Origin: an uncultured Clostridia bacterium
Lineage (GTDB): Bacteria; Bacillota; Clostridia; TANB77; CAG-508
Length of the DNA stretch: 64,000 nt
Assembly: GCA_947626735.1 (NCBI GenBank)
Contig: CANQTK010000002.1
Span: 5,551-69,550 of the forward strand
Direction: 5' to 3'
Shown in pieces: positions 1 to 64,000 of this stretch. The notes below the pieces were generated by a model. It ran no database searches and was not told the DNA's origin. It worked only from the letters and a program-made list of their open reading frames with translations. Within the stretch, counting starts at the first letter, position 1; every line of letters starts with the position of its first letter. The position numbers and the translations under genes are program-made.

Positions 1-747
1 AAGCAATTATGCATTTATCTAAATGATATTGCAGGAGGATTCCAAAATGCCATTAATAAAAGTTTAAAAAGTGAAAGAATGAAAACAGAATTGATCACTA
101 ATGTATCGCATGACATCAAAACTCCACTAACTTCTATTATTAACTATGTCGATTTATTAAAGAAAGAAAAAATGCCAAATAAAAAGGCAACAGAATATTT
201 AGAAATATTAGATCAAAAATCACAAAGATTAAAGCGTTTAACAGAAGACTTAGTAGAAGCCTCTAAGGCATCTTCTGGAAACATTAAATTAAATATGGAA
301 AAACTAGATGTAAAAGAGCTTATTCAACAAGTTTCTGGTGAATTCCAAGACCGCTTAAAAGAGAAAAAGCTAGAACTAATTTTAAATCTTCCAGAAGAGG
401 AAGCAATGATTACAGCTGACAGCCGTTATTTATATCGTGTAATGGAAAATATGTATTCCAACATTGTTAAATATGCACTTCCAAAATCTCGTGTTTATGT
501 GGATGTCACTTTACAAAAAGAAATCGTTGAAATCAACTTAAAAAATATATCAAAAGAAAAACTAAACATTACAGCAGAAGAATTAATGGAACGATTTGTA
601 AGAGGCGAATCTTCTAGAAACACAGAAGGAAGCGGTTTAGGTTTATCCATAGCTCAAAGCTTAACCGAGTTACAAAAAGGAACCTTCCAAATTTACTTAG
701 ATGGAGACTTATTCAAAGTAATCATACAATTCAAACGCGAACAGTAG
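1..747 (+). CDS. sensor histidine kinase, C-terminal part (5' end outside window)
   Basis: Frame is open from base 1. H-box SHDIKTPLTSI is followed by HATPase_c-type boxes (NIVKYA, GSGLGLSIA). Stop TAG at 745-747. Confidence 0.85.
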   Translation, partial: KQLCIYLNDIAGGFQNAINKSLKSERMKTELITNVSHDIKTPLTSIINYVDLLKKEKMPNKKATEYLEILDQKSQRLKRLTEDLVEASKASSGNIKLNMEKLDVKELIQQVSGEFQDRLKEKKLELILNLPEEEAMITADSRYLYRVMENMYSNIVKYALPKSRVYVDVTLQKEIVEINLKNISKEKLNITAEELMERFVRGESSRNTEGSGLGLSIAQSLTELQKGTFQIYLDGDLFKVIIQFKREQ

Positions 748-790
748 GGACGTTTTCTTTCGTTCCAAAATGGAACGGTGGGGACACCCC
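747..790 (+). repeat. GGGACGTTTTC motif plus CGTTCC/GGAACG hairpin and GGGGACA, directly after stop codon (member of GGGGACG repeat family)
   Basis: tagGGACGTTTTCtttCGTTCCaaaatGGAACGgtGGGGACAcccc. Shares GGGACGTTTYC with 17349-17460 and 21839-21850, and GTTCCAAA(A)TGG..GGGGMA with 3796-3826. Confidence 0.6.
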
Positions 791-839
791 TTCAATATAA
801 AAATCATACCTTATCCTAGTAAAACTCCTTTTAACCTAA

Positions 840-870
840 AAAAACGGTAGTAAAACACTACCGTTTTTTT
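840..870. terminator. bidirectional intrinsic terminator between convergent genes
   Basis: aaaaaaCGGTAGtaaaacaCTACCGttttttt: GC-containing stem flanked by an A-run and a T-run. Confidence 0.6.
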
Positions 871-890
871 GGCGAAGATAAAATAATTTC

Positions 891-1382
891 TTAACTAATC
901 ATAGCACCTATAGCACCAAAGACACCAGCAGAAGCTAGCCCCATAATAATACCGGCTAAAACAACGCCTGCCATAACGGCAACGACACTTTTTTTAAAAT
1001 CCATATCTAAAAAGCTAGCAGCTAGCGTTCCAGTCCAAGCACCTGTACCAGGAAGAGGAATACCAACAAATAAAAATAGGGCAAAATATAAGCCACTTCC
1101 TGCTGTTTCTTGTAATTTTTTACCACCTTTTTCTCCCTTTTCAATGCAAAAGCGAAAGAATTTCCCTATAAATCTCTTATTTGCGCCCCATAATAAAACT
1201 TTTCTAGCAAAGAAAAAGATAATAGGAACAGGAAGCATATTTCCAATAATACAAATAATATAAAGAGGAATCAAAGGAAGCGGATCTCCTAAAAGAGTAC
1301 TTAAACCAATTGGAACAGCTCCTCTTAATTCAATTAAAGGTATCATCGATACCAAAAAGACTAATAAATATTTTTTAAGCAT
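891..1382 (-). CDS. small multidrug export protein family (COG2426-like) membrane protein
   Basis: 163 aa with 4-5 TM segments. N-terminal IPLIELRGAVPIG motif is typical of this family. Confidence 0.55.
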   Translation of the reverse strand: MLKKYLLVFLVSMIPLIELRGAVPIGLSTLLGDPLPLIPLYIICIIGNMLPVPIIFFFARKVLLWGANKRFIGKFFRFCIEKGEKGGKKLQETAGSGLYFALFLFVGIPLPGTGAWTGTLAASFLDMDFKKSVVAVMAGVVLAGIIMGLASAGVFGAIGAMIS

Positions 1383-1816
1383 ATGTATAAACTCCTTTTA
1401 TTAAAAATCAAAATGTATTTTATTATAAGAAAGAACAAATGTCAATTGTCTCATTTTGTCACAATTTTACGATGAAAAAACCTTGTATTTGTCATCAAAA
1501 CATGGTTTAATTATATTACTTAAGTTACATAAAATTCTATTCACTATTTAACACATTTTATTCTAATCAGTTTTAGAAATTCATTTTAGAGTTAACTTTT
1601 TATTATAATTTCAAAATTTTTATTCAACCAATTTTAAAAATTCTTTTAAAATGATTTTTCTTTATCATCTTAAAAACTGTATTCTAAAACGAAATCCCGT
1701 CTGTTAAATAAAACTGAACACAAAGGAGGTAGTAAATTTCTTTTTTTATGCAATTTAAAATTGAGTTTAGAAAGGAGACTTTCGTATTATCAAATTTTAG
1801 ATACGAGAAATAATCT

Positions 1817-2671
1817 ATGGAAGAAAAGATAACTTTACTAAAACCAAAGATAGATGTAGTCTTTCATGCTTTGTTTCGACCAGGAAATGAAAAAATAACA
1901 AAAGCCATGATAGAAGCAGCAACAAAAGAAAAAATAGAAAGTATCAATTTAGAAAATAATCAATATCTGGTAGGAAAATATCCAGAGGAAAAATTAGGGA
2001 TTGTAGACTTAAAGGCAACCTTAAATAATGGAACGATTTGTGATATTGAAATACAACTAGCAGATAATAAAGATACAGCAGAAAGGTTTTTATATTATTG
2101 GAGTAGAATATATACAAGTCAATTAGTAAAAGGAGATAAATATACAAAATTAAATAAAGTGATAGGAATTATTATTATCGATTATCCACTAGAAAAAACA
2201 AAAGAAATAAAGCAGTTAAGTACAAAATGGAAAATAAGAGAAGTGACAACTGGGAAAGAAATAGAGTTGACAGATGTATTAGAGTTATATATAATTGAGT
2301 TACCAAAAGTAAGAGAAATAATAAAGAAAGAGCCAAAGAATAAACTAGCACAATGGGTGATGTTTCTAAACAATCCAAATGAAAGAGAGGTAACTCGAAT
2401 AATGGAAGAGAATGAAGAAATCAAAGAGGCAATGGGAGAGTTAGAAGAAATAAGCAAAGATGAGCAATTAAGAAGAATCGCAGAACTAAAAGAAAAGGCT
2501 ATTAGAGATGAACAAAACGGGTTATGGCATGCCAGAGAAGATGGTATCAAGGAAGGAATAGAACAAGTAGCAAAGAGAATGATAAAACTAAATATTCCTA
2601 TGGAAGATATTATCAATGCCACAGAATTAACCAAGCAACAAATATTAGAGATAAAGAAAAATAGTAAGTAG
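1817..2671 (+). CDS. Rpn family recombination-promoting nuclease / PD-(D/E)XK putative transposase (TIGR01784-like)
   Basis: 284 aa. N-terminus DVVFHALF..., core GIVDLKATL..G..CDIEIQ (D..E.Q nuclease-like motif), C-terminal glutamate-rich helical repeat region ending in a helix-turn-helix-like tail. This is the typical family layout. Confidence 0.7.
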   Translation: MEEKITLLKPKIDVVFHALFRPGNEKITKAMIEAATKEKIESINLENNQYLVGKYPEEKLGIVDLKATLNNGTICDIEIQLADNKDTAERFLYYWSRIYTSQLVKGDKYTKLNKVIGIIIIDYPLEKTKEIKQLSTKWKIREVTTGKEIELTDVLELYIIELPKVREIIKKEPKNKLAQWVMFLNNPNEREVTRIMEENEEIKEAMGELEEISKDEQLRRIAELKEKAIRDEQNGLWHAREDGIKEGIEQVAKRMIKLNIPMEDIINATELTKQQILEIKKNSK

Positions 2672-2674
2672 AGT

Positions 2675-2765
2675 CCTGTTTTTGGGGACGGAGGAAAAAA
2701 ACAGTTTTATAAAATCAAAAATAAAACATTATTACCTGTTTTTTTCCTCCGTCCCCAAAAACAGG
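2675..2765. repeat. REPIN-like doublet: two inverted copies of a 30-nt hairpin CCTGTTTTT-GGGGACGGAGGAA-AAAAACAGG
   Basis: Copy 2675-2704 and its reverse complement 2735-2765. A third identical copy lies at 42358-42387. Confidence 0.8.
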
Positions 2766-2844
2766 TAATAAAAAATAATTGACAAAATTCCTTAAAAAAG
2801 TGTATGATTAAAGTATAGAAAACAGAAATATAGGAGGTAAACTA

Positions 2845-3792
2845 ATGAAAAAAAGAAAAGTAAGAATTTTTCTTGTTTTACTCATATTCATGTTTACTTT
2901 GCATACCTTATCTTTTGCTGATGTAGGAAGTTTTGACCGTTATGATAGCGGAGATTCTTCCTGGAGCTCAAGCTCTTCTAGTTGGGACTCCGATTGGGAT
3001 TCAGACTGGAGTTCTAATAGCTCTAGTTCAGATGGTGATTTATTCTTTTTAATAGGATGGCTATTGGGCAACAATGTAGGGAGAGGCTTTTTAGTTATCG
3101 TTGTGATTTATATTATCATAAGAGTAATAAAAAATAAAAATGTAGGACCAAGAGGTCCAAGAAACATTCCTTATTATTCGAATCAAGTAACAAGAAATAC
3201 ACCAACGGTAGATATTAGTCAATCACATATCTATGCCGATCAAATTAAACAAATAGATCCGAACTTCTCAGAAGAGAAAATGTTAGCGTGGACAAAAGAT
3301 TTGTTTGTCAAATTACAAAATGCATGGACAGCAAGAGACTGGGAACCAATGAGACCATTTGAAACAGAAAGCCTATTTGAACAACACAAAAGCCAAGTAC
3401 AAGGCTATATAGACACCAATCGTATTAATGTAATGGACCGTATTGCAGTAAATTATGCAACAATTTATAAATTCAGGCAAGAAGGAGATAGAGACATCCT
3501 AGAAATTGCATTAAAATCAACGATGAAAGATTATATTATTGATGCGACCACAAAAGAATTGCTAGAAGGAAGCAAAACACAAGATAGGACAACGGTTTAT
3601 AAAATGACATTTGAAAGAAAAACAGGAGTATTAACACAAGAAGGAACAGAAGAAGTAAAAACTACGAATTGTCCTAATTGTGGAGCACCTACACAAATTA
3701 CGTCAGCAGGAAAATGCCAGTATTGTGGAAGTGTTATTACAACAGGTGCTAACACATGGGTATTATCTGGCTTAGAGCCACTAAGAAATTAA
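2845..3792 (+). CDS. Tim44-like domain membrane protein with C-terminal zinc ribbon
   Basis: Signal/TM segment, Ser/Asp/Trp low-complexity stretch, second TM. Then a Tim44-like region (FSEEKMLAWTKDLFVKLQNAWTARDWEPMRPFETESLFEQH) and CPNCGAP..CQYCGS. Confidence 0.6.
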   Translation: MKKRKVRIFLVLLIFMFTLHTLSFADVGSFDRYDSGDSSWSSSSSSWDSDWDSDWSSNSSSSDGDLFFLIGWLLGNNVGRGFLVIVVIYIIIRVIKNKNVGPRGPRNIPYYSNQVTRNTPTVDISQSHIYADQIKQIDPNFSEEKMLAWTKDLFVKLQNAWTARDWEPMRPFETESLFEQHKSQVQGYIDTNRINVMDRIAVNYATIYKFRQEGDRDILEIALKSTMKDYIIDATTKELLEGSKTQDRTTVYKMTFERKTGVLTQEGTEEVKTTNCPNCGAPTQITSAGKCQYCGSVITTGANTWVLSGLEPLRN

Positions 3793-3795
3793 AAA

Positions 3796-3826
3796 GGAAC
3801 AATTTCGGACTGTTCCAAATGGGGCA
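3796..3826 (+). repeat. post-stop hairpin GGAACAatttcggacTGTTCC followed by AAATGGGGCA (relative of element at 747-790)
   Basis: Shares GTTCCAAATGG..GGGGCA with 761-786 and sits 4 nt after the stop codon. Confidence 0.5.
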
Positions 3827-3862
3827 ATACCAGCTCTTTCAAAAGAATAGGAGGAAAAAATT

Positions 3863-5125
3863 ATGGGATTATTAAAAGCAGCTAAAGATGCAATAGGAAG
3901 CACATTACATGATCAATGGAAGGAAGCCATTCGTTGCGATGATATGACAAATGATGTTTTAATGGTAAAGAAAACAACAGAAACAGGAGTTATCACTAAT
4001 AAAAGTACAATTATTGTAGCACCAGGACAATGTGCCGTTATTTATGATAATGGTAGAGTAATTGATGCAACAGCAGAAGATGGATTTTATACTTTTGATG
4101 AATCTTCATCACCATCTTTCTTTGGAGGACAATTTGGAGCCGTATTTAAAGAAATGTGGCAAAGATTTACGTTCGATGGAGCAACAGCAAAAGAACAAGC
4201 GGTATTCTTTTTTAACATTAAAGAAATTATAGATAATAAATTTGGAACACCTGCTCCAATTCCATTTCAAGATTGGTCACATCCAATTCCAAATCAAATG
4301 ACAAACACACTTACTCCTTTAAGAGTAGAAATTAAATGCTTTGGAACTTATACATTTAGCATAATGAACCCAGCATTATTTATGACAAAATTAGCAGGCA
4401 CAGCTAACATTTATAAAAAAGCACAATTAGTAGAACAACTAAGAAGTGAAGTATTAGCAGTATTTCAAAATGTAACAAATGAGCTAGGAACAAGTAACTA
4501 CAAAGTACCTGTACTAGAAATGCCAAGTCAAACAGATGAAATTAGACAAATGATGGATGAAAAGGTATTTGACGAAAAAATTCGTGAAAGAGGAATAAAA
4601 ATTGATAGTTTTGCCGTAGAATCTGTTACCTTAGATGATGAATCAGAAAAGAAAATAGATGATTACGAATTAAGTTCAAATGCCTATATGCAACAAGGTA
4701 AAATGGTAGAAGCATACTCGGAAGCAGTAAAAAGTGCAGCAGAAAATAGTAATGGTGCTATGAATGGTTTCATGGGAATTGGTATGATGAACATGTCAAC
4801 AGGAAATGTAATGGGGCAAGCAGTACAAGGAGTATGGCAAAACACAGAAAAAAGTAGTATGGATTTAAGTAAGCAAGAAGAAGCAAAGACAGAGCAACAA
4901 GCAAAAACACAAGAACAAGCAAGCGCAACACAATCAGAAAATACACAAGCAAATGAAGAACAAAAGACAGAAACAGTTAAATGGAAATGCGATTGTGGAG
5001 TGGAAAACGAAGGAAACTTCTGTGCAAATTGCGGAAACCCAAGACCAAAATTCTGTAAAAAATGTAATGCAAAATTAGAAAAAGATGCTAAGTTTTGCAG
5101 TAACTGTGGAGAAAAAGTAGAATAG
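3863..5125 (+). CDS. SPFH/band-7 family protein (YdjI-like, COG4260-type) with C-terminal double zinc ribbon
   Basis: 420 aa. N-terminus MGLLKAAKDAIGSTLHDQWKE.. is typical of the YdjI-like 'virion core protein-like' SPFH group. Gln/Glu-rich linker, then CDCG..CANCG and CKKC..CSNCG. Confidence 0.65.
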   Translation: MGLLKAAKDAIGSTLHDQWKEAIRCDDMTNDVLMVKKTTETGVITNKSTIIVAPGQCAVIYDNGRVIDATAEDGFYTFDESSSPSFFGGQFGAVFKEMWQRFTFDGATAKEQAVFFFNIKEIIDNKFGTPAPIPFQDWSHPIPNQMTNTLTPLRVEIKCFGTYTFSIMNPALFMTKLAGTANIYKKAQLVEQLRSEVLAVFQNVTNELGTSNYKVPVLEMPSQTDEIRQMMDEKVFDEKIRERGIKIDSFAVESVTLDDESEKKIDDYELSSNAYMQQGKMVEAYSEAVKSAAENSNGAMNGFMGIGMMNMSTGNVMGQAVQGVWQNTEKSSMDLSKQEEAKTEQQAKTQEQASATQSENTQANEEQKTETVKWKCDCGVENEGNFCANCGNPRPKFCKKCNAKLEKDAKFCSNCGEKVE

Positions 5126-5131
5126 AAAAAC

Positions 5132-5166
5132 AAAAAAGATTTGGAGTTTATCCAAATTTTTTTTTG
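5132..5166 (+). terminator. intrinsic terminator (AGATTTGGA/TCCAAATnT stem family)
   Basis: aaaaAGATTTGGAgtttATCCAAATttttttttt. Near-identical stem to the terminator at 13281-13316. Confidence 0.7.
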
Positions 5167-5223
5167 TTTAATGCTTTTCTAAAAAATAATGTTGATTATA
5201 AGAAAAATTCTTTACAAAAACTA

Positions 5224-5253
5224 TTGACAAGCCCTACGGAAATAGGTTATACT
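5224..5253 (+). promoter_or_regulatory. sigma-A-like promoter upstream of rpoB leader
   Basis: TTGACA (5224-5229), 18 nt spacer, TATACT (5248-5253). Confidence 0.45.
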
Positions 5254-5390
5254 AAAATAGTATAAGGCGATTTATCGCTTTTCCTATAAAAGAACACAAA
5301 CATATTAGCTTAAAAACCAGAAAAATAGTGGGGTTGGTTAATATAAAAAGAAAAAAATTCATTTCAAAAAAATAAAAATACAAAAGGTAA

Positions 5391-5432
5391 GGTAGTTGGC
5401 ATAAAAAGAAAAAATTGCCAACTAGCCTTTTT
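5391..5432 (+). terminator. intrinsic terminator/attenuator inside the rpoB upstream region
   Basis: GGTAGTTGGCA - 14 nt loop - TGCCAACTAGCC followed by TTTTT. Confidence 0.55.
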
Positions 5433-5673
5433 GCGTCACAAAAATTTTAAAGAAAGAAGAGGAATTGTATTTCTTTTTCTTAGGGAAATGGAACTTTAAG
5501 TAAGCAGGAAAGGAAAGTTTTCTTAAAGCAAAAAGAAAAAACAAGAAGGACTTCTTTTGAAACATAAATTTTATTCACAAAAATAGCACAAAATAGGAAG
5601 AAAAAATGATTTTCCTACAAAATGCTAAAAAATTTAAGTCTGCTTTAAATTCAATTTAGGGGGGTAATTTGTT

Positions 5674-8600
5674 TTGGTAAAAGATATCAAACACGAAAAG
5701 TGCACACGTAAAACGTTTGCAAAAATTGGCGATTTTATTGAAATGCCAAACTTAATTAAAGTCCAAAAAGACTCTTACGATTGGTTTGTAGAAGAGGGCT
5801 TAGGTGAAGTATTACAAGATATTTCTCCAATCGTAGACTATTCTGGAAATTTAGTTCTTGAATTTTTCGACTATTACATGGAAGACAAAACCAAATACAG
5901 CGTAGAAGAAGCCAAAGAAAGAGATGCCACATACTCTACAAGACTACATGTAAAGGTACGTTTAATTAACCGTGAAACTGGCGAAATTAAAGAGCAAGAA
6001 ATTTATTTAGGAGACTTCCCATTAATGACGGAAAGTGGAACTTTCATTATTAATGGTGCAGAAAGAGTTGTTGTTAGCCAATTAGTACGTTCTCCAGGTT
6101 GCTACTATGCTTCTGAATTTGACAAAACAGGAAAGAAAATTTTTACCTCTACTGTTATGCCAATTCGTGGTGCATGGATTGAATACGAAACCGATGGAAA
6201 CGACGTATTTTGGGCAAGGGTAGATAGAACTAGAAAAATACCAGTTACTTGTCTTTTAAGAGCAATTGGCTTAGTTACTGACGAGCAAATGATTGACTTA
6301 TTTGGAGAAGAACCAAAATTAATGGCAACCATTCAAAAAGATACCATTAAAACACAAGACGAAGCATTAATTGAAATCTACAAAAAATTAAGACCAGGAG
6401 AATTACCAACCGTTGATGCAGCAAGAAACTTATTCAATGGTTTATTCTTTGATGACAGGAGATACGATTTAGCTAAAGTTGGTCGTTACAAATTTAATAA
6501 AAAATTAAGTTTATCTTCTAGAATTGCTGGAAAAGTAGCATTTGAAAATATCGTAGATCCAGCAACAGGTGAAGTTTTGGTAGAAAAAGATACGGTTATT
6601 TCCAAAGAAGTAGCAGAAAATATCCAAAATACAGGAATTAACATTGTTGATATTAAAGTTAATGACAGTAAAGTAAGAATTATTGGAAATGGTACAGTCA
6701 ACATTCATAAATTTGTTACAGATGTGGATATTTCAGACTTACACTTCAAAGAAGAAGTAAATTATGAAGTATTAAAATCAATTTTAGATACCACAGACAA
6801 AAAAGACCTACATAAAGTATTGAAAGAAAGAAAAGAAGAATTAATTCCAAAACACGTAACAAACGAAGACATTATTGGTTCTATTAGTTATTTATTTAAC
6901 CTAGACCATGGTATTGGAAATGTAGATGATATTGACCATTTAGGAAATAGACGTATTCGTTGTGTTGGAGAATTATTACAAAATCAATTTAGAATTGGTT
7001 TAACTAGACTAGAAAGAGTCGTTCGTGAAAGAATGACCATTCAAGATTTAGACATTGTAACACCACAAACCTTAATTAACACAAAACCAATTACCTCTTC
7101 CATTCGTGAATTCTTTGGAAGCTCTCAATTGTCACAATTTATGGACCAAACCAACCCATTATCAGAGCTTACCCATAAAAGAAGAATTTCCGCTTTAGGA
7201 CCTGGTGGTTTATCTAGAGAAAGAGCAGGTTTCGAGGTTCGTGATATTCACTATACTCACTATGGAAGACTTTGCCCAGTAGAGTCTCCAGAAGGACCAA
7301 ACATTGGACTTATTTCTGCTTTATCTTCTTTTGCAATTATCAACGAATATGGATTTATTGAAACACCATATCGTAAAGTAGACAAACAAACAGGAAAAGT
7401 AACCGATATTGTAGAATATATGCCAGCAGACGAAGAAGATAATTACATTATTGCACAAGCATCTGAACCATTAGATAAAGACGGAAAATTTATCAATAAA
7501 AGAATTCGTGTACGTCATAAATCAGAAATTACAGAGGTAGATAATAGCCAAGTAGATTATATTGACGTTTCACCAAAACAACTAGTTTCTGTAGCAGCTG
7601 CTATGATTCCTTTCTTAGAGCACGATGACGTAAAACGTTCTCTAATGGGATCTAACATGCAACGTCAAGCGGTTCCACTACTTATGCCAGAATCACCTAT
7701 TGTAGGAACAGGTATTGAATATAGAGCTGCCAAAGACTCTGGAATTACTGTTACTGCCATCAATGATGGTATTGTAGAAAAAGTAACAGCAGACGAAGTA
7801 CAAGTAAGAAATAAGAAAAATGAAATCGATACTTATAAATTACGCAAATTCAAAAGAACCAATGGTGGTACATGCATTAACCAAAGACCAGTGGTAACCA
7901 GAGGAGAAAAAGTAAGCAAAGGTGACATTTTAGCCGATGGTCCAGCAACCAAAGATGGTGAAATGGCACTAGGAAGAAATGTACTAATTGCCTTTACTAC
8001 TTGGGAAGGTTACAACTACGAAGATGCGGTATTAATTAGTGAAAGACTTGTAAAAGAGGATGTTTATACCTCTATCCATATTGAAGAATACGATTGTGAA
8101 TGTCGAGATACCAAATTAGGTCCAGAAGAAATTACAAGAGACATTCCAAACGTAGGAGATGACAGCTTAAAAGACCTAGATGAAAACGGAATTATTCGTA
8201 TTGGTGCCGAAGTAAGACCAGGAGATATTTTAGTTGGTAAAGTAACACCAAAAGGAGAAACCGAACTTACTGCAGAAGAAAGATTACTTCGTGCTATCTT
8301 TGGCGAAAAAGCAAGAGAAGTAAGAGATACTTCTTTAAGAGTACCACATGGAGAAGCAGGAACCATTGTCGATGTTAAAATCTTTACAAGAGATAATTCC
8401 GATGAATTAGGACCAGGTGTGAACCAAGTCATTCGTTGCTATATCGCCACAAAAAGAAAAATCTCTGTTGGTGATAAAATGGCCGGACGTCATGGTAACA
8501 AAGGTGTTATTTCCAGAATTTTACCAGTAGAAGATATGCCATTCTTAGAAGATGGAACTCCAGTAGATATTGTGCTTAACCCACAAGGTATTCCTTCTCG

Positions 8601-9402
8601 TATGAACTTAGGTCAAGTACTAGAAGTACACTTAGGTATGGCAGCAAAAGCATTAGGTTGGAAAGTAGCAACACCAGTATTTGATGGTGCAACCGACGAC
8701 GAAATTAAAGAATTATTAAAGAAAGCCGGACTTCGTGAAGATGGAAAAACCATTTTACACGATGGACGTACCGGAGAAGAATTTGATAACCCAGTTACGG
8801 TTGGTGTTATGTACATGTTAAAACTACATCACTTAGTAGACGATAAAATCCATGCTCGTTCAACGGGGCCATATTCTTTAGTTACGCAACAACCTCTAGG
8901 AGGTAAAGCACAATTTGGTGGACAACGTTTTGGAGAAATGGAAGTTTGGGCATTAGAGGCATATGGTGCAGCTTACACCTTACAAGAAATGCTTACGGTA
9001 AAATCAGACGATGTCGTAGGACGTGTAAAAACTTATGAATCCATTGTAAAAGGAGAAAATGTTCCAGAACCAGGTGTTCCAGAATCCTTCAAAGTATTAA
9101 TTAAAGAACTTCAATCTTTAGGATTAGACATTCGTTTATATTCAGAAGACAACCAAGAACTAGAACTAAAAGAACATATTGACGAAGGAATTGACTATGA
9201 AGAAGCAAAATTAGGAGAAAATATGTTAGATGAAAGTGAACTAGAAGATAGCTATATTGCAGCAGATGAAGATACTGAAGAAATGCTTCTTGACACAGAT
9301 GAGGAAGAGGAATTATTTGCAGGGCTAGATGATGAAGGAGAAGATTCGATTTTTGATACAGACTTAGCAGAAGACAATTTAGACAATGATGGATTAGAAT
9401 AA
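5674..9402 (+). CDS. rpoB: DNA-directed RNA polymerase subunit beta
   Basis: 1242 aa, unmistakable RpoB blocks ([48 protein letters not shown]). TTG start. About 70 aa acidic C-terminal tail. Confidence 0.97.
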
Positions 9403-9418
9403 AATTACGATTTATACT

Positions 9419-9594
9419 ATTTTGTTATATATTTATTTTTTTAACAACCGCATTGAGAGTAAACTTTTGTAGAAATTGGCGAAACATTTTTGGGAGAATC
9501 TCATTTTTAATGAGAGGGGCCCAAAAATGTAAGTTACAATTTCTTAAAAGTTAACTCGAACGAGGATTGTTAAAAAATAAATGATATAACAAAA
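9419..9594. repeat. about 176 bp imperfect palindrome (two arms of about 86 nt) in the rpoB-rpoC spacer
   Basis: Left arm attttgttatatatttatttttttaacaa...acatttttggg...tctcat pairs with right arm atgaga...cccaaaaatgt...ttgttaaaaaataaatgatataacaaaat. Confidence 0.8.
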
Positions 9595-9726
9595 TAAAAA
9601 AGAGATAATTAAATAAATTCCAAAGACTTCAAGAGGCGACGTTAAAAGTTTGCAGGAGCGGGGGTTAGCTTCTTTGAAAGACTTTGCAATTACCCAAAAA
9701 TAAAGAGAAAGGGGCTTCTAATTTAA

Positions 9727-12700
9727 ATGGACGAATTAGAAATGTTTGATAAAATTAAAATTGGCTTAGCATCAGACGAACAAATTAGAGAATGGTCAAA
9801 GGGAGAAGTTAAAAAACCAGAAACCATTAATTATAGAACCTTAAAGCCAGAAAAAGATGGTCTATTTTGTGAAAGAATATTTGGACCAACCAAAGACTGG
9901 GAATGTCATTGTGGAAAATATAAAAGAGTAAGATACAAAGGCATTGTCTGTGATCGTTGTGGAGTAGAAGTAACAAAATCAAAAGTAAGACGTGAAAGAA
10001 TGGGACATATTGAACTTGCTGCACCAGTAGCACACATTTGGTACTTTAAAGGAATTCCAAGTAGAATTGCTTTAATGTTAGATATCTCACCAAGAAACTT
10101 AGAAAAAATTGTTTACTTTGCTTCTTACATCGTAATTGATAAAGGTACTTCAGGATTAATGAAATGCCAAGTATTAACGGAAAAAGAATACCATGAAGCA
10201 GTTGAAAAATATGGAAGCGGAAGCTTCAAAGCAGAAATGGGAGCAGAAGCACTAGAAAAATTATTAAAAGAAATAGATATTGATAAACTATCTGCTCAAT
10301 TAAAGAAAGAATTAGAAGGAGCTAGTGAGCAAAAGAAAGCAAAACTAATTAAAAGATTAGATACGGTAGAATCTTTTAGAATTTCAGGAAACAGACCAGA
10401 ATGGATGATTATGAATGTAATTCCTGTTATTCCACCAGAATTAAGACCAATGGTACAATTAGATGGTGGTAGATTTGCTACTTCTGATTTAAATGACCTA
10501 TACAGAAGAGTTATTAACAGAAATAATCGTTTAAAAAGATTAATTGAATTGGGAGCACCAGAAATTATTAAAAGAAATGAAAAAAGAATGCTTCAAGAAT
10601 CTGTAGATGCTTTAATTGACAATTCAAGACGTGGTCGTCCTGTTACCGGTGCTGGAAATAGACCTTTAAAATCTTTATCCGATATGCTAAAAGGAAAACA
10701 AGGACGTTTCCGTCAAAACTTACTTGGAAAACGTGTTGACTATTCTGGACGTTCTGTTATCGTAGTAGGACCAGAACTAAAATTATATCAATGCGGTCTT
10801 CCAAAAGAAATGGCAGTTGAATTATTCAAACCATTTGTGATGAAAGAATTAGTTGGAAGAGGATTAGCTCATAACATTAAAAATGCAAAAAGAATGGTAG
10901 AAAGATTACGCCCAGAAGTATGGGATATTCTAGAAGACGTTATTAAAGATCATCCAGTAATGCTAAACCGTGCGCCTACTCTACACAGACTTGGTATTCA
11001 AGCATTTGAGCCAGTATTAGTAGAAGGTAGAGCGATTAAATTACATCCATTAGTATGTACCGCATTTAATGCTGACTTCGATGGTGACCAAATGGCAGTT
11101 CACGTTCCATTATCACCAGAAGCACAAGCAGAAGCAAGATATTTAATGTTATCTGTTAATAACCTTCTAAAACCACAAGATGGTAAGCCAGTAACCGTTC
11201 CTACCCAAGATATGATTTTAGGAAGTTACTACTTAACTATGGAAGTAGAAGGGGAAAAAGGAGAAGGAAACTACTTCTCATCTCCAGAAGAAGCAATTAT
11301 CGCTTATGAAAATAAAGATGTAGGAATGCATGCTAAAATTTTCGTTCGTATGAGTAAAAAGGACGAAGAAGGTAATGAGAGACATAAAAAAGTAGAAACA
11401 ACAGTAGGAAGAATTATATACAACAAAGGAATTCCTCAAGATTTAGGCTTTGTGGATAGAACCAATCCTGAAAATGAATTTGAACCAGAAATTAACTTTG
11501 TTGTAAACAAGAAAAAACTAGGAAAAATCGTAGAAAAAAGTATTAACCAATATGGTTTAAGTCGTTCTGCAGAATTACTAGATTATATTAAAGCAACTGG
11601 TTTTAAATATTCTACTACAGGTGGTATTACGGTTTCTATTGATGATGTAAAAGTACCAGAAGAAAAGACAGAAATTTTAGCAAAAGCACAAGAACAAGTT
11701 GATAATGTATTAAAACAATATAGACGTGGTTTAATTACCGAAGAGGAAAGATATCAATCCGTTATTAAAATTTGGGAAGAAGCAACAGACGAAGTAAAAG
11801 ATGCCATGAAAGCAAACTTTACACAGTTAAACCCAGTATTCATGATGTCTGATTCCGGTGCTCGTGGTAACTTAGACCAATTAAAACAAATTGCAGGTAT
11901 GCGTGGACTTATGGCAAGTACTACTGGTAAGACAGTTGAAATTCCAATTAAATCATCTTTCCGTGAAGGACTAGATGCACTAGAATATTTCATCTCTGCC
12001 CATGGTGCTCGTAAAGGTTTATCTGATACCGCATTAAGAACAGCAGACTCTGGTTACTTAACGAGAAGATTAGTAGATGTTTCCCAAGATATTATCGTAA
12101 GAGAACATGACTGTGGAAGTCATGACGGCATTACCTTATCTGCTATTAAAGATGGAAATCAAGTAATTGAAACATTACAAGAAAGATTAATTGGACGTTA
12201 TCCATTAGAAGATGTTATCCACCCAGAGACAAAAGAAGTGATTGTCGATACCAATACCATGATTAACGACAAAATAGCCGATAAAATTGTAGAAGCTGGC
12301 CTTGAAGAAGTAAAAGTACGTTCTGTATTTGGCTGTAGAACCAAAAACGGAGTATGTGCAAAATGTTATGGTATGGGCTTAGCAAGCCGTGAAGAAGTAA
12401 ACATTGGTGAAACGGTTGGTATTATTGCAGCACAATCTATCGGTGAGCCTGGTACACAGCTTACCATGAGAACCATTCACTCTGGTGGTGTTGCTGGTGT
12501 TGCCGATATTACCCAAGGTCTTCCTAGAGTTGAAGAATTATTTGAAGCAAGGAAACCAAAGGGACTTGCAATTATCTCTGAAATTGATGGTAAAGTTAAA
12601 ATTAACGAAGATAAAAAGAGAAAGACAGTTGTTGTAACAAGCAAAGAGGACAGTAAAACGTATGTCATTCCATTTGGTTCGAAACTAAGAGTCAAAGAAG

Positions 12701-13275
12701 GAGACGAAGCAAAAGCAGGTCAGCCATTAACCGAAGGTTCTATAAATCCAAATGAACTTTTAGCCATCAAAGGACCAGACGGCGTTTACAATTACTTAGT
12801 ACAAGAAGTACAAAAAGTATATCGTAACCAAGGTGTTGACATTAACGATAAACACATTGAAGTCATTGGTAGACAAATGCTTAAGAAAGTAAGAGTAGAA
12901 GACAATGGAGATACCAACATGTTTGCAGGTTCTTTAGTAGATATGTATGAATTTGAAGCAAACAATGAAAAAGCAATTGCAGAAGGAAAACGCCCTGCAA
13001 CAGGAAAACGTATCTTACTTGGAATTACGAAAGCTTCTCTTGCAACCGATAGTTTCTTATCCGCAGCCTCTTTCCAAGAGACAACAAGAGTATTAACAGA
13101 AGCAGCAATTAAAGGTAAGGTAGATGAATTAATTGGACTAAAAGAAAATGTTATTATTGGTAAATTAATTCCTGCCGGAACGGGACTAAATAAATACAGA
13201 AATACGCATATTAGTACCGAGCAAGAAGAAACAGGAACAGAAGAAAATCAAGAAGAAACAGCAACCGTAGAATAA
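9727..13275 (+). CDS. rpoC: DNA-directed RNA polymerase subunit beta'
   Basis: 1182 aa with zinc-binding [23 protein letters not shown] catalytic motif and conserved trigger-loop region. Confidence 0.97.
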
Positions 13276-13280
13276 AAAAA

Positions 13281-13316
13281 AGAAGATTTGGAATAAATCC
13301 AAATCTTTCTTTTTTC
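13281..13316 (+). terminator. intrinsic terminator (AGATTTGGA/TCCAAATCT stem family)
   Basis: AAGATTTGGAataaATCCAAATCTTtcttttttc. Confidence 0.7.
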
Positions 13317-13400
13317 TATATAAAATTATGATTTTCCTAAAAGAAACTTGTATAATCTAAAAAACAAAGATATAATAAAGCAAAAGGAGAAGAATAAAAA

Positions 13401-14681
13401 ATGAAAATATTAATCAAAAATGCTACTCTTATTTCCATGAGTGAAAAAAGAGAAAAAATAGAAAACGATAAAGATATTAAAATAGAAGATAGTAAGATTA
13501 TAGAAATTGGTAAAAATTTAAAAGAAGATGCCGATAAAATCATGGATGCAACAGGAAAAATAGTCATGCCAGGATTTATTAACACCCACAGTCATGTACC
13601 AATGAGCATCTTTAGAGAAACCGTAGATGGCTATAACTTGCAAGATTGGTTAAATAAAAAAATATGGCCTATGGAAGATAAATTAACAAATCAAGATATT
13701 TATGAAGCATCTTTGTTATCTTTTCTAGAAATGATAGAAACTGGAACAACGACCATTAACGATATGTATTTTATGACAGAAGAGATTATCAAAGCAGCAA
13801 AAGTTTCTAAAATAAGATTACAAACATCTAAAACTTTAATGGGACAAAATGATGAGGCTGGAAAACAAAGAATACAAGAATTAGAAAAATTATTAAATAC
13901 TTATGAAGGAAAAGATGAAAGAATTACTTTTAATATTGGAATCCATGGTTTATATACTTCTTCCAGAGACTACATCAAGCAATGTGTTCATTTTGCAAAA
14001 GAAAGAAATTTACCAATTCATCTTCATTTTTGTGAAAATACAAAAGAAGTAGAAGATATCAAAAATGCATATAATGCCACACCAATACAAGTATTAGAAC
14101 AAGAATTTACAGGACAAAAATTAATTTTGGCTCATTGCGTAAAATTAACGAAAGAAGAAATAGAACGATTAAAAAATTTAAAGGTAAGTATATCACATTG
14201 TCCTGTTAGTAATTTGAAATTAGGTTGCGGTATTGCGAACATTTTTGAAATGGTAAAACAAGGCATTAATGTAACATTAGGAACAGACGGACAGGGAAGC
14301 GGAAGTAATTTAGATTTATTTGAAACAATGAAATATACGGCTTTACTTCAAAAAGGAATACAAGAAGATGCCACTTTATTACCTGCTTATGAAGTATTAA
14401 AAATGGCAACCATCAATGGAGCAAAAGCATTAGGTTTAGAGAGCAAAATAGGAAGTCTTGAAGTAGGAAAAAAAGCGGACTTAATTGTACTAGATTTACA
14501 AAACAATGCCGTAACAAATCCTATTAATGACTTATGTTCAGATATTGTTTATAATGCCAAAGGAAGCAATGTTATGACCACAATTATTAATGGAGAAGTA
14601 GTAATGGAAAATAGAAAAGTATGCTACCCAAAACAAGAAATTTATGAAAAATGCAAAAAAATCATAGAAAGAATTCAGTAG
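13401..14681 (+). CDS. mtaD: amidohydrolase, 5-methylthioadenosine/S-adenosylhomocysteine deaminase-like
   Basis: 426 aa. GFINTHSHVPMS metal-binding HxH motif, HLHFCE, GTDG; MtaD/SsnA-like layout. Confidence 0.7.
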   Translation: MKILIKNATLISMSEKREKIENDKDIKIEDSKIIEIGKNLKEDADKIMDATGKIVMPGFINTHSHVPMSIFRETVDGYNLQDWLNKKIWPMEDKLTNQDIYEASLLSFLEMIETGTTTINDMYFMTEEIIKAAKVSKIRLQTSKTLMGQNDEAGKQRIQELEKLLNTYEGKDERITFNIGIHGLYTSSRDYIKQCVHFAKERNLPIHLHFCENTKEVEDIKNAYNATPIQVLEQEFTGQKLILAHCVKLTKEEIERLKNLKVSISHCPVSNLKLGCGIANIFEMVKQGINVTLGTDGQGSGSNLDLFETMKYTALLQKGIQEDATLLPAYEVLKMATINGAKALGLESKIGSLEVGKKADLIVLDLQNNAVTNPINDLCSDIVYNAKGSNVMTTIINGEVVMENRKVCYPKQEIYEKCKKIIERIQ

Positions 14682-14807
14682 AAACTTTAATTAGTAAAGG
14701 AAATACAAGTGATAAAAAAGAACGTAACAAAGGCTTTTAAATTTGACAAATAAGCCAAAAGAGAGTAAAATAAAGAGAGTCAAAATATAAAAAAAGGGAG
14801 CTTTTAT

Positions 14808-16841
14808 ATGCCGAATAACACCAATAGAAAAATCTTTGATAAACTAATATCAAAGACAAAGATTTATCTATGCATCATTGCTATATTATTAATTATCTTA
14901 TGTTATTATGAAGTAAATTTTATTACACCATCTATTTTAGTGTATGTATTAATTGTGATGTATGCTTATTGGACAAACAATAAAAGAAAAGCAGAATTAT
15001 CACAACATATTAAAGAGTTAACATTAACAGTAGATAATGCAGCGAAAAGTACATTAATTAATTCACCATTTCCATTAGTAATTATTGAAACGGATGGCAA
15101 CATTATTTGGAAAAGTTCAAAATTTATTCATGAATTTGCTAACATTGATATTAATAATTATTTAAGCAATATAGTAAAAGAAATAAAATTAGAAATTGAA
15201 AAGGAAAATCAAGAAGAGAAAAAAGAGCAAGAAGATTTCATTTATAAACAAATTAAAATTGGAGAAAAAACTTATAAAGTAGTAGGAGAATATGTAAAAT
15301 CAAAAGAAAAAGAGAAGAAAAAAGAAAATGAATATATGACTACTTTATACTTTATTGATGAAACAGATGCGATTGCTTTAGAAAATAAATATCAAGATGC
15401 TAAACTTTGTGTTGGACTGATTATGATTGATAACTATGAAGAAATGATACAAAGAATACCAGACGAAGATAAACCAATATTAACAGCAACCATTGAAAAA
15501 AAATTATATGATTGGGCAAATGAGTTTGAAGGTTTAATTATTAAAGCAGAACGAGATACTTTTGTAATTTTACTAGAACAAAAATATATGACAAAATTAG
15601 AAGAAGAAAAATTTCATATATTAGATGAAATAAAGGAAATTGAAATTCCTGGAAAATTACAATCTACGTTAAGTATTGCTATTTCTTTAGAAGGAAATTC
15701 GAACTATGAAAAATATAAGTTAGCACAAGCCATGATTGACTTAGCTTTAGGTAGAGGTGGAGACCAAGCCATTCTTCGAAAAGAAGGAAAATACCTTTTC
15801 TTCGGAGGAAGGGCCCAAGAATTAGAAAAAAGAACAAAAGTAAAGGCAAGAATTGTATCTCATGCGTTAGAAGAATTAATCGTGGAAGCAAGCAATGTAA
15901 TTGTAATGGGGCATATGAATAGTGACATTGATGCGATGGGAGCAAGTCTGGGAATTTACCGTTTAGCCAAAACCATGGGAAAAGAAGCTTATATTATCAA
16001 TGAAACAGCAAGCTTTGGATTAGATACTTTTGTTGAAAATGCAAAACAAGAAGAAGAATATCAACAGGCTCTTATTCGTAAAGAAGAGGCTTTTGAAAAA
16101 ATCACACAAGATACATTACTAGTAGTGGTAGACACTCATAAAACGACCTATGTAGAAGTACCAGAGTTACTAGAAAAAACGAATAAAATTGTTGTCATTG
16201 ACCATCATAGAAAAAGTACAGATTTTATTGAAAATACTATTTTAACCTTCCACGAAGTTTATGCCTCTTCTGCTTGTGAATTAGTAACAGAATTAATTGA
16301 ATATTCGGAAAAAAACATTACTTTATCACAAATTGAAATTGAAGGTTTATATGCCGGAATTATGATGGATACCAAAAATTTTACTTTTAAAACAGGGGTT
16401 AGAACTTTCGAGGCAGCAGCTTATCTTCGTAAATGTGGAGTAGATATTATTAAGGTAAAAAAATGGTTCCAAAGTGACTTAGAAACCTACCATAAAATAG
16501 CAGATATTGTAGCAAAGGCAGAAATTGTAAAGGAAACCATAGGAATTTCTGTTTATGATATAGAAGACCCAAATGGTAATATTGTTTGTGCAAAAGCGGC
16601 GGATGAACTTTTAACTATAAGCGATATCACAGCTTCTTTTGTCATTGGAAATTTAGGAGAAAAAATTGGTATTAGTGGACGTTCCATTGGCAATATTAAT
16701 GTGCAAGTCATTTTAGAAAAATTAGGTGGCGGTGGGCACATCACACTTGCCGGTGCACAAGTAGAAGGTAAGACAATAGAAGAAGTAAAACAAGAATTAA
16801 TGAATGCAATTAATGAATATTTTGCTGAAATAGAACAATAG
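14808..16841 (+). CDS. gdpP: cyclic-di-AMP phosphodiesterase GdpP (DHH/DHHA1, YybT family)
   Basis: 677 aa. Two N-terminal TM segments, PAS-like and degenerate GGDEF regions, DHH (GHMNSDIDAMG, VVDTH, DHH) and GGGH DHHA1 motif. Conserved position upstream of rplI-dnaB. Confidence 0.85.
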   Translation: MPNNTNRKIFDKLISKTKIYLCIIAILLIILCYYEVNFITPSILVYVLIVMYAYWTNNKRKAELSQHIKELTLTVDNAAKSTLINSPFPLVIIETDGNIIWKSSKFIHEFANIDINNYLSNIVKEIKLEIEKENQEEKKEQEDFIYKQIKIGEKTYKVVGEYVKSKEKEKKKENEYMTTLYFIDETDAIALENKYQDAKLCVGLIMIDNYEEMIQRIPDEDKPILTATIEKKLYDWANEFEGLIIKAERDTFVILLEQKYMTKLEEEKFHILDEIKEIEIPGKLQSTLSIAISLEGNSNYEKYKLAQAMIDLALGRGGDQAILRKEGKYLFFGGRAQELEKRTKVKARIVSHALEELIVEASNVIVMGHMNSDIDAMGASLGIYRLAKTMGKEAYIINETASFGLDTFVENAKQEEEYQQALIRKEEAFEKITQDTLLVVVDTHKTTYVEVPELLEKTNKIVVIDHHRKSTDFIENTILTFHEVYASSACELVTELIEYSEKNITLSQIEIEGLYAGIMMDTKNFTFKTGVRTFEAAAYLRKCGVDIIKVKKWFQSDLETYHKIADIVAKAEIVKETIGISVYDIEDPNGNIVCAKAADELLTISDITASFVIGNLGEKIGISGRSIGNINVQVILEKLGGGGHITLAGAQVEGKTIEEVKQELMNAINEYFAEIEQ

Positions 16842-16890
16842 TAAATAGTCAACAAATAGGAGAATAAAAAATCATTCAGGAGGTCAATTC

Positions 16891-17337
16891 ATGAAAGTAA
16901 TTTTGTTAGCAGATATAAAAGGAGTAGGAAAAAAAGACCAAATTATAAATGCAAGTGATGGCTATGCTAGAAATTATTTATTTCCTAAGAAATTAGCGAT
17001 AGAAGCAACCAATGACAATCTATTAAAATGGAAAGCAAAACAAAATGGAGTAGAGTATAAAAAGTCAGTAGAAAAACAAGAAGCCATTAACTTAGCCAAT
17101 CAATTAAAAAATATTTCCTTACAAATAAAAGTAAAAGCAGGAGAAAATGGAAAAATCTTTGGTGGCGTAACAACCAAAGAAATTGCGGAAAATTTACAAG
17201 CACAATATCGTATCGAAATTGATAAAAAGAAAATCAATTTAGCAGAAACGATAAAAATGCTAGGAACAATAATGGTAGACATTAAATTATATGAAGGTGT
17301 CATAGGAAAGTTAAAAGTACAAATTGTAGCAGAATAA
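16891..17337 (+). CDS. rplI: 50S ribosomal protein L9
   Basis: 148 aa. [36 protein letters not shown] is canonical L9. Confidence 0.95.
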
Positions 17338-17348
17338 CCTCATACTAT

Positions 17349-17460
17349 TGTCTCTTTGGGGACGTTTCCTAAAGAGACATAATAAAATCGAAAGGAATAA
17401 ACTAGATAAAAAGAATATAAAAAGACAAATGTCTCTTGAGAAAACGTCCCTAAAGAGACA
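17349..17460. repeat. REPIN-like doublet: two inverted hairpins TGTCTCTT(T)-GGGGACGTTTCC-AAAGAGACA
   Basis: Copy 17349-17379 and inverted copy 17430-17460 (reads GGGACGTTTTC on the minus strand), about 50 nt spacer. The loop motif is shared with 747-757 and 21839-21850. Confidence 0.75.
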
Positions 17461-17476
17461 CTTAAAGGAGAAATAC

Positions 17477-18808
17477 ATGGAAGTAGGAAAAGTACCACCA
17501 CACGATACAGAAGCAGAACAAGCAGTAATAGGAAGTATGCTTACGGATAAAAATGCTATTATTTCTAGCATTGAAGTACTAAAAGAAGACGATTTTTATC
17601 GAGAAGATCATAAAACAATTTATTCTGCCATTTTAAATTTATATAACCGTGCCGAGCCGGTGGATATTATTACGTTAAAAGCAGAACTAGCCTCTCTTGG
17701 AAAATTAGAAGCAATTGGTGGCTTAGAATATTTAGCTGAGCTTCCAGATAAAGTGCCAACTACGGCGAATGTCGACAAATATATTAAAATAGTCGAAGAA
17801 AAATCATTACTTAGAAATTTGCTAAAAACAGCTAACGAAATTATTAAATTAGGTTATGATGAGACACAAGAAGTAGATTTTCTAATGGACCAAGCAGAAA
17901 AGAAAATTTTTGATTGCCTTCAATCTAGAAACCAAAAAGGCTATTTTGCCATTAAAGATATCTTAGTAGATACTTTTACAGAATTAGAGCAATTATATAA
18001 TCAAAAGCAACATATTACTGGTGTACCAACAGGTTTTGCAGACCTAGACTATAAAACAGCTGGACTTCATAATTCTGATTTAATATTAGTCGCAGCAAGG
18101 CCAGCTATGGGAAAATCAGCTTTTGCGTTAAACATTGCAAGCTACGCAGCAACAAGAGCAAATGTGCCAGTGGCTATTTTTAGTTTAGAAATGTCAAAAG
18201 AACAAATGGTAAATAGAATTTTATGTAGCGAGGCTATGGTAGATAGCAGTAAAGTAAGAACAGGAAAAATTGACGAAGAAGATTGGACAAAGCTTGCGGA
18301 AGCTTCTGGTAAATTATCAGAATCCAAAATATTCATTGATGATACCCCTGGCATTTCTATTATGGAAATTCGTGCAAAATGTAGAAAGCTAAAACTAGAA
18401 CAAGATATTGGACTAGTAGTAATTGATTATTTACAATTAGTGCAAGGAACAGGAAAAAGAGGAGCTTCTCGTGAACAAGAAATTTCAGAAATTAGCCGTT
18501 CTTTAAAAATTCTTGCCAAAGAAATTAATGTACCAGTCATTGCCTTATCACAACTATCTAGAGCGCCAGAGCAACGTCCAGACCATAGACCAATGCTTTC
18601 TGATCTTCGTGAATCAGGAGCAATCGAGCAAGATGCAGATATTGTTATGTTTTTATATCGTGACGATTATTATCATGAAGATAGTGAAAAGAAAAATATA
18701 GCTGAAGTTTCTTTGGCAAAGCATCGTTCTGGTTCTACAGGAACAGTGGAATTATTGTGGCTTAGTAATTACACAAAATTTGCTAACATTGAGAAATATC
18801 GAGAATAA
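17477..18808 (+). CDS. dnaB: replicative DNA helicase
   Basis: Start moved to ATG 17477 (AAAGGAG 7 nt upstream; MEVGKVPPHDTEAEQAVIGS is the canonical N-terminus). Walker A GKSAFALN; the upstream 43 codons of the ORF lie in the repeat element. Confidence 0.93.
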   Translation: MEVGKVPPHDTEAEQAVIGSMLTDKNAIISSIEVLKEDDFYREDHKTIYSAILNLYNRAEPVDIITLKAELASLGKLEAIGGLEYLAELPDKVPTTANVDKYIKIVEEKSLLRNLLKTANEIIKLGYDETQEVDFLMDQAEKKIFDCLQSRNQKGYFAIKDILVDTFTELEQLYNQKQHITGVPTGFADLDYKTAGLHNSDLILVAARPAMGKSAFALNIASYAATRANVPVAIFSLEMSKEQMVNRILCSEAMVDSSKVRTGKIDEEDWTKLAEASGKLSESKIFIDDTPGISIMEIRAKCRKLKLEQDIGLVVIDYLQLVQGTGKRGASREQEISEISRSLKILAKEINVPVIALSQLSRAPEQRPDHRPMLSDLRESGAIEQDADIVMFLYRDDYYHEDSEKKNIAEVSLAKHRSGSTGTVELLWLSNYTKFANIEKYRE

Positions 18809-18887
18809 AGGAAAACAAAGAAATAAACAGTAAACAAAATGTGGTAAAAAGAGTTAGCTTTTTACCACATCAATTATTAGGAGAAGT

Positions 18888-19895
18888 ATGTTAGAAGAAA
18901 AAGTATTCAACACAATACAAAAGTATGAATTAATAGAAAATGGAAATACTATTATCATAGGTGTATCTGGCGGGCCAGACTCTATGGCATTATTAAATTT
19001 GCTTTCTTCTTTTAAAAAGAAAAAGCAAATTGAAATGGACCTTGTTGTAGCGCATATCAACCATGGAATTCGAAAAGAAGCAGAGGAAGAGACCAAATAT
19101 GTAGAAGATTTTTGTAAGAAAAAAGGAATTCCTTGCTTCGTAAAAAGAGAAAAAGTGGAAAAACTAGCAAAACAGCAAAAAATGGGAACAGAAGAAGCTG
19201 GTAGAAAACTTCGCTATGAATTTTTTGAAGAAGTTGCTAACAAATTTAAGAACGTAAAAATAGCAACTGCTCATAATGCAAACGACAATAGTGAAACAGT
19301 GCTCATGAATTTAATAAGAGGAAGCGGTTTGACAGGGTTAAAAGGAATAGAAGCAAAAAGAAATCACTATATAAGACCACTGATAGAATGTACGAGAGAC
19401 GAAATTGAAGAATATTGCAAGCAAGAAAACTTAGAGCCAAAGTATGATAAAAGTAATCAAGAAAATATTTATACCAGAAATAAAATAAGAAATATTTTAC
19501 TTCCTTTATTAGAAAAAGAATTTAATCCTAATATTGTGACTTGTTTAAATCGCATGTCACAAATTGTAAAAGAAGAAAATGAATACATTCAAAAACAAGT
19601 AGAGAAAGTTTATGAACAAATATGTATACAGCAAAAGGATAATATTGAATTAGATTTAAAAAAATTTAATGCACAAGACAAAGTCATAAAAAATAGGCTT
19701 GTGTTATATACTATAAATAAATTATTAGGAACTAGTCAAAACATTGAAATGGTACATATTACAGATATTATTAATCTTTGTCAAAACAATATTGGAAACA
19801 AGTATTTAATACCAAATAAAAAAGTAAAAATATTGGTAAACAAAGGAAAAATTTTTTTTGAAAAAAGAAACGAAGCCGAAAACAACCTTCCGTAA
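18888..19895 (+). CDS. tilS: tRNA(Ile)-lysidine synthetase (short form)
   Basis: GVSGGPDS PP-loop and AHNANDNSETVLMNLIRG motif. tilS-ftsH linkage as in other Firmicutes. Confidence 0.85.
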   Translation: MLEEKVFNTIQKYELIENGNTIIIGVSGGPDSMALLNLLSSFKKKKQIEMDLVVAHINHGIRKEAEEETKYVEDFCKKKGIPCFVKREKVEKLAKQQKMGTEEAGRKLRYEFFEEVANKFKNVKIATAHNANDNSETVLMNLIRGSGLTGLKGIEAKRNHYIRPLIECTRDEIEEYCKQENLEPKYDKSNQENIYTRNKIRNILLPLLEKEFNPNIVTCLNRMSQIVKEENEYIQKQVEKVYEQICIQQKDNIELDLKKFNAQDKVIKNRLVLYTINKLLGTSQNIEMVHITDIINLCQNNIGNKYLIPNKKVKILVNKGKIFFEKRNEAENNLP

Positions 19896-19946
19896 GAGAA
19901 GCCTTGATATAACAAGCTTTGAAGGCAAAAACTTTTCAAAAAACAC

Positions 19947-19975
19947 TTGCCAAGTAAACATTTATATGGTATAGT
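19947..19975 (+). promoter_or_regulatory. sigma-A-like promoter with extended -10 upstream of ftsH
   Basis: TTGCCA (19947-19952), 17 nt spacer, TGgTATAGT (-10 at 19970-19975). Confidence 0.5.
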
Positions 19976-20026
19976 GCAAGGGTAGAAAAATCCATTTTAG
20001 ATGAATGGAAAAGGAGGCAAACAAAA

Positions 20027-21829
20027 TTGAAAAATAGTATTAAAACATTAGCCATGTGGTTAATTATATTTGTTATTTTTATTGTAGTAATTACTTCTAT
20101 ATTAGATAATTCAAACAATAAATTAGCCTATTCAGAGTTAATTTCAAAAATAGAAGCAGGAGAAGTAGAACAAATTGAAATTTCTTCTGATGGTACAAGT
20201 GCACAGGTTTTATTAAAAAATGATAATGTAGCAAAAGAAGTAAATATTCCAAGTATAGATAGTTTAATGGATAATTTGCAAGAAGCCATGAAACTAGATA
20301 CCATTAAAGTAACAGAAAAATCAGAATCGATTTGGATGGTGGGCTTGAGCCTACTTACCCCATTTGGTATTTTAATTATCTTTGTGATTTTCTGGTTCTT
20401 CTTAATGAATGGTAACCAAGCTGGTGGAAGCAAAACCATGACTTTTGGAAAAAGTAGAGCTAGAATGATGAATCCACAAGATAAAGCCAAAGTTACTTTT
20501 AAAGATGTAGCAGGTGTGGATGAAGAAAAAGAAGAATTAGAGGAAATTGTAGAATTCTTAAAAAATCCTAGAAAATTCACAGAAATGGGAGCAAGAATTC
20601 CAAAAGGAGTATTGCTAGTAGGGCAACCAGGTACAGGTAAAACTTTGCTTGCTAAAGCCGTAGCAGGAGAAGCAGGGGTACCATTCTTTATTATTAGTGG
20701 TTCCGATTTCGTAGAAATGTTTGTTGGTGTAGGAGCTTCTCGTGTAAGAGATTTATTTGAAGAAGCAAAGAAAAAAGCACCATGCATTGTTTTTATTGAT
20801 GAAATTGATGCCGTAGGACGCCAAAGAGGTGCAGGCCTTGGTGGTGGACATGATGAAAGAGAACAAACGTTAAACCAATTATTAGTAGAAATGGATGGTT
20901 TTGCTGAAAACGAAGGCGTTATTGTCCTTGCAGCAACCAACCGACCAGATGTCTTAGATAAGGCTTTATTAAGAGCAGGAAGATTTGATCGACAAATTAT
21001 CGTAGGTGCACCAGATGTCAAAGCAAGAGAACAAATCTTAGAAGTGCATAGTAGAAAGAAAAGATTAGCCAATGATGTTGACTTAAAAGTGATTGCGAAA
21101 AATACTTCTGGTTTTGCAGGAGCGGACCTAGAAAATATTTTAAACGAAGCAGCGCTTTTATCAGCAAGACGTAACTTACCAGAAATTGGAATGAAAGAAA
21201 TTGAAGATGCTATGATAAAAGTAACCATGGGACCAGAAAAAAGAACAAGAGTAAGAAGCGAAAAAGAAAATAAATTAGTGGCTTACCATGAAGCAGGTCA
21301 TGCGGTAGTAAGTAGATATTTACCAACCCAAGATCCAGTACATCAAATTTCTATTGTACCAAGAGGAATGGCAGGAGGATATACCATGTATCGTCCAACA
21401 GAAGATAAAAACTTCATGTCAAAATCCGAAATGGAAGAAACCATTGTATCTTTACTTGGTGGTAGAGTAGCAGAGCAACTTATTTTAGATGATATTTCAA
21501 CAGGGGCAAGCAATGATATTCAAAGAGCAACTAGCATTGCAAGAAACATGGTAACCAAATATGGAATGAGCGAAAGAATTGGAGCTATTATGCTAGGTTC
21601 CGGACAAGAAGAAGTCTTCTTAGGAAGAGACTTTGCACAAGCAAAGGAATACTCCGAAGAAACAGCAGGCATTATTGATGAAGAAATTAAGAAAATTGTA
21701 GATAAAGCTTATAACACAGCAGCTGAAATTCTAAAAACACATATTGATAAATTACACACGGTAGCAGGAATTTTATTAGAAAAAGAAAAAATCGATGGCG
21801 AAGAGTTTGATAGAATTTTTGCAGAATAG
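20027..21829 (+). CDS. ftsH: ATP-dependent zinc metalloprotease FtsH
   Basis: 600 aa. Two TM segments, Walker [12 protein letters not shown] region and HEAGHA zinc motif. Confidence 0.96.
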
Positions 21830-21911
21830 TGAGGCATTGGGAACGTTTTTGTTTGCATCATCTGTCTCCCTTCTGTATCATAATATTCTTATCATTTAAC
21901 AAGACAAAGTC

Positions 21912-21941
21912 AAAGGACACTGCAATTTTGCAATGTCCTTT
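21912..21941. terminator. bidirectional terminator hairpin between ftsH and convergent ORF
   Basis: AAAGGACACTGCAAttttGCAATGTCCTTT. Confidence 0.55.
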
Positions 21942-22017
21942 CATTTATGTTTGTTTACTCTGTTAAGTGGTTTTTCATGCGTGCGTAAACACTAGAAGTA
22001 ATTTGATTTACTAATAT

Positions 22018-22425
22018 CTAAATCTTGCTACCGGTAACAAACAGAAAATCATTAATTCGTTCTTTTAAAATCTTATTATCTGTTTCATATGTTTCAAAAA
22101 ACTTTCGCATATCTTCATAATAACCAATTTGCACAAAGTCATCAGAAACCTGAAAAGCAAAAATAGGTCTGGAATCTAAAGATACCTCTGTGTCAGAAAA
22201 ATAATTTGATTTTACAGCATCTCCTAAGAATACAATTCTATTTGTATGACGCTTTGGAATAGGTTCAAAACCGGTTATTTCCAGAGTCTCCTCATTTCCA
22301 ATGTGAAAATAATATAAAGAATCATCAAAACATTGAAAAACAGGTAATACAAAATCAGGAACAATGTCAAACATGTTCATAAAGCCAACTAACTGATACT
22401 TCCGATTTGCTACTTCTTTACTCAT
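22018..22425 (-). CDS. hypothetical protein (135 aa, no recognisable motif)
   Basis: Clean ORF with its own terminator; AGGAAAAAA sits just upstream of the ATG. No family recognised by eye. Confidence 0.45.
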   Translation of the reverse strand: MSKEVANRKYQLVGFMNMFDIVPDFVLPVFQCFDDSLYYFHIGNEETLEITGFEPIPKRHTNRIVFLGDAVKSNYFSDTEVSLDSRPIFAFQVSDDFVQIGYYEDMRKFFETYETDNKILKERINDFLFVTGSKI

Positions 22426-22732
22426 AAATTTTTTCCTCCAATAATTATTTTTTGTTTATTCGTTACATAAGCTAATTTAAAAGGAAATAATAAAAATTAG
22501 ATGAAATGATTATATTATATAATTTTAAATAAAACAAGAGGAAATAAAAAATTTAGTATAGAAGTGAATAAAACTAAATAGATTGCAAATGCAATCCTAT
22601 TAGAAATAAAAAAATTGCTAAGAAATAAGATTTAGTATATAATAAAAAAGTAGTATTGATAAAAAACAAAATAGTACTCCAAATAGAAAAGTAGGTATTA
22701 GAAAATATAGTAAGAGAGAAAGGAGAAATAAG

Positions 22733-23500
22733 ATGTTAGCTTTAGTTACCGGTAGTTCTTCCGGAATCGGAAGGGACATGGCACGTTATTTAAATGAGTT
22801 AGGATATGATTTAATCATTACAGCTAGAGACAAACAAAACTTAGAAGACTTAAAGAAAGAATTAAATAGTAAAAATGACAGAACAGTAGATATCATTGTA
22901 AAAGATTTATCGAAAACAGAAGAATGCATTTCTTTACATGAAGAAATCAAGCAAAAGTATGATTTTGTTGATTTGGTCATTAACAATGCAGGTTTTGGCT
23001 TATGTGGAGAATTTACCAAAACGAATTTAGAAAAAGAACTGTCTATGATAGATACCAACATAAAGGCAGTACACATTTTAACCAAATTATTTTTGCAAGA
23101 TATGGTAGAAAAAAATAAAGGAAGAATTTTAAATGTATCTTCCATTGCGGGGTTTATGCCAGGCCCCTTAATGGCAACTTATTACGGAACGAAAAATTAT
23201 GTATTACGTTTAACGCAAGCTATTAAAGAAGAACTAAACAAAAGTAAATCAAAGGTAAAGGTAAGCGTTTTATGCCCGGGCCCAGTAAACACTAATTTTG
23301 ACAAAGTAGCAAATGTGAAATTTGCTATGAAAGGTTTAAGCAGTGAGTATGTAGCAAAATATGCCATCGACAAAATGTTAAAAAATAAAACGATTATCAC
23401 AGTAGGGTGGAAAATCAAAATCGCAAGATTTTTCAGTAAAGTAACTCCAGATAGTATACTGGCAAAAGTATGTTATCATATGCAAAAAAGAAAATTGTAA
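22733..23500 (+). CDS. SDR family oxidoreductase
   Basis: TGSSSGIG cofactor motif, NNAG, YxxxK (YYGTK). Confidence 0.85.
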   Translation: MLALVTGSSSGIGRDMARYLNELGYDLIITARDKQNLEDLKKELNSKNDRTVDIIVKDLSKTEECISLHEEIKQKYDFVDLVINNAGFGLCGEFTKTNLEKELSMIDTNIKAVHILTKLFLQDMVEKNKGRILNVSSIAGFMPGPLMATYYGTKNYVLRLTQAIKEELNKSKSKVKVSVLCPGPVNTNFDKVANVKFAMKGLSSEYVAKYAIDKMLKNKTIITVGWKIKIARFFSKVTPDSILAKVCYHMQKRKL

Positions 23501-23570
23501 AAAAAGGACGGATCCAAAAATTTATCGCTGATAAATTTTTAGACCCATCTTTTTTTTACATCATCTATTT

Positions 23571-25844
23571 TTAGTGTGAATTTTCTATGTCACTTTTTAG
23601 CGTTACATTAACCACGCTACCTTCTTCTACAGCAGTTCCTGCCATAGGGTCTTGGGAAAGGACATAGCCATTACCAGTAATATGAATATTTAAATTTTTT
23701 GCCTTTAGAGCATTTCTTGCTTGTGCATAACTCATTCCTTTTAAATCTGGAACTTGTTGCGATACACGAGTTTCATTACCACTAGAATATAAATTAACAG
23801 AGGCTCCATGGATAAGGGCAGTTCCTGGTTTTGGTACTTGATCGGTTACGACTAAAGAAGTATCAGAACCTGAAATTTTACAAGTAAATCCCGCATTTTC
23901 AATTATTTTTTTTGCTTCTGCTACCGTTTTATTTCGTACATCTGGCAAAGTAGTCGTTTGAATTGTATTTACGCCTTCTGCAGAAGATAAATCGTCGGAT
24001 GGAATACCAAGGTAAGGTAATACTTCTGATAAAATTTGAGAGACAACAGGAGCAGCAATTGTACTACCTTGATGTCCATTTGGACCTTGAGGGTCATGCA
24101 AAGCAAGCAAAACAACAACTTCCGGATTTTGAACAGGAGCAATTCCTACAAAAGAAGCCACCCAATAAGAACCCTCATTTTCATCAGGCTCAGCGGTTCC
24201 AGTTTTTCCGGCAATACGATAACCTCGTACTTGACCATTTTTTCCTGTACCATCTGCTACAACAGATTCTAGCATATCCATTAATTTATTAGCCGTATCT
24301 TTCGAAATAACTTGTCTTACATTAGAAGAATTAATCGATACAATAGCACCAGTATCTGGATTTTCAATTTGCTTTACTAAACGTGGCTGCATTAAAACAC
24401 CATCATTAGCCACTGCTGAAATAGCAGTAATTAGTTGAATAGGAGTAATACGGAAACGTTGTCCAAAAGACATGGTAGCAAGTTCTACATTGCCAACATC
24501 ATCTAAATTCCAAAAATAACTATTGGCCTCTCCAGAAGTAGAAATACCAGTTCTGTTAAACAAACCAAAAGCTTTATAGTATTTATATAGAGTAGGTGCA
24601 CCAATACGTTTTCCCAGTTGCATTAAGGCAGGGTTACAAGAGTTCATCAAAGCTTGCCTTAATGTTTGAGTTCCATGTGTCGTATAACTTCTCCAACAAT
24701 CAATTCTGATTCCATTTACCATTTCATAGCCAATACAGGAAAAGTCATTAGCCGTATCAGTACTTACGATATTTTCTTCTAAACCAACAGCAGCAGTAAT
24801 AATTTTAAAAGTAGAACCTGGTTCATATGTATCTGATACAACTCTATTTCTCCACATTTTATATAAAGAATTCAATTGATCTGTCTCAGACATACTTTCC
24901 CATGTAGTAGCTAAAGTAGAATTTGGTTCGCGAGGAGAATTTAGGTCGTAATCAGGGTAGGTAGCCATAGCTAGAATATCTCCATTAGAAGGATTCATAA
25001 TTACAACGGTTCCGCCATTTTGACAATTATTTTCCGCGCAAGCTTGTTTTAAATACTTTTCTGCAATTGTTTGAATGTTAGCATCAATTGTTAATGTAAT
25101 ATTATTTCCATTTTCTGCAGGAATGTAACTTTCATTGTTATCCGGAATTAAAGAACCTTTTGCGTTTTCAATACTAACCATTTTACCTGCTGTACCACTT
25201 AACACGCTATTCCATTTCAGTTCAATGCCTTCTTGTCCATTGTTATCCGTGTCGCAAAAACCAATTAAATTAGCAGCTAAATTACCATAAGGGTAATATC
25301 TTTTTACATCTTCATCAATGTTAATACCCGAATAAATTTCAGTCGTTTCCATCCAATTTTTTAGTTCATCAATTTGTTCTTGCTCTACTTTTTTGGCAAT
25401 GGTTCGAACAGAACTGTCACTATTTACGTCTTCTAATACTTCGTCATAATTTAAATTAAAAATAGTAGATAAGGCCTTGGCCACTTGTTCCTTATTTTCT
25501 TTTTTTATTTGACTAGGATTAATACTGACGGTATCAACTGGGGCACTAGCAGCAAGAAGTTTTCCTGTAGAATCATAAATATTTCCCCTTTTTGCACTAA
25601 TAATACGGTTAGCTGTTTGTTGACGATTTGCCGATTCTTTTAATTCAGCTCCTTGTACAAATTGTAAAAAGGCTATTCTAAAAAGCAGAAGAGCAAAAAG
25701 AAGTAAACAAATAATCATAGAAATAAATAATGGTTTGTTTTTCACTGCTTTTTCCTTTTTTCTTTTCGCCATAGAATTTCCTTTATTTCCTTGTTTTCGT
25801 TCATAAGAAGAACTTTTTTTCGATTTCTTTTTATTTTGATCCAT
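23571..25844 (-). CDS. class B penicillin-binding protein (SpoVD/PBP2B-like) with two PASTA domains
   Basis: 757 aa. Lys-rich tail plus TM, STFK, SCN and KTGT motifs, two C-terminal PASTA repeats. Confidence 0.9.
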   Translation of the reverse strand: MDQNKKKSKKSSSYERKQGNKGNSMAKRKKEKAVKNKPLFISMIICLLLFALLLFRIAFLQFVQGAELKESANRQQTANRIISAKRGNIYDSTGKLLAASAPVDTVSINPSQIKKENKEQVAKALSTIFNLNYDEVLEDVNSDSSVRTIAKKVEQEQIDELKNWMETTEIYSGINIDEDVKRYYPYGNLAANLIGFCDTDNNGQEGIELKWNSVLSGTAGKMVSIENAKGSLIPDNNESYIPAENGNNITLTIDANIQTIAEKYLKQACAENNCQNGGTVVIMNPSNGDILAMATYPDYDLNSPREPNSTLATTWESMSETDQLNSLYKMWRNRVVSDTYEPGSTFKIITAAVGLEENIVSTDTANDFSCIGYEMVNGIRIDCWRSYTTHGTQTLRQALMNSCNPALMQLGKRIGAPTLYKYYKAFGLFNRTGISTSGEANSYFWNLDDVGNVELATMSFGQRFRITPIQLITAISAVANDGVLMQPRLVKQIENPDTGAIVSINSSNVRQVISKDTANKLMDMLESVVADGTGKNGQVRGYRIAGKTGTAEPDENEGSYWVASFVGIAPVQNPEVVVLLALHDPQGPNGHQGSTIAAPVVSQILSEVLPYLGIPSDDLSSAEGVNTIQTTTLPDVRNKTVAEAKKIIENAGFTCKISGSDTSLVVTDQVPKPGTALIHGASVNLYSSGNETRVSQQVPDLKGMSYAQARNALKAKNLNIHITGNGYVLSQDPMAGTAVEEGSVVNVTLKSDIENSH

Positions 25845-26006
25845 TTTTTCACCAACTCTTTTTAGGATAGAAAGTTAAACTATTTTTATTGTACAGAAAA
25901 AGAAAAAGAAAATCAATAGTTAGAAAAAAATTGTAAAAAGAATGAATAAAAAATAACATGAAAAAAAGCGTATTAATCTAAAAAAGATTGAATACGCTTT
26001 TGAACA

Positions 26007-26306
26007 TTAAGTGTACACGTATAAAAGATCTTCCTGCTTTGTTACTAACCATGGAATACAGTTAGAAGTTGCTTGAAAACCACTACTTTCAAGAGAAAAA
26101 TAAAAAGTAGAGCTATGAGCAACTACCTGTTGATCTTTCGCCATTAGCAACATTTCATGCACGTCTTTTTTACGAAATACAATAGTAGAGACTTGAAGAA
26201 TTTCTTTGGTTTCTAAAGCATGAAGAATTGCTTCAATGCAAGCCTCAGAAACATTTTGTTCTTCTAATTTTCTCCGTATTCTGGAAAGAACTTCGCTTTT
26301 TTTCAT
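26007..26306 (-). CDS. hypothetical protein (99 aa)
   Basis: ORF with GGGAG about 8 nt upstream of the ATG. No recognisable family. Contains one of the four in-frame CGG codons (codon 11, 26274-26276). Confidence 0.35.
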   Translation of the reverse strand: MKKSEVLSRIRRKLEEQNVSEACIEAILHALETKEILQVSTIVFRKKDVHEMLLMAKDQQVVAHSSTFYFSLESSGFQATSNCIPWLVTKQEDLLYVYT

Positions 26307-26484
26307 TTTGCTTCTCCCTATAATGATAGTTAAGAAATAACAATCGCTACTTTTTTATTATACTATATTTTCCAGTATTTTGCAACAATTTTGAGTGATT
26401 TTAGTACGAACCCAAGAGAAGTACAAATTTCATAGACAAATTAAGAAGGATATGATAAAATAATATAATAGAGGAGAAGAGAAA

Positions 26485-27336
26485 ATGAGCAAGGTGTATC
26501 AAGAAACGATGTTTTTATTAAAAAAATATCATATTACAGCCAATAAAAAATTAGGGCAAAATTTTTTAATTGAAGATTCTGTCGTTAACAAAACCGTAGA
26601 AAGTGCCAATATTACAAAAAAAGACTTGGTAATTGAAATTGGTCCTGGACTTGGAACTTTAACTAGTTTATTATTAGAAAAAGCAAAAAAAGTAATAGCA
26701 ATAGAGTTAGATGAAAGGATGGTAACGATTTTAAAAGAACGTTTTGCCCTTTCTAGCAATTTAGAAATCATCCAAAAAGATATTTTACAGATAGATTTAA
26801 AACAATTGCTTGAACAAGAAAAGAAAGAAAGTGAAATCCAAAAAATAAAAGTAGTAGCAAATCTTCCTTACTATATTACAACACCTATTATTATGAAATT
26901 ATTAGAAGATAAGTTACCAGTAGAAACCATTACTATTATGATTCAAAAAGAAGTAGCAGATAGACTAACTGCTCTACCGGGAGAAAAATTGGCAGGAGCT
27001 ATTACTTATAGTGTAAATTATTATGCAGAGGCAAGGAAAATTATAGAAGTGCCAAAAGAAAGTTTTCTTCCGGTGCCAGAGGTAGAATCTACAGTTATTG
27101 AGTTAAAATTAAGAGAAAAACCAAAAGTAATGGTACAAAACGAAAAAAAGTTTTTTGCTTTAATAAAAACTTCGTTTATGCAAAGAAGAAAAACATTTTT
27201 AAATGGGGTATCAAATGGTGGTTTTGCAGAAAAAGAGCAACTGAAACAAATTTTACAAGAATTGAACCTACCAGAAAATATTCGCGGAGAAAATTTAAGC
27301 TTAGAACAATTTGCACAAATTGCTAATCAATTATAA
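26485..27336 (+). CDS. rsmA: 16S rRNA (adenine1518/1519-N6)-dimethyltransferase
   Basis: KKLGQNFLID-type N-terminus, EIGPGLGTLT SAM motif, NLPYYITTPI. Confidence 0.93.
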   Translation: MSKVYQETMFLLKKYHITANKKLGQNFLIEDSVVNKTVESANITKKDLVIEIGPGLGTLTSLLLEKAKKVIAIELDERMVTILKERFALSSNLEIIQKDILQIDLKQLLEQEKKESEIQKIKVVANLPYYITTPIIMKLLEDKLPVETITIMIQKEVADRLTALPGEKLAGAITYSVNYYAEARKIIEVPKESFLPVPEVESTVIELKLREKPKVMVQNEKKFFALIKTSFMQRRKTFLNGVSNGGFAEKEQLKQILQELNLPENIRGENLSLEQFAQIANQL

Positions 27337-27445
27337 GACAAAGAAAAACGAAAAATATTTAGGGGTATTTTAACACGAATTATTGCATAAATTTTAAAAT
27401 ATGGTATAATAAAATTAGAGATGAAAAAATAAAGGAAGAAGAAGC

Positions 27446-28174
27446 ATGAACCAAATTTTGGTAACAGAAAAAATTTATGTAACACCAGAATTACGCAGAA
27501 AAAAGAAATTGTATAAACTACAATTCTTTTTATGTGTGTTTTTAGCATGCTCGTTATTTTCCTATTATATTTATGCAGAATACGACAGAGGAAAAAGTGA
27601 GGAAGTATCGCAAGAAATTTTAGTAGGACTTACAAAACAAAAAGAAAATGAAGAGGACAATACAATTAAAGTAGTAGATGATATTATTGTAGTGGCCTTA
27701 AATGACAATGAAGAACCAGAGACCTATGAAATTTTTGATGAACAACCTTCTACTGTACAATATACAACAGAAGATGGAACGAATTATACCGTAGAATCTT
27801 TTCTGAATATTCCTCGCTTGGAAATTCATTATGCTGTTTTTGCCGAAACATCCCCAGAACTCTTAAAAAAATCATTAAATAAATATTGGGGACCAAAACC
27901 AAACGATGTAGGAAACTATTGTATTGTTGGACACAATTATAAAAATAAAACAATGTTTGGCCGTTTATCGGAAATTGTTAATGGCGATATAGTAGAATTA
28001 GAAGGAGCAGATGGAAAAGTAGTAAAATATTCTGTTTATAAGAAAGAAGTCGTAGAGCCAACCGATACTTCTTGTACAAGCCAATTAACGAACGGTAGAA
28101 GAGAGCTAACTTTAATTACTTGTACCAATTATGGAACACAAAGATTAATTGTCAAAGCAAGAGAAGTAAAATAG
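27446..28174 (+). CDS. sortase family transpeptidase (membrane anchored)
   Basis: N-terminal TM, catalytic His (CIVGHN), TLITC Cys motif, C-terminal Arg. Confidence 0.8.
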   Translation: MNQILVTEKIYVTPELRRKKKLYKLQFFLCVFLACSLFSYYIYAEYDRGKSEEVSQEILVGLTKQKENEEDNTIKVVDDIIVVALNDNEEPETYEIFDEQPSTVQYTTEDGTNYTVESFLNIPRLEIHYAVFAETSPELLKKSLNKYWGPKPNDVGNYCIVGHNYKNKTMFGRLSEIVNGDIVELEGADGKVVKYSVYKKEVVEPTDTSCTSQLTNGRRELTLITCTNYGTQRLIVKAREVK

Positions 28175-28260
28175 AAAAGTAAAATAAAAAAGTAATACTT
28201 TTTAAAATTTTTTAAAAAAAGTATTGCTTTTTTTTTATTCTTATATTAAAATTTAGTAAA

Positions 28261-28286
28261 AGTGGAGAGAAGTGGAACAAAGTGGA
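28261..28286 (+). promoter_or_regulatory. MraZ-box operator: three AGTGGA direct repeats at exact 10 bp spacing
   Basis: AGTGGA at 28261, 28271 and 28281, about 27 nt upstream of the mraZ start. MraZ is known to bind triplicated short direct repeats with 10 bp periodicity. Confidence 0.6.
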
Positions 28287-28312
28287 ATAAAATGCATAGG
28301 AGGTGAATCAAA

Positions 28313-28744
28313 GTGCTAATCGGTGAATATGAGCATTCTCTAGATGTAAAAGGTAGATTAATTATGCCAGCAAAATTAAGAGAAGATATGGGAGAAAAGT
28401 TCATTATAACCAAGGGATTAGATGGCTGTTTATTTGGGTTTTCCCAAAATGAATGGGCAAACTTTGAGGAAAAATTAAAAACACTTCCACTTACGAATAA
28501 AAATGCAAGAGACTTTGTAAGGTTTTTCTTATCTGGTGCCATGGAATGTGAAATAGACAAACAAGGAAGATTTTTAATTGCGAGTAACTTAAGAGAATAT
28601 GCTAACATGGAAAAAGACGTGGTCATTATTGGTGTAGGAACCAGACTAGAAATATGGAATAAAGAAAAATGGAAAACTTACAATAGTGAAGAAAATATCT
28701 CTGCTGATGAAATTGCAGAAAATATGACAATGCTTGGTATATAA
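28313..28744 (+). CDS. mraZ: transcriptional regulator MraZ
   Basis: 143 aa. [16 protein letters not shown] and second DKQGRFLI SpoVT/AbrB-like repeat. GTG start with GGAGGTG 7 nt upstream. Confidence 0.93.
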
Positions 28745-28997
28745 CTTGCAAAAGTTTATATAAAAACACAAAAGAAAAGAACAAAAGAACACAAAAGACA
28801 AAAGGAAAAAGAACAAAGGAAAAAAATAGTAAGATACAAAAGATAAAAGTTTAAGTTTTATAAAAACCGAAGAAAAAAGAACAAAGATACAAAGGTTTCA
28901 AATTTCAAAAGAAAAATAAGGTAAATAACAAAAGCAAATACAAGTTAATTTATGCAAAAGAAAAGGAAAGATAGAACAAAAGAAAAAGTAGCATCAA

Positions 28998-29024
28998 CAG
29001 TTGGTATTTTTTAAATACCAACTG
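28998..29024 (+). other. perfect 12 bp stem/3 nt loop hairpin in the mraZ-rsmH spacer (no T-tract)
   Basis: CAGTTGGTATTTtttAAATACCAACTG. Confidence 0.6.
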
Positions 29025-29069
29025 CTTGTGTTACGATACAAAGAAAAGAAAAATAGAGGTTACAGATTA

Positions 29070-30011
29070 GTGGAATTTAAGCATAAACCTGTTTTATTAC
29101 AAGAATGTATAGATGGTTTAAAAATAAAGAAAAATGGCATCTATGTCGATGGAACTCTTGGTGGAGCAGGACATAGTAGTGAAATTTTAAAACAGTTATC
29201 AAACCAAGGAAAATTGATTGGAATTGACCGCGATGAAGAAGCATTACTAGCAGCAAAGAAAAAACTACAAAACTATCAAAATGTAATTTACCTTCATGGA
29301 AACCATGACAATATAAAAGAACTATTACAAGACATACAAATACAACAAGTAGATGGCATTTTATTAGATTTAGGAGTTTCTTCTTACCAATTAGACGAAA
29401 AAGAAAGAGGTTTTAGCTATCGCCAAGATAGTACCTTAGATATGCGTATGGATCAAACACAGAAATTAACGGCAGAAGAAGTGGTCAATGAATATTCTGA
29501 AGAAAAGTTAGCTACTATCATAGAACAATATGGGGAAGAAAAATTTGCTCGCAATATTGCTAAAAACATTGTAAAAAAAAGACAATTAGAACGTATACAA
29601 ACAACAAAACAACTCGTTGAAATTATTCAAAAATCAATTCCACTTTCCAAACAAAAAGAAGGGCATCCTGCTAAGAGAACTTTTCAAGCTATTCGAATAG
29701 AAGTCAACAATGAAATAGAACCATTAAAAGAAACGATAAAACAATGTATCGATTGTTTAAAAGAAGGAGGAAGATTATGCGTTATTACCTTCCACTCTTT
29801 AGAAGATCGAGCAGTAAAGCAAGCTTATATAGAAGCACAAGGTAAGTGTACTTGTCCAAAAGATTTACCTTATTGTATATGTGGTTGTGAATCCCAAGGG
29901 AAAATAGTAAATAAAAAACCAATTTTGCCTTCTAAGGAGGAACAACAAGAAAATACAAGAAGCAAAAGTGCAAAATTAAGAATTTTTGAAAAACATCACA
30001 ATGAAAAATAA
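29070..30011 (+). CDS. rsmH: 16S rRNA (cytosine1402-N4)-methyltransferase
   Basis: Start placed at GTG 29070 (AGAGGT 9 nt upstream; [10 protein letters not shown] is the canonical N-terminus). [15 protein letters not shown] and FHSLEDR motifs. Confidence 0.92.
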
Positions 30012-30082
30012 ATAGAAGTGATTCTATTTGCACAATTTTTATTGGCTAAAAAAGCAAAAAAAAAGAGGTGAGCAAATAGCAA

Positions 30083-30607
30083 ATGGCATACCCAAGATAC
30101 CAAGGCTATCAATATGAAACGAGCCCAAGAAAACTACAACCAGAGTATACCCCAAGAAAAAATCCTTATCAAAAAAAGAAATCTTCTACTAGAAAAGTAG
30201 TAAAAGCAAAAGAGCAAAAACAAACCAAAAGAACCTTAAAACCAAAAGTAAAATTAGTTCTTTTTATTGCCGTTGCCTTTGCTATCTTATTCGCTATTAG
30301 CTATCAAAACTCACTCATTACAGAAAATTTTAATCAAAAAGAAAAATTAAAAGCAAGTTTAGCTGCCATAGACAAAGAAAATGAACAATTAAAAATCAAT
30401 ATTGAAAAAAGTTTAAATTTAAATAAAGTAGAACAATCAGCAAAAGAAATGCTAGGAATGCAAAAGTTAGATAATAGTCAAAAAGTATATATCAATTTAC
30501 CAAAAAAAGATTATATTGAATCTTCTAGCACAGAAAATTTTACGATAGAAGAAGACCATAATATATGGCAAAATTTGATACAATTCGTAAAGAAATTAAT
30601 CAAATAA
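30083..30607 (+). CDS. ftsL: cell division protein FtsL/DivIC-like (septum formation initiator)
   Basis: Basic N-terminus, single TM, coiled coil; position between rsmH and the PBP gene. Confidence 0.6.
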   Translation: MAYPRYQGYQYETSPRKLQPEYTPRKNPYQKKKSSTRKVVKAKEQKQTKRTLKPKVKLVLFIAVAFAILFAISYQNSLITENFNQKEKLKASLAAIDKENEQLKINIEKSLNLNKVEQSAKEMLGMQKLDNSQKVYINLPKKDYIESSSTENFTIEEDHNIWQNLIQFVKKLIK

Positions 30608-30609
30608 AA

Positions 30610-30650
30610 AGTAGAGATAGAAAAAAATAATTCTATCTTTATTTTTTAGA
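30610..30650 (+). terminator. intrinsic terminator inside dcw cluster after ftsL
   Basis: AGAGATAGAAaaaaataaTTCTATCTTTatttttt. Confidence 0.5.
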
Positions 30651-30756
30651 CTAAAATAATGATGTAAGAATCTTTAAAAAATGAAAAACATGTCATGAAA
30701 AAGGCTTTGTATACATATTCTTAAGGTAAGAAAACTTAAGAATGTGAGGGAAAAAA

Positions 30757-41204: not shown

Positions 41205-42356
41205 GTGCAAAAGAAAGCCAAAAAGAATGTAAAAACAATACAAAAACCATTTGATTTTACGTTATGTATTATTATATTTTTACTATTAGCATTGGGAATT
41301 GTTATGGTGCTTTCTGCTAGTGCACCATCTTCTCTTTCTATTACAGGTAGCAGTTATACTTATGCCGTAAAGCAAATTACTTTTGCAACAGTGGGAATTT
41401 TTTTAATGTTTTTCATTTCAAAAATAGACTATCGTATTTACAAAAATTTTTATAAAATTGCTTATGTAATATCTATCATTGCTCTATTATCGGTAGCTAT
41501 TCCAAAAATTGGAGTTGAAGTTAATGGAGCAAGACGTTGGATAGATATAGGATTTGGTACATTTCAACCATCTGAAATTGCAAAAATATGTCTTATCGTA
41601 TTTTATGCAGGATATTTAACAGAACATAAAAATGATTTACCATTCTTTTGGAAAGGTTGCATAAAATCGTTTTTTTGGTTAGCTCCACCAATTATCATCT
41701 TATTTTTCTTGCAAGACCATTTAAGTGCCTCTGTTGTTATTATTGCGATTGTTTCAATTATGATGATTATGGCAGGAACGAAACTAAAACATTTTTTAAG
41801 TATTGGTATTACAGGTGGGTCTTTAGCAGCAGTAGGCATGTTTTTACTTGCTACCTTAACGAATAAAGGAGGTTTTCGTTTAGCAAGATTAACTACCTTT
41901 TTAGACCCATGGCAAGACCCAACAGGAGATGGTTGGCAAGTCATTCAAGGACTTTATGCCATTGGCTCAGGAGGACTATTTGGAGTAGGTTTAGGACAAA
42001 GTAAACAAAAATATTTATATATACCAGAACCACACAATGACTTTATTTTCGCGATTATTGCAGAAGAATTAGGATTTGTAGGATGCGTTATTGTCATTAG
42101 TTTATTTGCTGCTTTTATTTGGAGAGGAATACTAACTGCAATGAAAGCACCAGACTCTTTTGGAAGCTTACTTGCTGTAGGAATTACATCATTGGTAGGA
42201 ATTCAAGCAATGATCAACATCGCGGTTGTTACTTCTTCTATGCCAGCAACAGGAATGTCACTTCCTTTCTTTAGCTATGGAGGAACTGCACTTTTAATTC
42301 TACTATGTAGTATGGGAGTCTTATTAAACATTTCAAGAGCAGGTTCAAAAGTTTAA
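41205..42356 (+). CDS. ftsW: SEDS family peptidoglycan glycosyltransferase FtsW/SpoVE
   Basis: About 10 TM segments, RWIDIGFGTFQPSE, PEPHNDFIFA, LPFFSYGG. GTG start. Confidence 0.9.
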   Translation: MQKKAKKNVKTIQKPFDFTLCIIIFLLLALGIVMVLSASAPSSLSITGSSYTYAVKQITFATVGIFLMFFISKIDYRIYKNFYKIAYVISIIALLSVAIPKIGVEVNGARRWIDIGFGTFQPSEIAKICLIVFYAGYLTEHKNDLPFFWKGCIKSFFWLAPPIIILFFLQDHLSASVVIIAIVSIMMIMAGTKLKHFLSIGITGGSLAAVGMFLLATLTNKGGFRLARLTTFLDPWQDPTGDGWQVIQGLYAIGSGGLFGVGLGQSKQKYLYIPEPHNDFIFAIIAEELGFVGCVIVISLFAAFIWRGILTAMKAPDSFGSLLAVGITSLVGIQAMINIAVVTSSMPATGMSLPFFSYGGTALLILLCSMGVLLNISRAGSKV

Positions 42357-42357
42357 A

Positions 42358-42387
42358 CTGTTTTTGGGGACGGAGGAAAAAAACAGG
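42358..42387 (+). repeat. single copy of CTGTTTTT-GGGGACGGAGGAA-AAAAACAGG hairpin, 1 nt after ftsW stop
   Basis: Identical to 2676-2704; followed by TTTGTGGTTTTTT. Confidence 0.8.
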
Positions 42388-42425
42388 TTTGTGGTTTTTT
42401 GCTACAATTTTAAAAGGAGAGCAAT

Positions 42426-43547
42426 ATGAAAGTAATGATAGCGGCAGCAGGAACAGGAGGTCATATCAATCCTGGAATCGCCATTGCCAATAAAATAAAA
42501 GAAGAAGAAAAAGATTCAGAAATTATCTTTATTGGTACTAATCGAGGGCTAGAAAATGACTTAGTACCAAGAGCAGGATATGAACTAAAAACCATTGATG
42601 CTTATGGACTAAGTAAAAAACTTTCCATTGATAATATAAAGAAAATGATAAAAACAGCAAAAGGCTATGGAGAAGCAAAGAAAATTATCAAGGAATTTCA
42701 GCCAGATATTGTAATTGGAACAGGTGGGTATATTTGTGGAGCTACCATTATGGCAGCACATAAATTAAAAATTCCAACTATGTTGCATGAAAGTAATGCA
42801 TTTCCTGGTAAGGCAGTAAAAATGCTTGCAAAAAAGACAGATTGTATTTTAGTTTCTTTTGAAGATGCAATTTCACGCATAAAGAATGCAAAAAAAATAG
42901 TATATACAGGAACGCCAATTAAAATTACAAAACAAGAATATAGTGAAGAACAAAAAGAAGAAATGAAAAGAAAAATTGGTTTCGATATTCATAAACCTAT
43001 TGTCCTTGTATTTGGAGGAAGCCAAGGAGCGCAAGCAATTAATGAAGCCATTATTGGCATTGCAAAAAAGAAACTAAATAAAGACTATCAAATTATGTGG
43101 GCAACAGGTCCAAAACAATATGATTTCATAAAAGAAAAAATGGAACAAGAAGACTTGAATATAAATCATATTAAAAACATGAAAATTGTTCCTTACATCT
43201 ATAATATGGAAGAAGTAATGAATTTAGTCGATATTATTGTAGCAAGAAGCGGAGCAATGACAATAACGGAAATATCAAATTTGGGAAAACCATCGATTCT
43301 AGTGCCACTTCCAAATGTAAGTAATAATCATCAACTATATAATGCAAAAGTATTGGAAAAGGTAAATGCAGCAAAAATTATCTTGAATAAAGATTTAACT
43401 GACGAAAAGCTAAATTTAGAAATTATAAATATTGTTAGCTATGAGCGAGTAATGGAAAAAATGGGAAAAAATGCAGAGAAAATTGCTGTAAAGGATGTGG
43501 AAAATAAAATATATAAGCAAATCAAAGAAGTAATAAAAACTAGATAG
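42426..43547 (+). CDS. murG: undecaprenyldiphospho-muramoylpentapeptide beta-N-acetylglucosaminyltransferase
   Basis: AAGTGGHINP N-terminal motif; GGSQGA; ARSGAMTITE. Confidence 0.92.
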   Translation: MKVMIAAAGTGGHINPGIAIANKIKEEEKDSEIIFIGTNRGLENDLVPRAGYELKTIDAYGLSKKLSIDNIKKMIKTAKGYGEAKKIIKEFQPDIVIGTGGYICGATIMAAHKLKIPTMLHESNAFPGKAVKMLAKKTDCILVSFEDAISRIKNAKKIVYTGTPIKITKQEYSEEQKEEMKRKIGFDIHKPIVLVFGGSQGAQAINEAIIGIAKKKLNKDYQIMWATGPKQYDFIKEKMEQEDLNINHIKNMKIVPYIYNMEEVMNLVDIIVARSGAMTITEISNLGKPSILVPLPNVSNNHQLYNAKVLEKVNAAKIILNKDLTDEKLNLEIINIVSYERVMEKMGKNAEKIAVKDVENKIYKQIKEVIKTR

Positions 43548-43627
43548 TTTTTACTACTTCTTTTTAAAATAAAAATCATTCAAATAATAAAATTTATCAT
43601 AAAAAATAAAGAAAACGCATAAAATAC

Positions 43628-43656
43628 TTGCAAAATTGTAAAAAATCTTTTAGAAT
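43628..43656 (+). promoter_or_regulatory. sigma-A-like promoter upstream of topA
   Basis: TTGCAA (43628-43633), 17 nt spacer, TAGAAT (43651-43656). Confidence 0.45.
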
Positions 43657-43687
43657 ACATAGGTATAAAACAAAAAAGGAGAAAATT

Positions 43688-45805
43688 ATGGCAGACAAAT
43701 TGATTATTGTGGAATCACCAGCTAAAGCCAATACGATAAAGAAGTTCCTAGGTGGTAATACGAAAGTAGTAGCATCTATGGGACATATTAGAGACCTTCC
43801 AAAATCGAAAATGGGAGTAAATATTGAGGGAGATTTTGAACCAGAATATATTAACATTAGAGGAAAAGGAGATTTAATAAAATCTCTAAAAAAAGAAGCT
43901 TCGGTTGCAAAACAAGTGTATTTAGCCACTGACCCTGACCGTGAAGGAGAGGCCATTGCTTGGCATTTGGCACATATATTAGAAATTCCAGAAGATAGCG
44001 TATGTAGAGTTACCTTTAATGAAATTACCAAAGAGACGGTGCAAGAGGCAATGAAACATCCTAGAAAAATAAACTTAGATGTAAAAGATGCACAACAAGC
44101 ACGTCGTGTATTAGATAGAATTGTCGGCTACAAAATGAGTCCAGTCCTTTGGAAAAAAGTAAAAAGAGGATTATCAGCAGGTAGAGTGCAATCGGTAGCA
44201 GTAAAATTAATTGTTGATAGAGAAGAAGAAATTGAAAAATTTATTCCAGAAGAATATTGGAATATCTATGTTTCTTTATTACAGGAATCTTCAAAACAAA
44301 CATTGGAAGCACATTTTTATGGAAAAAATGGGAAAAAACAAGATATTCATACAAAGGAAGAAGTAGATATTATTTTAAAAGATATTGAAAAAGCAAAATT
44401 CATTGTAGATAATATCAAAAAAAGTGAGAAAAAAAGAACACCAGCACCACCATTTACAACTAGTACCATGCAACAAGAAGCTTCCAGAAAATTAGGATTT
44501 ACGTTAAAGAAAACCATGTCTGTAGCACAAGGGTTATATGAAGGAGTAAAAGTAGAGGAAAAAGGGACTGTTGGTTTAATTACTTACATGAGAACAGACT
44601 CTACTAGAATTTCAGAAGAAGCAAGAAGTGCTGCCAAAAAGCACATTGTAAAAGAATATGGAGAAAACTATTACGAAAATCGTTATTACAAAACCAGCAA
44701 AGATGCACAAGACGCACACGAAGCTATCAGGCCAACTTACGTAGAGTTAGAACCAGAAAAAATAAAAGCTTCTTTAACATCAGACCAATACAAGTTATAT
44801 AAACTAATTTATCATCGTTTTATTGCAAGCCAAATGGCTGCCGCTGTTTTTGATACAGTAGCTGTTGATATTAAGGCAAATGACTATCTATTCAAAGCCA
44901 ATGGGCAAACTTTAAAATTTAAAGGTTTTATGATCTTATATGTAGAATCTGAAGATAGTAGAAAAGAAGAAAAGAAAAAAGAACAAGAAGATGCATTGCC
45001 AGAATTAAAAGAAAAAGAAGAATTAAAAAAGCAAAAAGTAGAGCCAAAACAAAGCTTTACAGAACCACCACCAAGATATACTGAGGCAAGTTTAGTAAAG
45101 GCATTAGAAGAAAAAGGAATTGGAAGACCAAGTACCTATTCTCCAACCATTACTACGATTTTGGAAAGAAGATATGTTGAGAAAGAACAAAAACAATTAC
45201 TACCAACAGAACTTGGAAAAGTAGTTAATCACTTATTAGTAGAAAACTTTAGTGATATTATCAATGTAGAATTTACAGCTAAAATAGAAGAAGAATTTGA
45301 CGAAGTAGCAGAAGGAAAGGAAGCATGGAAACAGGTAATTAGAGAGTTTTATGCACCTTTTAAAGTAACGGTTGAAAAAGTAGAAAAAGAATTAGAACAT
45401 GTTAAATTAGAAGAAGAAGTTTCCGATGTACCATGTGAAAAATGTGGAAGAATGATGGTTTATAAATATGGAAGATACGGAAAATTCTTAGCTTGTCCAG
45501 GATATCCAGAATGTAAAAATGCAAAGCCAATTATCGAAACCATAGATGTACCATGTCCAGTTTGTGGAGGAAAGGTACAAGTTAGAAAAACAAAAAGAAA
45601 GAGAAATTATTATATTTGTGAAAATAATCCTCAAAGTTGCAATTATATTTCATGGAATAAACCAAAACTAGGAGAAAAGTGGGAGCCAGAAGAAAACGTT
45701 GTAGTGGAAACAAAGAAAAAGACTTCAAGTAAAACAACGAAAACTAAAAAAACAGCAAAAACTGTAAACACGGCAAAGACAAAACGAAAAACAAAGAAAA
45801 AATAA
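43688..45805 (+). CDS. topA: DNA topoisomerase I
   Basis: Start placed at ATG 43688 (AAAAGGAG upstream; MADKLIIVESPAKA is canonical). TOPRIM DPDREGE, active-site Tyr region, three C4 zinc ribbons, Lys-rich tail. Confidence 0.95.
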   Translation: MADKLIIVESPAKANTIKKFLGGNTKVVASMGHIRDLPKSKMGVNIEGDFEPEYINIRGKGDLIKSLKKEASVAKQVYLATDPDREGEAIAWHLAHILEIPEDSVCRVTFNEITKETVQEAMKHPRKINLDVKDAQQARRVLDRIVGYKMSPVLWKKVKRGLSAGRVQSVAVKLIVDREEEIEKFIPEEYWNIYVSLLQESSKQTLEAHFYGKNGKKQDIHTKEEVDIILKDIEKAKFIVDNIKKSEKKRTPAPPFTTSTMQQEASRKLGFTLKKTMSVAQGLYEGVKVEEKGTVGLITYMRTDSTRISEEARSAAKKHIVKEYGENYYENRYYKTSKDAQDAHEAIRPTYVELEPEKIKASLTSDQYKLYKLIYHRFIASQMAAAVFDTVAVDIKANDYLFKANGQTLKFKGFMILYVESEDSRKEEKKKEQEDALPELKEKEELKKQKVEPKQSFTEPPPRYTEASLVKALEEKGIGRPSTYSPTITTILERRYVEKEQKQLLPTELGKVVNHLLVENFSDIINVEFTAKIEEEFDEVAEGKEAWKQVIREFYAPFKVTVEKVEKELEHVKLEEEVSDVPCEKCGRMMVYKYGRYGKFLACPGYPECKNAKPIIETIDVPCPVCGGKVQVRKTKRKRNYYICENNPQSCNYISWNKPKLGEKWEPEENVVVETKKKTSSKTTKTKKTAKTVNTAKTKRKTKKK

Positions 45806-45822
45806 ATTTCAATTGGAAACTA

Positions 45823-45851
45823 TTGACATTTGTGAAAAGATAGAGTAAAAT
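45823..45851 (+). promoter_or_regulatory. orphan sigma-A-like promoter driving a roughly 70 nt transcript into the shared terminator
   Basis: TTGACA (45823-45828), 17 nt spacer, TAAAAT (45846-45851). Confidence 0.45.
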
Positions 45852-45857
45852 AAAAAT

Positions 45858-45926
45858 AGCAAAGTAACTTTAAGAGTTCTCAAAGTAATCAAAAAAAAAA
45901 CCACGAGCGGCTACTCGTGGTTTTTT
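45858..45926 (+). ncRNA. candidate small antisense RNA (antitoxin-like), ends approximate
   Basis: Promoter at 45823-45851. Two direct repeats CAAAGTAA (45860-45867, 45881-45888) complementary to UUGYUUUG sites in the convergent mRNA. Ends at hairpin CCACGAG..CTCGTGG + T6. No ORF. Confidence 0.35.
45891..45926. terminator. bidirectional terminator shared by topA/sRNA (+) and small ORF (-); copy 1 of CCACGAG..CTCGTGG module
   Basis: A10-CCACGAGcggctaCTCGTGG-T6, followed by GCACTATGTATT (45930-45941). Confidence 0.75.
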
Positions 45927-45932
45927 CTTGCA

Positions 45933-46007
45933 CTATGTATTAGAACCAAATTCTTTAAGAATAAGATAAAGGAATAATAGTGCTAGCAACTTAAAGATAT
46001 TCTTCAA
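45933..46007 (-). CDS. candidate 24-aa hydrophobic peptide (type I toxin-like): MKNIFKLLALLFLYLILKEFGSNT
   Basis: GGAGGTG (46020-46014) 6 nt upstream of a TTG start. One predicted TM helix plus a polar tail. Own promoter at 46081-46053; terminator immediately after the stop. Confidence 0.4.
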   Translation of the reverse strand: MKNIFKLLALLFLYLILKEFGSNT

Positions 46008-46052
46008 AGCAATCACCTCCTTTAAAAAATACTCTCTAAATGAGGCAAAACA

Positions 46053-46081
46053 ATTATATTATGTAAATATATAGAATGCAA
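46053..46081 (-). promoter_or_regulatory. near-consensus sigma-A promoter for the small ORF
   Basis: Minus strand TTGCAT (46081-46076), 17 nt spacer, TATAAT (46058-46053). Confidence 0.55.
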
Positions 46082-46136
46082 GAAAAATCGTAAGACAGAA
46101 ATCGACAAAAAAAATTCATAAAATTTCATAAAAGGC

Positions 46137-46165
46137 TTGCATTTGCAAGCTTTTTGTGTTATGAT
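46137..46165 (+). promoter_or_regulatory. sigma-A-like promoter (extended -10) upstream of rpsB
   Basis: TTGCAT (46137-46142), 17 nt spacer, TGtTATGAT (-10 at 46160-46165); about 115 nt leader. Confidence 0.5.
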
Positions 46166-46280
46166 AGAAAGCGTTAAAAATACACACACTTTCTTTAGTT
46201 TAAAAAGCGTGCTTATCCAAGATAAGTCTTTTCAAATGTTAGAGGGAGAGTGGAGGAATAACAAAAAGGAGGAATAAAAA

Positions 46281-47084
46281 ATGGCAGTAGTTGCAATGAA
46301 ACAATTACTAGAAGCCGGTGTTCACTTTGGACATCAAACAAGAAGATGGGATCCTAAAATGGCAGAATACATTTTCCAAGCAAGAAATGGTATTCACATT
46401 ATCGATCTACAAAAAACATCTAAAAAATTAGATGAAGCATATGCTTTCATGAAAGAACAAGCAGAAGAGGGCAAAACAGTTTTATTTGTAGGTACAAAAA
46501 AACAAGCCCAAGAATGCATGAAAGAAGCAGCAGAAAAGAGTGGTATGTATTACATTAACCAAAGATGGTTAGGTGGAATGCTTACTAATTTTGGAACTAT
46601 TCGTAAAAGAGTAGAAAGATTGAAAGAATTAGAAACCATGCAAGAAGATGGTACTTTTGATGTACTACCTAAAAAAGAAGTCATTCTTTTAAAGAAAGAA
46701 ATGGAAAAGCTAGAGAAAAACTTAGGTGGAATTAAAGAAATGACGGAAATTCCAGGAGTTCTTTTCGTAGTTGATCCTAAAAAAGAAAGAATTGCTATTT
46801 TAGAAGCTAAAAAATTAGGAATTCCAGTAGTAGGTTTAATTGATACCAACTGTAATCCAGAAGATTTAGATTACCCAATTCCAGGAAACGATGATGCAAT
46901 TCGTGCTGTTAAATTAATTGCAGATACCATGGCAAATGCTATTATTGAAGGAAGACAAGGAGAATCCATGGATATGGATATGCCAGAAGAAGAACATGAA
47001 GAAGAAAGCATTGAAGAAGTGGTAGCAAACGAAGAAGAGACAGAAGAAGTAGCAGAAGAAACAACGAAAACTGTGGAAGAATAA
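46281..47084 (+). CDS. rpsB: 30S ribosomal protein S2
   Basis: [22 protein letters not shown] is canonical; acidic C-terminal tail. Confidence 0.96.
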
Positions 47085-47246
47085 AAAGAAAAAAGGGTAG
47101 AGCCTTTATCTGCTCTACTCTTTTAAAATGGGGTAAGGAAATCTATTAGAAAAATAACGTAGTATATTCCTTATTCCATATAGGAATACTAAGAGAAACT
47201 AGTGTTCCATTAGAAATTAGGATAAAGTTAAAAGGGAGGAAATAAA

Positions 47247-48131
47247 ATGATTACAGCAAGTCAAGTAAAAGAGTTAAGAGAAAAAACAGGTGCAGGTATG
47301 ATGGACTGCAAAAAAGTATTAACAGAAACCAATGGAGACGAAGAGAAAGCAATTGAGTTATTACGTGAAAGAGGACTTTCTAAAGCAGCTAAAAAATCAG
47401 GAAGAATTGCAGCAGAAGGACTAGCAGCAGCCTATATTAGCGATAATAAAAAAGTAGGTGTTGTTGTAGAAGTCAATGCAGAAACAGACTTCGTTGCAAA
47501 AAATGAAGAATTTAAAACTTTTGTTGCAGATGTCGCAAAACAAATTGCAGAGAAAAATCCAGCAAATGTAGAGGAGTTATTAGCACAAGAATCTATGGTA
47601 GACACAGGAAAAACAGTAGGAGATGTATTAACCTCTAAAATTGCAACCATTGGAGAAAATATGTCAATTCGTCGTTTTGAAAGATTTGAAACAGAGAATG
47701 GAATGGTAGCAACTTACATCCATGGAGATGGAAAAATTGCTGTACTAGTAGAAATGGAAAATGCAGACGAAACACTTGCTAAAGATGTATGTATGCAAAT
47801 TGCAGCAGCAAGACCAGAATATTTAGATAGGAACTCTGTACCACAAGATCGAGTAAATAAAGAAATGGAAATTTTAAAAGCACAAGCAATGAATGAAGGA
47901 AAACCAGCTGAAATAGCAGAAAAAATGGTACAAGGAAGAATTGGAAAATTCTATGGTGAAATTTGTTTAGTAGAGCAACCTTTTGTAAAAAATCCAGATG
48001 AAAAAGTAGGCAAAATGGTAGAAGCAAAAGGAGCTAAAATTATAAGATTTGCAAGAATTGAAAAAGGCGAAGGATTAGAAAAAAGAGAAGAAAACTTCGC
48101 AGAAGAAGTAGCAAAACAAATAAATGGATAA
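47247..48131 (+). CDS. tsf: translation elongation factor Ts
   Basis: ITASQVKELREKTGAGMMDCKKVL UBA-like N-terminus and conserved core. Confidence 0.96.
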   Translation: MITASQVKELREKTGAGMMDCKKVLTETNGDEEKAIELLRERGLSKAAKKSGRIAAEGLAAAYISDNKKVGVVVEVNAETDFVAKNEEFKTFVADVAKQIAEKNPANVEELLAQESMVDTGKTVGDVLTSKIATIGENMSIRRFERFETENGMVATYIHGDGKIAVLVEMENADETLAKDVCMQIAAARPEYLDRNSVPQDRVNKEMEILKAQAMNEGKPAEIAEKMVQGRIGKFYGEICLVEQPFVKNPDEKVGKMVEAKGAKIIRFARIEKGEGLEKREENFAEEVAKQING

Positions 48132-48145
48132 AAATAAAGTATCAG

Positions 48146-48195
48146 AAAAACCACGAGATGCAGAGTCGTGGTTTTTCCTTTTTGTATTATGTATT
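48146..48195 (+). terminator. terminator module copy 2 (CCACGA..TCGTGG + T-run + GTATTATGTATT)
   Basis: aaaaaCCACGAgatgcagagTCGTGGttttt ... GTATTATGTATT (48184-48195). Confidence 0.55.
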
Positions 48196-48269
48196 TTTCC
48201 GTCAAAATACGCAAAATATGAATAAAACATAATGACATAAAAGAAAGGAAAGAAAAATAATAAAATCTC

Positions 48270-48318
48270 TTGACAAAATAATTTTTTTAAGTTAATATAT
48301 GAATAGATATTCATATAT
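48270..48318 (+). promoter_or_regulatory. promoter with overlapping 11-2-11 perfect palindrome (ArsR/CadC-type operator)
   Basis: TTGACA (48270-48275), 17 nt spacer, TAATAT (48293-48298). ATATATGAATA-ga-TATTCATATAT at 48295-48318. Confidence 0.6.
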
Positions 48319-48357
48319 TCATAAATTAAGAATAGAATAAAATAAGGAGGATAAAAA

Positions 48358-48732
48358 ATGGACGAAAAAGAATTTATTTGCAATGAAAAATGCCCTCATT
48401 ATCATAAAATAGAACAAGTCAAAAAAGAAGAACCTAATTTTGACGAAATTATGGAAATGGCAGATATGTTTAAATTATTTGCCGATAGTTCTAGACTAAA
48501 AATTATATGTAGCATTTTAAATAACGAACTATGTGTGTGTGATTTAAGTGAGCTTTTAGGTCTTAGTCAATCCAATGTATCACACCAATTACAACTTTTA
48601 AGAACTTCGAAATTAGTGAAATATCGTAAAGAAGGAAAACAAGTATATTATAGCCTTCAAGATGAACACATTGAGAAAATTATTACCATGGCACTAGATC
48701 ATGTAAGAGAGGAAAAAGGGGGAAAAGCATAA
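48358..48732 (+). CDS. cadC: ArsR/SmtB family metalloregulator (CadC-like)
   Basis: ELCVCDLSELLGLSQSNVSHQLQLLR metal-site/HTH motif; N-terminal Cys pair; 2 nt upstream of the P-type ATPase gene. Confidence 0.8.
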   Translation: MDEKEFICNEKCPHYHKIEQVKKEEPNFDEIMEMADMFKLFADSSRLKIICSILNNELCVCDLSELLGLSQSNVSHQLQLLRTSKLVKYRKEGKQVYYSLQDEHIEKIITMALDHVREEKGGKA

Positions 48733-48734
48733 AT

Positions 48735-64000: not shown

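What the first reader, a model, noticed from the sequence alone, without database searches (positions are those of the whole stretch)
45823..46081. Compact convergent small-peptide / small-RNA locus with par(Fst)-like type I toxin-antitoxin architecture
Minus strand: a near-consensus promoter (TTGCAT-17-TATAAT, 46081-46053), a 5' UTR, GGAGGTG, then a TTG start 6 nt later. The ORF has 24 codons (MKNIFKLLALLFLYLILKEFGSNT: one TM helix plus a polar tail) with a stop at 45935-45933. It is followed by the hairpin CCACGAG..CTCGTGG with a T-run. Plus strand: an orphan promoter (TTGACA-17-TAAAAT, 45823-45851) would make a non-coding RNA of about 70 nt ending at the same hairpin, so the two transcripts overlap at a bidirectional terminator. 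The RNA carries two direct repeats CAAAGTAA (45860-45867, 45881-45888). The mRNA carries two complementary sites UUGUUUUG (46051-46044, at its 5' end) and UUGCUUUG (46011-46004, which includes the TTG start codon). The longer match sRNA UUCUCAAAGUAAUC / mRNA GAUUGCUUUGA gives about 11 consecutive pairs over the spacer and start codon. Convergent transcription, a shared terminator and paired direct repeats masking the initiation region are the hallmark of the Enterococcus par RNA I/RNA II (Fst) system. The peptide has no obvious similarity to Fst beyond its general character, so this could be a new toxin family.
Basis: partly seen in the sequence, partly recalled or inferred. Interest (0 to 1): 0.7.

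Follow-up and report, generated by a model that had tools for sequence, protein, structure and literature searches.

The report
Small toxin gene with antisense RNA
Just after the topA gene of an uncultured gut Clostridia bacterium lies a 24-residue membrane-peptide gene facing a small antisense RNA gene; the two have co-evolved to stay complementary, which marks a probable new toxin family within the known RNA-controlled (type I) toxin-antitoxin systems.

Summary
On the minus strand there is a promoter, a 5' UTR, a 12-nt perfect Shine-Dalgarno (SD) sequence, a TTG start, a 24-codon hydrophobic ORF and a terminator. On the plus strand an 11/12 promoter would give a ~70-nt RNA that ends at the same hairpin. 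The complementarity between the two RNAs is not 8-11 nt. It is about 30 bp (dG -31 kcal/mol; shuffles -14.7±2.8) and covers the SD-start spacer, the start codon and codons 1-9. The module is linked to topA, not rpsB. I found it in four other lineages (TopA 87-95% identical). The peptide is always 24 aa. Both promoters and the 5' UTR are conserved. The RNA's targeting domain is hypervariable yet stays complementary to its own mRNA: 12 pairs carry double changes, and the cognate pairing ranks 1 of 120 permutations. A 5' anti-SD hairpin is conserved. This matches the par (RNA I/RNA II) layout, but the peptide lacks the Fst signature and matches no Pfam, NCBIfam or Rfam family. Best reading: a new toxin family with par-like regulation. 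Neither transcripts nor toxicity have been tested.

The parts
45823..45851 (+). Promoter of the antisense small RNA: -35 TTGACA 45823-45828, 17-nt spacer, -10 TAAAAT 45846-45851
   Evidence: It matches 11 of 12 consensus positions. TTGACA is invariant and the -10 keeps the form TAnnAT in all five lineages (TAAAAT, TATTAT, TAATAT). Only 14% of its columns vary, against 35% of neutral 4-fold sites in topA.
45858..45891 (+). 5' targeting domain of the small RNA. The start of transcription is predicted at about 45858. The domain contains the two CAAAGTAA repeats.
   Evidence: It forms a 30-bp duplex with mRNA 46016-45981, dG -31.1 against -14.7±2.8 in shuffles. It is the most variable segment of the module (60% of columns), yet in every lineage it stays complementary to its own mRNA.
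45892..45929 (.). Shared bidirectional intrinsic terminator: A-run, stem CCACGAG 45901-45907, loop CGGCTA, stem CTCGTGG 45914-45920, T-run. It is also the only terminator downstream of topA.
   Evidence: Supported. The stem is invariant in four lineages. In L107 it is CCACGGA/TCCGTGG, a double compensatory change. The loops vary.
45933..46007 (-). 24-codon ORF with a TTG start, MKNIFKLLALLFLYLILKEFGSNT, stop TAG 45935-45933. It is the putative membrane toxin.
   Evidence: The length and frame are kept in all five lineages with no indels, and L103 uses ATG as its start. Variable sites by codon position are 7/2/9. Between the window and L103, 8 codons differ synonymously and 6 non-synonymously, and the latter are all conservative changes. 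Hydropathy: GRAVY 0.93, best 15-residue stretch 2.29.
45981..46016 (-). Target site of the small RNA on the mRNA: the 3' end of the SD, the spacer, the start codon and codons 1-9
46008..46046 (-). 5' UTR with the SD AAAGGAGGTGAT (46023-46012). The 5'-terminal GCCUC (46046-46042) is an anti-SD that pairs with GAGGU (46019-46015).
   Evidence: Only 8% of columns vary. The closing stem of the anti-SD hairpin is kept in all lineages, even though the inner part of the UTR differs in L107.
46053..46081 (-). Promoter of the peptide mRNA: -35 TTGCAT 46081-46076, 17-nt spacer, -10 TATAAT 46058-46053
   Evidence: Read directly from the sequence. TATAAT is invariant. The -35 is TTGCAT, TTGCTT or TTGCGT in relatives. 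17% of columns vary.
46082..46113 (-). Conserved block upstream of the toxin promoter, with a tandem GAAA(A)ATCG motif. It marks the right-hand end of the conserved module.
   Evidence: 9% of columns vary. Homology with the relatives ends at about 46113. Its function is unknown.

Best explanation
This is a chromosomal type I toxin-antitoxin module with the par (RNA I/RNA II) layout and a toxin of a previously undescribed sequence family.

Inferred steps:
- The minus-strand promoter makes an mRNA of about 150 nt (46046 to about 45893) for a 24-residue peptide with a single membrane-spanning helix.
- The plus-strand promoter makes a small RNA of about 70 nt (45858 to about 45928). Read-through from topA also carries the same sequence, as the topA 3' UTR.
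- The RNA duplex blocks ribosome binding and may also trigger cleavage by a double-strand-specific RNase.
- If the antisense RNA falls, the peptide is made, inserts into the membrane and arrests growth.

Shown in silico and conserved:
- The mRNA 5' end (GCCUC) folds back onto the SD, which would keep translation low.
- The two RNAs are perfectly complementary over the shared terminator.
- They are also imperfectly complementary (30 bp) between the small RNA's 5' domain and the mRNA's spacer, start codon and first nine codons.

Origin (inferred): the targeting domain looks like a degenerate tandem copy of the toxin's 5' region, read from the opposite strand.
For: 1. Anatomy. Promoters, SD, ORF and terminator are all present.

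2. Pairing strength. The intermolecular duplex is -31.1 kcal/mol against -14.7±2.8 for shuffles, with 0 of 1000 shuffles and 0 of 3000 genomic 34-mers as good. After paying opening costs of +18.9 and +3.4, the net is about -9 kcal/mol.

3. Conservation. The module follows topA in L102, L103/L111 and L104/L105/L106/L112, where TopA is 95% identical. A more diverged copy follows sua5 in L107-L109.

4. Peptide. All five versions are 24 aa with no indels: MKNIFKLLALLFLYLILKEFGSNT, MKHIFKLLALLFVYLILKEFGSNT, MKNIFKLLALLLVYLILKEFGSNT, MKNIVKLLALLLVYYILKQFDSNT and MRNLLKLIVLLLIYLILKSFDSDT. Codon position 2 is the least variable.

5. Selection by segment. Against 35% variable neutral sites, the small-RNA promoter shows 14%, the 5' UTR with SD 8% and the toxin promoter 17%, while the targeting domain shows 60%.

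6. Co-evolution.
- Cognate duplexes are -21.7 to -30.7 kcal/mol; non-cognate duplexes average -17.5.
- The L103 and L107 mRNAs bind foreign small RNAs at only -9 to -20 kcal/mol.
- The cognate assignment ranks 1 of 120 permutations.
- On a five-sequence alignment, 86% of cells pair, against 35-46% when the register is slid.
- 12 pairs carry changes on both sides, against 5.3±1.8 in shuffles (0 of 500) and 0-4 when slid.

7. Terminator. Its stem shows a double compensatory change in L107.

8. 5' hairpin. The anti-SD hairpin is kept in all lineages.

9. Match to par. The layout matches the defining list for par-like loci in PMC7472228.
Against: - No transcript, processing or toxicity data exist, and both transcription starts are predicted from the promoters.
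- The peptide matches no known toxin family and lacks the Fst/Ldr signature.
- At 24 aa with a lysine inside the hydrophobic stretch, it is a marginal membrane span.
- The covariation alignment was fitted by hand to the duplex and has only five sequences.
- Because the paired regions are DNA direct repeats, gene conversion could produce the same 'compensatory' pattern without independent mutations.
- The family was found only in one narrow clade of uncultured Clostridia.
- Scans of JGI metagenomes, viral contigs, plasmids and phages found nothing.
- The -35 of the toxin promoter is weak.
Confidence: 0.65

Rival explanations
1. The pair is a real antisense-regulated small-protein gene, but the peptide is not a toxin. 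It would be a small membrane protein with a regulatory or accessory role, such as modulating a transporter or sensor, whose synthesis is kept tightly controlled by the small RNA.
For: All the conservation and pairing evidence shows regulation, not toxicity. There is no hit to any toxin family. The module sits in the core chromosome next to housekeeping genes, not on an obvious mobile element.
Against: - The complete par-like layout, including the shared terminator and the SD-hiding 5' hairpin, is so far described for toxin genes (PMC7472228).
- The family shows the copy-number and position turnover, and the decay, typical of toxin-antitoxin loci. It lies after topA, after sua5, and as degenerate remnants after tsf, and it is absent from close relatives.
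- The rapid co-diversification of the targeting domain suggests selection for specificity between paralogous pairs.
Confidence: 0.22
2. There is no independent small RNA. The plus-strand region is only the 3' UTR and terminator of topA. The promoter-like motif is not used, or is only a minor internal promoter. Any antisense control of the minus-strand gene comes from topA read-through.
For: There is no terminator between the topA stop (45805) and the hairpin, so topA transcripts must carry the antisense sequence. The copies after sua5 and tsf likewise sit directly behind a gene on the same strand.
Against: The TTGACA-17-TAnnAT motif is conserved (14% variable, against 60% immediately downstream) in all five lineages, including the copy behind a different gene. 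The predicted start falls exactly at the first paired nucleotide.
Confidence: 0.08
3. There is no function. The hairpin is simply the topA terminator, the ORF is a chance open frame in AT-rich DNA, and the direct repeat is a neutral tandem duplication kept similar by gene conversion.
For: AT-rich spacers contain many promoter-like hexamers and short hydrophobic frames. The similarity of the two units extends over about 62 nt, as a duplication would give.
Against: - The 12-nt perfect SD is unique in the window.
- The 24-codon frame is kept without indels over up to about 24% nucleotide divergence in the ORF (window vs L103), with a start-codon switch in one lineage.
- The UTR and both promoters are far below the neutral rate.
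- The pattern of variation by codon position fits a coding sequence.
Confidence: 0.05

Closest known systems
par of Enterococcus faecalis plasmid pAD1 and chromosomal par-like loci (RNA I encoding Fst, with RNA II)
   Same: Both have convergent promoters and a shared bidirectional intrinsic terminator that gives complementary 3' ends. Both have DNA direct repeats transcribed in opposite directions, giving a second region of complementarity that covers the translation start. Both have a 5' stem-loop in the toxin mRNA that hides the SD. In both, the repeat sequences are poorly conserved between loci, which gives specificity (PMC7472228; here).
   Different: - The peptide is 24 aa rather than about 30-33.
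- It has no tryptophan (or valine) before a highly charged C-terminal tail, no P/D/S/TxxxG motif, and no hit in Pfam (which, by my own knowledge, includes the Fst toxin model PF13955) or in NCBIfam.
- The pairing is one nearly continuous 30-bp region rather than two short separate repeats.
- There is no YUNR U-turn motif in the terminator loop (UAGCCG).
- There is no hit to any Rfam antitoxin RNA family.
- The host is an uncultured gut Clostridia lineage.
sprA1/SprA1AS of Staphylococcus aureus
   Same: Both are convergent genes that overlap at their 3' ends. In both, repression is exerted through the non-overlapping 5' domain of the antisense RNA, which pairs with the ribosome-binding site and start of the toxin mRNA (PMC8309996).
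   Different: PepA1 is a 30-aa member of the Fst family with the PxxxGC motif, and it is unrelated in sequence to this peptide.
Bacillus subtilis bsrG/SR4 and txpA/RatA
   Same: These are also small hydrophobic toxins with convergent antisense RNAs that overlap at the 3' end. SR4 binding also changes the mRNA fold around the SD (title and abstract of PMC3834814; the rest is from my own knowledge).
   Different: In those systems the interaction is through the long 3' overlap itself. There is no separate repeat-derived 5' domain that targets the start codon.
Short E. coli type I toxins IbsC (19 aa) and ShoB (26 aa)
   Same: The peptides are comparably tiny, consist almost entirely of one hydrophobic helix, and are repressed by antisense RNAs (PMC8309996).
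   Different: The gene layout differs: Sib is fully overlapping and OhsC is divergent. They come from a different phylum and share no sequence similarity with this peptide.

Membership tests
par-like type I toxin-antitoxin locus (regulatory architecture) | Toxin mRNA and small RNA transcribed from convergent promoters | tested here: met
   Both promoter motifs are present and conserved in five lineages. Met at the sequence level only; the transcripts themselves are not testable here.
par-like type I toxin-antitoxin locus (regulatory architecture) | A shared bidirectional intrinsic terminator giving complementary 3' stem-loops | tested here: met
   The hairpin at 45892-45929 has an A-run and a T-run. 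Its stem carries a compensatory change in L107.
par-like type I toxin-antitoxin locus (regulatory architecture) | DNA direct repeats read in opposite directions, giving complementarity over the toxin's translation start | tested here: met
   The direct repeat was found. The 30-bp duplex covers the spacer, the start codon and codons 1-9. It is maintained by co-variation.
par-like type I toxin-antitoxin locus (regulatory architecture) | An intramolecular 5' stem-loop in the toxin mRNA that sequesters the SD | tested here: met
   5' GCCUC pairs with GAGGU of the SD in the consensus folds of all lineages. This is a prediction only and depends on the predicted 5' end.
par-like type I toxin-antitoxin locus (regulatory architecture) | A YUNR U-turn motif in the terminator loop of the toxin mRNA (not universal in the family) | tested here: not met
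   The loop is UAGCCG on the mRNA and CGGCUA on the small RNA, and neither contains YUNR. The review states that not all homologs have this motif.
Fst/Ldr toxin superfamily | [quoted passage not shown] | tested here: not met
   MKNIFKLLALLFLYLILKEFGSNT has no W, no P, no xxxG motif, and a polar tail that is not highly charged. There is no Pfam or NCBIfam hit at E up to 10.
Rfam antitoxin or toxin-mRNA RNA families | A match to a curated covariance model | tested here: not met
   No family reaches its gathering score in the window. Between 45823 and 46081 the only hit at E up to 10 is a chance microRNA match to the terminator.
Type I toxin-antitoxin systems in general | A small (<60 aa) hydrophobic peptide with a predicted membrane helix | tested here: met
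   24 aa, GRAVY 0.70-0.99, best 15-residue stretch 2.1-2.4 in the four closest versions (window, L104, L102, L103); the L107 peptide was not scored but is likewise dominated by hydrophobic residues.
Type I toxin-antitoxin systems in general | The peptide is toxic when over-produced, and the RNA neutralises it by blocking translation or destabilising the mRNA | not testable with these tools
   This needs expression experiments.

The most novel reading that the evidence does not exclude
The module is functionally tied to the housekeeping gene in front of it.

Every copy found sits directly behind a gene on the same strand: topA, sua5, or tsf for the remnants. For topA in the window, and apparently for tsf, it provides that gene's only terminator. 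As a result the antitoxin sequence is always co-transcribed as that gene's 3' UTR.

Toxin repression would then report on transcription of an essential gene. For topA this could be a read-out of supercoiling homeostasis. The cell would also be 'addicted' to keeping the terminator cassette.

A second element of novelty is the antitoxin's origin by tandem duplication of the toxin's own 5' end, followed by rapid co-diversification.
Probability: 0.15. Interest if true: 0.7.

Novelty: new member of a known kind. Interest (0 to 1): 0.5.

Why it matters
Type I toxins are too short and too variable to be found by homology, and almost none are known from the uncultured Clostridia that dominate animal guts. 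Gene callers miss this one: the exact peptide is absent from a collection of 15 billion proteins.

This locus offers three things:
- A new 24-residue toxin candidate.
- A clear natural example of an antisense RNA and its target co-evolving while both change faster than neutral sites.
- Evidence that the par regulatory design is used with a toxin unrelated to Fst.

It also shows that searching by architecture (strong SD, short hydrophobic ORF, terminator and a repeat beyond it) can recover such loci. The peptide may be of interest as a membrane-active molecule.

Tried and rejected
Searches that found nothing:
- I first looked for the element next to rpsB in 80 related species. Only the rpsB promoter and leader were conserved there, and three relatives with topA-rpsB synteny lack the element. 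This nearly led to the conclusion that the element is unique. The link turned out to be with topA.
- Exact-protein look-ups with RpsB, Tsf and MurG gave only short contigs of the same strain. The look-up with the window's own TopA found no record at all.
- blastn of the locus and tblastn of the peptide against plasmids, and blastn against phages, gave only noise or nothing.
- A tolerant codon-class pattern for the peptide returned 1 hit in viral contigs and 16 in JGI metagenomes. All were chance matches inside other genes or lacked a start codon.
- The search for homologous proteins and the search for related loci refuse queries this short.
- The peptide gave no hit in Pfam, NCBIfam or PADLOC, and there was no Rfam hit.

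Readings I rejected:
- The GTG start giving a 27-aa ORF is out of frame in L103.
- The long hairpin that is the minimum-energy fold of the window's mRNA (UTR paired with codons 1-8) is not conserved; the anti-SD hairpin is.
- The 24-codon frame antisense to the small RNA (45883-45809) is not a second toxin gene: it has no SD and its peptide is not conserved.

An architecture screen of the window plus the 80 rpsB loci found no second intact module.

Full report
**Setting.** The finding lies in the 475-bp spacer between topA (43688-45805, +) and rpsB (46281-47084, +). The host is an AT-rich, uncultured gut Clostridia bacterium. Its RpsB is 98% identical to that of a rabbit-gut MAG, and close relatives come from human and mouse guts.

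**What is in the sequence.**

Minus strand:
- TTGCAT (46081-46076), 17 nt, TATAAT (46058-46053).
- A 39-nt leader.
- AAAGGAGGTGAT (46023-46012). By my own knowledge of the 16S rRNA 3' end, this is a perfect 12-nt complement. GGAGGTGAT occurs once in the 128 kb of both strands.
- TTG at 46007, followed by 24 codons (MKNIFKLLALLFLYLILKEFGSNT) and TAG at 45935-45933.

Hairpin: CCACGAG/CTCGTGG (45901-45920), with an A-run before it and a T-run after it, so it has a U-tract on either strand.

Plus strand:
- TTGACA-17-TAAAAT (45823-45851), 11 of 12 matches. There are 11 such matches in the window against 3.9±1.9 in dinucleotide shuffles.
- This promoter would start an RNA at about 45858 that ends at the hairpin after about 70 nt.

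The minus-strand -35 matches the consensus at only 3 of 6 positions.

The proposed site UUGUUUUG is really at 46053-46046, between the -10 box and the predicted start, so it is probably not transcribed.

**The pairing is much larger than reported.**
- RNAduplex pairs the whole 34-nt 5' domain of the plus-strand RNA (45858-45891) with mRNA 46016-45981. That region covers the end of the SD, the spacer, the start codon and codons 1-9.
- The duplex has 30 bp in five helices separated by single-nucleotide bulges and small internal loops, with dG -31.1 kcal/mol.
- Dinucleotide shuffles give -14.7±2.8 (0 of 1000 as good), and none of 3000 random 34-mers from the window does as well.
- After opening costs (+18.9 for the mRNA, +3.4 for the small RNA), the interaction is still favourable by about -9 kcal/mol.
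- In DNA terms this is an imperfect direct repeat. Its core is TCAAAGTAATCA / TCAAAGCAATCA, and similarity extends over about 62 nt (45891-45829 against 46015-45954, p about 0.005).
- The second unit even keeps a 24-codon TTG frame but has no SD. The targeting domain therefore looks like a degenerate tandem copy of the toxin's 5' end, read from the other strand. This is an inference.

**Finding relatives.**
- The 80 rpsB loci from related species share only the rpsB promoter and leader (window 46080-46280). They share nothing from 45823-46080.
- Three relatives that do have topA next to rpsB lack the element.
- Plasmid, phage, viral-contig and JGI-metagenome searches were negative or returned noise.
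- The link is with topA. A protein search with TopA gave five proteins at 95% identity. Every contig that carries them has the module directly after topA, at 86-91% DNA identity over window 45700-46113: L102, L103=L111, and L104=L105=L106=L112.
- In those genomes the next gene is an SNF2-associated gene rather than rpsB, and homology ends at about 46113.
- A profile of the module then found a more diverged copy in the 87%-TopA clade (L107-L109). It lies after sua5, two genes downstream of topA.

**What conservation shows.** Neutral divergence among the four closest versions is 15-25% pairwise, and 35% of 4-fold sites in topA are variable.

| Segment | Variable columns |
|---|---|
| Small-RNA promoter | 14% |
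| 5' UTR with SD | 8% |
| Toxin promoter | 17% |
| Block upstream of the toxin promoter | 9% |
| ORF | 24-32% |
| Small RNA's targeting domain | 60% |

The ORF is 24 codons in all five lineages and has no indels, whereas the neighbouring targeting domain has several. One lineage changed the start from TTG to ATG with a 1-nt insertion in the spacer. That change keeps the 24-codon frame and puts the upstream GTG out of frame.

The five peptides are:
- MKNIFKLLALLFLYLILKEFGSNT
- MKHIFKLLALLFVYLILKEFGSNT
- MKNIFKLLALLLVYLILKEFGSNT
- MKNIVKLLALLLVYYILKQFDSNT
- MRNLLKLIVLLLIYLILKSFDSDT

Among the four closest versions, variable sites fall 7/2/9 on codon positions 1/2/3, and the replacements are conservative. 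This fits a translated, hydrophobic peptide.

**Co-evolution of the two RNAs.**
- Each lineage's small RNA pairs well with its own mRNA: -29.3, -25.3, -24.0, -21.7 and -30.7 kcal/mol.
- The L103 mRNA binds the other small RNAs at only -9.1 to -12.7. The L107 mRNA binds them at -11.1 to -19.6.
- The cognate assignment gives the best total energy of all 120 permutations.
- On a five-sequence alignment of the duplex, 86% of cells form standard pairs. Shuffles give 79.0±1.5 (0 of 500 as high), and slid registers give 35-46%.
- 12 pairs carry changes on both sides, against 5.3±1.8 in shuffles (0 of 500) and 0-4 when slid. The covariation score is 0.297 against 0.185±0.025. With four sequences the trend was the same but weaker.

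Caveats:
- I placed the gaps in that alignment by hand to follow each duplex.
- There are only five sequences.
- Because the partners are DNA direct repeats, gene conversion could create matched changes. The 19-nt perfect repeat in L103 suggests exactly that.
- Either way, complementarity is being actively maintained while both partners change faster than neutral sites.

**Other structures.**
- The terminator stem is invariant in four lineages and is CCACGGA/TCCGTGG in L107, a double compensatory change. The loops differ.
- In the window, the minimum-energy fold of the mRNA is a long hairpin between the UTR and codons 1-8. That fold is not conserved.
- The conserved fold pairs the 5'-terminal GCCUC with GAGGU of the SD. 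This closing stem is kept even in L107, where the inner UTR differs and is 8 nt longer.
- The same anti-SD hairpin appears in the small-RNA-bound cofold.

**Interpretation.** Weaver's review defines par-like loci by four features: convergent promoters, a shared bidirectional terminator, direct repeats transcribed in opposite directions that mask the translation start, and a 5' stem-loop that hides the SD. It also notes that the repeat sequences are poorly conserved between loci, which gives specificity (PMC7472228). All of these are met here.

The toxin signature of the Fst/Ldr superfamily is not met. That signature is a tryptophan before a highly charged tail plus a PxxxG motif. There is also no Pfam, NCBIfam, PADLOC or Rfam hit.

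I therefore file this as a type I toxin-antitoxin module that works like par but carries a toxin of a new sequence family. SprA1/SprA1AS is the other close analogue, because its antisense RNA acts through its non-overlapping 5' domain on the ribosome-binding site (PMC8309996). Toxicity is the main unproven step, and a non-toxic small membrane protein under antisense control is the serious rival.

**Dynamics of the family.**
- The family is patchy. It is present after topA in one sub-clade and after sua5 in another. It is absent from L011, L013, L014 and L115.
- Decayed copies follow tsf. L001 keeps the terminator and the frame 'KNILSIDIVLLFLYLILKSFD*' but has no SD or start codon. The window keeps only the terminator and a few flanking bases.
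- A relative with 83% TopA identity has, at the same place after topA, a different 29-codon ORF facing a small RNA. That RNA pairs over the ORF's start codon (-25.0 against -13.1±2.7).
- Every copy sits right behind a gene on the same strand and supplies or shares its terminator, so the antitoxin sequence is also part of that gene's 3' UTR. This is the basis of the more speculative reading, in which toxin control is coupled to transcription of the upstream housekeeping gene.

**Verdict.** It is a new family within a known kind of system and awaits transcript and toxicity experiments.

Noticed in passing
window 48145-48215; L001:4815-4935: A decayed second copy of the module lies downstream of tsf. 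L001 keeps the CCACGAG/CTCGTGG terminator and a minus-strand frame 'KNILSIDIVLLFLYLILKSFD*', but has no SD, start codon or promoter. The window keeps only the terminator (CCACGAG 48151-48157, TCGTGG 48166-48171) and the adjoining TGTAyTATGTATTTTTC. The tsf terminator therefore appears to be a relic of a toxin cassette.
   Followed up: partly
L113:4604-5044 (= L114): In a relative with 83% TopA identity, the spacer after topA holds a non-homologous but analogous pair. On the minus strand there is TATAAT, an anti-SD 5' hairpin, AAAGGAGG, ATG and 29 codons (MTSYDLIWLLVQELLSSKTDEKNQDKPKE, which is not hydrophobic). On the plus strand TTGACA-17-TATTAT drives a small RNA whose 5' domain pairs over the start codon (-25.0 against -13.1±2.7). 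The two genes have separate tail-to-tail terminators.
   Followed up: partly
L107:6794-7091 (also L108, L109): A diverged intact copy of the module lies after sua5 in the 87%-TopA clade. A 19-nt tandem duplication (AATATAAAAATTATACTGG, two copies) sits immediately upstream of the small-RNA promoter. The locus is cut off just beyond the toxin promoter.
   Followed up: partly
window 46137-46262: The rpsB promoter is TTGCAT 46137-46142 with an extended -10 TGnTATGAT at 46157-46165. It is followed by a leader that gives a sub-threshold match to Rfam t44 (RF00127; 28.8 bits against a gathering score of 44, E=0.002), which by my own knowledge is the S2-binding rpsB leader. The leader is conserved by blastn in more than 40 related species.
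   Followed up: partly
window about 46113: There is a synteny breakpoint here. Up to about 46113 the window matches the topA-module region of its closest relatives, which continue into SNF2-associated and SNF2 helicase genes. The window instead continues into rpsB-tsf. In the relatives, rpsB is preceded by a GdpP-like gene and an 89-aa divergent gene.
   Followed up: no
window 46082-46113: This block upstream of the toxin -35 is strongly conserved (9% variable columns against 35% neutral). It contains a tandem GAAA(A)ATCG motif and could be a regulator-binding site or an UP element.
   Followed up: no
window 45922-45940 and 46069-46087: A 19-nt inverted repeat (84% complementary), TTTTTCTTGCAyT..., brackets the toxin cassette from just after the stop codon to the -35 box. 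Its 10-11-nt core is kept in relatives. By my rough estimate about 0.3 such repeats are expected by chance in a region this size, so it may mean nothing.
   Followed up: partly
window 45809-45883 (-): A 24-codon TTG frame (MRTLKVTLLFLFYSIFSQMSIVSN) lies antisense to the small-RNA gene. It has the same length as the toxin ORF but no SD. It fits the idea that the antitoxin gene arose by tandem duplication of the toxin gene.
   Followed up: partly
L001:3879 (-), between rpsB and tsf: The architecture screen flagged a 20-codon hydrophobic frame (MLILFYKICSYLFILLLKKE) preceded by AAGGA. I did not examine it further.
   Followed up: no
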